From Clostridia bacterium (GTDB lineage: Bacteria; Bacillota; Clostridia; Oscillospirales; SIG627), in NCBI GenBank assembly GCA_017414535.1, contig JAFQMA010000021.1, forward strand, positions 1 through 53,100: a stretch of 53,100 nucleotides of DNA. Direction: 5' to 3'. A program made the position numbers and the translations under genes. The notes beneath the pieces are model-generated. The model was given only the letters and a program-made list of their open reading frames with translations. It was not told where the DNA came from and did not search any database. Position 1 is the first letter of the stretch. The number at the start of each line of letters is the position of its first letter. Below, in pieces: positions 1-53,100 of this stretch.

Positions 1-1431
1 AACGTGGGTGACAACGTCGGTGACGTTGCAGGCATGGGCGCCGACCTTTATGAATCCTACGTCGGATCTATTCTATCCGCCTCTGCGCTGGGCACCGTAG
101 CGTTCGAAAACAACATCTCTGCTTTGGCTCTTCCCTTCCTCTTGGCCGTTCTGGGCATCTTCTGCTCTGTCATCGGTACCTTCCTGGTAAAGACCAAGGA
201 GGGCGCAACTCAGAAGAATCTGCTCCGTGCCTTGAGCCGCGGTACAAACTTTTCTGCTATTTTGATTGCCGTACTGTCCTTCCCGCTGGTTTGGCTGGTT
301 CTGGGCAAGGAAAACCTCGTCTTCTTCGTACCGATCCTGGCTGGTCTGGTCAGCGGCGTTCTTATCGGCCAAGCAACGGAATACTTTACCTCCGATACGT
401 ATAAGCCCACCAAGAAGCTTGCATCTTCCTCTGAGACGGGATCCGCTACCTTGATCATCAGCGGCCTTTCCATCGGAATGCTTTCCACTGCACTTCCCGT
501 CCTGATCGTGGCGGTATGTATCATCGTATCCTTCTTCGCTACCGGTGGAATGGGAAATGCAAACCACGGCCTTTTCGGCATCGGCCTTGCCGCAGTCGGT
601 ATGCTTTCTACCTTGGGTATCACCCTTGCAACCGACGCATACGGTCCTGTTGCTGATAACGCAGGCGGTATTGCACAGATGGCCGGCCTTGAGGAAAGCG
701 TCCGTGAGCGCACCGATGCACTGGACTCCCTCGGCAATACCACTGCTGCTACCGGTAAGGGCTTTGCCATCGGCTCCGCCGCTCTGACTGCGCTGGCTCT
801 GCTGGCAAGCTACATTGATCAGGTAAAATCCATGGGTGCCGAGGCCGCAGAGGCGATCTCGAATCTTAGCCTCATCAATCCCACCGTTCTCGTCGGTCTC
901 TTCATCGGCGCCTGCGTTCCCTTCGTATTTGCAGCACTGACCATGGAATCTGTGGGCAGAGCAGCTCAGAGTGTCGTACAGGAGGCAAGAAGACAGTTCC
1001 GTGAGATCACCGGTCTTCTGGACGGAAAAGCCGATGCAGACTATGCAAGATGCGTTGACCTGTGCACGCGCTCCAGCTTGAAGGAAATGATCCTACCCGC
1101 CGTTTTGGCTATCGTCGCTCCCGTCGTTACGGGTCTTGTGCTTGGCGTAACGGGCGTCGTAGGTCTTTTGGCAGGCGCTACCGCTACGGGCTTCCTTTTG
1201 GCCATCTTTATGTCCAACTCCGGCGGCTCCTGGGATAACGCAAAAAAATACATTGAGGGCGGTAATTTCGGCGGCAAGGGCTCCGATCAGCACAAAGCTG
1301 CCGTTGTGGGCGATACCGTAGGCGATCCCTTTAAGGATACCGCAGGTCCTGCCATCAACATTCTCATCAAGCTTCTTTCCACCGTCTCCATCATCTTTGC
1401 TGCCATCGTAGCAAACTACAGCATTTTCTAA
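1..1431 (+). CDS. hppA: Membrane-integral pyrophosphatase, K+-dependent, probably Na+-translocating (5' truncated by window edge)
   Basis: Motifs DNVGDVAGMGADLYESY, DAYGPVADNAGGIA, LDSLGNTTAATGKGFAIGSAA, GDTVGDPFKDT; many TM helices. GNTTAA (Ala, not Lys) marks the K+-dependent class. Confidence 0.95.
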   Translation, partial: NVGDNVGDVAGMGADLYESYVGSILSASALGTVAFENNISALALPFLLAVLGIFCSVIGTFLVKTKEGATQKNLLRALSRGTNFSAILIAVLSFPLVWLVLGKENLVFFVPILAGLVSGVLIGQATEYFTSDTYKPTKKLASSSETGSATLIISGLSIGMLSTALPVLIVAVCIIVSFFATGGMGNANHGLFGIGLAAVGMLSTLGITLATDAYGPVADNAGGIAQMAGLEESVRERTDALDSLGNTTAATGKGFAIGSAALTALALLASYIDQVKSMGAEAAEAISNLSLINPTVLVGLFIGACVPFVFAALTMESVGRAAQSVVQEARRQFREITGLLDGKADADYARCVDLCTRSSLKEMILPAVLAIVAPVVTGLVLGVTGVVGLLAGATATGFLLAIFMSNSGGSWDNAKKYIEGGNFGGKGSDQHKAAVVGDTVGDPFKDTAGPAINILIKLLSTVSIIFAAIVANYSIF

Positions 1432-1440
1432 CAATTAAAG

Positions 1441-1477
1441 AAAAGAAGCGAACGATTACTCGTTCGCTTCTTTTTTT
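1441..1477. terminator. Bidirectional intrinsic terminator between hppA and pflA
   Basis: AAAAGAAGCGAACGA-ttac-TCGTTCGCTTCTTTT followed by further T's; overlaps the pflA stop codon. Confidence 0.85.
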
Positions 1478-2178
1478 GCGTTAACGTACTCTTGCAGCAC
1501 CGATAGACGTTCGGGATCCATTGCAGAGGTATGGATCAAGGGATTCGCCACACCAAGCTTTTCATACTTGTGAAAGCCGAGGCAATGGAAGCCCAAAAGC
1601 TCATATTTTGTTACACAGGAATAATTTGAAAGAACTGCGAGATAGCGATCCAGCCATTCTTCCGAATCATTGATTCCGGGCACGATCACTGTGCGGATCA
1701 CCGCAGGTTTTCCAACCTGCTCTAAATAGGCCAGGAAGGACAGGGGCAACTTGATGGAAGAGTGAGTATATTTTTGATAGCTCTCCTCGTCCGGAAACTT
1801 CAGATCCAGAAGAACCGAGCTTGCACCGTTCACAGCCGCTTTGACATCCTCCGACAAGGGAACGGCTCCCGAGGTATCCAGTATATAGGAAATGCTTTCT
1901 TTCCTTAAAAGGGGTACAACGGATGCGATGAAGGAGGCTTGTATGAGAGGCTCTCCTCCGCTGAAGGTGATTCCTCCGCGATCGCCGAAATAGGGCTTGA
2001 AGCGAGCTACCTTTTTAACCAAGGCCTCCCCCTCCGTGGGCGTACCGCCGTGCTGCCAGGTATCGGGATTGTGACAGTAAACGCAGCGCAAGGGACAGCC
2101 GGAGAGAAAGACGGCGCAGCGCACTCCTTCCCCATCGACAGCCGCAAGGCTTTCGATGGAATGAATATAGCCCTGCAC
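1456..2178 (-). CDS. pflA: Pyruvate formate-lyase activating enzyme (radical SAM)
   Basis: GYIHSIES..VDGEGVR..FLSGCPLRCVYCHNPDTW (CxxxCxxC), GGITFSGGEP; GTG start 1 nt after the pflB stop. Confidence 0.93.
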   Translation of the reverse strand: MQGYIHSIESLAAVDGEGVRCAVFLSGCPLRCVYCHNPDTWQHGGTPTEGEALVKKVARFKPYFGDRGGITFSGGEPLIQASFIASVVPLLRKESISYILDTSGAVPLSEDVKAAVNGASSVLLDLKFPDEESYQKYTHSSIKLPLSFLAYLEQVGKPAVIRTVIVPGINDSEEWLDRYLAVLSNYSCVTKYELLGFHCLGFHKYEKLGVANPLIHTSAMDPERLSVLQEYVNAKKEANE

Positions 2179-2179
2179 G

Positions 2180-4405
2180 TTACATCTTCTCGTGGAAGGT
2201 ACGGGAAATGACCTCCCTTTGCTTATCGGGGGTGAGCTTATTGAAGTTGACCGCGTAGCCGCTGACACGGATGGTCAGATTGGGATAGCGCTCGGGATGC
2301 TCCATGGCCTCCACCAGCTTTTCGCGGTTGAGAACGTTTACGTTCAAATGATGGGCGTTCTGGGCAAAGTAGCCGTCAAGGACCTGTACCAGATTCTCAA
2401 GTCTTGCTTCCTGAGTGGCGCCCAGCGCTGCGGGCGTGATGGAGAAGGTATTGGAGATACCGTCCCGGCAGCAATCGTAAGGGATCTTGGCAACGGAATT
2501 GAGAGAGGACAAAGCTCCCTCACAGTCTCTGCCGTGCATGGGATTGGCCCCGGGCGCAAAAGGCTCGCCTGCTTTTCTGCCATCAGGCGTGGAGCCTGTT
2601 TTCTTACCGTAAACCACGTTGGAGGTAATAGTCAGAAGAGACAGAGTATGCTTAGCACCGCGATAGGCGGGGGTCTTAATCAACTCATTATAGAAGAACT
2701 CTGCAACAAAGCGTGCAATATCATCCACGCGGTCATCATCGTTTCCGAAACGAGGATACTCACCCTCGGTCTTAAAATCAACGATCAGGCCGCGCTCGTC
2801 CTTAACGGGAGTAACACGGGCAAATTTGATGGCACTGAGGCTATCCGCCAGAACGGAAAAGCCGCTGATGCCGAAGGCCATCAGGCGTTCCGGCTCCACG
2901 TCGTGGAAGGACATCATCAATCTTTCATAGGCATAACGGTCGTGCATATAGTGAATAACGTTCATCGTATTCACGTAGAGCTTTGCCATCCAGGAGGCAT
3001 AGCACTTAAAGGCGTCCATCACGCGATCGTAGTCCAGTTCCTCTTCGGGGAACACCTCTCCAACGGGCGCGATCTGCTCGCCGTGGATCTCATCCTTGCC
3101 GCCGTTGAGTGCCATGAGAAGCACCTTGGCAAGGTTACACCGTGCACCGAAAAACTGCATCTGCTTTCCGGTTTTCATGGCAGAAACACAGCAAGCGATG
3201 GAATAATCGTCGCCATAGTCCTTGCGCATCACATCATCGTTTTCATACTGCAGGGCATCCGTATCGATGGAAGCTTGACAGCAGAAGCGCTTGAAGGCAG
3301 TGGGCAGTGCCTTCGCCCAAAGCACGGTAATATTGGGCTCGGCAGAGGGACCGAGGTTATAAAGGGTCTGAATGAAGCGGAAGCAGGTCTTGGTAACGAG
3401 GGGCTTTCCTTCCTCCGTCATACCGCCCAAAGACAAGGTCACCCAAACGGGATCTCCCGCAAAAAGCTCGTTATATTCGGGAGTGCGCAGATGACGAACG
3501 AGACGCATTTTCAGCACGAGATCATCCACGATCTCCTGGGCATCACCTTCGGTAAGAACGCCTGCCTGCAGATCGCGTTCAAAATAAATATCAAGGAAGG
3601 AGGAAATGCGACCGATGCTGTTTGCCGCACCGTTCTGCTCCTTCACGGCACCGAGATAACCGAAATACAACCACTGGACTGCCTCACGGGCCGTAGCGGC
3701 GGGACGAGTAATATCGCAGCCGTAAGAAGCGGCCATTTCCACCAGCTGTCCCATAAATTCGATCTGGCGCTCAATATCCTCCAAAAGGCGGATGGTCTCC
3801 TCGGTCATTTCTCTTTCGCCAATGCGCGCCTTATCCTTTTTGCGCTCCGCGATCAGATACTGCATGCCGTAGAGGGCTATTCTGCGATAGTCACCAACGA
3901 TGCGGCCGCGGGCATAGGCATCGGGAAGGCCCGTAAGAACACCGGCGTGGCGTGCCTTTTTCATGGTGTCGGTATAAACGCGAAAAACACCCGTGTTATG
4001 AGTGGTGCGGTATTTAAACTCGTTTTTGATATTTTCGCCGATCTCAAAGCCGTAGGCTTGACAGGCCTGCACCGCATTACGGAAGCCCGCAAAGGGGTTA
4101 ACGGCACGCTTTAAGGGACGGTCGGTCTGAAGGCCGACAATAATATCGTCCTCGCGGATGACGTAGCCGGGATCGAAGGTCAAGAGTGAAGATACCTTCT
4201 CCGTATCAACGTCCAACACTCCTCCCTTTTCATTTTCCAGACGGAGGAGGCGCTCCACTTCGGCCTTCACGCGGTCGGTGCGGGGCGTAGTTCCGCATAG
4301 GAAGGACTCGTCACCCTCATACGGAGTTACGTTGGTAAGAATAAAATCACGCACATTGATCTCTTCCTGCCATATTCCCTTTCGGAAGCGATTCCACTGT
4401 TCCAT
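2180..4405 (-). CDS. pflB: Formate C-acetyltransferase (pyruvate formate-lyase)
   Basis: IACCVSAM active-site Cys-Cys, TIRVSGYAV glycyl-radical motif, GLQTD; SD GGAG before ATG at 4405. Confidence 0.97.
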
Positions 4406-4423
4406 AATATTCTCCTTTTCCAT

Positions 4424-4455
4424 AAAAACAAAAAGACATCCTGCCCAGCAGGATG
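4424..4455 (-). terminator. Riboswitch expression-platform terminator in the pflB leader
   Basis: Minus strand CATCCTGC-tgg-GCAGGATG followed by TCTTTTTGTTTTT; overlaps the aptamer 3' end. Confidence 0.85.
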
Positions 4456-4523
4456 CCCAGACGGTCGGCGTATTCATCCTTGTTCCATCATAGTACTCTA
4501 TGTTCCGTCAGTAGCAAGGACAA
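4454..4523 (-). ncRNA. ZMP/ZTP (pfl motif) riboswitch aptamer
   Basis: Minus strand: P1 UCCUUG/CAAGGA, conserved ACUGACGGAA, P2 CAUAG/CUAUG, 3' GCCGACCGUCUGGGC; lies directly upstream of pflB. Confidence 0.93.
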
Positions 4524-4527
4524 ATAT

Positions 4528-4556
4528 ATTATAACAAGGGAATGTGTTTTTGTCAA
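4528..4556 (-). promoter_or_regulatory. Sigma-A promoter of the pflBA leader
   Basis: TTGACA-17 nt-TATAAT with TGn extension, positioned to start transcription at the aptamer 5' end. Confidence 0.88.
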
Positions 4557-4654
4557 AGGTTTTTTATTACTTTTCATACACTTCTTGCATTCCACGGAAA
4601 AATATGATATACTTTTGAAGAATTTATCGAAGATATGCTTAGAAAGGCAATTTC

Positions 4655-5590
4655 ATGATCTGCAATTCCATCTTAGACGCTATGGGAAACACTCCTCTGA
4701 TCCGTTTGAGGCATCTTCCCGACGATGACAGTGCCCAGATCCTTGTAAAATTTGAAGGATTGAACGTTGGAGGCTCTATCAAAACGCGCACTGCGCTCAA
4801 TATGATAGAAGATGCGGAAAAGAAAGGGCTTCTCTCCCCCGATACCGTCATTGTAGAGCCCACCAGCGGAAATCAAGGCATCGGTCTGGCATTGGTCGGC
4901 GCGGTAAAGGGCTACAGGGTGAAGATCATTATGCCCGACTCCGTAAGCCTTGAAAGAAAAAAACTTGTGGAGCAGTACGGAGCAGAGGTGATCCTGGTAC
5001 ACGATGCGGGGAACATCGGCGCTTGCATTGAGGAATGTGTTTCTCTTGCCCTGAGAATGCGCGAGAAGGATCCCAACGTATTCGTGCCTCAACAGTTTGA
5101 GAATCCCGCTAACCCTGCCATTCAAAGAGAAAGCACTGCGACGGAGATCCTGCAACAGGCAGAGGGTGTGACTATTCACGGCTTCTGTGCCGGCATCGGT
5201 ACAGGCGGTACCATCACCGGTATAGGTGAGGTGTTGAAGGCGCACAATCCCGAACTCCTCATCTGGGCAGTCGAGCCCGAAAATGCCGCGATCCTTTCGG
5301 GCGGCTCCATCGGTACCCACATTCAAATGGGCATCGGCGACGGTGTCATCCCCGACATTCTTAACCGTGATATTATCGACGACGTTTGCATCGTCAAGGA
5401 CGACGATGCACTGCGCGTTTCCCGCGAGTTGGCTTGGCGCGAGGGTATTCTCTGCGGCATTTCCAGCGGAACCAACGTAGCCGCAGCACTGAGGCTTGCC
5501 AAGCTTTTAGGCAAAGGAAAAACTGTGGTAACCGTACTTCCCGACACGGCGGAGCGCTATTTTTCCACCCCACTTTTTGAAAAGGAATGA
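4655..5590 (+). CDS. PLP-dependent cysteine synthase family protein (CysK-like paralog)
   Basis: MGNTPL, NVGGSIK(T)R PLP lysine, EPTSGNQG, GIGTGGT, GISSG, VLPDTAERYFST. Confidence 0.88.
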   Translation: MICNSILDAMGNTPLIRLRHLPDDDSAQILVKFEGLNVGGSIKTRTALNMIEDAEKKGLLSPDTVIVEPTSGNQGIGLALVGAVKGYRVKIIMPDSVSLERKKLVEQYGAEVILVHDAGNIGACIEECVSLALRMREKDPNVFVPQQFENPANPAIQRESTATEILQQAEGVTIHGFCAGIGTGGTITGIGEVLKAHNPELLIWAVEPENAAILSGGSIGTHIQMGIGDGVIPDILNRDIIDDVCIVKDDDALRVSRELAWREGILCGISSGTNVAAALRLAKLLGKGKTVVTVLPDTAERYFSTPLFEKE

Positions 5591-5594
5591 GCCG

Positions 5595-5621
5595 AAACGG
5601 ATGCATAGGCATCCGTTTTTT
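5595..5621 (+). terminator. Intrinsic terminator after the cysteine synthase paralog
   Basis: AAACGGATGC-atag-GCATCCGTTT plus T-tract. Confidence 0.8.
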
Positions 5622-5697
5622 GGCAAAGGTACAATACGGAAAATGAAAAACATCGAAACCGTATAACAATTGGTTTGTGCAAATTTCACACAATATC

Positions 5698-5725
5698 AAA
5701 AAAAGCACCCGCCCTCCGGCGGGTG
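5698..5725 (-). terminator. Intrinsic terminator of the AraC gene
   Basis: CACCCGCC-4 nt-GGCGGGTG followed on the minus strand by CTTTTTTT. Confidence 0.78.
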
Positions 5726-5732
5726 TCATTTT

Positions 5733-6635
5733 TTATTTTTTAGGGAAGGAAAAGCTGTTGACCGAATCCGCAAATTCCGAGGGAGTCATGCCCGAGACTG
5801 CCTTAAATCGGCGAGAAAAATAATGGATAGAGGAGAAGGAAAGGCGCTGTGCTATCTCAGAAAAATTTAGTTTCTTTTCGCGGATCATCTCCTTGGCGCG
5901 GTCGATCTTCATACGCTGGAAGTGCTGCATGGCGCCACAGCCCACCTTATGCTGAAATAGCTTTTGGAGAGAGGATTCACTGATAAAGAACTTTTTCTGC
6001 AGGTCCTTACTGGTCAGATCCTTTTCCACGTTTTCCAGCATATACTCACAGATCTGACGCAAACGGATCTCATCCTTTCTGCGACGGGCATTGGGCGTGG
6101 GCTGGTCGGCATGAGCCGCGCTTTGTAAACCATAGCGACGGATCAGGGAAATAAAAAGCATTTCAAGGTTTAATTCAATGAGTTGCTCCGCGCCGAAGGG
6201 GCTGTTTTCCTTGCGCACCAGCTCCTCGGTATACGGATCGCCCAAAGGGGAGGAAAAGGCTTCCCTGCCCGCCTCGATCACGCTTGCCATGCAGGCCTTT
6301 TCATGCTCATTGCAGACCATGACCTTGCCGGCAACATCGAAAAGCTCGGGAGTGGAGGAGGAAAAGGTAACGATAACGGAATTGGGCGCATTGGTACCGT
6401 TGCCCCGCACGTTATGAAATTCCATAGGCTTATGAACGAACATAGAGCCCTGGGGCAGAATGATCTCATTGGTATCGGCAGTGATGACAAGCTCGCTCTT
6501 ATCCGCGTAGATAAACTCCCAAAAATCGTGGAGCTCGCCGGAAAAAGAAAAATCCACTGCGTATTCAAAATAATGGACGGAGATCACGTCGTCCACACAC
6601 ATATCCTGCCGAAGCACCGTTTTTTTGTAATCCAT
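5733..6635 (-). CDS. AraC family transcriptional regulator (cupin sensor plus HTH)
   Basis: N-terminal GELHDFWEFIY..HKPMEFH cupin; C-terminal SEIAQRLSFSSIHYFSRRFKAVSGMTPSEF; SD GGAGG. Confidence 0.92.
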   Translation of the reverse strand: MDYKKTVLRQDMCVDDVISVHYFEYAVDFSFSGELHDFWEFIYADKSELVITADTNEIILPQGSMFVHKPMEFHNVRGNGTNAPNSVIVTFSSSTPELFDVAGKVMVCNEHEKACMASVIEAGREAFSSPLGDPYTEELVRKENSPFGAEQLIELNLEMLFISLIRRYGLQSAAHADQPTPNARRRKDEIRLRQICEYMLENVEKDLTSKDLQKKFFISESSLQKLFQHKVGCGAMQHFQRMKIDRAKEMIREKKLNFSEIAQRLSFSSIHYFSRRFKAVSGMTPSEFADSVNSFSFPKK

Positions 6636-6814
6636 ACTGATCCCTCCTGACAACAGAATAATACATAAAACGGAAAAATGCAATAGGTTTTTACTGAAAA
6701 ATACAAATAATACCCGAAATCGTTTACCAAAAAAGCGCAAGACTTACTTTTCAAACGAAGTGCCGTATGATATAATCATACTGTCTCTATATGCATTATA
6801 GGAAAGGAGAGGCT

Positions 6815-7894
6815 ATGAAGACTGTCATCAAAAACGCCCTTCTCCACGGCAAGATCGTCAACGTTGTGGCAGAGGGCGGCAAGATCATATCAATCAACAC
6901 GGAAAAGGGGCTGAGCGGTATTGATGCAGACGGACGCCGCATCGTCCCCGGCATGATCGAGGTACATGCTCACGGCTGTATCGGCATGGATGCACTGGAT
7001 GGGGATTTTGAGCCCATGTGCGACTTTTTGGCGCGCAGAGGAACGACGACCTGGTATCCCACCACCATGACCATGGACTCGGAAACACTCATTGAGGTGA
7101 CCCATAAGAAAACGGACTTTGCGGGAACGAAGATCCCCGGCTTTCATCTGGAGGGTCCCTATCTTTCCGTAAAATATAAAGGGGCTCAGAACGAAGCTTA
7201 CATCAAGTCACCCGACTATGAGGAATTCAAAAAATTCGGTAAGGTAAAGATGATTACTGTGGCCCCCGAGCGCGAGGGCAGCATGGACTTCATCCGCCGC
7301 ATCACAGGCGAAGGCGTCGTCGTAGCGCTGGGACACACCGATACGGATTACGACACGGCCATAGAAGCCATTGAAAACGGCGCAAGTTGTCTGACTCACA
7401 CCTTCAACGCCATGAACGGACTTCACCACAGAAAGCCCGGCCCCATCGGTGCAGGCTGTGAAAAGAACATCTGGGCCCAGATCATCTGCGACGGCATCCA
7501 CGTGCACAAGGCAAGCTTCCTTGCTGCATGGCGCATGTTCGGTACGGACCGACTGACCCTCATCAGCGATGCCATCCGTCCCGCAGGTCTGCCCGAGGGA
7601 ACGGAATCCGAATCGGGTGGCATTCCCGTGGTGGTAAGAGACGGCGCCGTTTACTTAAAGGACAGCGACACCTTGGGTGGCAGCGGCTCCATCCTATGGA
7701 ACTGCGTGCAATGCGCCGTGAAGATGGGCATCCCCTTTGACGATGCGGTCACTATGGCTACCCGCACCCCCGCCCGCCTAATGGGCCTGAATAAGGGCGA
7801 GATCCGCGAGGGATTTGATGCGGATCTGCTCCTTGTTGACGATAATATGGAGATCGACAGCGTGTTCATCTCCGGAGAGAGGTATGGAGAATGA
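6815..7894 (+). CDS. nagA: N-acetylglucosamine-6-phosphate deacetylase-like amidohydrolase
   Basis: PGMIEVHAHG, HLEGPY, GHT, THTFNAM, DGIH, ISDA, TPARLMG, GFDADL. Confidence 0.88.
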   Translation: MKTVIKNALLHGKIVNVVAEGGKIISINTEKGLSGIDADGRRIVPGMIEVHAHGCIGMDALDGDFEPMCDFLARRGTTTWYPTTMTMDSETLIEVTHKKTDFAGTKIPGFHLEGPYLSVKYKGAQNEAYIKSPDYEEFKKFGKVKMITVAPEREGSMDFIRRITGEGVVVALGHTDTDYDTAIEAIENGASCLTHTFNAMNGLHHRKPGPIGAGCEKNIWAQIICDGIHVHKASFLAAWRMFGTDRLTLISDAIRPAGLPEGTESESGGIPVVVRDGAVYLKDSDTLGGSGSILWNCVQCAVKMGIPFDDAVTMATRTPARLMGLNKGEIREGFDADLLLVDDNMEIDSVFISGERYGE

Positions 7895-9264
7895 AATTTC
7901 TTGGAATCGAAGCTGAACTGAAGAACAAGCCCGTGCTTGACCCCGACTTTTTCCCCCTGTACCGTTGGGAGAAGGCTTATCTTGAGGGAGCGAAGGAAAA
8001 GATCGCCGTTGCCATTCGCAGAAGCGGCGGAAAAATTGCCGTATTTGACACCGTGATCCACGGCACAGAGGAAATGCTTGAGGCTGACTGCTACTACATC
8101 GAGCGCAACGTCAAGTTCCTTCTATGGGCTAAGGGCGGCTATGAGGTGACCGTTTGCGGCAATGAGAGAATATACGAGCACATCAAGGCCTGCTACAGCG
8201 AAAACGGCGCAAGAAAATTTGATTTTAAGACCATGGGTGACGTTTACGAGGCACCCTTTACCGTGAAGCACGCCACCTACGAGGAGAAGCCCGAGGAGCA
8301 GGATTCCGCACAGCCCTGCGGCGGTAATTTTGACGGATGCCGCATCGGCTTTGATGCAGGCGGATCCGACCGCAAGGTCAGCGCCGTCATTGACGGTGAG
8401 GTGGTGTATTCCGAGGAGGTGGTCTGGTTCCCCAAGACCATGTCCGATCCCGATTATCACTTCAACGGTATTGTGGAGGCCTTCCGCACCGCCGCCTCCA
8501 AGATGCCTCGCGTCGACGCCATCGGCATCAGCTCTGCAGGCATATACGTGGATAACCGCACCATGCTGGCCTCCCTCTTTCTGAAGGTCTCCCCCGAGGA
8601 TTTTGACAAGAAGGTGAAGGATATTTATATCCGTGCAGGCAAGGAGATCGGCGACGTCCCCCTGCTTGTTGCCAATGACGGTGACGTTACCGCGCTGGCA
8701 GGTGCCATGGAGCTGAACGACAACGCGGTGCTTGGCATCGCCATGGGCACCAGCGAGGCGGGCGGCTACGTAGATGCAGACGGCAATATTACCGGCTGGC
8801 TGAATGAGCTTGCCTTCACTCCCATTGACGCTAACCCCGAGGCCATGGAGGATGAGTGGAGCGGCGACATCGGTTGCGGTGTGAAATACTTTTCTCAGGA
8901 CGGTGTGATCAAGCTGGCGCCCCGTGCAGGCATCATTTTGGATGAGAGCCTCTCCCCTGCTGAAAAGCTGAAGGTGGTTCAGAAGGAAGTGGAAAACGGC
9001 AACGAAAAGGCCCTTGATATTTACCGTAGCCTCGGTACCTGCCTCGGACACACCCTGCCCCTTTATGCCAAGACCTACACCATTCGCCATCTGCTTCTCT
9101 TGGGTCGCGTGACCAGCGGCAAGGGAGGCGAGGCCTTTATTGAGGCCTGCCGCAAGGTACTGGCCGAGGAATATCCCGAGCTCAAGATCAATCTGGCTCT
9201 GCCCGACGAAAATTCCCGTCGCGTGGGCCAGAGCGTTGCCGCAGCAGGTCTGCCCAAGGCATAA
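7891..9264 (+). CDS. ROK family protein with long N-terminal extension (putative sugar kinase)
   Basis: IGFDAGGSD ATP motif, ANDGD, AMGTSEAGG, GWLNELAF; ATGA overlap with nagA. Confidence 0.8.
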   Translation: MKFLGIEAELKNKPVLDPDFFPLYRWEKAYLEGAKEKIAVAIRRSGGKIAVFDTVIHGTEEMLEADCYYIERNVKFLLWAKGGYEVTVCGNERIYEHIKACYSENGARKFDFKTMGDVYEAPFTVKHATYEEKPEEQDSAQPCGGNFDGCRIGFDAGGSDRKVSAVIDGEVVYSEEVVWFPKTMSDPDYHFNGIVEAFRTAASKMPRVDAIGISSAGIYVDNRTMLASLFLKVSPEDFDKKVKDIYIRAGKEIGDVPLLVANDGDVTALAGAMELNDNAVLGIAMGTSEAGGYVDADGNITGWLNELAFTPIDANPEAMEDEWSGDIGCGVKYFSQDGVIKLAPRAGIILDESLSPAEKLKVVQKEVENGNEKALDIYRSLGTCLGHTLPLYAKTYTIRHLLLLGRVTSGKGGEAFIEACRKVLAEEYPELKINLALPDENSRRVGQSVAAAGLPKA

Positions 9265-9338
9265 AAGTTCGCAAACGGCTTGTTTTTTTCATGATGGAAT
9301 AGTATAATATACTTACAGACAAGACGGAGGATGAAGCT

Positions 9339-10313
9339 ATGACTTTCATGAAAAACGAAAAACAAAAGACGGTTTTGGCGTTGGGCGAGCTGCTCATCGA
9401 CTTTACCTGTGTGGAAATGGATGCAGACGGTTTTCCTACCATGGCCGCTCATCCCGGCGGAGCACCCGCCAACTTCCTGGCGGCGGTGGCAAAATTCGGC
9501 GGTAAGGCTGAATTTATCGGCAAGGTTGGAAACGATGCCTTCGGTCGCGCCCTGAAGTCGAAGATGGAGGCCTGCGGCATAGGAACGGAGGGCACTGTCG
9601 TCAGCGATGAGGTCTTTACTACCCTTGCCTTCGTGACGCTGGACGAGAGCGGCGACCGCGAGTTTTCCTTTGCCCGAAAGCCCGGTGCCGACACCTGTCT
9701 GAATACAGAAGAGATCAAAACCGAGCTTTTGGAAAAGGCGGACGTTTTCCATTTCGGAACCCTTTCTCTGACCCACGAGCCTGCCAAAAGCGCTACCGTT
9801 GCCGCGGTTTCCAAGGCAAAGAAGGCAGGCTGCCTTATCAGCTTCGACCCCAATCTGAGAAAGCCCCTGTGGGACGATCTCGAACGCGCCAAGGAGGCCA
9901 TGCTGTGGGGTCTGCAGCAGGCGGATATCGTAAAGATCAGCGATGAGGAAGCAGAGTTTCTGTTTGGGCTTGAGCCCGAAAAAGCTTTGCAGGAGATCTT
10001 CGAGCGCTATCCCGTAAAGCTGCTTTACGTGACCTGCGGCAAGGAAGGCGCTTATTTTAAGAACGAAAGAGCTTCCGGCTTTGTTCCTGCCCTGAAAGAT
10101 ATCAAGGTGGTGGATACCACGGGTGCCGGCGACATTTTCGGCGGCAGTGCCATGTGGCGCTTTTTGGAAAAAAACAAGAGCCCCGAGGCGCTTACCGAGC
10201 AGGAGCTTTGCGATATCGTGCGCTTTGCCACGGCATCGGCAGGACTTTCCGCCACAAAGGCCGGCGGCATCAGCTCCGTCCCATCCCTTGCCGAGGTTTT
10301 AGAAAGAATGTAA
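9339..10313 (+). CDS. PfkB family carbohydrate kinase (fructokinase-like)
   Basis: GELLIDF, PGGAPAN, FDPNLR, VDTTGAGDIFGG. Confidence 0.92.
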   Translation: MTFMKNEKQKTVLALGELLIDFTCVEMDADGFPTMAAHPGGAPANFLAAVAKFGGKAEFIGKVGNDAFGRALKSKMEACGIGTEGTVVSDEVFTTLAFVTLDESGDREFSFARKPGADTCLNTEEIKTELLEKADVFHFGTLSLTHEPAKSATVAAVSKAKKAGCLISFDPNLRKPLWDDLERAKEAMLWGLQQADIVKISDEEAEFLFGLEPEKALQEIFERYPVKLLYVTCGKEGAYFKNERASGFVPALKDIKVVDTTGAGDIFGGSAMWRFLEKNKSPEALTEQELCDIVRFATASAGLSATKAGGISSVPSLAEVLERM

Positions 10314-10317
10314 TTAT

Positions 10318-10354
10318 AACAAAATGCCCCTGCGCCGCGCAGGGGCATTTTGTT
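10318..10354. terminator. Bidirectional intrinsic terminator after the PfkB gene
   Basis: 17-bp perfect stem AACAAAATGCCCCTGCG/CGCAGGGGCATTTTGTT. Confidence 0.85.
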
Positions 10355-10355
10355 T

Positions 10356-10880
10356 GAGGCTTGATCTCGCGCTCAAGCCGATTTACCTTTTCGCGAAGGT
10401 TCTTGACGGAATCTTTTCTGCCCTGCTCCATGGCAACGGAAAGGTCGTATGCGGCGCTGTCAAGGTAGCCCTTCTTGCGGTCAAGGGTTTCTACGCGATC
10501 CATGTACTCACCAAGGAATCCGTTCCGCTCCTTCACCGTGGCCGCATCCTTCGCGTATTCCGTCAAGATCTCGCGTGCGCTGCGGTAGGAATCGCGTTCT
10601 TGAGTCATAGAGCCTTTATCTTGGCGGTTGACAGATTCGGGAGATTGTGATAATCTGTTGTTGGAAACCTCCGAGAGATCATCGGTCGGCAATGCTTTTT
10701 TAAGCGATTTCAGCCGAAGGATAAAGTTCTCGGGGGTTTCGTTATTTTTATTGTAAACTACTTTTCCTCCAAAAATGTTGTTTTCAAGATAATTTGTTTG
10801 AATCTAAAATTGTAACAATCAAGTTGTAATTGTTTGATTTTGTCTCTCCCTCTTCAATTATCGTTTTAAACGCGGCGCGG
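10356..10880 (-). pseudogene. Orphan frameshifted fragment resembling a phage large polyvalent/virion-associated protein
   Basis: The frame stays open upstream of the listed ORF (QTNYLENNIFGGKVVYNKNNETPE...) to about 10800 and continues in another frame (EEGETKSNNYNLIVTILD). No SD or start; AT-rich 5' part; bounded by two terminators. Confidence 0.45.
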
Positions 10881-10902
10881 GTCGTTGTATTGCAAAAGAA
10901 GA

Positions 10903-10932
10903 AAAAGCGCACTTCGCAAGAAGTGCGCTTTT
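10903..10932. terminator. Intrinsic terminator of the hemolysin III family gene
   Basis: AAAAGCGCACTTC-gcaa-GAAGTGCGCTTTT. Confidence 0.8.
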
Positions 10933-10950
10933 GTATTCCTATTACATTAT

Positions 10951-11619
10951 TTACTGCAAAACATCGAGGTAGATGCCGAGGAATTGGAGCACAGCGGCGG
11001 CATCCACAAAAAGATGGAAGATGAAATGGACGTAGGGGGTATTTTTCTTTTTGCCAACAGAATAGATCACGGCTCCTACGGTATAAAAAACGCCGCCCAA
11101 GAAGATGAGGAGCATACCGAGGCCGCCTACGGCAAGGATCGCCTGCTTCATGCAGAGGATCACACACCAGCCCATGGCGATATAGCAGATCATGGAAAAG
11201 ACCTTGAAGCGCTGCATATCCACGGCGGTGAGGACGATGGCAAGAATAGCCGAGCCCCAAACGATGCCGAAAACGACCCACGCGATAACGGGATAAGCCT
11301 CACGCATGGAAATGAGGGTGATGGGAGTATAAGTGCCTGCGATGAGAAGATAAATGGTGCAGTGATCGATCACGCGAAAAGCCTTTTTCGCATTAACGGG
11401 AACAAGGCCGTGATATAGCGAGGACACGGTGAAAAGAAGGATAATAGTGCAGCAATAGACCGTGGACGCGGTAACAGACCATGGGTCGGCAGAGGGGACG
11501 GTGACAAGAAGAGAAAGGAGCAGTGCTACGATGCCTAAGGCGGCACCCAGAATATGGCTGATCATATTCCAGATCTCTTCCCTTCTGGAATAGGGCGGCA
11601 GGGTTAACGGGGTTTTCAA
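10951..11619 (-). CDS. Hemolysin III / PAQR family membrane protein (TrhA-like)
   Basis: EEIWNMISH, SSLYH, DHCTIYLLIAGTYTP, HFIFHLFV; 7 TM; TTG start with SD GGGAGG. Confidence 0.92.
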   Translation of the reverse strand: MKTPLTLPPYSRREEIWNMISHILGAALGIVALLLSLLVTVPSADPWSVTASTVYCCTIILLFTVSSLYHGLVPVNAKKAFRVIDHCTIYLLIAGTYTPITLISMREAYPVIAWVVFGIVWGSAILAIVLTAVDMQRFKVFSMICYIAMGWCVILCMKQAILAVGGLGMLLIFLGGVFYTVGAVIYSVGKKKNTPYVHFIFHLFVDAAAVLQFLGIYLDVLQ

Positions 11620-11724
11620 GTTTTATCCTCCCTTTCATTTAGTTTTCGATACTATATTAGCACCTAATGGAAGTCATGTCAATGGGTGAGGACGATATTT
11701 TTTTAAATCCTCCTCTCGCACCGC

Positions 11725-11753
11725 TTGACGGCGCGTGGGCAGCGCGTTATAAT
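11725..11753 (+). promoter_or_regulatory. Sigma-A promoter of the PRTase-ABC operon
   Basis: TTGACG-17 nt-TATAAT. Confidence 0.7.
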
Positions 11754-11813
11754 AAAAGGTGACAGTTGACATGGGTTTTTAGAGGATTTTAGACACATCA
11801 GGAAGGAAGAATC

Positions 11814-12377
11814 ATGCAGAAATATCATCACATGACCATTGCGGGCTTAGAGCGCGATCTGCCCATTTGTCCCGTAAACGAAAGCCTTTATATTGCGGGC
11901 TTTGTAATCTTCGGCGATCAGGCGCTGACCTGTGCCGCCGCAAAAGCTCTTTTGGAGAAGATCCCCTACGAATACGACTATATGCTGACGGCGGAGGCCA
12001 AGGGCATTCCGCTGATCCACGAGATGGCACGGCAATCGGGCGCCGAAAAATATTTTCTCGCTCGCAAGGCACCCAAGCTCTATATGACAGGCATTATGGA
12101 GGTGAAGGTGCAAAGCATCACCACCGCCAAGGAGCAGACCCTGTATCTTGACGCACGGGATGCGGAAATGATGCGCGGCAAGCGCATTCTTTTAGTGGAT
12201 GACGTGATCAGCACGGGCGAAAGCCTTCATGCACTGGAGGTTTTGGTAGAAAAGGCAGGCGGCACCGTTTCCGGCAGATGCGCCATATTGGCAGAGGGCG
12301 AGGCGGCAGAGAGAGACGACATCACCTATCTTGAAAAGCTGCCCTTGTTTGACAATCAGGGTCATCCCTTATCTTAA
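11814..12377 (+). CDS. Purine (adenine-type) phosphoribosyltransferase
   Basis: TAEAKGIP, ARK, and PRPP-binding motif ILLVDDVISTGES. Confidence 0.85.
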   Translation: MQKYHHMTIAGLERDLPICPVNESLYIAGFVIFGDQALTCAAAKALLEKIPYEYDYMLTAEAKGIPLIHEMARQSGAEKYFLARKAPKLYMTGIMEVKVQSITTAKEQTLYLDARDAEMMRGKRILLVDDVISTGESLHALEVLVEKAGGTVSGRCAILAEGEAAERDDITYLEKLPLFDNQGHPLS

Positions 12378-12382
12378 AAAAC

Positions 12383-14119
12383 ATGCTGAAGCGCTTTATT
12401 TCTTATTACAAGCCCCACAGGCTGTTGTTCATTCTGGATATGCTGGCCTCCCTTGCGGTGTCTCTTTTGGGTGTGGTATATCCCATCGTTACGAGAAATA
12501 TGCTGAACGATCTGATCCCCAATCAAAAGTGGCGCCAGATCGTTTTCTTCGGACTTATTCTACTGGGTCTGTACTTTATAAGGATGCTTTTGAATTTCTT
12601 TATTCAGTACAAGGGACATATTATGGGCGTTCGCATGCAAGCTCAGATGCGCAGTGATCTTTTTGCCCACATCGAAAAGCTTCCCTTCTCCTTTTTTGAT
12701 GCCAACGAGACGGGAAAGATCATGTCCCGCATGACCAATGATCTGAGAGACATTACGGAGCTGGCTCATCACGGTCCCGAGAACCTTGTGATCTGCTCCA
12801 TTTCCATTCTGGTATCCTTTACCTATCTTGCCACCATTGACTTCAGGCTATCCCTCATTGTCTTTGCGGTAGTGCCCTTTTTGGTGCTGGTATCCCTGAT
12901 CACGAGAAAAAAGATGAGAGCAGCATTCCAGCGCAACCGCGAGGCCATGGCCATCATCAACGGCTCCTTGCAGAGCAGTATTGCGGGCGTCAGAGTTACC
13001 AAGGCCTTTACGAGAGTGGAAAAGGAAACGGAAAAATTTGAGGCGGGCAACACGGAATTTGTGGAATCAAGCAAGGACGCCTACCGCTCCATGGCTACCT
13101 TTCACTCCTCCACCAGCTTCATTACCGACGTATTTAACGTAGTACTGCTGATCGCAGGCGGTATTTTCCTGTATTTCGGAGAGATCAATTTTGCGGATTA
13201 TTCTGCCTTTATCGTATCCGTCAGTCTCTTTTTAAACCCCGTGAACACACTGATCCGTTTTATGGAGCAATATCAAAACGGCGTTGCCGGCTTCGAGCGC
13301 TTCGTTGCCGTCATGGATACGAAGCCCGAGGAGGACAAGCCCGATGCCAAGGAGGCGAGCAGGCTTTCCGGCAACATCGAATTTCGCGGGGTAGTTTCCG
13401 GCTACGACGACGGTCCCGACGTGATCCGCGGCATTGATCTGAGGATCGAGGCGGGAAAGACCTTTGCGCTTGTTGGTCCCAGCGGTGGCGGAAAGACCAC
13501 GATCTGCCATCTCATCCCCCGCTTCTACAAGCTCCGCGAGGGAAAGATCCTACTGGACGGTATGGATGCAGAGGATCTGACTATGGAGAGCCTGAGACGA
13601 AACATCGGTATCGTTCAGCAGGACGTATATCTCTTTAATGCAAGCATTCGCGATAACATTCTCTACGGTCGCCCGGACGCCACCGAGGAGGAGATGCTGG
13701 AGGCGGCAAGAAGAGCTAACATCCACGAGTTCGTTTTGGGGCTTGAAAAGGGCTACGACACGGTCATCGGCGAGCGGGGCGTGCGTCTTTCGGGCGGGCA
13801 GAAGCAACGCCTTTGCATTGCCCGCGTATTCTTAAAGAATCCTCCCATTCTTATTTTGGACGAGGCTACCAGCGCACTGGATAACACCACGGAAATTCTG
13901 ATCCAGCGCTCACTGGACGAGCTTTGTCAGGGGCGCACCACCTTGGTGGTGGCACACCGTCTTTCCACCATCAAGAACGCCGACGAGATCGCCGTGATCT
14001 CCGGCGGCAGGATCACCGAGCAGGGCGATCACGACAGTCTCTTAAAGCTTGGCGGTATGTATCAGACTCTTTATGAACAGCAATTCCGAAACGATATCGA
14101 GCCTTTAGCTGAGGACTAA
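12383..14119 (+). CDS. ABC exporter, fused permease and ATPase
   Basis: N-terminal 6 TM, Walker A GPSGGGKTT, LSGGQ, ILDEATSALD, VAHRLST. Confidence 0.95.
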   Translation: MLKRFISYYKPHRLLFILDMLASLAVSLLGVVYPIVTRNMLNDLIPNQKWRQIVFFGLILLGLYFIRMLLNFFIQYKGHIMGVRMQAQMRSDLFAHIEKLPFSFFDANETGKIMSRMTNDLRDITELAHHGPENLVICSISILVSFTYLATIDFRLSLIVFAVVPFLVLVSLITRKKMRAAFQRNREAMAIINGSLQSSIAGVRVTKAFTRVEKETEKFEAGNTEFVESSKDAYRSMATFHSSTSFITDVFNVVLLIAGGIFLYFGEINFADYSAFIVSVSLFLNPVNTLIRFMEQYQNGVAGFERFVAVMDTKPEEDKPDAKEASRLSGNIEFRGVVSGYDDGPDVIRGIDLRIEAGKTFALVGPSGGGKTTICHLIPRFYKLREGKILLDGMDAEDLTMESLRRNIGIVQQDVYLFNASIRDNILYGRPDATEEEMLEAARRANIHEFVLGLEKGYDTVIGERGVRLSGGQKQRLCIARVFLKNPPILILDEATSALDNTTEILIQRSLDELCQGRTTLVVAHRLSTIKNADEIAVISGGRITEQGDHDSLLKLGGMYQTLYEQQFRNDIEPLAED

Positions 14120-14123
14120 AAAG

Positions 14124-14154
14124 AAAAAAGATCCCGATTTTCGGGATCTTTTTT
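14124..14154. terminator. Bidirectional intrinsic terminator
   Basis: AAAAAAGATCCCGA-ttt-TCGGGATCTTTTTT between convergent genes. Confidence 0.88.
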
Positions 14155-14162
14155 GCTGTAGG

Positions 14163-16304
14163 TCAGAACAGTTCAAAAACGGCAACATCGTCCCCCTCAA
14201 CGGTAAGGGAAAGAATACCGTCCTTTACGTCAGCTTTTTTGCCGTCGAAAAGGCTGACGGCGGAGGTGAAGGGTACGGGGAGAGCGATGCGGTCGCTGTG
14301 GGTGGCATAAGGATCGTCGTTGAAAACACAAAGAAGCGTTCTGCCGTCACCCTTAACAAGGCGAGGACGGAGGGCTTCGCCCTTGACCTCCGGCTCGGTA
14401 TAGCGGGAGATGAGAGCCTTGACGGCACGGAGGGCACCCTTGTCACCGCGACGGATGGCAACGCCTGCATAGGTGCCGAAATACCAAACCTCACCTCTGC
14501 CGTAACGGTGATGCGCGGAGGTCACAAGGCCGTTCCAGCCGCCCGTTGCCTCTGCGCCCTCCAGACGGAGGGGTGATAAGAACTCGGCTGTGGTCATAGT
14601 ATCCTGTACAGGCTCGTTAAGAGTCAAGACGGGGCCGCAATAGACCTCGTCGGGCCAGCGCTCGTTGCGGGCGGGACGGAAGGAAGGATCGGAGCAGTAG
14701 CTCTCCTCCTCCCTAAGGCCTGCCGCCTCGTGGAGTCCAAAGGAGGGCAGAATTGGCTGAAGGAAGCCGCGCTGATCGAAGAGACCCATGCGGGCATCGC
14801 AGATGAGAACGCCGCCTTCCTCCACAAATTTGCGGATCTTTTCCGCCACGTCGGCACGGAGGGTGAGGCACATGGGAACGATCAGAACCTTTTCACGGAT
14901 ATCGTCAATGGTGTCGTAGGTCAGATAGTGAGCGAATACGTCACACTCAAAGAGGGCCTGACAGTAGCCGGAGAAGGAATCACCATAGAGCTGATCGGTC
15001 TCCTCCATGGCCCAAAGAAGAGTGGAATTATCGGGATCGTAAAGCACGGATACCTGCGGAACGGGCTCGTGATCGCGGATCACGGGATGCAAAGACTGCA
15101 GGAGGGTGGATTGAACGGAGGCCTCACGGGCACGCTCGCTCAATTCCCCGCTGAAGGGAACGAGACCGAAGCCGCCTGCCTCGGGGCCCGTGGATTCGGT
15201 GAGGTAGCACCAATAGCAGATGCCCTTGGCACCGCACGCCACGGAAAGCCAGTTCCAACTTCGAACATCCTTGGGTCTGGTATAAGGCATTTTTTTATTA
15301 AAGCCGCGACTGTAAAGGCAACCACCCGACATTTCGGCAACCCACCAGGGCTTCCCTCTTGCGGCGGAACGGGTAGCGTCAAGCACTCCGCTCATATCGG
15401 CAAGACGCCAATCGGGTGCCTTGGGGGCAAAGGAGGTACCCCAGCCGTCCACCTCGGCGGCCAGCTTCCAGTTATGGATGCAGGCGCTTGCTCTGGCAAG
15501 AAAGGGCGGCACGGCACCGGAATGACTCAGCACCATACGGTCGGGATCTGCCTCCTTGATGACCTCATAGCGGAAGCGCATGTGGTCGGCAAGGCTGTCA
15601 AACCAGAAGCGCATGAAATCAAGCCAATCCGCGTAGCCGCCGTTTCGGTTGGGGGGATTGATCTGATCAAAGGAATTATAAGCACGGGCCCAGGTGTTGT
15701 TGAAGGTCTCGATATCCCCGTATTTATCCTCGAGCCAGCAACGGAAGGCGCGTCGGCTTTCCTCACAGTAGCAATAAAGCTTATCACCTGTATCACCCCA
15801 GAAATTACATTGCCAGACGGGTTCTAAATGGGGCTCGTTCCAGCAATCGTAGGCAAGAATACACTTATAGGAGCGCAGTGCGGTAATCAGCAGCTTTAAG
15901 TAACGGCGCATTTCCTCCCGCACGGACTCGTGATGGAAGCAAAGGCCGGGATAGCCGCCGCCTTGGGTGGAATCGTAGGGGCCAAGCTCCATGGCCTGAC
16001 CGCGGGCATTGACGTAACGCGCCTCGGGATGCTTCTCCTCCAGCCAATAGGGAGCACTTTCCAGATTGATCTCAATGAGAACGCCCTGCCCCAGCTCGTC
16101 ACAGCGACGGAGCATAGCCTCCACCTCGTCAAGATAAAGCTCGCCGCGCACGCGCTCGATCCAGTTCCACTGGAGGCGAAACTTCACTGCGTTGAAATTC
16201 AATTCATTTCGAATGCGGGTCAAATGCCAATCGTGCTGATCGGCGGGGGGATTCGGGGGTCTGTAATACTGAGATCCGTAAAGGTAGGTCTCGTCAAACA
16301 GCAT
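14163..16304 (-). CDS. GH42-like beta-galactosidase
   Basis: YGSQYY, WNWIE, WNEP acid/base, CF..CYC Zn-cluster residues, WVAEM nucleophile, trimerisation domain (FVEEGGVLI). Confidence 0.82.
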   Translation of the reverse strand: MLFDETYLYGSQYYRPPNPPADQHDWHLTRIRNELNFNAVKFRLQWNWIERVRGELYLDEVEAMLRRCDELGQGVLIEINLESAPYWLEEKHPEARYVNARGQAMELGPYDSTQGGGYPGLCFHHESVREEMRRYLKLLITALRSYKCILAYDCWNEPHLEPVWQCNFWGDTGDKLYCYCEESRRAFRCWLEDKYGDIETFNNTWARAYNSFDQINPPNRNGGYADWLDFMRFWFDSLADHMRFRYEVIKEADPDRMVLSHSGAVPPFLARASACIHNWKLAAEVDGWGTSFAPKAPDWRLADMSGVLDATRSAARGKPWWVAEMSGGCLYSRGFNKKMPYTRPKDVRSWNWLSVACGAKGICYWCYLTESTGPEAGGFGLVPFSGELSERAREASVQSTLLQSLHPVIRDHEPVPQVSVLYDPDNSTLLWAMEETDQLYGDSFSGYCQALFECDVFAHYLTYDTIDDIREKVLIVPMCLTLRADVAEKIRKFVEEGGVLICDARMGLFDQRGFLQPILPSFGLHEAAGLREEESYCSDPSFRPARNERWPDEVYCGPVLTLNEPVQDTMTTAEFLSPLRLEGAEATGGWNGLVTSAHHRYGRGEVWYFGTYAGVAIRRGDKGALRAVKALISRYTEPEVKGEALRPRLVKGDGRTLLCVFNDDPYATHSDRIALPVPFTSAVSLFDGKKADVKDGILSLTVEGDDVAVFELF

Positions 16305-16448
16305 GCTATCCTCTTTTCTTTCGCATGAGCGGAAAATGTTTTTTATTATTTAACCATAGAAAGAAGGATCATTCAATTCCCCTTTAAGCCATATTTTTTC
16401 AAAAAATGTTTTTTTCAGCAGTAAAAAGACCTCGAATGAGATCTTTCT

Positions 16449-17630
16449 TTATTTTTTTCTGAAGGGACGGTTTCCCTCGTGGCTTCGATGGGAGACTTCT
16501 CTTTGGCCGGGAGCCTTGTAGAACTGATAATAAAAGCATTTGAGCATACCGTTATAGAGCTTGCGCACGTTATCGGCACGGCGGTTAAAATACCGCTGAA
16601 ACTGGTCGTCCGCGCAGATGACGTAGATCTGCCAGCGATCCAGATTTTTCCAATGACCGCCCATGGCACTGTAAAGCTCCCGCGCCTTATCAAGGGTCTC
16701 CATACGCTCACCGTAGGGGGGATTGCACACCACGGTGCCGCGACGGCCGTGGGTCTCAATGCCGAGGGCATTCTTTGGAAAAAAGCGAATATGCTCCTCT
16801 ACGCCTGCGGAGGCGGCATTGGCGCGTGCCATATCCACCATGGCAGGATCGATATCGGTGGCAAAGGCCTCAAAGGCACTCTTTTTCATCAGGTCTCTTG
16901 CCTCTTCCCTCGCCTCTTTCCAAATAGATTCGGGAAGATCGAGAAAATCCTCAGCCAAAAAGGAGCGGAAGGAGCCGGGTGCCACGTTATCCATCATAAG
17001 GCAAGCCTCAATGGGAATGGTTCCGCTTCCGCAAAAGGGATCCCAAAAGAGGACGTCCTCACGAGGGCGGGCAATGCGGCAGAGAGCCGCTGCCAAGGTC
17101 TCGCGAATGGGAGCGGGGCCTGTCTGCTTTCGGTAGCCGCGCTTATAGAGAGCATCACCCGAGGTATCGATCAAAAGAGTTGCCCGGTCGTTCAGCACGA
17201 AAAACTCGATCTGCACGCGGGCGGCCTCCTCACGAAACCAGGAGATACCGTACTCCTCACCGAGTCGGGAAACCACCGCCTTCTTGACAATGCTTTGCAT
17301 ATCGGGAATGCTTTTCAGGGCACTTCTGACGCTGTGCCCCTTGACGGGAAAAGCGTCGTCAGGCCCGATCCAGCGCTCCCAAGGAAGGTTTTTTGTGCCT
17401 TGAAACAGCTCCTCAAAGCTCGTAGCCGTAAAGGACCCCATTTTGATAAACACGCGCTCTGCAAAGCGTAGCCAGAGATTGGCACGGGCAATAGCGGAAA
17501 GAGGACCGCGGAAGGTGACTCTTCCGTCCTGCGTTTCCACGCGCTCGTAGCCCAAGGCATCGATCTCCTCTCCTACGAATTTTTCCAATCCGAACAGACA
17601 GGTGGCGCAAAGCTCGATCATTTCTTCCAT
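16449..17630 (-). CDS. THUMP-domain rRNA methyltransferase (RlmL/YpsC-like)
   Basis: FGLE, DTSGDALYKRGYR, APIRETLAAA, DPFCGSGTIPIE, NPPYGER. Confidence 0.92.
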   Translation of the reverse strand: MEEMIELCATCLFGLEKFVGEEIDALGYERVETQDGRVTFRGPLSAIARANLWLRFAERVFIKMGSFTATSFEELFQGTKNLPWERWIGPDDAFPVKGHSVRSALKSIPDMQSIVKKAVVSRLGEEYGISWFREEAARVQIEFFVLNDRATLLIDTSGDALYKRGYRKQTGPAPIRETLAAALCRIARPREDVLFWDPFCGSGTIPIEACLMMDNVAPGSFRSFLAEDFLDLPESIWKEAREEARDLMKKSAFEAFATDIDPAMVDMARANAASAGVEEHIRFFPKNALGIETHGRRGTVVCNPPYGERMETLDKARELYSAMGGHWKNLDRWQIYVICADDQFQRYFNRRADNVRKLYNGMLKCFYYQFYKAPGQREVSHRSHEGNRPFRKK

Positions 17631-17639
17631 AGAAGCTCC

Positions 17640-19494
<1,855 letters not shown>

Positions 19495-19633
19495 AGGGTG
19501 CTCCGAAACAAACAGTTGTAATTGCAAAAGCTTTATGTTATAATAAAAACGTTTTATAAAGATCTCAGTAGCGTTGTTTTACTCTACAAGGTGCTATTAT
19601 AGTACAAAAAATCCATTCTGTCAAAGGATCCTT

Positions 19634-22600
19634 ATGGAAAAGACCGATTTCGTTCACCTTCATCTGCATACGGAATACTCTCTTCTGGACGGTGCGTGTC
19701 GCATCGACCGTGTCTTCCGTCGCGCAAAGGAATTGGGACAGACCTCTCTTGCCATGACCGATCACGGCGTCATGTACGGCGCGGTTGCCTTTTATAACGC
19801 CGCAAAGGCCGAAGGGATCCATCCCATTATCGGCTGTGAGGTATACGTTTCTCCGAGGGAGATGACGAGCAAGGATCCAAACGCCGACCGGGAGTATTAC
19901 CACCTCGTTCTGCTTTGCGAGAATAACACAGGCTATCAAAACCTGATCCGTATGGTCTCCCTTTCCTTTACCGAGGGCTTTTATCAGAAGCCGAGGGTGG
20001 ATCTGGCTCTTTTGAAAAAGCATCAGGAGGGGCTGATTGCCCTCAGCGCCTGTCTTGCGGGAAAGATCCCGAGGCTGATCCTGGCAGGCGATATAGCAGG
20101 AGCCGAGGCACACGCGCTGGAGCTGCAAGGTATTTTCGGCAAGGGCAATTTCTATCTTGAGATGCAGGATCACGGCATTCCCGATCAGTTGAAGGTGAAT
20201 GCCGCCATCAGACAGATCGCAAAAAAAACGGGCATCGGACTTGTGGCCACCAACGACGTGCATTACGTCACGAAGGACGATTCCAAAAGTCACGACGCAC
20301 TGCTTTGCATTCAAACGGGTAAGACCCTGGCAGATGCGGATCGCATGCGCTTTGAGACGGAGGAATTTTATTTAAAAAGCGGCCGGGAGATGGCTCTCCT
20401 CTTTCCTCACGATCCCGAGGCGCTGGAAAACACCGTACGCATAGCCGAGCGCTGCCGCATGGAATTTGACTTTACCTCCGCGCACCTGCCCCATTTTAAA
20501 AACGATCTGGGGCTGGAAAGTCCTGCGTATCTGCGCAAGGCCGCCTACGAGGGACTGGAGAAGCGCATTGCCGAAAACGGCATCACGGATCGCGAAAACT
20601 ACGAAAAGAGGCTTGACTACGAGCTGGGAATCGTTGAGAGCATGGGCTTCTGCGATTATTTTCTCATTGTAAGCGATTTCGTATCCTTTGCCAAAAGAAG
20701 CGGTATTTACGTAGGTCCGGGCCGTGGTAGCGGTGCGGGCAGTCTTGCGGCATGGTGCCTTGACATTACGGAGCTTGATCCCATTCGCTACGGCCTCATC
20801 TTCGAGCGCTTTCTCAATCCGGAGCGCGTATCCATGCCCGACTTTGATATTGACTTCTGCAAGGAGCGCCGCGGTGAGGTGATCGCATACGTTGCGGAGA
20901 AATACGGTGCGGAGCACGTAGCGCAGATCGTGACCTTCAGCACCATGGCCGCCCGCGCTGTAGTGCGCGACGTGGGACGCGTTATGGGACTGCCTTACGC
21001 AGAGGTAGATAAGATCACAAAGCTCATTCCCCGCTTTTTGGACATAACGCTGGAAAAGGCCCTGCAGGATGACAATGTCCTGCGGGACATGTGCGCCCAA
21101 AGTCCTGCCAAGGAGCTGATGGAAACGGCCATGGCCTTGGAGGGCATGCCCCGAAACGCCTCCATTCACGCGGCAGGCGTGGTGCTGACGGACAGGCCTG
21201 TGGACGATTACGTGCCCTTGGCGGTAAACACGGGTGTCAAAGTGACTCAATACACCATGAACGAGATCGCCGATCTGGGCCTTTTGAAGATCGATTTTCT
21301 CGGACTTCGCTATTTGACCATTTTACGCGATGCCGTGGAGCAGGTAAAAAAGAAGCTCCCCGATTTTGATATTCACAATATTCCGGAGGATGACCGGGAG
21401 ACCTTCCGCATGATCTCACGGGGTGACACGGCGGGCATTTTCCAGATCGAATCCTCCGGTATGCGCGGACTGATGCTGCAAATGAAGCCGCGTAGCATTG
21501 AGGATATTACTGCGGGCATCGCCCTGTTCCGCCCCGGCCCCATGGACTCCATTCCCCGCTTTTTGGAATGCCGCGACAAGGGCACCGTAGAGCGGGAAAC
21601 TCCCGCCCTCACCGAGATCCTGCGGAACACGGCGGGATGCATCGTTTATCAGGAACAGGTCATGGAGATCTTTCGCTCGCTGGCAGGCTACTCCTTCGGA
21701 CGGGCAGACATCGTGCGCCGCGCCATGAGCAAGAAAAAGCAGGACGTGATGGATCGGGAGCGCACGGTCTTCCTTTACGGAGCCAAGGGCAAGGACGGTA
21801 CCGTGGAATGTGAGGGAGCCGTAGCGCGGGGGCTTTCTCCCGAGGTTGCAAACAAGATCTTTGACGAGATGGCGGATTTTGCCAAGTATGCCTTTAACAA
21901 ATCTCACGCCGCCGCTTACGCTCTCTTAAGCTATCGCACGGCTTATTTAAAATGCAAATTTCCCAAGGAATACATGGCGGCCATTCTGACCAGCCAGCTG
22001 GACAGTGATAAATACGCCTACTACTTCTCCGAATGTCAGAAAATGGGCATTGCCATTCTTCCGCCCGACGTCAACGAAAGCGAATTATCCTTCTCGGTTC
22101 GCGGCAACGATCTGCGCTTTGGCCTTGTGGGCATCAAAAACGTAGGTGAGGGGCTCATCCATCACATCTTTGAGGAGAGACGGAAGGAACGATTCACTTC
22201 TCTAAAGGACTTTATCGTTCGTCTGCGCCCCCATGGGCTGAATCGCAAGGCGGTAGAAAGCTTGATCCTTGCAGGTGCCATGGATTGCTTCGGCGTTTAT
22301 CGCGCGCGTCTCTGCGCCGCGGCGGAGCAACTGCTTGCAGAGGCAGGGCTCGCTCAACGAACCACCATGCCCGGGCAAATGAGTCTCTTTGACGCCCCCG
22401 GCGCCATTGCGGCACCGCAGGAAGAGGAAGACTATCCCGATCTACCGGAATTCTCCCTCATGGAAAAGCTTCGTGCCGAGAAGGCGGTATGCGGCGTGTA
22501 TCTGTCGGGGCATCCCTTGGCCGATAAGCGGGAAACGGCGGAACGGCTCGGTGCCGTAGAGCTTCTTCACCTGCAGACGGAGAGTGAGAGATTTTCGGAG

Positions 22601-23140
22601 GGAGATGCAGTAACTCTGCTTTGTCTCGTTTCAAATCTTACCCTAAAGCAGATCCGAAACGGCAGTAAAATGGCCTTTTTACAGTGTGAAGATACCACGG
22701 GCACCTGCGAGGTCATCGTCTTCCCTAAGGTACTGGAGCGCTATCGCACCGTGCTGGGAGAGGGACAGATCCTTTGTATCAAGGGACAGGTAAGCCTGAA
22801 GGACGAGGACGTCAAGATCCTGGCGCAGGCAATTTTGACCTACGAGGAAGCATTAAAAGCCGTCCCCGATGTAAAAACTGTGGGTAAAGAATCGAAAAAA
22901 AGCCCGAATTTACAAAGCGTTTCCAAAATTTTCTTGCGTTTGGAGAAAAAAGGGAGTAAAATAGAGAGTAGAGCCATCGCACTTTTAAAGATCTTTCCCG
23001 GAAGCGTTCCCGTTTTCTTTTATTACAAGGATACGGAAAAGCTCTTCCGCGCAGAGGGTCTTTCCGCCACCCTGTCCCCTGCGGTCTACAAAGAGCTTTG
23101 CGACCTTTTAGGGCAAGAAAACGTGGGGCTAAAGGAATAA
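19634..23140 (+). CDS. dnaE: DNA polymerase III alpha subunit
   Basis: FVHLHLHTEYSLLDG PHP domain, GPGRGSGAGS, SMPDFDIDF, YAFNKSHAAAY, OB fold. Confidence 0.98.
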   Translation: MEKTDFVHLHLHTEYSLLDGACRIDRVFRRAKELGQTSLAMTDHGVMYGAVAFYNAAKAEGIHPIIGCEVYVSPREMTSKDPNADREYYHLVLLCENNTGYQNLIRMVSLSFTEGFYQKPRVDLALLKKHQEGLIALSACLAGKIPRLILAGDIAGAEAHALELQGIFGKGNFYLEMQDHGIPDQLKVNAAIRQIAKKTGIGLVATNDVHYVTKDDSKSHDALLCIQTGKTLADADRMRFETEEFYLKSGREMALLFPHDPEALENTVRIAERCRMEFDFTSAHLPHFKNDLGLESPAYLRKAAYEGLEKRIAENGITDRENYEKRLDYELGIVESMGFCDYFLIVSDFVSFAKRSGIYVGPGRGSGAGSLAAWCLDITELDPIRYGLIFERFLNPERVSMPDFDIDFCKERRGEVIAYVAEKYGAEHVAQIVTFSTMAARAVVRDVGRVMGLPYAEVDKITKLIPRFLDITLEKALQDDNVLRDMCAQSPAKELMETAMALEGMPRNASIHAAGVVLTDRPVDDYVPLAVNTGVKVTQYTMNEIADLGLLKIDFLGLRYLTILRDAVEQVKKKLPDFDIHNIPEDDRETFRMISRGDTAGIFQIESSGMRGLMLQMKPRSIEDITAGIALFRPGPMDSIPRFLECRDKGTVERETPALTEILRNTAGCIVYQEQVMEIFRSLAGYSFGRADIVRRAMSKKKQDVMDRERTVFLYGAKGKDGTVECEGAVARGLSPEVANKIFDEMADFAKYAFNKSHAAAYALLSYRTAYLKCKFPKEYMAAILTSQLDSDKYAYYFSECQKMGIAILPPDVNESELSFSVRGNDLRFGLVGIKNVGEGLIHHIFEERRKERFTSLKDFIVRLRPHGLNRKAVESLILAGAMDCFGVYRARLCAAAEQLLAEAGLAQRTTMPGQMSLFDAPGAIAAPQEEEDYPDLPEFSLMEKLRAEKAVCGVYLSGHPLADKRETAERLGAVELLHLQTESERFSEGDAVTLLCLVSNLTLKQIRNGSKMAFLQCEDTTGTCEVIVFPKVLERYRTVLGEGQILCIKGQVSLKDEDVKILAQAILTYEEALKAVPDVKTVGKESKKSPNLQSVSKIFLRLEKKGSKIESRAIALLKIFPGSVPVFFYYKDTEKLFRAEGLSATLSPAVYKELCDLLGQENVGLKE

Positions 23141-23174
23141 TACAGTTTTTCCACACCGATTTTAAGGAGAAAAG

Positions 23175-25763
23175 ATGGAACAAAACGAAAAGAAAAAAAC
23201 GCCTCCGACCGCCGTTGAAAAGCCTGCGCAGAAAAAGGCTCCTGCGGTAAAGTCGGCTAAGAGCGCAAATCAGAAGAAGGAGCTGCCTGCCGACAAAAAA
23301 TCGGGCGGTGCGGGTGAAACCCTGGCTCACGTCGGTCTGACCTTGGGAAAATCCGCAGGCAAGATCGCCACTTGGGCACTGAATATTCTTCTGACCCTTC
23401 TTTTGATCGGCATCATCACGGGCTCTGCCATGGCCTGTGCGCTGGTCGTCTATATCAAAAACTACGTAGATCCGATTTATGATATCGAGCATTTGAAATA
23501 TGACTCCAGCCTGACCACCACGCTTTACTATGAGACCACCGCCGCCGACGGCACAAGCACCTGGGTCGAGTGGGAGGACGAGCGCATCCACGGCACGGAA
23601 AACCGTATGTGGGTATCCTACGAGGAAATGCCCGAGGATCTGATCAATGCCTTCGTCTCCATTGAGGATAAGCGTTTTTTCACCCACAAGGGTATTGATA
23701 TTCGCCGTACCACAGGTGCCGTTCTCGGCTTTTTAAGCGGCAACGATTCCTACGGCGGCTCCACCATCACCCAGCAGCTGATCAAAAACGTAACGGGTGA
23801 GGATGACGTGACCATTCAACGTAAGATTCAGGAGATCCTGCGTGCCATGAATCTGGAGAGCAAGCGAAGCAAGGCAGAGATCCTTGAAATGTATCTCAAT
23901 ACCATCTACCTTGCCAAGGGCTGCTACGGCGTTTCCGCCGCGGCACACGAATATTTCGGAAAGTCCGTTTCGGAATTGACGCTGGTAGAATGCGCCTCCC
24001 TCGCCTCCATTCCCCAGAACCCCACCAAGTGGAACCCCGTGTCCAACCCCGAGCTGAATGCGGAACGGCGCTGGACGGTGCTGGAGGAGATGTATAAGAA
24101 CACGGATATCGATAAGACCTACACCTTAGAGGAGATCCGTGCGGCGCAGGAGGAGGAGCTCGTTTTGGTACAAGGCTCCGGCGACGTCAGCGAGGGCGCG
24201 GTCCACAGCTGGTTCGTGGACACGCTCATTTACGACGTCATAGAGGATCTGCAGGCCACCTACAACTACGACGAGCAGACCGCAAAGAACCTGCTTTACA
24301 GCGGCGGTCTTGCCATTTATACCACCATCGACCGCGACATTCAGGCAAAGCTTGACGCCGTTTATGCGGACAACACCCTCTTCCCCTCTCACGGTACTGG
24401 CGTACAGGTGGAATCCGCCATGACCATTATCGATCAATCCAACGGCGAGATCGTCGCCATCGTGGGCGGACGCGGAGCAAAGGATACGCCCTTGGGCTTC
24501 AACCGTGCCACACAAGCCAAGCGACAACCCGGTTCCTCCATTAAGCCACTGAGTGCCTATGCGCAGGCCATTGAGAAGGGCCTGATCAATTATTCCAGCG
24601 TATTGGACGACTCACCCTTCCGCACGAACGTGGAAGAGCAGAGCACCTGGCCCAACAACTGGAACAACATTTACGACGGTCTTACTGCAGTCACCTACGC
24701 CGTGCGCGATTCCAAGAACACCATTGCCGTAAAGGTGGTGGATCTTCTGGGAACCAGAACCGTTTACGACTTCCTGACACAGAAATTCCGCCTTTCCACC
24801 TTGGTCGCATCCGACATGGACTATGCGCCTTTGGCTCTGGGCGGTTTTACCGAGGGCGTGAACACCCGCGACATGGCAGCGGCCTACGCCTCCATTGCCA
24901 ACAACGGCGTTTACAATAAGCCCAAGACCTATACCAAGGTTTACGATTCTACGGGTGCCGTTCTGCTGGATAGCACCAACGCCACTCAGGAGGTCATTCT
25001 CAGCGAGGATACCTGCGCCGTCATGACCAAGCTCCTGCAGGAGGTCGTAACCTCCGGTACCGGTACCGCCGTCACTCTCCGCCACAAGGTGGACGTGGCC
25101 GGTAAGACCGGTACGACCCAGAACGATAACGACCTTTACTTCTGCGGCTATACCCCCTATTACACGGCGGCCTGCTGGGTGGGCTACGACATTCCCAAGG
25201 CACTGCACAACTTTACCTCCGGCCAGCGCTCCGTAGCTGCCGCCACATACATCTGGAACGAGGTCATGACCCGCATTCACGAGCCCATCGTGGCCGCAGG
25301 AAACGTACAGCGCTTTACGGACGGCTTGACCAAGAACCTGATCACTCGTACCTTCTGTAAGGATTCCGGCCTTCTTGCCGGTCCCTACTGTGCACAGGAT
25401 CCGCGCGGCAACCGCACCGCAACGGGCTTTTACACCTATTCCAACGTGCCCGTAGCGACCTGCGACAAGCATGTGCTCGTGGATTACTGCACCGAAACGA
25501 ACTGCGTAGCAGGTCCCGGATGCAAGAGCACCAAGAAGGTAGCACTGGTAGAGATCACCAGATCCTTCGCTTTGAACGTAGTGGTGGGAGATTCCCAGTA
25601 TACCTATCAGCCCCTGTCTCCCGGAGCAAAGTATTCCAAGAACCTTTACGACTCCTTCTACCTTGGCAATTACGCAGGAACGGGAACCTATCCCGGCTAC
25701 ACCCGCACGGATAGACAGGCCAACGCCTTCTGTGCCAAGCACAATCCGGAGCTTTGCCAGTGA
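23175..25763 (+). CDS. Class A penicillin-binding protein (PBP1A-like)
   Basis: TM anchor; glycosyltransferase motifs EDKRFFTH, GGSTITQQL, RKIQE; transpeptidase SSIK, SKN, KTGT; Cys-rich C-terminal tail. Confidence 0.95.
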   Translation: MEQNEKKKTPPTAVEKPAQKKAPAVKSAKSANQKKELPADKKSGGAGETLAHVGLTLGKSAGKIATWALNILLTLLLIGIITGSAMACALVVYIKNYVDPIYDIEHLKYDSSLTTTLYYETTAADGTSTWVEWEDERIHGTENRMWVSYEEMPEDLINAFVSIEDKRFFTHKGIDIRRTTGAVLGFLSGNDSYGGSTITQQLIKNVTGEDDVTIQRKIQEILRAMNLESKRSKAEILEMYLNTIYLAKGCYGVSAAAHEYFGKSVSELTLVECASLASIPQNPTKWNPVSNPELNAERRWTVLEEMYKNTDIDKTYTLEEIRAAQEEELVLVQGSGDVSEGAVHSWFVDTLIYDVIEDLQATYNYDEQTAKNLLYSGGLAIYTTIDRDIQAKLDAVYADNTLFPSHGTGVQVESAMTIIDQSNGEIVAIVGGRGAKDTPLGFNRATQAKRQPGSSIKPLSAYAQAIEKGLINYSSVLDDSPFRTNVEEQSTWPNNWNNIYDGLTAVTYAVRDSKNTIAVKVVDLLGTRTVYDFLTQKFRLSTLVASDMDYAPLALGGFTEGVNTRDMAAAYASIANNGVYNKPKTYTKVYDSTGAVLLDSTNATQEVILSEDTCAVMTKLLQEVVTSGTGTAVTLRHKVDVAGKTGTTQNDNDLYFCGYTPYYTAACWVGYDIPKALHNFTSGQRSVAAATYIWNEVMTRIHEPIVAAGNVQRFTDGLTKNLITRTFCKDSGLLAGPYCAQDPRGNRTATGFYTYSNVPVATCDKHVLVDYCTETNCVAGPGCKSTKKVALVEITRSFALNVVVGDSQYTYQPLSPGAKYSKNLYDSFYLGNYAGTGTYPGYTRTDRQANAFCAKHNPELCQ

Positions 25764-26218
25764 TGGACGAGCATCAGCGCTTTATGCTGGCCGCACTCCG
25801 TGAGGCCGAAAAGGCCGCCGCGGAGGGGGAGGTTCCCATCGGCTGTGTGATCGTAAAAGACGGAAGGATCATATCCCGCGGAAGAAATGCCCGAGAGAGA
25901 AAAAGGAACGCCCTTCTCCACGCAGAGACGGTGGCCATCGATAAGGCATGCCGAAAGCTGGGCGGCTGGCGCTTGTGGCAATGTGATCTGTACGTTACTT
26001 TGGAGCCCTGCCCCATGTGCACGGGCGCTATCATCAATGCGCGTATTCCGCGCGTATTTATCGGGGCTCACGATCCCAAGGCAGGCGCCATGGGAAGCGT
26101 GGTCGCCCTGCAGGATCTTCCCTTTAACCATAAGCCCGAGGTCACCTTCGGGATCATGGAAGAAGAGTCAAGCGAAATGCTGAAAGGCTTTTTCCGAACT
26201 CTTCGCGCAAAAAAATAA
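25763..26218 (+). CDS. tadA: tRNA adenosine(34) deaminase
   Basis: EVPIGCVIV, HAE, TLEPCPMC, DPKAGA, FF..LR; TGATG overlap with the PBP stop. Confidence 0.92.
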   Translation: MDEHQRFMLAALREAEKAAAEGEVPIGCVIVKDGRIISRGRNARERKRNALLHAETVAIDKACRKLGGWRLWQCDLYVTLEPCPMCTGAIINARIPRVFIGAHDPKAGAMGSVVALQDLPFNHKPEVTFGIMEEESSEMLKGFFRTLRAKK

Positions 26219-26219
26219 A

Positions 26220-26317
26220 CAGAGTAGGATCTTAAGCGTTAAGTGCCCTTGAAACGGGGAGTTGTTCGGGGGACGAAAAGGTGCAATCCTTGCGGTTTAG
26301 GATCCGCATCCCGCTGC
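26220..26317 (+). ncRNA. THF riboswitch aptamer
   Basis: CAGAGUAG..GCGUUAAGUG..CGGGGAGUUG..ACGAA..GCGGU..GCAUCCCGCUG matches the THF consensus; upstream of folT. Confidence 0.93.
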
Positions 26318-26331
26318 CGAAAAAGGAAAAG

Positions 26332-26373
26332 CCTCCTTTTCCGGTAACCCTACGGGGAAACGGGAAAAGGAGG
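26332..26373 (+). promoter_or_regulatory. SD-sequestering hairpin (translational expression platform)
   Basis: CCTCCTTTTCC pairs with GGAAAAGGAGG, which contains the folT SD. Confidence 0.85.
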
Positions 26374-26380
26374 TATTTCT

Positions 26381-26920
26381 ATGAAAAAAAAGGCTAGCAC
26401 ATCCATTCGCACACTCACCTGCTCCGCTCTTTTGGCCGCGGCCAGCATCGTCATCGGAATTTTGTGTAAGAATTACTTGAATTTCGGAAACGGACTGTTT
26501 CGCATCACCTTTGAGAATTTTCCCATTCTTCTGTCGGGCATTCTCTTTGGACCTATGGCAGGAGCGGGCGTTGGAGCGGTGGCGGATATCGTCAGCTATA
26601 TCCTATCTACCCAAAGCTTTGCCATTTCCCCCTTGGTGACTCTCGGGGCGGCGGCAGTGGGCCTCTTCTCGGGCCTTGTTTCTCGCTACGTATTCAAAAA
26701 ATGGAACGGAAAAAAGCTGGTGTTTTCAGCTTTGGCAGGGCATCTGGCAGGCTCCATCCTCATCAAATCCCCTGCCCTGTTCATCTATTACGGCTGGGCG
26801 GTGCTGGTGCGCATTCCTCTGTACGGCGTGATCGCGCTGCTTGAGATCCTTTTGCTTTTGGCATTAAATAAAAAGAAGGTCTTTCACAGAATCATAAATA
26901 TCCGGAGGGAAAATCAATGA
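26381..26920 (+). CDS. folT: Folate ECF transporter S component
   Basis: Hydrophobic 179 aa with ALLAAASIV, RITFENFP..GILFGP..G..AD; sits behind a THF riboswitch. Confidence 0.88.
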   Translation: MKKKASTSIRTLTCSALLAAASIVIGILCKNYLNFGNGLFRITFENFPILLSGILFGPMAGAGVGAVADIVSYILSTQSFAISPLVTLGAAAVGLFSGLVSRYVFKKWNGKKLVFSALAGHLAGSILIKSPALFIYYGWAVLVRIPLYGVIALLEILLLLALNKKKVFHRIINIRRENQ

Positions 26921-28197
26921 ACTATAAGGAAGCCATTGAATACATTCATTCTAATTTTTGGATGGGCTCAAAGCCCGGCTTGTCACGTACGAAGGATCTT
27001 TTGAAGCGTATGGGCAACCCCCAAAACAAACTGAAATTCATTCACGTGGCAGGAACCAACGGCAAGGGATCCTTCTGTGCCATGATGAGCTCGATCCTCA
27101 TCCGTGCCGGCCTGGAGGTGGGCACCTACACCTCTCCTTATGTCCTGCGCTTTAACGAACGCATGAGGGTAAACGGCCGGGATATCCCCGACGAGACGCT
27201 TTGCGAGCTGCTGGAAGAGATCCGTCCCCACGTGGAGGCAATGGAAGAGAAGCCCACGGAATTTGAGCTGATCACAGCCATTGCCATGGAATTCTTCCGC
27301 AGAGAAAAATGCAACGTGGTAGTGCTGGAATGCGGCATGGGCGGCAGGCTGGACTCTACCAACGTGATCAAAACGCCCATATTATCCGTCATTACGGGAA
27401 TTGCGAAGGATCATACTGCTTTTTTGGGCGACACCTTAAAAAAGATCGCCGCGGAGAAGGCAGGCATCATCAAGCACGGCGTGCCGGTCCTCTGCTGTGA
27501 CGAAAATGACGAGGTGCGTGCCGTTATAGAGAAAAAGGCCAAGGAAAAGGATGCGCCCCTGTTCTTTTCCGATCACAAGAAATTGGCTGACGAGGAGTTT
27601 TCTCTCCAGGGCACGAAATTCTCTTACGGTGATAAAAAGGATCTGTATATCCCGCTTTTGGGCGTTTTTCAGCCAAAAAACGCTGCAAACGTGCTGTGCT
27701 CCGTAGAGCTGCTGAAAGAAGCAGGGCTTGAAATCTCCGACGAGGCTATCCGTGTGGGTCTTAAGGAAAGCCGCTGGCCCGCACGCTTTGAATTGGTAAG
27801 ATCCAAACCAATCATTCTTTGCGACGGCGCCCATAACGTAGAGGGTGTGGAGGCGGCCGTAGAAAGCGTGAAGCGCTATTTCGGCGAAGAAAAGCTACAC
27901 GTCGTCATGGGCTGCATGAGCGACAAGGAGTTCCGTCTCATGGCCGAAAGGATCGTTCCCATTGCACGCGACGTTTTCTGTCTGAGCCCTCAATCTCTCC
28001 GTTCTCTGCCTTCCAAGGAGCTTGCAGAGGTCTTCAAGGAGCTCTCCCTTCCCGCCTTTGCCTTTAAGAGCACGAAGGCAGCCTTGGCGGCGGCCTTGGC
28101 GGCGGCAAGACAATACGGCGGTGCGGTGATCTGCCTCGGCTCTCTTTATATGTATGAGGAGATCTACCACGCCATCAATACGCTTCTGCCCCAATAA
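26917..28197 (+). CDS. folC: Folylpolyglutamate synthase / dihydrofolate synthase
   Basis: IHVAGTNGKGS, YTSP, ECGMGGRLDSTNV, WPARFE, DGAHN, GSLY. Confidence 0.95.
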   Translation: MNYKEAIEYIHSNFWMGSKPGLSRTKDLLKRMGNPQNKLKFIHVAGTNGKGSFCAMMSSILIRAGLEVGTYTSPYVLRFNERMRVNGRDIPDETLCELLEEIRPHVEAMEEKPTEFELITAIAMEFFRREKCNVVVLECGMGGRLDSTNVIKTPILSVITGIAKDHTAFLGDTLKKIAAEKAGIIKHGVPVLCCDENDEVRAVIEKKAKEKDAPLFFSDHKKLADEEFSLQGTKFSYGDKKDLYIPLLGVFQPKNAANVLCSVELLKEAGLEISDEAIRVGLKESRWPARFELVRSKPIILCDGAHNVEGVEAAVESVKRYFGEEKLHVVMGCMSDKEFRLMAERIVPIARDVFCLSPQSLRSLPSKELAEVFKELSLPAFAFKSTKAALAAALAAARQYGGAVICLGSLYMYEEIYHAINTLLPQ

Positions 28198-28221
28198 GCA
28201 AAACATTTCCGAGATAAAATA

Positions 28222-28259
28222 AACCCCGACAGGCTCGTCTCTGTCGGGGTTATTGTTTT
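28222..28259. terminator. Intrinsic terminator after folC (usable on both strands)
   Basis: AACCCCGACAG-8 nt-CTGTCGGGGTT with A/T-rich flanks. Confidence 0.78.
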
Positions 28260-28350
28260 ACGGATATTTACCGATGCTCACCGATGAGCTTATTATTCGA
28301 GATAGTACAAAAAATCATAGTAAGTATAAAGCTTTGCAGTTGTGCTTTTT

Positions 28351-28770
28351 TCATTTTTTAAATTCCTTTTGAAAGCTGTGGCCGCATTTATTACAGCGGA
28401 TATTGAAGCGGCCGACCTTGCGGGGCATACGAATGGGTGCCTTGCAGTTAGGACACTTGAAAAAGTGAAAGTTCTTTCCGTCGCGACGGCGGATCATGAA
28501 ACGACGAAAGGCACCGCGAATGCCCGAGGTCATACCGTACCAGGCCGCGTTTTCCCTTTGACGCTTTACGTAATTGCGGGATAGCATGCGAAAGAATACC
28601 ACAAAACAAAAGACCAGCTCGATCACATAGATCACAAGACTATGGAAAAAGACATTGACAATGGCCAGAAGAAGCCAGATCAGGATCAGACTGCGGTTCA
28701 GAGAATCCGTACCGTAGCGACCCGACATAAAGCGGGCAAGAGCATCGCGCAGACGGGAAAACAAGCTCAT
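28351..28770 (-). CDS. Conserved membrane protein with C-terminal zinc finger
   Basis: FMSGRYGTDSL, two TM helices, CPNC..CNKC. Confidence 0.8.
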   Translation of the reverse strand: MSLFSRLRDALARFMSGRYGTDSLNRSLILIWLLLAIVNVFFHSLVIYVIELVFCFVVFFRMLSRNYVKRQRENAAWYGMTSGIRGAFRRFMIRRRDGKNFHFFKCPNCKAPIRMPRKVGRFNIRCNKCGHSFQKEFKK

Positions 28771-29525
28771 TGACGCCTCCTTCCTCTGCTTCCGAGAACA
28801 ACGGCAAGCAGACGCAAAAATTGAGTAAGAGATACGGCAAGGGACGCCACGTAGGTCATGGCGGCGGCACGCAGAGTCTTTTTGGCACCCACCAATTCCT
28901 CTTCATCCAGAAGCCCCCCCTCCTCCAAAGCCACAACGGCACGGCGGGAGGCGTTAAACTCCACGGGTAGAGTTACAAGCTGGAAGATCACGCAAAGAGA
29001 AAAGGCAATCACACCGAACATGGAAAGCTGAAAGCCAACGGCTGATTCTGCATAGAAGCCAAGGAGAAGTCCGATCAGGATCAAGGGCATAGCAAGACGG
29101 GAGCCGAAATTGGTCACCGGAACCAGGGCGGAGCGAATGCGGATGGGCACATACCCCTCGGCATGCTGAAGCGCATGACCCGCCTCGTGAGCGGCAACTC
29201 CAATGGCGGCACAGGAGGTGGAATCGTAGACTGCATCGGAAAGATAGACGGTACGATCCTTTGGATTAAAGTGATCCGTAAGCCTTCCCGTGGTACGGGC
29301 AATGCGCACGTCGGTAACACCGCCCTGACGGAGCACACGCTCTGCGGCGGCAGCGCCGGTGAGCCCACGACGGGTGGGAAAGGCGGAATAGCGCTTAAAG
29401 GTAGAGGAAACACCTGCCGAAGCGATCATGGCAAAGACCGTGGCCAAAACCACGAAAAAATAGCCGTAGTACTGAAAATGGAAAATCAGCTGATCAAAGG
29501 CGGATGCGGCAATGAATGGAAGCAT
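28767..29525 (-). CDS. Membrane zinc metallopeptidase (YugP / Zn_peptidase_2-like)
   Basis: LTDHFNP, VAAHEAGHALQH, TLPVEFNASRRA, AAAMTYVA. Confidence 0.9.
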   Translation of the reverse strand: MLPFIAASAFDQLIFHFQYYGYFFVVLATVFAMIASAGVSSTFKRYSAFPTRRGLTGAAAAERVLRQGGVTDVRIARTTGRLTDHFNPKDRTVYLSDAVYDSTSCAAIGVAAHEAGHALQHAEGYVPIRIRSALVPVTNFGSRLAMPLILIGLLLGFYAESAVGFQLSMFGVIAFSLCVIFQLVTLPVEFNASRRAVVALEEGGLLDEEELVGAKKTLRAAAMTYVASLAVSLTQFLRLLAVVLGSRGRRRQ

Positions 29526-29534
29526 GGCAACTCC

Positions 29535-29831
29535 TTACTTGGGTAAAACGATGGTGGGGTCTTTCTTTCTTTTTTTGTAAAGTACGAATTTACGGCCGAT
29601 GGCCTGCACCCCTTCACAGCCCAGCATTTCGCAAAGGCTGTCGGATACCTCGCGGGGGGACAGATCGGAATTTTCCAGCACGGTGACCTTAATGAGCTCG
29701 TTCTTTTCCAGTCCCTCGCGGATCTGGGTGATAAAGGCATCATCCTCGAAGCCCATTTTGCCCACCTGATACTTGGCGGGAAGCGAATTGGCAAGGGAGC
29801 GCAGATAGGCTCTTTGTTTTCCTGTAAGCAT
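29535..29831 (-). CDS. yhbY: Ribosome assembly RNA-binding protein (CRM domain)
   Basis: LTGKQRAYLRSLA, QVGK.G, ELIKV, IGRKFVLY. Confidence 0.93.
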   Translation of the reverse strand: MLTGKQRAYLRSLANSLPAKYQVGKMGFEDDAFITQIREGLEKNELIKVTVLENSDLSPREVSDSLCEMLGCEGVQAIGRKFVLYKKRKKDPTIVLPK

Positions 29832-30046
29832 AGTTTCTCCTTAAAAGTACTGTTACTATACTCCATTTTAGCCTTTTTTCGGCCGTTTGTAAAGACGTAT
29901 TTACAAATCAAGGATAAAATGCTACAATGAATTGAATATGAAATGGAATATCGCATTTTTATTCATAACAGGTTAAAAATAGCCTGTTATGATTTTTTTG
30001 GATATAATAAACGGTACACTCACCATTTTCTAAGGAAAGGAAAACT

Positions 30047-33000
30047 ATGCTGAAGCTGATCGATATCAAGAAGGATTATCTTTCGGAAAGCGACAAGGTA
30101 CGCGCCTTAAAGAACGTAAATCTCGCTTTCCGCAGAAGTGAATTCGTTTCTATTCTGGGCCCCTCGGGATGCGGCAAAACAACGCTGTTGAACCTCATAG
30201 GCGGTCTCGACCATTATACCTCGGGCGATCTTGTGATCGAGGGAAAAAGCACCAAGGCTTTCAAAGACCACGATTGGGACGCCTACCGCAATCACTCCGT
30301 AGGCTTCGTATTTCAAAGCTATAACCTGATCCCTCACCAGAGCGTTCTGGCCAACGTGGAGCTTGCACTCACCCTGACGGGCGTTTCCAAAGCAGAACGC
30401 AGAAAAAAAGCTCTTTCCGCTCTGGAAAAGGTAGGGTTGAAGGATCAGATCAAAAAACGCCCCAACCAGCTCTCCGGCGGACAGATGCAGAGAGTAGCCA
30501 TTGCACGCGCTCTGGTCAACGACCCCGAGATCCTTTTGGCGGACGAGCCCACAGGCGCCCTCGATTCTGCCACCAGCGTACAGATCCTGGAGCTTTTAAA
30601 AGAGGTGTCCCGCGATAAGCTGGTCATTATGGTGACCCATAACCCAGAGCTTGCCCGGGATTACTCCACACGCATCATTCGTCTGTTGGACGGTGAGGTA
30701 GTGGACGACTCCAATCCTTACAACGGAGCAGAGGAGATAAAAAAAGCCCCTGTTAAGAAGGAAAAGAAGCCTTCCATGTCCTTCTTTACCGCGCTCAGCC
30801 TTTCCCTGAACAACCTAATGACAAAAAAAGGCAGAACCACCCTTACCTCCTTTGCGGGCTCCATCGGTATTATCGGCATTGCGCTGATCCTGGCTCTGTC
30901 CAACGGTATCAACGCTTATATTGCCAGCGTGCAGGAGGAGACCCTTGCCTCTACCCCCTTGACCGTGCAGGCGGAGAGCATGGATATGCTGGCGCTGATG
31001 ACCAATATTATGGGTATCAACAGTGCCAATTCCGAGAACGCTCACCCCTTGGATGCGGTCTATTCCTCCAAGGTCATGCACGAAATGATCAACTCCTTTA
31101 ACAATGCGGAGACGCAGACCAACAATCTCCGCCTCTTCAAGGAATTTCTGGACACCAGCGAGGAGATACGAAATAACACTACCCAGATCCAATATTCCTA
31201 CGAGCTGGACAGCGCTATTTTTACGGAGGACGTGAACGGAAACGTCATAAAAAGTGACATTGAAGAGGTCATGAATCGAGTGTTTGATGCAGCCGGTATG
31301 GGCGCCATGTCCGGTATGCATTCCAACAACTCGATGAGCACCATGTTCAGCAGCATCACCCTTTGGGAGGAAATGCTTCCCAAGGCAGACGGTACCGGCA
31401 TCAGCGCCATGATTACGGAGCAGTACGATCTGGTATACGGCTCCTGGCCCACCCGCTACGACGAGGTGGTGCTCATCGTGAACGAGCGCAACGAGATCAG
31501 TGATATGGCTCTGTGCGGTCTCGGTCTGAAGAGCACCGAGGAGATCGGCAAGGAGATGCTCCAAAGTCAGAAGGGCGAATCCCTGAACACCACGGTGGAA
31601 TCCTGGTCTTATGAGGATATTCTCGGCATGCGCTTTAAGCTCTTTTTGCCAAGCCAGCTTTATCAGAAAAATCCCACCGGCGGCTATACGCTGGTAACGG
31701 ACGTGGATAAGGGAGCGGAATTTCTCTATCGTTCCGACGAAGGCCTGCCTCTGCGCATCAGCGGTATCGTCCGCCCTCAGAGCCCCGAAGCCGCACAGCT
31801 GATGCAGGGAGCCTTGGGCTACACTAAGGATCTGACCCGCCATCTCCTAAGCGTTGTGGGTGAAAACGAGCTGATCCTGCTACAGAAGAACAATCCCGAA
31901 ACAGACGTGCTGTTAAATCTTCCCTTCCGTCCTGCCGATTACGTAGAGCCCACAGAGGATGAAAGAGTCGCCGCCTTTAAGGAATACGCACTTGGTTTGA
32001 GCGCAGAAGAAAGGGCGAAGCTTTATCGCAAGATCCTTGCCATCCCCGGAGAAGATTTTCTGAATGCTACCGCCGACAAAACACTGGCGGAAATGACCCG
32101 CGGTGAACTGGAGCAAAATATCATCGCCATGTTTACGGAAAACAAGGACGAGGAAGCAGACATCAGCTTTATCCTTGAATACGTAAAGAAAATGAGCGAC
32201 GAGGAGCTTTTTGCGCAGGCAAGAGAGGGAGTCAAAAGCATGGTAGCAGAGCAGTACCGCCAGCAAATGGAGCAAGCCATGGCAGGTGTTCCCGACGTCA
32301 TGCTCTCCTCCATGCTGGAGGTCGCTCTGATGCAGAGCCCTGTAGAGATCTCCGCCTCGACAAGTCAGGACCGTCTGGGAGTTCCCTTCTCTGCAAAGGA
32401 GATGCTCACCTATTACGAGGATTACGTACCTGCCACTCATTCCGACTCTACCCTGGAAGCAAACCTGAAGCTTTTGGGTGATGCGTATGAGGCCTCCCCC
32501 AGCGCCATTCACATCTACACGGATACCTTTGAGAAGAAGGAGCGACTGGGTGAGATCATTGCGGAATACAATGCAAAGCAGGTCGAGGAGGACAAGATCG
32601 ATTATACGGACGTGTTCGCCATGCTGATGTCGGGCATGACCACGGTCATCAACGCCATTGCCTACGTGCTCATCGCTTTTGTATCCATTTCTCTGGTGGT
32701 TTCCTCCATTATGATCGGTATTATCACCTATATTTCCGTATTGGAGCGTACCAAGGAGATCGGTATCCTCCGTGCAGTGGGTGCCTCCAAGCGCGACATT
32801 TCCCGTGTATTCAGTGCAGAAAGCATTATTCAGGGCTTTGCGGCGGGCATCATCGGCGTGGGCCTGACCCTGCTGCTGACCCTTCCCATCAACGCCATTA
32901 TTCAGGCTCTGACCGGCATTCCCGATATCGCCGCGGTGCTTCCCCCTGCAGGATACCTTTTGATCCTGGTGAGCGTGCTGCTCTCTTATATTGCGGGTCT

Positions 33001-33058
33001 CTTCCCTTCCCGCGTGGCGGCAAAGAAGGATCCCGTGGTAGCACTGCGTACCGAATAA
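30047..33058 (+). CDS. MacB/FtsX-type ABC transporter, ATPase fused to permease with a large extracytoplasmic domain
   Basis: [24 protein letters not shown]; C-terminal [26 protein letters not shown]. Confidence 0.93.
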
Positions 33059-33069
33059 GTATTTCACAC

Positions 33070-33097
33070 AAAAAAGGCCCGAATTCGGGTCTTTTTT
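33070..33097 (+). terminator. Intrinsic terminator after the ABC gene
   Basis: AAAAAAGGCCCGA-at-TCGGGTCTTTTTT. Confidence 0.75.
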
Positions 33098-33190
33098 GCG
33101 TGTGCAGGAAAAAGTAAAGCCCCGCTGCACAAAAAAGCAAGACAAGTAAAAATTTCTTGCGAGAAAAATTAAAAAAAACTTAATATTTTT

Positions 33191-33219
33191 TTGACAAGGC
33201 GGCGACGCTGTGCTATAAT
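33191..33219 (+). promoter_or_regulatory. Sigma-A promoter of the darA-holB cluster
   Basis: TTGACA-17 nt-TATAAT with TGn extension and AT-rich UP region. Confidence 0.85.
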
Positions 33220-33273
33220 TAGAATAGATATATATAAATATACTCAAAATCGAGTTATGGAGGATACTGCGTT

Positions 33274-33597
33274 ATGAAAATGATCATTGCTATCGTCAAC
33301 AACGACGACGCCCCCGACGTCATGAAGGCTTTGACCAAGGAGAAGATCTCCGCTACGAAGCTGGCCAGCACGGGTAGCTTTCTTATGAAGGGAAACACCA
33401 CCTTCATCTCCGGTGTGGAGGATGAGCAGGTGGAGCACGTCATTGAGATCATTCGCGACCACTCCAAGAGAAGGAAGCAGCTGATGCCCATTGATTACGC
33501 TCAGTTCAACCCCGGCTTCTCCTCCTATCCCGTTGAGATCACCGTGGGAGGCGCCACCATTTTCGTGGTGAACGTAGAAAAATTCGAAAAAGTATAA
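33274..33597 (+). CDS. darA: PII-like cyclic-di-AMP receptor
   Basis: MKMIIAIVNNDD, ATKLASTGSFL..GNTT, VGGATIFV; upstream of holB as in Firmicutes. Confidence 0.88.
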   Translation: MKMIIAIVNNDDAPDVMKALTKEKISATKLASTGSFLMKGNTTFISGVEDEQVEHVIEIIRDHSKRRKQLMPIDYAQFNPGFSSYPVEITVGGATIFVVNVEKFEKV

Positions 33598-33601
33598 AAC
33601 C

Positions 33602-34594
33602 GTGTCCGCCTATCGTTGTCAAGGGGTGGTAGACGCCATTTTGCCTGCCGTTCGCGAGAATCGGCTGGCGGGTTGCTACCTCATTGTGGGAGAGCGCGGC
33701 ACGGGTAAGCTTGCCGCGGCGCGGTATCTGGCCCAAGTCCTGATTTGCCAAAACAAGAGAGACGGGGTCACTCCCTGCGGCATTTGTCCCGATTGCAAGC
33801 AGATAGAACAAGGCACACACGTTGACGTGCCTGAGCTTTGGCCCGAGGAGGAAGGAAAACGAATTCCCGTGGAGCGGGTACGTGAGATCCTTCGTGAGAA
33901 CTACACCCTTCCCACCTCCGGTGACCGCCGAATTTTTATTTTCCCCCGCATGGAGCTGCTCCGTGCAGATTCTCAGAATACGCTTTTAAAGAGCATTGAA
34001 GAGCCCTCTGACGGCACGATCTATTTTCTTTTGACAGAGGATAAATCCAAGATCCTGCCAACCGTGCAGAGCCGTGCGGTGGCTGTTTCCGCTATGGGGC
34101 TTCCCAAGGAGGAGATGCGCAGGTATCTGAGAAAAATCGGCTGCGAGCAGGAACGCCTCGACGAGGTATTGGTCATGGCAGGCTCATCCCCCGGACAGGC
34201 GGAGGAGTACCTGAGGGATACGGAGCGGGCGCAGATGCGCGAAAAGGTACTCCGGTATTTTCAAACGGTCTTCGAGCACGGTTCCTTCACACGCCTTTCT
34301 CTGATCTTCCCCCCTGCGCGCATAAGCCGTAACGAGCTTTACCTGATGCTGCCCATGATGCGGTCCGGACTGTGTGATCTGATTGCCGCAAGGTACGGTG
34401 CGAATGAGGATCGCCACTTTTTCACTGACGAAGGCTTCTGCCGCGATATGGGAAGCGTACTTTCCTTAAAAAGCTCGGTGGAGCTTTTCGATCTGTCTTT
34501 AGAGTTGGAAGCGGCCTTGGAAACCAACGTGAATCTTTATTCTGCTTTGGCGGGCTTTCACATGAAGGCAGCAGGGCTGGTTTGTGAAGACTGA
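33602..34594 (+). CDS. holB: DNA polymerase III delta' subunit
   Basis: GERGTGK, C..PCGICPDC zinc site, NTLLKSIEEP, ILPTVQSR. Confidence 0.88.
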   Translation: MSAYRCQGVVDAILPAVRENRLAGCYLIVGERGTGKLAAARYLAQVLICQNKRDGVTPCGICPDCKQIEQGTHVDVPELWPEEEGKRIPVERVREILRENYTLPTSGDRRIFIFPRMELLRADSQNTLLKSIEEPSDGTIYFLLTEDKSKILPTVQSRAVAVSAMGLPKEEMRRYLRKIGCEQERLDEVLVMAGSSPGQAEEYLRDTERAQMREKVLRYFQTVFEHGSFTRLSLIFPPARISRNELYLMLPMMRSGLCDLIAARYGANEDRHFFTDEGFCRDMGSVLSLKSSVELFDLSLELEAALETNVNLYSALAGFHMKAAGLVCED

Positions 34595-34723
34595 CGAACC
34601 AAATTTCAACGGGAACATATACTCATGATGTGCCCTTCTTCTTACAGCGTATAAGAGTATTCGGTATAGCCGAAGGGCTTGCCGTGACAATAGAACTTGT
34701 GAAAGGATTGACCCCTTTTTACT

Positions 34724-36025
34724 ATGGATATTAGCAAAGGAAAGATCATTATCTCCGGTGGAAAGCCTCTGGTGGGTGAGATTCCCGTTTCCGGCATGAA
34801 AAATGCCGCGGTTGCCATTGTTCTGTCCACCATTCTGACGGAGGATAAATGTATTATCGAAAACCTTCCCGATATCAGTGACGTCAATCTCTCGTTAGAG
34901 ATCTTGAAGTCCGTCGGCGTGAAGGTGACGAAAATCGATAAAAACACGGTGGAGATCGATTCCACCAGCGCTACTCCCGGCATTGCTCCCTACGATCTGG
35001 TGAGCAAGATGCGTGCCTCCTACTATCTCATCGGCGCGGAGCTGGGACGCTTCGGACGTGCCTTCGTGGGTCTGCCCGGCGGCTGTGACTTCGGCGTTCG
35101 CCCCATCGACCTGCACATCAAGGGCTTCGAGGCTCTGGGATGCGAGGTAAAGGTGGATGGCGGGTACATAGAAGCCACCGCCAAGGATGGGGTTTTGCAG
35201 GGCTCCAGCGTGTACATGGATATGGTAACCGTAGGCGGCACCATCAACGTGATGCTGGCGGCCGTGAGAGCCGAAGGCACTACCGTGATCGAAAACGCTG
35301 CCCACGAGCCTCACATCGTTGACACAGCAAACTTTTTGAATGCTTGCGGCGCGGACATCAGCGGAGCGGGCACGGACGTGATCAAGATCCGCGGTGTGAA
35401 GAAGCTCCACGGCGTGACCTACACTATCATTCCCGATATGATCGAAGCAGGTACCTTTATGATCCTTGCGGCGGCAACGGGAGGAGAATTGAAGATCACC
35501 AACGTGATCCCCAAGCACCTGGATTCCATCAGCGCAAAGCTTCTTGAAATGGGCGTTGAGGTGGAGGAGGACGGTGACAGCGTTACCGTGCGGCGCGGCA
35601 AAAAGCCCTTGACCAAGGTCAACGTAAAGACCCTGCCCTACCCCGGCTTCCCCACGGATATGAACCCGCAGATCTGCGTGCTTCTGGCACTGGCACAGGG
35701 CATGAGCCGACTGACGGAGGGCGTATGGGAATCTCGATTCCGTTACGTAGAGGAGCTAAAACGCATGGGCGCCCGCATCAACATGAACGGCAGAACAGCC
35801 GAGGTAGAGGGTATTCCCAAGCTGACCGGCGCCTCCGTAAGAGCCGTTGACCTGCGCGCGGGCTGTGCCATGGTCATAGCAGGCCTTGCGGCTGATGGCA
35901 TCACTGAAATCGACGAGATCTACCACATTTTCCGCGGCTATGAGGACCTGATCGCGAAGCTTCAGGCCGTTGGCGCCGACATTAAGGTGGTTTACCCCAA
36001 GAGCTTACAGTTTAACGAATTTTAA
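34724..36025 (+). CDS. murA: UDP-N-acetylglucosamine 1-carboxyvinyltransferase
   Basis: SGMKNA, MRASYY, LPGGCDFGVRPIDLH (catalytic Cys), PYPGFPTD, DLRAG, RGYE. Confidence 0.96.
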   Translation: MDISKGKIIISGGKPLVGEIPVSGMKNAAVAIVLSTILTEDKCIIENLPDISDVNLSLEILKSVGVKVTKIDKNTVEIDSTSATPGIAPYDLVSKMRASYYLIGAELGRFGRAFVGLPGGCDFGVRPIDLHIKGFEALGCEVKVDGGYIEATAKDGVLQGSSVYMDMVTVGGTINVMLAAVRAEGTTVIENAAHEPHIVDTANFLNACGADISGAGTDVIKIRGVKKLHGVTYTIIPDMIEAGTFMILAAATGGELKITNVIPKHLDSISAKLLEMGVEVEEDGDSVTVRRGKKPLTKVNVKTLPYPGFPTDMNPQICVLLALAQGMSRLTEGVWESRFRYVEELKRMGARINMNGRTAEVEGIPKLTGASVRAVDLRAGCAMVIAGLAADGITEIDEIYHIFRGYEDLIAKLQAVGADIKVVYPKSLQFNEF

Positions 36026-36033
36026 GGAAGAGT

Positions 36034-37131
36034 ATGGATAAAAACACGGAAGAAAAGAGAAAGCGCCACAGACGGCGCCACCATCACCGCCCCAAGGGCC
36101 CCCGCAAGCAGGAGGGCGCCGAGCAGGCACAAACAGTGAATACGATCGGGACCGAGGAGCTCCTCACACCGGAAGCGGCGCAGGAGACATCCGTCGCAAT
36201 ACCTACGGACGATTCCGATCCCGAATACGAATTTCTGAAAAAAGAAGAGGCAGCTCCCGCCGTCGAGCCTGAGGAAAAGGTGGCGGTGGTCAGTGTTCGC
36301 TTCCGCCCCGTAGGTAAGGCCTACTCCTTTGATCCCAACGGTGAGACTTTTAAAATGGGTGATCACGTGATCGTAGAAACGAGCCAAGGGCAGGAATTCG
36401 GCACCGTATCCACCCCTGTCCACAACGTATCCCTGAAGGACATCGTTTCTCCCTTGAGGAAGGTGCTTCGCAAAGCAACCGAAAAGGACCTGGAAAAGCA
36501 CGAAAAGAACCGCGAGCTGGAGCTTCGCGCCCGAAAAGTCTTTCAGGATAAGACAGCGGAGCATAAGCTTGACATGGCACTCAGCGACGTGGAATGCTCC
36601 TTTGACCATCAGAAGCTGATCTTCTATTTCACCTCCGAGGGCCGCGTGGATTTCCGCGAATTTGTCAAGGATATGGCATCGGTGTTTAAGATGCGCATCG
36701 AGCTGCGTCAAATCGGTGTGAGAGACGAGGCAAAGCAGCTGGGAGGCCTTGGAATTTGCGGCAGACCCCTTTGCTGCAGTCTCTTTTTGGATGATTTTCA
36801 GCAGGTCTCCATCAAAATGGCAAAGGAACAGAATCTGTCTCTCAATCCTACCAAGATCAGTGGAACCTGCGGCAGATTGATGTGTTGCCTTCGCTATGAA
36901 AACGACGTATACGTGGAAGCGGGCAAGACCTGTCCTCGCGCAGAAAACGCCGTCATGACCCCGGAAGGACGCGGTATTGTGGTAGAATCCAACATTCTTT
37001 GCGGCAAATGCAAGGTGAGGCTGGACAGTGACCCCGAAAACATCGTACCTTACGAGGCAAAGGATCTGAAGGTCATTCCAAAAGCAAAGAAAAACCAGCT
37101 AAATTCCAAGAACGAAAACGAAAAAGAATAG
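36034..37131 (+). CDS. ricT: PSP1-domain protein YaaT/RicT with N-terminal extension
   Basis: RVDFREFVK, RIELRQIGVRDE, GICGRPLCC, KISGTCGRLMCCLRYE. Confidence 0.92.
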   Translation: MDKNTEEKRKRHRRRHHHRPKGPRKQEGAEQAQTVNTIGTEELLTPEAAQETSVAIPTDDSDPEYEFLKKEEAAPAVEPEEKVAVVSVRFRPVGKAYSFDPNGETFKMGDHVIVETSQGQEFGTVSTPVHNVSLKDIVSPLRKVLRKATEKDLEKHEKNRELELRARKVFQDKTAEHKLDMALSDVECSFDHQKLIFYFTSEGRVDFREFVKDMASVFKMRIELRQIGVRDEAKQLGGLGICGRPLCCSLFLDDFQQVSIKMAKEQNLSLNPTKISGTCGRLMCCLRYENDVYVEAGKTCPRAENAVMTPEGRGIVVESNILCGKCKVRLDSDPENIVPYEAKDLKVIPKAKKNQLNSKNENEKE

Positions 37132-37214
37132 TTTTTTCTAAAAAAGCAAAAAAGCTATTGAATTTTTAAAAACAAGTGCTATAATAAAGTAAATCTTAAG
37201 TGGAGGTAACAAAA

Positions 37215-37388
37215 ATGGCATACATCATTTCTGAAGAATGCATCGGCTGCATGGCTTGTGTTGACGAGTGCCCCGTTTCCGCAATTTCCGAAAAGGACGG
37301 CAAGGCTTTCATCAATAAGGATGAGTGCATCGAGTGTGGCGCTTGCGTAGGCGCTTGCCCCATCGAAGCTCCCCAGCCCGAGGCCTAA
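37215..37388 (+). CDS. 2[4Fe-4S] ferredoxin
   Basis: Two CxxCxxCxxxCP motifs; SD GGAGG; own promoter and terminator. Confidence 0.95.
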   Translation: MAYIISEECIGCMACVDECPVSAISEKDGKAFINKDECIECGACVGACPIEAPQPEA

Positions 37389-37398
37389 TGAACGATTG

Positions 37399-37430
37399 AA
37401 GCCACCCTATAGGGTGGCTTTTTTCTTTTT
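37399..37430 (+). terminator. Intrinsic terminator after the ferredoxin
   Basis: AAGCCACCCT-at-AGGGTGGCTT plus T-tract. Confidence 0.82.
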
Positions 37431-37466
37431 TTGCCCGTGTTTTGGCAAGTTTTGAGGCGGAATGAA

Positions 37467-37495
37467 TTGACACGAAATCAAGTTTATATTATAAT
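37467..37495 (+). promoter_or_regulatory. Sigma-A promoter of the Ldh_2 gene
   Basis: Perfect TTGACA-17 nt-TATAAT. Confidence 0.82.
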
Positions 37496-37543
37496 AAAAG
37501 AAAATCTTGAAATAAGGTTTAAAACTTGAAAAGAGGAAGTATT

Positions 37544-38671
37544 ATGAGCAACTACATGAATTATTCCTACGATTCTCTGAAGAAGTTCTGCGATGATGCT
37601 TTTGAAAAATTCGGCTTTACCACCGAGGAAGCCAAGATCATCACCGACGTTCTTCTTCTTGCAGATCTCTACGGCATTGAGTCTCACGGTACCCAGAGAC
37701 TGGTTCGCTATCACAAGGACATTGCCAAGGGTCTGATCAAGGTCGGCGTAAAGCCCGAGGTCGTATTTGAGACTCCCGTTTCCGCCGTGATCGACGCGCA
37801 GGACGGTATGGGTCAGGTTATGGGCTATGCCGCCATGAAGATGGCCATTGAGAAGGCCAAAAAAAGCGGTATCGCCATCGTTACCGTTCGTAACTCCACT
37901 CACTACGGTATTGCCGGCTACTACACCAAGATGGCATGCGACGAGGGCTTGATCGGTCTCTCCACCACCAACACCACCGCCATCATGGTCCCCACCTACG
38001 GCAGAAAGGCTATGCTGGGCTCCAACCCCATCGCCATTTCCTTCCCCGCAGATCCCTACCCCTTCCTGTTTGACGCTTCCACTACTGTGGTTACCCGCGG
38101 CAAGCTTGAAGTTTACAACAAACTGGATAAGCCTCTCCACGACGGCTGGGCCATCGATTCCACCGGTAACGAGTCCACCGACGCTGCCAAGGTGCTGAAG
38201 TGCATCGCCAACAAGGAAGGCGGCGGCATTCTTCCTCTGGGCGGCTCTCGCGAGGATAGCGGCAGCCACAAGGGCTACGGCTGGGGCATGGTAGCTGAGC
38301 TGTTCAGTTCCATCCTTTCTCTGGGTATGACCTCTGAGAAGACCAACGTCGGCGGCAAGGGCGGCATCTGCCACGGCTTTATGGTTATTGATCCCAAGAT
38401 CTTCGGCGATGCTGAGGCTATCAAGCAGCATCTTTCCGCTTACCTTGAGGAGCTGAGAAACTCTCCCAAAGCAGAGGGACAGGATCGCATTTACACTCAC
38501 GGTGAGAAGGAGATCGCCGCTATGGCAGACCGCATGAAGAACGGTATCAACATCAACAAGAACACCGTTGCTGAGATGCGCGATCTGGCACAGTTCCTCG
38601 GCATGGACGTTGTTGCTTACCTCGGTGAGGAAGCACTGACCATTCAGGGCAAGGAAAGCATCTACAAATAA
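37544..38671 (+). CDS. Ldh_2 (malate/L-lactate dehydrogenase type 2) family oxidoreductase
   Basis: ADLYGIESHG, RNSTHYG, LGSNPIA, GSHKGYG. Confidence 0.9.
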   Translation: MSNYMNYSYDSLKKFCDDAFEKFGFTTEEAKIITDVLLLADLYGIESHGTQRLVRYHKDIAKGLIKVGVKPEVVFETPVSAVIDAQDGMGQVMGYAAMKMAIEKAKKSGIAIVTVRNSTHYGIAGYYTKMACDEGLIGLSTTNTTAIMVPTYGRKAMLGSNPIAISFPADPYPFLFDASTTVVTRGKLEVYNKLDKPLHDGWAIDSTGNESTDAAKVLKCIANKEGGGILPLGGSREDSGSHKGYGWGMVAELFSSILSLGMTSEKTNVGGKGGICHGFMVIDPKIFGDAEAIKQHLSAYLEELRNSPKAEGQDRIYTHGEKEIAAMADRMKNGININKNTVAEMRDLAQFLGMDVVAYLGEEALTIQGKESIYK

Positions 38672-38677
38672 AAACAC

Positions 38678-38747
38678 AATTCCCTCGGAACGATCCGAGG
38701 GAATTTTTATAAATAGAAGTGAGCCGAAATCCGGCTCACTTCTATTT
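38678..38747. terminator. Two back-to-back terminator hairpins between convergent genes
   Basis: AATTCCCTCGGA/TCCGAGGGAATT (38678-38705) and AAATAGAAGTGAGCCG/CGGCTCACTTCTATTT (38711-38747). Confidence 0.82.
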
Positions 38748-38748
38748 T

Positions 38749-40290
38749 TTATTTTTTCTTTTTCAAAAGAATGAAGGCGGTAACGCCACCGGCCGCAACA
38801 ACTGCAACGCACACAGCAACAATAACGATAACGGTAGTCGCATTGCTCTTTTCTTCCTCCACAGGATCTCCCTCCGTGCTCACTCCGTCGTTGACAACGG
38901 GCGCAGATTGATCCGTTAGCTTTTCTACCGTTCGGACCTCCTCTTTTCCGCAAAGCTCGCACTTTTTCGTATAGCTACCTTCCTCTTCTGCAGTAGGTGC
39001 TTTGGTTTGCGTTTCCTCGCCCCAAGCATGCTCAAGCTTGGAAACGGTGATCTCTTCCTTATGATTGCAAACGGAGCAGATCCTCTCATTCTTGCCATCC
39101 TCTTCACAGCTCGGCGCCGTCACAACGACAGGCTCGCCATAGCGATGACCGAGGGCTGCCTCCCTTTGCACTTCCTTATACTGACAAACGGAGCATACTC
39201 TGGATTGTTCTCCCGCAGTAATACAATCCGCCTTACTTGCAATCGACCAAGCAGAAAAGCGATGTCCTGCTGCGCAACGATCGATATTGACACCGTAATG
39301 CCACGTAGCGCCTGACAGGTAGCTGTTGTCCGATGAAAAAGAGATCTGATTCTTCATCGCTTCGGTACCTTCGTAAAAGATCTCCATATTGGAATTGGGG
39401 CAGAATTTCTTGCCGACGGTCTCAACATTCTTGCCAAGATAAATCTTTTTTAAAGAGGAGCAATTATAAAAGGCTTCGTCGTCGATCTTTTTCACAGTAT
39501 GGGACAGCGTTATGCTTTGGAGCCTCGTACAATCACCAAACGCACGGGAACCGACCCATTCCACGCCTTCTCCCATATGAAAGCTTTCAAGGCCTGAGCA
39601 ACCGGAAAAAGCGCTATACACAATGATCTTTACACTGTCCGGAAGGGTCATACTCTTTAGTCCCGTACAGCCCGCAAAGGCACGACTGAAGATCGTAGAG
39701 AGGTTTTTGGGGAAACGAACGGAGGATGCATTCAGCGAAATGCAGTCCTGAAACATCGCTTCAAAGATCACCTCAAAGCGATCGGGAAAAACGACCTTGG
39801 AAAGAGACGTACATCCTACGAACATACGAGATCCGCCCGTTTTTACCTCGCCCTTAAATTCCACACTCCTCAATCCCGTGCATCCGGAAAAGGCATATCC
39901 GTCAATCGTGCTGACAGAAGCGGGAATGACGACCGATTCAAGGCTCGTGCAATTGTAAAAGGCAGAATCTCCAATTGAGGTCAAGCCTTCGGGGAGACTA
40001 ACGGAACGAAGCTTCGTGCAGCCGGCAAAAGTATTTTTTCCAACGCCCGTTACACCCTTTTCAATCACAAGCTCCGTGATCTCTCTTCCCCAAGGAAGCA
40101 CGGAGGAATTGGTAGCAATGTTTTCCATGGCGCCGTTGCCGCTGATCGTTAATTTCGTGCCGTCAAGCTGCCAAGCGCAGGCACCGGTAACACCCGTTGC
40201 GGCCGAAACCTCGGTAGGCATTATCAAAAAAACAAAGAGGGCTGAAATGAGTAGTAAAAGTGAGCTGATTAATGCAGTTGTTTTTTTCAT
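38749..40290 (-). CDS. BspA-like (LRR_5) surface protein with Cys-rich repeats and C-terminal membrane anchor
   Basis: Signal peptide; about 9-10 repeats of IxxxAFxxCxxLxxVxLP; three GxxxxxCxxC repeats; TM helix followed by KKKK. Confidence 0.9.
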   Translation of the reverse strand: MKKTTALISSLLLLISALFVFLIMPTEVSAATGVTGACAWQLDGTKLTISGNGAMENIATNSSVLPWGREITELVIEKGVTGVGKNTFAGCTKLRSVSLPEGLTSIGDSAFYNCTSLESVVIPASVSTIDGYAFSGCTGLRSVEFKGEVKTGGSRMFVGCTSLSKVVFPDRFEVIFEAMFQDCISLNASSVRFPKNLSTIFSRAFAGCTGLKSMTLPDSVKIIVYSAFSGCSGLESFHMGEGVEWVGSRAFGDCTRLQSITLSHTVKKIDDEAFYNCSSLKKIYLGKNVETVGKKFCPNSNMEIFYEGTEAMKNQISFSSDNSYLSGATWHYGVNIDRCAAGHRFSAWSIASKADCITAGEQSRVCSVCQYKEVQREAALGHRYGEPVVVTAPSCEEDGKNERICSVCNHKEEITVSKLEHAWGEETQTKAPTAEEEGSYTKKCELCGKEEVRTVEKLTDQSAPVVNDGVSTEGDPVEEEKSNATTVIVIVAVCVAVVAAGGVTAFILLKKKK

Positions 40291-40372
40291 AATTTCCTCC
40301 AATCAATTGATATTCTAATAATATATTAACAGTTCTCTATTCTACTGTCAATATTAACAACCTTTCACATAC

Positions 40373-40418
40373 ATTATACTGCATTTTGCGGTTTTTGTCA
40401 ATACCGCAATTCGCGGTA
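40373..40418. promoter_or_regulatory. Leftward consensus promoter overlapped by two palindromic operators
   Basis: Minus-strand TTGACA(40401-40396)-17 nt-TATAAT(40378-40373); operators TACTGC-N5-GCGGTT (40377-40393) and TACCGC-N5-GCGGTA (40402-40418). Confidence 0.7.
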
Positions 40419-40448
40419 GGATATAATAAAGAAAAGAGAGGTGAAACG

Positions 40449-40661
40449 ATGTATCGTAGAATACGCGATCTGCGCGAAGATCACGATCTTACGCAAAAAG
40501 AGCTGGCAGGAAAGCTGAATTGCTCCCAGCAGGTCTACAGTAATTACGAGCTTGGGCAAAGGGATATTCCTACCGATATTCTCGTTAAGCTCTCGTCTAT
40601 TTACAACGTTTCCATAGATTATATATTAGAGATCAGCAATGATCCAACGATAAAAAAATAA
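40449..40661 (+). CDS. XRE family HTH transcriptional regulator (70 aa)
   Basis: RIRDLREDHDLTQKELA..YSNYELGQRDIP..VSIDYIL; SD GAGGTG. Confidence 0.92.
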   Translation: MYRRIRDLREDHDLTQKELAGKLNCSQQVYSNYELGQRDIPTDILVKLSSIYNVSIDYILEISNDPTIKK

Positions 40662-40692
40662 GCCCTCGATCTAAGATCGGGGGCTTATTTTT
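40655..40692. terminator. Bidirectional intrinsic terminator
   Basis: AAAATAAGCCCTCGATC-taa-GATCGGGGGCTTATTTT. Confidence 0.75.
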
Positions 40693-40985
40693 TATTGGAT
40701 GCCGAAAAGGCGATCGGAGCGAAGGAATGGCTCCAGCTCCTTCGCTCTTTTCTCTTCGCCGCAATGAGAATAATCCGAGATCAGATAATAGAGGCGAAGA
40801 TTCTTCAGTCGTGCGATCTTGGAACGTACGTAGCGACGGTGAAGCCCATCATGATACTCCTTTGTCCCCTTCCCTTTTCGAAAGGCTCTTTTCTCATAGA
40901 GGAAAACGGCTGAAAAGAAGAAACAAAGGAGAATAAAGCACAAAAGGATCGCGGCGGCAAGGCCGCTGAGAATAGCGGGAATCAC
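40692..40985 (-). CDS. Small membrane-anchored hypothetical protein
   Basis: GTG start overlapping the amidase stop (GTGA), SD GGAGG, N-terminal TM helix and basic tail. Confidence 0.65.
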   Translation of the reverse strand: MIPAILSGLAAAILLCFILLCFFFSAVFLYEKRAFRKGKGTKEYHDGLHRRYVRSKIARLKNLRLYYLISDYSHCGEEKRAKELEPFLRSDRLFGIQ

Positions 40986-43900
40986 GGCAAGTTACCTCCT
41001 AAGATCTCCTCCTGCATGGCATACCAGGAAAGGATGCCGTCGAGGATGCCTTGGGCGGCATCGCGGGCATAGCTGTCACGCAGGGCAAGATGATATTCCG
41101 AAGGGGCACAGATGAAGCTGACCTCCACCAGCGTTTGGGGGAAGCGAGGATTGCGACAGAGGGCAAGCATTTGCCTGCGGGTGCCGTTATCCTCCGTATG
41201 AAGGGCGGAAAGAACTCCCTTTTTTACGTGGTCCGCCAAGGACAGTCCCGCCTCAGACCAATAGAGGCCAAGGGTGCCGCCCACGGTATTGGCATCGGTG
41301 GTCTCATGGGTGGAATTATGATGGACTGAAACGGAAAGGTCCGGATCGGCAGCGGTAAGAAGGTCGATGCGCTCCGTAAGGCTGACGGTGGCATCCTCCG
41401 AACGGCTCATGATCACCGTAGCACCCTTTTCCTCCAGTAGGGCTTCCAGGGTAAGGGCGATCTTTAAATTAAGATCCTCCTCGTTGCCTCCCTTCCTGTA
41501 GCCGAGGGCGCCTACGTCAGTGCCGCCGTGACCTGCATCCACTACGATGGTCTTACCTGCAAGGGGCTTATCCCCTTCTGCCAAGGCAGAGGGCTGGCGG
41601 AAGGAAAGAATGGCAGTACCGTTTTCATAGGAGTAGTGGAAGCCGTAATAATTGTAGGGGCTTTGCAACGTCAGCTCCAGAGTTACAGTTTGACGAGAAA
41701 GGGAGGAAGAAAGACTTGCCGAGGAAAAGAGCAGATCTCCTGCGGCAAGAGAAACATCTCCCGAAAGTGCAGTGACGGTATTAAACACCTTAACGCGGAC
41801 GACGCCGTCCTGTAGCTCCACCGTCAAAGGAGGCGCGGCACCGAGGGCAAGGGTAAATTTCACGGCAGAGGCATCTGCTGCCGCCGAAACGGTGGCAAGA
41901 GACGAGGGCTGTAGGGGCTCGTTATCGATCCTGACGTTCCCTGCAGGCACGAAGGCACCGCAAGCGAGACGATAATGACCGTTAAAATAGCCTGTGACTC
42001 TGTCTCGCAGATCGACAGAGGCAGAGGTATAATCATCGTAAAAGGAGCTGTCGGAGGCTACCTTAAGCGGCGTATAGTCCTTCGTTACCGTAGCGCAGAT
42101 CACATGATCCTTTGGAATGACGGAAACGGTAGGGCCGTCCTTATCGATCTCGACTCCGTCTTTTTTGCAAACAAAGCGCATTCTTCCGACGTTGACGGGA
42201 GAGCCGGTGCCGCTTTGGGCAGGAACGGCGATGACTCCCTCGTAAACCTCCTGTGCGGAGCCGCCCGCTCCCAGTGTGGGACGAAGGGTCACGGTCTTAT
42301 TGCCCAAGGAAACGGTAACGGTGCAGCCCGCCTGAGCGGTGACGGTCACAGGAACGGTGGTTCCTGACAGCGCCATGATCCCTCCCCCATCGGAGGGAGT
42401 AAAGGCGGAAATAGCAAAGGGAACAGTCCCGGCAGTAGATTGCACGCGGGAGACCTGAAGGGTGTAGCTCTTTCCGTTTTGCTCCACACGCAAGGTATTC
42501 TTACCGTAGGAAAGGGGCATTAAAACAGAAAACAGGCCGCTTTTGGTGCGGCCGATCTTCTGTCCGTTCATATAGACGGGCATGGTAGGATCAGAGGCGG
42601 CGGTAACAAATTCTGCCGCATAAGTAGATCTTGCACCGTTTCCGGGTCGCAAAAAGGTGACTCCGCTGACGTCCGTTGCCGTTTTCTCCTCCACGGTAGG
42701 ATCGGCATAAAGCTCACGGAGAGCATCCCGCAGGCCTTCGGTGTTCTTCACGATATCGGCAAAGCCGTATTGGATATTGCCGTAGGAGCCCATATAGGCA
42801 CGGGCATAGCGGATCTGCTGGACGATCTCCTCAGCGCCGAGGTCAAAGTCGCCTACCTTATAGGCAGCATGAGCAATATAAAGGCGAACGGAGGTACCGT
42901 CTACCTGCGCGCTCCACCAGCGGGCAAGGGTAGAAAAATCGGCAGCCTTATGTCCCCTCTCCCAATAGATCTGAGGGGCGATATAATCCACGTATTCTCC
43001 CTCGATCCAGGCAAGGGCGTCGCAGAAGATGGCGGAATAGGCTTCGGTGCCGTTGGTGGCACTGCCACCGGGATGAGAGGAGGAATTCTGCCAGATACCG
43101 AAGGGGCTGACACCGAAGGTCAGATCTGCACTTTTAGCCTTGACGGTATCGAAGGTGGCATGAATGAGGGTATTGACGTTTTCACGGCGGAAATCACCAA
43201 GCGTTTTTCCTTCACCAAGGGAAGAAAAGCTGGCAGAATCGTCAAAGCTCTGGCCCGATACGGGGTAAGGATAAAAGTAATCGTCGTAGAGAACGCCTGC
43301 CACGCCGTATTCCAAAATCTCCTTCACACCGTCGAGGATCAGCTTCTGTACCTCAGGCAGGGCGGGATCGTAATAAAGCTTACCGTCGTAAAACACCGTC
43401 CAATGAGGGTTTTGGCGGGCAGGGTTAGCTTCGGAAAGAGAGGCAAGAGCCTGCTCCTTGGAGGAAGCGTTGATATTGGTAACACGATAAGGGTTGACCC
43501 ATGCTACCACCTGCATATCGTAAAGGGCACACTGCTCAATGAGGTAGGAGAGCGGGTCGAAGGTCAGTGCATCACCCTCCTGAGCCATCAGATAGCGGGA
43601 CGAGGGGAAAACAGCAGACTTATAGAAAGCATCGCCCGTGGGACGAACCTGAAAATACAGGGTATCAAAGCCCGTGGAGCGGCTCGTTTCCACAATGATA
43701 TCCAGCTCATTCTTCAGCTCCGCTTCGGAAAGGCCGGGCTTGGAGGGAAAATTGATATTGGCCACGGTGGCAATAAACACACCTCGCATTTCCTCGCCGG
43801 GATCCACGGGTGTTTTTTCCTCGGTAAAGGGCAGGGTCTCCGTAGGGTCGGGTGCAGGCTCGGTAGCGGGAGGCGTCTCCCCCCCATCGGGCCAGAGAAC

Positions 43901-44026
43901 GAGAAGGAGCGTCAGCACCAAAATAAGCGCAAGAAAAGAAAGGGCTGCAATAAAGATCACCTTTCCCTTCGTAGTGGCAAGCCATGCAGAAAAGCCCTTC
44001 TTTTCGGGCATCATACCGTCGTTCAT
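40982..44026 (-). CDS. Membrane-anchored GHL10 (DUF187/YddW-like) glycosyl hydrolase fused to N-acetylmuramoyl-L-alanine amidase (Amidase_3)
   Basis: EMRGVFIATVANINFPS, QVRP, WVNPYR, DDYFYPY, GVSPFGIW, PQIYW; C-terminal VDAGHGG, E, SVHHN, LVEVSFI. Confidence 0.88.
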   Translation of the reverse strand: MNDGMMPEKKGFSAWLATTKGKVIFIAALSFLALILVLTLLLVLWPDGGETPPATEPAPDPTETLPFTEEKTPVDPGEEMRGVFIATVANINFPSKPGLSEAELKNELDIIVETSRSTGFDTLYFQVRPTGDAFYKSAVFPSSRYLMAQEGDALTFDPLSYLIEQCALYDMQVVAWVNPYRVTNINASSKEQALASLSEANPARQNPHWTVFYDGKLYYDPALPEVQKLILDGVKEILEYGVAGVLYDDYFYPYPVSGQSFDDSASFSSLGEGKTLGDFRRENVNTLIHATFDTVKAKSADLTFGVSPFGIWQNSSSHPGGSATNGTEAYSAIFCDALAWIEGEYVDYIAPQIYWERGHKAADFSTLARWWSAQVDGTSVRLYIAHAAYKVGDFDLGAEEIVQQIRYARAYMGSYGNIQYGFADIVKNTEGLRDALRELYADPTVEEKTATDVSGVTFLRPGNGARSTYAAEFVTAASDPTMPVYMNGQKIGRTKSGLFSVLMPLSYGKNTLRVEQNGKSYTLQVSRVQSTAGTVPFAISAFTPSDGGGIMALSGTTVPVTVTAQAGCTVTVSLGNKTVTLRPTLGAGGSAQEVYEGVIAVPAQSGTGSPVNVGRMRFVCKKDGVEIDKDGPTVSVIPKDHVICATVTKDYTPLKVASDSSFYDDYTSASVDLRDRVTGYFNGHYRLACGAFVPAGNVRIDNEPLQPSSLATVSAAADASAVKFTLALGAAPPLTVELQDGVVRVKVFNTVTALSGDVSLAAGDLLFSSASLSSSLSRQTVTLELTLQSPYNYYGFHYSYENGTAILSFRQPSALAEGDKPLAGKTIVVDAGHGGTDVGALGYRKGGNEEDLNLKIALTLEALLEEKGATVIMSRSEDATVSLTERIDLLTAADPDLSVSVHHNSTHETTDANTVGGTLGLYWSEAGLSLADHVKKGVLSALHTEDNGTRRQMLALCRNPRFPQTLVEVSFICAPSEYHLALRDSYARDAAQGILDGILSWYAMQEEILGGNLP

Positions 44027-44134
44027 CTTCGTCCTCCTGTTCTTTTATCCAGTATAACAAGAAACCTTCCTTTTGACAAGAAAAATATTCTGTCCACATC
44101 CTATGAAATTCGCATTTCATTTATACCAAATCGG

Positions 44135-44163
44135 TTGACAGTATTTCAAAAAATGATTAAAAT
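44135..44163 (+). promoter_or_regulatory. Sigma-A promoter of cysK
   Basis: TTGACA-17 nt-TAAAAT. Confidence 0.7.
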
Positions 44164-44191
44164 GAATATACAAATACAGTGAGGTAAAAGT

Positions 44192-45109
44192 ATGTTAGTA
44201 CGTTCAGTATCAGAGCTGATCGGGAAAACACCTTTAGTGGAGGCGACGCGCTTCTATACCGAGGGCAAGGTGCGCTTTCTCATAAAGCCGGAGGGTCTCA
44301 ACCCGGCAGGCTCTGCTAAGGATCGCGTGGCACTGCAAATGCTGTTGGATGCCGAGGAAAAAGGGCTGATCCGCGATGGTGCCACCGTGATCGAGCCCAC
44401 CAGCGGCAACACAGGCATCGGTCTGGCCTCCCTTTGTGCCATGCGCGGTTATAAGGCCATTTTTACCATGCCTGATACCATGAGCCCGGAGCGGCAGATG
44501 CTTCTTCGTGCTTACGGTGCCGAGGTGGTGCTGACCGAAGGGAGCAAGGGAATGGCGGGTGCCATTGAAAAGGCAAAAGCACTATCCGAAGAAATCGAAG
44601 GAAGCTTTATCCCCGGACAATTTGAATCCCCCTCCAACAAAAAAGCGCACTATCTGACCACAGGCCCCGAGATCTGGGAGGATACGAGGGGGCAGGTAGA
44701 CGTATTCATCGCTTGCGTGGGCACGGGCGGCACCGTGACGGGAACGGGCGAATATTTAAAGGAAAAGAATCCGGCCGTTCGCGTGCTTGCCGTAGAGCCT
44801 GCGGCCTCTCCCCTGCTTTCGGGCGGAAAGGCCGGACCTCACGGTATTCAGGGCATCGGTGCCAACTTTATCCCCGAGGTTCTGAACACCGACATCTACG
44901 ACGAGGTGCACACCGTAACGGAGAAAGAGGCCTACAATGCGGCGCGCCGACTTGCCAAGACCGAGGGTCTTCTGGTAGGCATTTCCTCCGGTGCGGCACT
45001 GGCCGTGGCGGAACGGATCGCTAAAAAAGAAGAATATTTCGGCAAGACCGTCGTAGTGCTTTTACCCGATACGGGTGAAAGATATCTTTCCACCGAGCTT
45101 TTTCGATAA
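44192..45109 (+). CDS. cysK: Cysteine synthase A
   Basis: NPAGSAKDR, EPTSGNTG, TTGPEIW, GTGGT, GPHGIQGIG, LPDTGERYLST. Confidence 0.93.
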   Translation: MLVRSVSELIGKTPLVEATRFYTEGKVRFLIKPEGLNPAGSAKDRVALQMLLDAEEKGLIRDGATVIEPTSGNTGIGLASLCAMRGYKAIFTMPDTMSPERQMLLRAYGAEVVLTEGSKGMAGAIEKAKALSEEIEGSFIPGQFESPSNKKAHYLTTGPEIWEDTRGQVDVFIACVGTGGTVTGTGEYLKEKNPAVRVLAVEPAASPLLSGGKAGPHGIQGIGANFIPEVLNTDIYDEVHTVTEKEAYNAARRLAKTEGLLVGISSGAALAVAERIAKKEEYFGKTVVVLLPDTGERYLSTELFR

Positions 45110-45139
45110 GCAATCAAATTAAAAACGATAGGAGAAAAA

Positions 45140-46228
45140 ATGTTTACAGACTATTTCAAGCTGACTCCCGATAATCCCCCCAACGAAGGAATCCTTTTCG
45201 TGGATCACGCCAAGAGCGACCGCACGGGTCACTTGGGCCACGCCATGGTGGAATACGAGACGGGCAAGATCCTTGCCTTCTATCCCGACTGCTCCGCCAT
45301 TACCAAGGTGCACATCGGTCATTCGGGCCACGGCTGGATGAAATACAAAAGAAGCGTGGACGGCGGTCTGACTTGGTCGGAGGCCAAGGACGAATTTTAC
45401 TCCAAAAAGTCCTTTGACGATACCGACGGAAAAACCACCATGATGATCGAAAAGATCGTCAAGACCGAAACGGGACGCTTGATCCTTTTCTATCTGGTTT
45501 GCGATATGACCCGCAACGGACACGTTTGGGAGCCCTTTTTCTCTCCCCTCTATTCCATCAGCGACGATCTGGGCGAGAGCTGGAGCGAGCCGAAGGTACT
45601 GATCGATCTGCCCGGACGGATTTTTGACGTAAGATGCCGCGACGGCGAGATCTACGTTTTATTCAACCACGATGAAATGCCCATGCGCGGGCACGATGCG
45701 CCCTACTACCTCCTGGTAAGCAAGGACAACGGCGAAAGCTGGGAGCAGCGCGCAACCCCCATCTTCGAGCACAATCAGGACGCCTGCTACGGCGCGATGT
45801 ACTTTTTGGAAAACGGCGATCTGATCGTTTACGCATACGATCTGCACGACGAGCACAATCTGCGCTACACCATCAGCCACGACAACGGCTTTACGTGGGA
45901 CGATCCCAAACGAAGCTTTATGGCAAAGCGCATCCGCAATCCCCAGATCGCCCGCCTCGGCGGCAAATACCTGATGCACGGGCGAAGCGGCAGCCGCGGC
46001 GAAGTCGGCAAAAAGGGCAATTTCGTCATTTACTGCTCCGAGGACGGGATCGAGTGGGACGAGGGCACGTACCTTTACTTGAAGAACCCGAACGAGGGCG
46101 CAGGCGCGTATTCCAACAACATTCTCGTGCACGACAAGGACGGAAACGAGCGTCTTCTCATTCAAGTATCCCGCGCCTACGAGTTCCACAAGACCAACGT
46201 TTTGCACTATTTTATTGATCCGAAATAA
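45140..46228 (+). CDS. BNR/Asp-box beta-propeller protein (sialidase-like)
   Basis: Five Asp boxes: SVDGGLTW, SDDLGESW, SKDNGESW, SHDNGFTW, SEDGIEW; GAYS near the C-terminus; no signal peptide. Confidence 0.8.
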   Translation: MFTDYFKLTPDNPPNEGILFVDHAKSDRTGHLGHAMVEYETGKILAFYPDCSAITKVHIGHSGHGWMKYKRSVDGGLTWSEAKDEFYSKKSFDDTDGKTTMMIEKIVKTETGRLILFYLVCDMTRNGHVWEPFFSPLYSISDDLGESWSEPKVLIDLPGRIFDVRCRDGEIYVLFNHDEMPMRGHDAPYYLLVSKDNGESWEQRATPIFEHNQDACYGAMYFLENGDLIVYAYDLHDEHNLRYTISHDNGFTWDDPKRSFMAKRIRNPQIARLGGKYLMHGRSGSRGEVGKKGNFVIYCSEDGIEWDEGTYLYLKNPNEGAGAYSNNILVHDKDGNERLLIQVSRAYEFHKTNVLHYFIDPK

Positions 46229-46328
46229 TTTTTAAAAACATTTTCAAAAAAATAAAACCTACACTCGAGCTTTTTCCCCTTTATGTATGAAGGCAGAAAA
46301 AAGCCCCATCCGAAGATGGAGCGATTTT

Positions 46329-46556
46329 CTAAAAATTCTTTTTTCCGTTGTGGATCATCATGATCTCGGGGCGGGCATCGATCTCCGGCTTCTGAACCGT
46401 GTTTTCCCATTCTGCGGGAGCGACCTCCTCAAAGGAAAGGCTGATGGCCTCGAGCGGACAGCCCCATTCCTCAAGAAACACGTCGCGGACACGTTCGGCA
46501 ACTCTCTGCTTGACGGCTTCATCCTTGGGATAAGCCTTGATTCTGATGTATGGCAT
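46329..46556 (-). CDS. 4-oxalocrotonate tautomerase family protein
   Basis: Catalytic Pro-1 (MPYIRIK), ISLSFEEV..W, 75 aa; SD GGAGG. Confidence 0.85.
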   Translation of the reverse strand: MPYIRIKAYPKDEAVKQRVAERVRDVFLEEWGCPLEAISLSFEEVAPAEWENTVQKPEIDARPEIMMIHNGKKNF

Positions 46557-46655
46557 AGCGGCCTCCTTCGTTTTTTACCATTTTAACACAAAGAGAAAAA
46601 AAGAAAAGCCTTTTTGAAAAAATTCCCCCATGGGAAGAAAAATGAGGTAATCATT

Positions 46656-47462
46656 ATGATACGTGCAACTTTCTCCAAGCGCAGAATCCTTTCCGTCCTG
46701 CTTGCCCTTCTGCTGGCCGTTTCCCTACTCTCCACGGTAAGCTACGCCGCAGAGGAGGAAAGCATTATCATCAAGGTGGATGAGATCGAAGAAACGGAGG
46801 GCGGCGCTACCGTCACCTTGAAGATCCAAAATAACACGGGAAGCAGAGTCAGCTTCGGCTGGGTCAACAGCTGTGACGTGCTGATCACCACCGACGACGG
46901 CGATTATTCCTGCAGGCCGCCCCACGAGAGCATCAAGATCGGCAAGAGCACTGTTGAAATGCAGCTGGAAGATATTGAAGGCAAGATCGAGCGTATTGAG
47001 CTGACAGAGCTGTGCCTGCTCAGCGACGACGGCCTTCCCAGCGAAGAGATGCACGACGTAGTGATCTACGACAAGGCCGAGGGAATCAAATCCTTTGAGG
47101 GCGAATTTGCCTATTTTTCCTCTCCTCAAAATATTATCATGACTATCATCAGCATCGTTCCCTTCCTCATGGTGGGCATTTTCGTTGTTGTGGGAATCAT
47201 CGTATTTCTGAACGTTCGCAAAAACCGCAGGGCTGACGAGGAGATGGCCATGGGCCTTGACTTTGGCGCAGGATCGCAGGACATGGGTGCAGAGATGCAC
47301 CGTCAGGCACACGAGACGGCGATGCGCGACCATGCCAATTTTGTCAACCAGCAGAACCTGCACAACCACATCCAGATCCACAACGATTTTACCCAGCAGA
47401 GCATGAACACCACGGACATGGGCGGATTTAATCCTCCTCCCACTCCCCCCGCAGGAATGTAA
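46656..47462 (+). CDS. Single-pass membrane protein with extracellular beta domain and His/Met/Gln-rich cytoplasmic tail
   Basis: Signal peptide ending SYA-AE, acidic beta-rich domain, TM helix, low-complexity tail; SD GAGG. Confidence 0.75.
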   Translation: MIRATFSKRRILSVLLALLLAVSLLSTVSYAAEEESIIIKVDEIEETEGGATVTLKIQNNTGSRVSFGWVNSCDVLITTDDGDYSCRPPHESIKIGKSTVEMQLEDIEGKIERIELTELCLLSDDGLPSEEMHDVVIYDKAEGIKSFEGEFAYFSSPQNIIMTIISIVPFLMVGIFVVVGIIVFLNVRKNRRADEEMAMGLDFGAGSQDMGAEMHRQAHETAMRDHANFVNQQNLHNHIQIHNDFTQQSMNTTDMGGFNPPPTPPAGM

Positions 47463-47475
47463 AGGAGAAAGAAAT

Positions 47476-47994
47476 ATGAGTCAGTGTATTTATTGCAAGC
47501 AAGAGCTCCCCGAAGGCAGTGCCTTCTGCCCTTCCTGCGGCAAAAAGCAGGTCATTGCATATAAGCAGACCTTTCAGCGCGACGGCATGAGCGAAAAGGA
47601 ATTTATCGAGAAGATCAATTTATGGTTCCAGAGCTACCCCCAGGTAGCAAACGTTAAAGCCAGCTTTGAATTAAAGCTTCGCTTCGGCCTTTTGGTGAAC
47701 AAATACAAGCTGAATTCCGTCACCATCGAATACGAACAATTTTCCGGTCAAAATGAAAACCAGTATGCCGTGGAAAAGCTGAGCCGCCTGGCGTTGGTCA
47801 AGCTTTCTCTGGATCATCTGCTTGCCCGTTGGCAAAAAAGCAACCCCGGCGCGACGGTGGTCAGCAGAAACGGCGGCGTCAACCAGCGCGGTCAGATCGG
47901 AAGTCTTCTGCTCTTTGGTATTGGCGCCTTCAACAGAAGTCAGCTTTACTTACTTTATAAGTTCAACCGCAAAAAGGGACCTCTCGTTCCCTGA
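47476..47994 (+). CDS. Zinc-ribbon domain protein
   Basis: CIYCKQELPEGSAFCPSCG; SD AAGGAG. Confidence 0.8.
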   Translation: MSQCIYCKQELPEGSAFCPSCGKKQVIAYKQTFQRDGMSEKEFIEKINLWFQSYPQVANVKASFELKLRFGLLVNKYKLNSVTIEYEQFSGQNENQYAVEKLSRLALVKLSLDHLLARWQKSNPGATVVSRNGGVNQRGQIGSLLLFGIGAFNRSQLYLLYKFNRKKGPLVP

Positions 47995-48005
47995 TAACAT
48001 GAAAC

Positions 48006-48036
48006 AGCCCCCTGCCGAGAATATCGGCAGGGGGCT
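48006..48036. terminator. Hairpin between convergent zinc-ribbon genes
   Basis: AGCCCCCTGCCGA-gaata-TCGGCAGGGGGCT. Confidence 0.7.
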
Positions 48037-48048
48037 TGTCGTTTATCA

Positions 48049-48348
48049 TCAAAGAAGCCGTAGGAAAGCTCGGACATGAGCAGGCACATAGGGTAACGCG
48101 GAGGCGCTGTCGGCAAAAAGGATCAGGAGCAAAAAGAAGAGGCCGATCGCGCCGAGAACGCAAAGCCAAACGATCACAGCGTTCTTGTGACGGATGCGGT
48201 TGGGATCGGTCAGACCGGAATCCATTTCTTCATACTGCAAGACATACTCATTTTGCGCGGCTTTCTTGGCAGGCATCTCTTTCCCACAGTAGGGGCACAC
48301 ACGAATAAGCGGAGATAAGGACTTACCGCAATGGGGGCATTTGATCAA
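48049..48348 (-). CDS. Small zinc-ribbon membrane protein
   Basis: KCPHCG..VCPYCG, C-terminal TM helix; TTG start with SD AGGAG. Confidence 0.72.
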   Translation of the reverse strand: MIKCPHCGKSLSPLIRVCPYCGKEMPAKKAAQNEYVLQYEEMDSGLTDPNRIRHKNAVIVWLCVLGAIGLFFLLLILFADSASALPYVPAHVRAFLRLL

Positions 48349-48540
48349 TTGAGTCTCCTAAAAATAAAAACAGCAGGGTGAGTCGAATGTCAGGAGTTAT
48401 TATACCCAATTCACTATTGAAAAACAATGAGCGCGCTGCTTAGTTTTCCCCATTTTTTCGACTTTTTTCTCTATTTGTTATTGAGTTCTCAATAAAGGAA
48501 AAGAAGCCTTGCGCTGAGCGCACGGCTTCCGTCTTTTTCG

Positions 48541-48969
48541 TTATAAAACAAGCGTTACGGAATCGGTTTCGGGGTCAAGGGAAAGCTCGCGCCCCGATAC
48601 CCAGCGCGTTTCCCAACGGTCGGATTCACCGTCACAATGGGGATAGAGATCAACGGTCTGATAGGAGCCGAACTGCAAAAGGAGCCTTCCTTCCTGCCAC
48701 AAAAGGCGGACGGAACGGTAGCTCTGATCTCTTTCGGGGATCCACACAAGCTCATTCCCGTCAAGATCCTGAAAATTCACCTCTCCGTTGGAGGAGGCAA
48801 GGATCACATAGCCGCGGCAGGAGGAGGATCGGAGCGTATCATCTCCTAATTTTAAAGAGAATTCATGGGGCTCAACAATAAGCTTCAGTATCTTCTCATC
48901 CCCGAAATCGGTATTATCCTTCGTTTGATAGCCACCGAGTCTTTGAAATTCATATCGGATCTCACGCAT
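48541..48969 (-). CDS. Hypothetical protein (beta-rich; motif DLYPHCDGESDRW)
   Basis: Clean ORF following the epimerase gene, with a terminator hairpin at about 48503-48528. Confidence 0.7.
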   Translation of the reverse strand: MREIRYEFQRLGGYQTKDNTDFGDEKILKLIVEPHEFSLKLGDDTLRSSSCRGYVILASSNGEVNFQDLDGNELVWIPERDQSYRSVRLLWQEGRLLLQFGSYQTVDLYPHCDGESDRWETRWVSGRELSLDPETDSVTLVL

Positions 48970-48990
48970 TGTTCATTCTCACTTTCACAT

Positions 48991-49842
48991 TTATTTTTGG
49001 TCAAAGAGATCGGCAAGTCTTCTTGCGCTTTCGGCAAGCTTGACTACACCATCGAACACCGTACCGGGAGAGTAGGCGGAAAGATACATATCCGCCTCCA
49101 GAGTAAAATAGCCATCGTAGCCGATTTCCCGCAGAGCCTTGACGATGGGGGGATAATCGATACTGCGGGAAAAGGGGATCTGATGCTGATCGCGATGACA
49201 GTCGTTATCGTGGATATGAAGGGCCTTGAGGCGATGTCCCAAAGCATGGATCATATTGACGGAACCGTCGCCCGAGCCGCGCATTTCCGCATGTCCCAGA
49301 TCCAGACAGGCAACAAGGAAGGGATCACCGAGGGCATCGATATGGTGCACGAAGTCCTCACCGGTGGCACAGGCGGCAAAGGAGGATTCGTTCTTTTCCT
49401 TATTCCAATTCCACATATTCTCTGCAGCGATCTTTACCCCGAGGGCATGAGCTACGGGGAGAAGTTCGGCATACATTTCGGCATTTTCCTCAGCCGTTTT
49501 ATTGTTATTGGGGTGGATCACGCAGATCTTACCGCCTGCCTCGGCCGTGCATTCCAGTGCATAGGGCAGGCTTTCCCGAATGGCGGGAATACGAACGGGA
49601 AAGGGCGCGTGGGACTGATTGCAGTGGATGCCAACGGCTTCGCCGATGCTTTTCAGCTCCCGTGCAAGCTTTAGGTGCTCTCGGGCGCGGGCTCGCAGCG
49701 CTTCCCCACCCTCTCCATCGGAGGGACAAAGGGGAAAGAGGGAGAAATCCCAAGCATCAAAGCCTGCCTTCCCGCAGAGCTCTACGGCCCTCGGGAAACC
49801 CACGTGATTGGCAATGGATTCGATTTCCGTTGAAATTTTCAT
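48991..49842 (-). CDS. Sugar phosphate isomerase/epimerase (xylose-isomerase-like TIM barrel)
   Basis: QSHAPF, VIHP, AAENM, CLDLGH, LHIHDN, FTLE. Confidence 0.88.
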   Translation of the reverse strand: MKISTEIESIANHVGFPRAVELCGKAGFDAWDFSLFPLCPSDGEGGEALRARAREHLKLARELKSIGEAVGIHCNQSHAPFPVRIPAIRESLPYALECTAEAGGKICVIHPNNNKTAEENAEMYAELLPVAHALGVKIAAENMWNWNKEKNESSFAACATGEDFVHHIDALGDPFLVACLDLGHAEMRGSGDGSVNMIHALGHRLKALHIHDNDCHRDQHQIPFSRSIDYPPIVKALREIGYDGYFTLEADMYLSAYSPGTVFDGVVKLAESARRLADLFDQK

Positions 49843-49848
49843 ATTTTT

Positions 49849-50406
49849 TTACACCTCTGCAATAACGCGGCAAGGAAGCCCCGTCATACCGCTGAAGCGA
49901 ACAGGATAGGTATGAGCGATAAAGCGGCCTCCTACGGCAAGAAGCGGCCTGAGACCGCAAAGATTTTCCACCACAAACACACCGCGGTCGGCACAGCGCT
50001 GATCCATGGGCGTATGCTCCTTACCGCGGCGAAGCCCCGAGCAATCCACACCGATCATTGAGATCTCGCGATCCAGCAAAGCTTCCACAAGGACGGGAGA
50101 AAGCTGTGGATGGGAGGAAAAATAGGCCTTGGAGCCGTAGGGCTCCTCCTCAATAAATCCCGTATAAAAGGCCACGAACTGACCCGCACGGACCTGATCC
50201 ATAGCAATATCGCCGATCTCTATATCGCGATCGCGAACGACGGAAACGTCAAAAACGATTCCCTCGCGGCAGGTATATTCCAAGGGAAATTCCTTATCCA
50301 TCACGTCAAAATGGGTGCCGAGATGGCCCAATAGGGCCCGATCGTCCTTTTCCGGTGCAGAACGGCGCATCTCGGGTGTAATGAGCAGGGTAATATCATA
50401 GAGCAC
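49849..50406 (-). CDS. Cyclase family (kynurenine formamidase-like) protein
   Basis: HLGTHFD, IGVD, VVENL, PCRVIA; GTG start with SD GGAGG. Confidence 0.85.
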   Translation of the reverse strand: MLYDITLLITPEMRRSAPEKDDRALLGHLGTHFDVMDKEFPLEYTCREGIVFDVSVVRDRDIEIGDIAMDQVRAGQFVAFYTGFIEEEPYGSKAYFSSHPQLSPVLVEALLDREISMIGVDCSGLRRGKEHTPMDQRCADRGVFVVENLCGLRPLLAVGGRFIAHTYPVRFSGMTGLPCRVIAEV

Positions 50407-50456
50407 GGGATCGCCTCCTTTTTCTCATACTAACACAGCAAAAGCATATTTGCAAG

Positions 50457-50486
50457 AAAAATCGCCCGATGTTCGGGCGATTTTTT
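50457..50486. terminator. Intrinsic terminator of the TraB/GumN gene
   Basis: AAAAATCGCCCGA-tgt-TCGGGCGATTTTT. Confidence 0.8.
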
Positions 50487-50496
50487 GGATTTTCGT

Positions 50497-51519
50497 TTAT
50501 TTCGTTATAAGCTCGACGGTATAGCCGCGGGCGGAAAGCAGGTCTGCCATGGCGCCTTCACCTACCACGTGGGCGGCACCGACGCAGATGAAGACCTCGT
50601 CGCCGGAGGCCAGTGCATCCTCGGCAAAATCGGCCATGGACAAATTGCGCTTTACAATTATGGCATTGTTGTATTCCTCATAAAGCTCCATCGCCTCGGG
50701 CGGTAATTCATCATCCGCGGAGGAAAGATAATCGGCAAAGGCCTTTTCATCTCCTGCAGCCCACAGATCCATCATTTTCTTATACTCTTCGATTGCTTCC
50801 TCTTGCTTTTCGTACATCTCAATAGAGGAGCTTAAAAGCATGCACTGCAGCTCATAAGAGAAGCCGGTGAGCAACTGATATTGGAATTGAACGGACTCAA
50901 CCTCCAAGATCTCTTTATTGGCATTTTTTGCACGCTCAAGCAGGTGCATATCGATCCCAAGATCCTTATCTGCCCCCAATCCCTCCAGGATCGTATCGTA
51001 ATATGCAACCTCATCAATATACGTTGACCAGAAGTAAGGGATAAACTTTTCGAATGCTTCCAGATAATTATCCGTATCCTTTAGAATCTTAACTGCTTTT
51101 TCATAAAGCTCGGCAGGAACGTGATCTTGCACTGTCGTACCGTCCTTGAGAAGCATAAGCTGAGCGGCCTCCTGCGAGGCTTTCGCGTCCTCTTGAAATG
51201 CGATGATATCAGCCTCTACCGCCAGACTATCCGCAGCGTCAAAGGCATTCAGCACGTAATCCGGCAAGGGATAATAATCCTCTCTCCCCAGGTGGATAGA
51301 GCCGAATAACCACGCCACGTTGCCGTCCTTATCGGTAACGCGATACAGCAGCGGAGCATATTCTCGTGGCTCAGAGGCGTCTTCCGTCGTAACCGTAACG
51401 ATGGCAGAAGCCGTCGTCCCGACCTCGTTCGTTTCGGGCAAGGGTGCATCTTGACAAGAAATCAGAGTAAAGCAAAGAACAACAATAAGTAGCCAACTGA
51501 ATATCCGCTTTATTTTCAT
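50497..51519 (-). CDS. TraB/GumN (Tiki-like) family lipoprotein
   Basis: Lipobox LISC, WLFGSIH, E..Q, RN.SMA, VGAAH..G; SD GGAGG before ATG at 51519. Confidence 0.88.
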   Translation of the reverse strand: MKIKRIFSWLLIVVLCFTLISCQDAPLPETNEVGTTASAIVTVTTEDASEPREYAPLLYRVTDKDGNVAWLFGSIHLGREDYYPLPDYVLNAFDAADSLAVEADIIAFQEDAKASQEAAQLMLLKDGTTVQDHVPAELYEKAVKILKDTDNYLEAFEKFIPYFWSTYIDEVAYYDTILEGLGADKDLGIDMHLLERAKNANKEILEVESVQFQYQLLTGFSYELQCMLLSSSIEMYEKQEEAIEEYKKMMDLWAAGDEKAFADYLSSADDELPPEAMELYEEYNNAIIVKRNLSMADFAEDALASGDEVFICVGAAHVVGEGAMADLLSARGYTVELITK

Positions 51520-51611
51520 AGAATCGCCTCCTTTTCTTGTATTATAACAAAAAGAAGCTGAGCTTGCAAGAAAAACCGTCTTAAGATCGTGCGTTTTATA
51601 TAAAAGGGTAT

Positions 51612-51640
51612 TTGACAAGGCGGCGAAGATAGGATAAAAT
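51612..51640 (+). promoter_or_regulatory. Sigma-A promoter of the DUF1828-like gene pair
   Basis: TTGACA-17 nt-TAAAAT. Confidence 0.72.
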
Positions 51641-51670
51641 AAAAGAAAGAGAGTTTGAGAGGTACATAAA

Positions 51671-52093
51671 ATGGATGCACGGGCATTAAACGAGGCCATT
51701 GGACAAGGGATCCGCAAGGTATACTATCCCGATCGCATCGAGCTATACCTTCCCTTCTTCATTGGGAACGAAAAAAGCGAGGAGTTTTGTCTTGCTTTTG
51801 ATCGGGACGGCGTGCTCAGCGACGGTGGCAGAACGCTGGAAGAATTGAAAAAGCGAGTAGGCGATCTTACCCCTTACCGCGAGACCATTCGGAACATTCT
51901 GGATCATTTCGGTACGGTGGCGCTGGAGGGCGGCCAAAAGCTGGTGGTTCGCAGCTTTCAGACCTGTTCTTTCGGCGATAAGGAATACCTTGACTATGCG
52001 GGAGGCCTGAGCCGAATGATCCGCGTGATCGCCCTGATCTGTGCGGCAGATCGCATTAAAGTGGATGAAGATGGGGTGGTGAGCTTATGCTGA
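51671..52093 (+). CDS. Hypothetical protein, DUF1828-like
   Basis: LPF...LSDGGRTL..L...IRNILDHFG pattern recalls DUF1828; SD GAGG. Confidence 0.6.
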   Translation: MDARALNEAIGQGIRKVYYPDRIELYLPFFIGNEKSEEFCLAFDRDGVLSDGGRTLEELKKRVGDLTPYRETIRNILDHFGTVALEGGQKLVVRSFQTCSFGDKEYLDYAGGLSRMIRVIALICAADRIKVDEDGVVSLC

Positions 52094-52455
52094 AGGAGAT
52101 CCGAGAGCAATTAGATACCATGTTTTGTGCCTACGAGGACAGAGGCGCGCTTGACGTTTGGACGCATATGACCATAGAGGGCGATCCTATCAATTTCCGT
52201 TTTTATCAAGAGGACAACAAATACGCCCGCCTTGTGACCCCACCCTGCTTTTCGGAATGGATGGCCTACAGCACCGGCTGTTGGTCAAGGGCGGCATCCA
52301 CCATTGAAGCCCTGGCCGAGCCTTACGGCGTTTCATGGGACAATGAGAACGGGGCGCTGTATATCCGCTTTCGACGCAACGAGATGAGCGTTGCCGAAGC
52401 GATCATGCGTCTGCAACAGGCCGTTTCCCTTGTGTGCGAATTGGGGCCTTTTTAA
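52087..52455 (+). CDS. Hypothetical protein, divergent DUF1828-like paralog
   Basis: GDPINF.., LAEPYGV.W..ENGAL, AIMRLQQAV; overlaps the upstream gene by 7 nt. Confidence 0.5.
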   Translation: MLKEIREQLDTMFCAYEDRGALDVWTHMTIEGDPINFRFYQEDNKYARLVTPPCFSEWMAYSTGCWSRAASTIEALAEPYGVSWDNENGALYIRFRRNEMSVAEAIMRLQQAVSLVCELGPF

Positions 52456-52469
52456 AAAGCGATCTATAG

Positions 52470-52507
52470 AAAAACCGATCTGCCGGGATTTCGGCAGATC
52501 GGTTTTT
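52470..52507. terminator. Bidirectional intrinsic terminator
   Basis: AAAAACCGATCTGCCG-ggattt-CGGCAGATCGGTTTTT. Confidence 0.88.
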
Positions 52508-52630
52508 GTTGCAAAAGTTCTTTGATAGCGGCCTGTGGTCAGTACGCAAAAGAGGGAAATTAAAAGTCGAGTTACCGTGGCGAGGTCGCAACTTAATCGT
52601 CCTCTATTTGCCTCCACGTTCTCCTCGACT
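52470..52630 (-). ncRNA. Candidate orphan structured small RNA (~160 nt)
   Basis: Own promoter TTGAAA-17 nt-TATAAT (52665-52637), nested 5' hairpin, CU-rich linker, terminator; no credible ORF. Confidence 0.6.
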
Positions 52631-52668
52631 AAACTTATTATATTCTACATATAAAAATTTTTCAATAG

Positions 52669-52700
52669 AAATCCCTCTGCCGATTTATCAGCAGAGGGAT
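52669..52700 (-). terminator. ppdK terminator
   Basis: Minus strand ATCCCTCTGCTGA-taaa-TCGGCAGAGGGAT followed by TTCT. Confidence 0.72.
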
Positions 52701-52721
52701 AGTTTTACTTTATAAATCTAA

Positions 52722-53100
52722 TTACTTAGATTCTTTGATAGCAGCCTGAGCGGCGGCGAGGCGTGCGATCGGCACGCGGTAGGGAGAGCAGGAAACGTAG
52801 TCCAGACCGATCTTGTGGCAGAACTCGATGGAGGAGGGATCGCCACCGTGCTCACCGCAGATACCGCAGTGGAGGGTGGGACGAGCCTTCTTACCCATGG
52901 TAACGGCCATATCCATCAGCTTACCAACGCCGGTGGTATCCAAACGAGCAAAGGGATCGGACTCGTAGATCTTGTTGGCGTAGTAGGAGGGCAGGAACTT
53001 GCCTGCGTCGTCACGGGAGAAGCCGAAGGTCATCTGGGTCAGGTCATTGGTACCGAAGCAGAAGAATTCAGCCTCTTCAGCGATCTGATCAGCGGTGAGG
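52722..53100 (-). CDS. ppdK: Pyruvate phosphate dikinase, C-terminal part (5' truncated by window edge)
   Basis: [48 protein letters not shown]. Confidence 0.95.

Follow-up and report, generated by a model that had tools for sequence, protein, structure and literature searches.

A hairpin-only mini-cassette in a probable serine-recombinase cassette array at the 3' end of ppdK in gut Clostridia

SCC and SCCmec are composite islands that reside at the 3' end of rlmH (orfX) and are moved by Ccr large serine recombinases (LSRs), and members without ccr, the pseudo-SCC elements, also exist. Integrons consist of an IntI tyrosine recombinase, an attI site and attC-bounded cassettes, which are mostly promoterless and are expressed from a common promoter, Pc. 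Mobilisable elements of the Tn4451/Tn4453 type carry the LSR TnpX and, in addition, TnpV; to our knowledge, ppdK is not a target of Tn4451, nor is this element known to give rise to rows of cassettes that lack a recombinase. As for ppdK itself, the relevant passages of one report state that conjugative transposons of the PvCTn-like kind in Bacteroidota insert at the very ppdK codons considered here, using them as attB, and that their insertion regenerates the ppdK stop within 2-3 residues (PMC11005914). In these passages, the transposons differ from the elements described below in being large and conjugative, in occurring one per site and in belonging to another phylum, and cassette arrays are not among what is described (PMC11005914). 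Our searches of the full-text literature (serine-recombinase cassette arrays, ppdK integration sites, ppdK with attB) returned no description of such arrays, and the only use of a ppdK site among the results was that by the Bacteroidota conjugative transposons.

Here we analyze a short stretch behind ppdK, the gene for pyruvate, phosphate dikinase, on the minus strand of a Clostridia contig; the window, meaning the whole stretch of DNA that was analyzed, is 53,100 nucleotides long. An orphan RNA gene of ~160 nt had been proposed at this place in the initial annotation. That assignment does not hold, as the element is bounded by recombination cores and assembled from the modules of mobile cassettes, its promoter being part of the standard cassette head. 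We propose that 52748-52520 (minus strand) is a 213-bp mini-cassette in an array at the ppdK 3' end, that an LSR serves it in trans and that its hairpin is the terminator-like stuffer of an otherwise empty cassette; taken as a whole, we hold this to be probable, if by no means assured. The cassette-array reading is well supported by sequence comparison. The features on which the argument depends are as follows.

52722..53100, minus strand: 3' end of ppdK (pyruvate, phosphate dikinase), truncated by the contig edge (open-ended ORF and TIGR01828)
52733..52748, minus strand: left core CAGGCTGCTATCAAAG, ppdK codons QAAIK followed by the cassette head, a joint that looks attL-like (16-mer comparison)
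52715..52732, minus strand: small stem-loop AATCTAA-GTAA-TTAGATT of the cassette head, with the ppdK stop in its loop (sequence reading)
52671..52700, minus strand: GC-rich terminator hairpin of the head, 13 pairs and a T-run (terminator scan)
52637..52665, minus strand: cassette promoter TTGAAA-17-TATAAT, 11/12 consensus positions (promoter scan)
52565..52630, minus strand: nested 66-nt hairpin, the sole private content (cargo), followed by UUUAAUUU (minimum-free-energy fold)
52546..52562, minus strand: CU-rich run (sequence reading)
52536..52562, minus strand: element-side arm of the recombination site, TAATTTCCCTCTTTTGC and GTACTGACCA (160-junction consensus)
52520..52535, minus strand: right core CAGGCCGCTATCAAAG, the cassette end (comparison with the left core)
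52470..52507, both strands: 16-bp terminator outside the cassette (fold, and hairpin scored on both strands)
52087..52455, plus strand: convergent 122-aa ORF of no known family (ORF list and family search)

The ppdK 3' end, an open-ended ORF, matches positions 745-865 of 865 of TIGR01828 (E 6.6e-67), and its final three codons and stop (ESK and the stop codon) come from the inserted cassette. In a repeat search of the own genome and 60 relatives, the ppdK end together with the first terminator recurs in the own genome (G000:C22:5296-5380, 90% identical), and the ppdK end with the head piece recurs in other families at 82-93% identity. The CU-rich run with the 18-mer behind it is likewise repeated, often abutting a ppdK-end/head piece directly. 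At C22, a promoter and a 135-aa ORF for a membrane protein lie between the two boundary pieces, and at further loci these pieces form tandem rows behind ppdK in the order ppdK-core-head-cargo-arm-core-head-cargo-arm-core. The ppdK-like 18-mer that had been counted among the parts of the RNA gene is indeed present, with 17 of 18 bases identical between 52535-52518 and the ppdK end at 52748-52731, but it is no part of such a gene, being the core that bounds each cassette; over the 16-mer itself, the left core (52748-52733) and the right core (52535-52520) share 15 of 16 bases.

To the right of the second core, the ppdK frame continues without a nearby stop (22 codons, by sequence reading), and instead of being the native side of attB, the tail there may derive from a cassette head by decay. 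The 16-bp terminator that had been assigned to the element is real, but it lies outside the cassette. Its hairpin (52507-52470) also reads on the plus strand, so it can end the convergent 122-aa ORF too; this ORF and a 140-aa ORF (51671-52093) constitute the chromosomal flank. As the initial annotation had stated, the minus strand carries no gene downstream, its sole ORFs being antisense to the 122-aa ORF. Downstream of the array at L082, ORFs of 122 and 167 aa have N-termini that resemble, by eye and unaligned, that of the 52087-52455 ORF.

Cassettes start with the core CAGGCTGCTATCAAAG, a 16-mer that also opens cassettes at other loci and whose family form can also be written CAGGCyGCTATCAAAG. 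The head then brings an in-frame ppdK stop, followed by a small stem-loop, then a GC-rich terminator and finally a promoter of the sigma-70 type, after which comes the cargo. In most of the listed heads, ppdK regains an in-frame stop after no more than a few codons (ESK, G, DIK or ELK and then the stop; judged by eye, uncounted). A head stem of at least 5 bp is found in 110 of 158 junctions, compared with 47 when partners are shuffled, and the stems at other junctions include AAAGCAA/TTGCT and ATATGAA/TTCATA. The other junctions have, at the terminator position, a hairpin equivalent to that at 52700-52671, which in the window is predicted to end ppdK transcription. The arm TAATTTCCCTCTTTTGC-(G)ATAGCACCA (in another rendering TAATTTCCCTCTTTTGC-tGATAGCAcCA) closes the cassette and is followed by the next core. 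In the window, the inner part of the arm, GTACTGACCA, is the GTACTGCACCA variant minus one base, and GTACTGCACCA itself recurs at several other junctions.

Between cores we identified 80 distinct cassettes with sizes of 213-4715 bp, the shortest being that of the window; the longest ORF runs in the ppdK direction in 76 of them. Among the 113 cargo ORFs of at least 75 aa, 72 are without a Pfam family, and the remaining cargo includes ToxN, a TIR-TPR protein, YbjQ, DUF4234, ankyrin, acyltransferases, transporters and regulators. In being small, mostly with one gene each, in their common orientation and ordered arrangement at one site, and in a cargo mostly of unknown function with some defence genes (ToxN, TIR), the cassettes resemble those of an integron; integrons and the SCC composite islands are the nearest known systems by layout and mechanism. 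Unlike the cassettes of integrons, however, those behind ppdK bring their own promoter and terminator: a promoter-like site (TTGNNN-16..18-TANNAT) follows 107 of 215 junctions, whereas shuffles give 15.3 and the opposite strand gives 18. Further differences are that the recombinase linked to the site is a serine and not a tyrosine enzyme, and that the junction is not attC but a quasi-palindrome of ~58 bp, of double-strand type, which copies the host gene end.

This symmetry is apparent from the consensus of 160 full junctions, aaTAATTTCCCTCTTTTGCtGATAGCAcCA-CA-GGCTGCTATCAAaGAATctAAGTAATTa, in which complementarity about the CA extends over positions 2 and 4-11 on the inner side and over positions 24-28 (TAATT/AATTA) on the outer; the loci were collected by pattern, so that the pattern positions are conserved partly by construction, which is not the case for the outer motifs. 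The quasi-palindrome is centred on the CA, and its left arm is not ppdK sequence. To judge from this architecture, the cassette-cassette junction looks like an LSR attP site, and the ppdK joint and the last joint look like attL and attR, respectively. The predicted crossover dinucleotide is the CA at 52748-52747. The sixth base, T in the left core and C in the right core, places the crossover to its left, in agreement with the CA centre.

When ORFs of at least 150 aa around the arrays were clustered, ppdK was found at 30 loci and a recurrent neighbour, a protein of 580-632 aa, at 13. This neighbour is an LSR because it has Resolvase and Recombinase domains, and it was the sole recombinase recognised among the 40 largest ORF clusters near arrays, for which the first residues were considered. 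It scores 106 bits with the CcrB model and 80 bits with the CcrC model, far under the cut-off of 900. The gene is tied to the site: the LSR ORF terminates inside the core at three loci (L040, L082, L090) and spans it at a fourth (L131), and fragments of the LSR 3' coding end adjoin or span the core at eight others (L024, L034, L039, L156, L141, L161, L094, L044). We infer that the LSR catalyses recombination at the junctions. In this respect the arrays are similar to SCC, with which they share the enzyme class, the use of a housekeeping-gene 3' end whose frame is kept, tandem stacking between direct repeats of the site, and the presence of recombinase-less members beside recombinase-bearing ones. 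They differ from SCC in their target (ppdK in place of rlmH), in residing in Oscillospirales of the gut, in an LSR that is no Ccr equivalog, and in unit size and content, since a unit measures 0.2-4.7 kb and mostly consists of one gene equipped with a promoter and a terminator, whereas SCC islands span 3-60 kb.

In three pairs of cassettes, the cargo is 94-99% identical and the neighbours are unrelated on both sides; in all three, homology extends from just before the first core to the exact end of the second-core 16-mer. Such sharp unit boundaries, the two-fold symmetry of a junction whose left arm is not derived from ppdK, the interlocking of the LSR gene with the core at four loci (and of its fragments at eight more) and the recurrence of the site at 82-93% identity across families all argue against a process without any site-specific recombinase, by which duplications of the ppdK 3' end would arise and the units be shuffled by homologous recombination. 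The repeats, at 40-130 bp and highly similar, would be sufficient for RecA-dependent exchange; moreover, the head modules look mosaic, and hairpin-bearing contigs from other samples stop aligning near 52671. We nevertheless judge this explanation very unlikely.

On one contig (G049:C21), the region 37000-70000 contains exactly three cores, of which the first marks the end of ppdK, the second lies 31.3 kb downstream where the LSR gene has its 3' end, and the third follows a single cassette. The genes in the 31-kb interval between the first two encode TnpV (PF14198), a NikA-like protein, a ParB-like protein, a cytosine methylase, pPIWI_RE and HEPN. Judging by this content and by the cores, the interval is most readily seen as a mobilisable island that has entered the ppdK site and carries the LSR gene at its end. 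An LSR at one end, TnpV and a NikA-like mobilisation protein are also points of likeness to elements of the Tn4451/Tn4453 type. In the own genome, which is 86% complete, a search for an LSR detected none. Neither circular excised forms nor empty ppdK sites were seen.

The strict junction pattern occurs in at least 135 stretches of public genome contigs, and the hosts among the matches listed are Acutalibacteraceae, Oscillospiraceae, Faecousia and unnamed Clostridia/Eubacteriales MAGs, many of them from the ruminant gut. An even sample of the order has the pattern in 18 of 401 genomes and 8 of 30 families, with none in the reversed-pattern control; this strict pattern overlooks variants, such as those of G029 and G002, both of which bear arrays. 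The arrays are thus patchy across families, yet the site is ~90% identical between families, and this pattern of sequence similarity points to horizontal spread.

Against this background, the private content of the window's cassette is confined to its hairpin. The promoter described at 52665-52637 was recovered in our scan with 11 of its 12 consensus positions; in the 1.6 kb scanned there are four promoter-like sites, compared with a shuffle mean of 1.6 (sd 1.4). The minimum-free-energy fold likewise reproduces the nested three-stem structure (AGUCGAG/CUCGACU, CGUGG/CCACG and GAGG-a-CG/CG-a-CCUC) at 52630-52565, its first base coinciding with the predicted transcription start at 52630. The 7-bp basal stem is followed by UUUAAUUU. 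Since the outer stem encloses a 52-nt insert with internal loops, the structure is not a textbook terminator, and the terminator scan did not call it. The GAGAA/GUAA internal loop presumably does not fit a K-turn with a 3-nt bulge. The whole 171-nt stretch folds with a z of -4.3 (0 of 200 shuffles as stable), a stability owed mostly to the terminator, and the hairpin piece alone (74 nt) is modest at -21.4 kcal/mol and z -2.2, a stability that 7 of 300 shuffles reach.

The hairpin has no recognised family and no homologue in the data searched. A search of 51900-53100 against Rfam release 15 with E up to 10 returned chance-level matches only, the best at 26 bits compared with a gathering score of 74, in line with the earlier remark that no tRNA, SRP, 6S, tmRNA or riboswitch motif was recognised; the best scores were those of miRNA models on the terminators, and none fell over the hairpin. 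In BLAST against 51 genomes of the family, the own copy was the only one found, the element being absent from all 50 others. A covariance model of the hairpin, run on 151 genomes (150 relatives and the own genome), recovered the own copy at 108 bits and a single noise hit at 21 bits, and it found no other match in 0.9 Mb of array loci. Pattern scans of JGI metagenomes for the hairpin yielded 0 matches. The collection of homologues that had been envisaged thus came to nothing in relatives, array loci and JGI metagenomes, and for a 66-nt hairpin without a homologue a covariation test is not possible. A MITE, defined by a terminal inverted repeat and a TTT duplication, was considered and rejected, as the own genome has no second copy.

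The hairpin does occur in public sequencing runs: apart from the probable source and a sister sample, eight runs from eight other studies contain 0.42 of the sampled words. In all three of the runs of other studies that were aligned, contigs cover 52546 to 52667-52673 with at most two differences over ~125 nt; these contigs comprise the arm, the hairpin and the promoter, and their alignment stops near 52671. In one (X3), the hairpin contig runs on into an arm of canonical form, then a core and the head of another cassette, not into the tail of the own genome. The altered downstream context in X3 indicates that the promoter-hairpin-arm unit itself is a circulating module. No weight was given to the missing cover below 52546 in X3, X6 and X7, and joints to 52546/52543 in X6 were left uncounted, as they are not tied to a hairpin-bearing contig. 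A joint from 52562 to 52720 in X2, supported by a single contig whose shorter side measures 23 letters, was discarded; it is probably another cassette end that matches the shared arm. The sole contig from an RNA library has a depth of 2 and spans 52547-52673, promoter included, and a start at 52630 is not visible in it.

It would be tempting to see in this locus an independent gene of the chromosome, encoding a trans-acting sRNA of ~160 nt with a CU-rich single-stranded seed. Like such a gene, it combines a promoter with a 5' hairpin and a U-rich end, and it lacks an ORF; the promoter, the hairpin and the terminator are all real, an own promoter and an intrinsic terminator being recognised by consensus and folding only, and neither a downstream gene nor an Rfam family is present. 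A CU-rich stretch does exist. The anti-SD-like seed role given to it does not stand: the stretch is the conserved arm, found at cassette ends in 160 of 218 junction contexts 3' of unrelated cargo genes, and the 18-mer is the other invariant part of the same junctions. Because the supposed seed is a DNA site arm common to cassette junctions, we rate this explanation low. In addition, unlike a trans-acting sRNA gene, the unit is bounded by recombination sites and apparently mobile, it is missing from each of the 50 other family genomes, and in X3 it has a different downstream context, so the terminator at 52470 is not part of it. We regard an independent sRNA gene as very unlikely indeed.

The same boundaries bear on the idea of a small protein, encoded either by a GTG ORF at 52617 (94 aa in the own genome, 25 aa in the context deduced for X3) or by a TTG ORF at 52591. 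Its frame crosses the core and the 16-bp terminator and then runs antisense through the 122-aa gene, and its start region is buried within the stems. A GAGG lies 5 nt upstream of the GTG. Conserved translation of the GTG ORF, which the initial annotation had named as a possible objection to an RNA gene, finds no basis here, the DNA being without homologues. The other two mini-cassettes described below lack a comparable ORF or ribosome-binding site, and we find a small protein scarcely credible.

Of the 80 cassettes, just three measure less than 300 bp, namely the 213-bp unit of the window, L061 (235 bp) and G003 (258 bp). All three directly follow ppdK, which makes 3 of 29 first-position cassettes as opposed to 0 of 50 others (Fisher p = 0.046), a skew that is weak because the genomes are related. 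Each has a near-consensus promoter and then, at once, one or more hairpins of unrelated sequence ending in the U-rich arm start. The folds of the L061 and G003 mini-cassettes have z of -5.7 and -6.0 (0 of 300 shuffles as stable), and ordinary cassettes have no such hairpins between promoter and start codon or between stop codon and arm. Comparison of the three for small peptides, by reading, revealed no common ORF or ribosome-binding site. Simple decay of cargo genes does not predict this pattern, and a functional RNA or a terminator-like cargo is therefore possible. In seven array loci, including the L061 and G003 mini-cassettes, a search of Rfam with E up to 0.001 matched none of the mini-cassette hairpins and returned Gut-1 (L021) and a tRNA (L068) only. 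Gut-1 was rejected as a sign of small-RNA clustering behind ppdK, being a dispersed multi-copy repeat found in 65 of 101 relatives, with 38 matches in the own genome.

The most serious competitor to the stuffer proposal is that the hairpin RNA is selected cargo, whether regulatory, decoy or defence-related, which is expressed from the promoter of the cassette and travels with the cassette system from genome to genome. In support of this idea, the three mini-cassettes share their architecture despite unrelated sequences, cassettes of the family can hold RNA genes (that of L101 has ToxN with ToxI-like tandem repeats upstream), and the promoter-hairpin unit recurs with at most two differences over ~125 nt in three other studies, once in a different context. 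Such identity between samples, however, speaks of recent spread and not of selection. There is no homologue and thus no covariation, Rfam is blank for the 66-nt hairpin as well as for the L061 and G003 mini-cassettes, the stability of the 66-nt hairpin is modest compared with shuffles (z -2.2), and the RNA-library contig (depth 2), with its promoter included, displays no start at 52630. We consider selected RNA cargo rather unlikely, though worth keeping in mind. In a more general form, the LSR platform might also spread self-promoted, self-terminated RNA-only cassettes (~70-100 nt) that prefer the first slot after the highly expressed ppdK, the 66-nt hairpin being a mobile small RNA for regulation or defence; this we put forward only tentatively, as a doubtful possibility.

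We thus return to the hairpin as a terminator-like stuffer and suggest the following sequence of events. LSRs on larger elements that share the site would insert, and perhaps exchange, recombinase-less cassettes in trans. In the cassette of the window, the cargo slot would be without a gene and would hold, directly behind the promoter, the 66-nt nested hairpin. From the promoter consensus and the predicted fold, we infer transcription from 52630 and the role of the hairpin. A short promoter-driven transcript of the hairpin is plausible on these grounds; the most likely product would be an RNA of ~70 nt that stops at the hairpin and the U-rich start of the arm, and any read-through past the arm would end at 52470. 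The hairpin would accordingly serve as the stuffer of an empty cassette and not as a trans-acting regulator.

A more general lesson is that the boundary modules of mobile cassettes can, by themselves, mimic a convincing sRNA gene. Hairpin-only cassettes themselves may be empty shells, as proposed here, or, less probably, mobile RNA genes. If the cassette-array reading is true, gut Clostridia would own an integron-like platform for gene capture that is built on an LSR and the end of a central metabolic gene, and in which every cassette comes ready for expression, bringing along a terminator, a promoter and a gene. Such a platform would be a source of compact attP/attB pairs of natural origin and of portable modules for expression, and it would account for a strain-variable hotspot adjacent to ppdK in many uncultured bacteria of the ruminant and human gut.

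Many junctions of the cassette arrays carry a small inverted repeat around the ppdK stop codon, which is also present in the window:

Window 52715-52732, minus strand: small stem-loop AATCTAA-GTAA-TTAGATT with the ppdK stop codon in its loop, with counterparts at junctions in loci L056-L189.

The two halves of the stem co-vary between junction types in L056-L189 (AAAGCAA/TTGCT, ATATGAA/TTCATA and AATCTGA/TCAGATT), and a stem of at least 5 bp can be formed at 110 out of 158 junctions, compared with 47 when the partners are shuffled. The stem-loop may act as an RNA 3' end or as a DNA hairpin, or it may be part of the outer motif of the recombination site.

The tail that lies beyond the right core of the window's cassette (52470-52519, minus strand) would add 22 codons to ppdK, reading through the terminator, if this tail were the native end of the gene. 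Judged by its sequence, with an AGCAAAA-like stretch and a terminator, it resembles a cassette head from which the stop-codon stem-loop has been lost. Within the cassette, one contig assembled from X2, a public sequencing run of another study, lacks one G of the GG at window 52611 (depth 5 of 11), in the AGGCAAAUA bulge of the hairpin, and the stems of the hairpin are unaffected by this loss.

The window's genome (G000) holds a second cassette site:

G000:C22:5302-5882 (locus L003, 1503-2068): cassette site away from ppdK.

This cassette is 549 bp long and holds an ORF for a membrane protein of 135 aa; its cargo is 98% identical to that of the second cassette of L061 (JAZRGE010000104.1), and its upstream arm, TCCATCGCTCGATGTATAGCCCCA, is similar to the arm of the type found at the large serine recombinase (LSR) gene. 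A far larger insertion was found in another genome, G049:

G049:C21:37375-68662 (loci L204 and L205): island of 31.3 kb between a ppdK core and an LSR core.

Besides genes for a pPIWI_RE REase and Z-domain, it encodes a cytosine methylase and a HEPN protein as well as TnpV and proteins similar to NikA and ParB.

In L101, the first cassette behind ppdK encodes ToxN (~830-1613; PF13958, E 1.6e-47), upstream of which lie tandem repeats of ~35 nt that, by sequence, look like a ToxI antitoxin RNA. The Gut-1 RNA motif (RF01706) is dispersed and multi-copy in the family of the window's genome, often at contig ends, with 38 matches in that genome and occurrence in 65 of 101 relatives; in the genome G009, one copy lies just downstream of ppdK. 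Copies include:

G000:C22:12339-12415: Gut-1.
G000:C46:25485-25559: Gut-1.
L021, 1645-1715: Gut-1.

A recurrent non-coding stretch, GTATTTATGCGGGTTT...GCTGAAATACAGCTAC, followed by a terminator, stands directly behind the core and stop codon at four loci (L068, ~500-620; L063, L143 and L183), and its copies in L068 and L063 had no match in Rfam at E up to 0.001.

LSR coding sequence also lies at or across cores. The LSR ORF of L131 (1714-1905) runs ~63 codons beyond a core. In L039, L034, L024, L156, L141, L161 and L094, a core is immediately followed or overlapped by a fragment drawn from the final 35-50 codons of the LSR, and that of L039 (1376-1524) keeps the LSR reading frame through the core. 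The recombinase gene may span its own attP, and integration would thereby exchange the C-terminal tail of the LSR.
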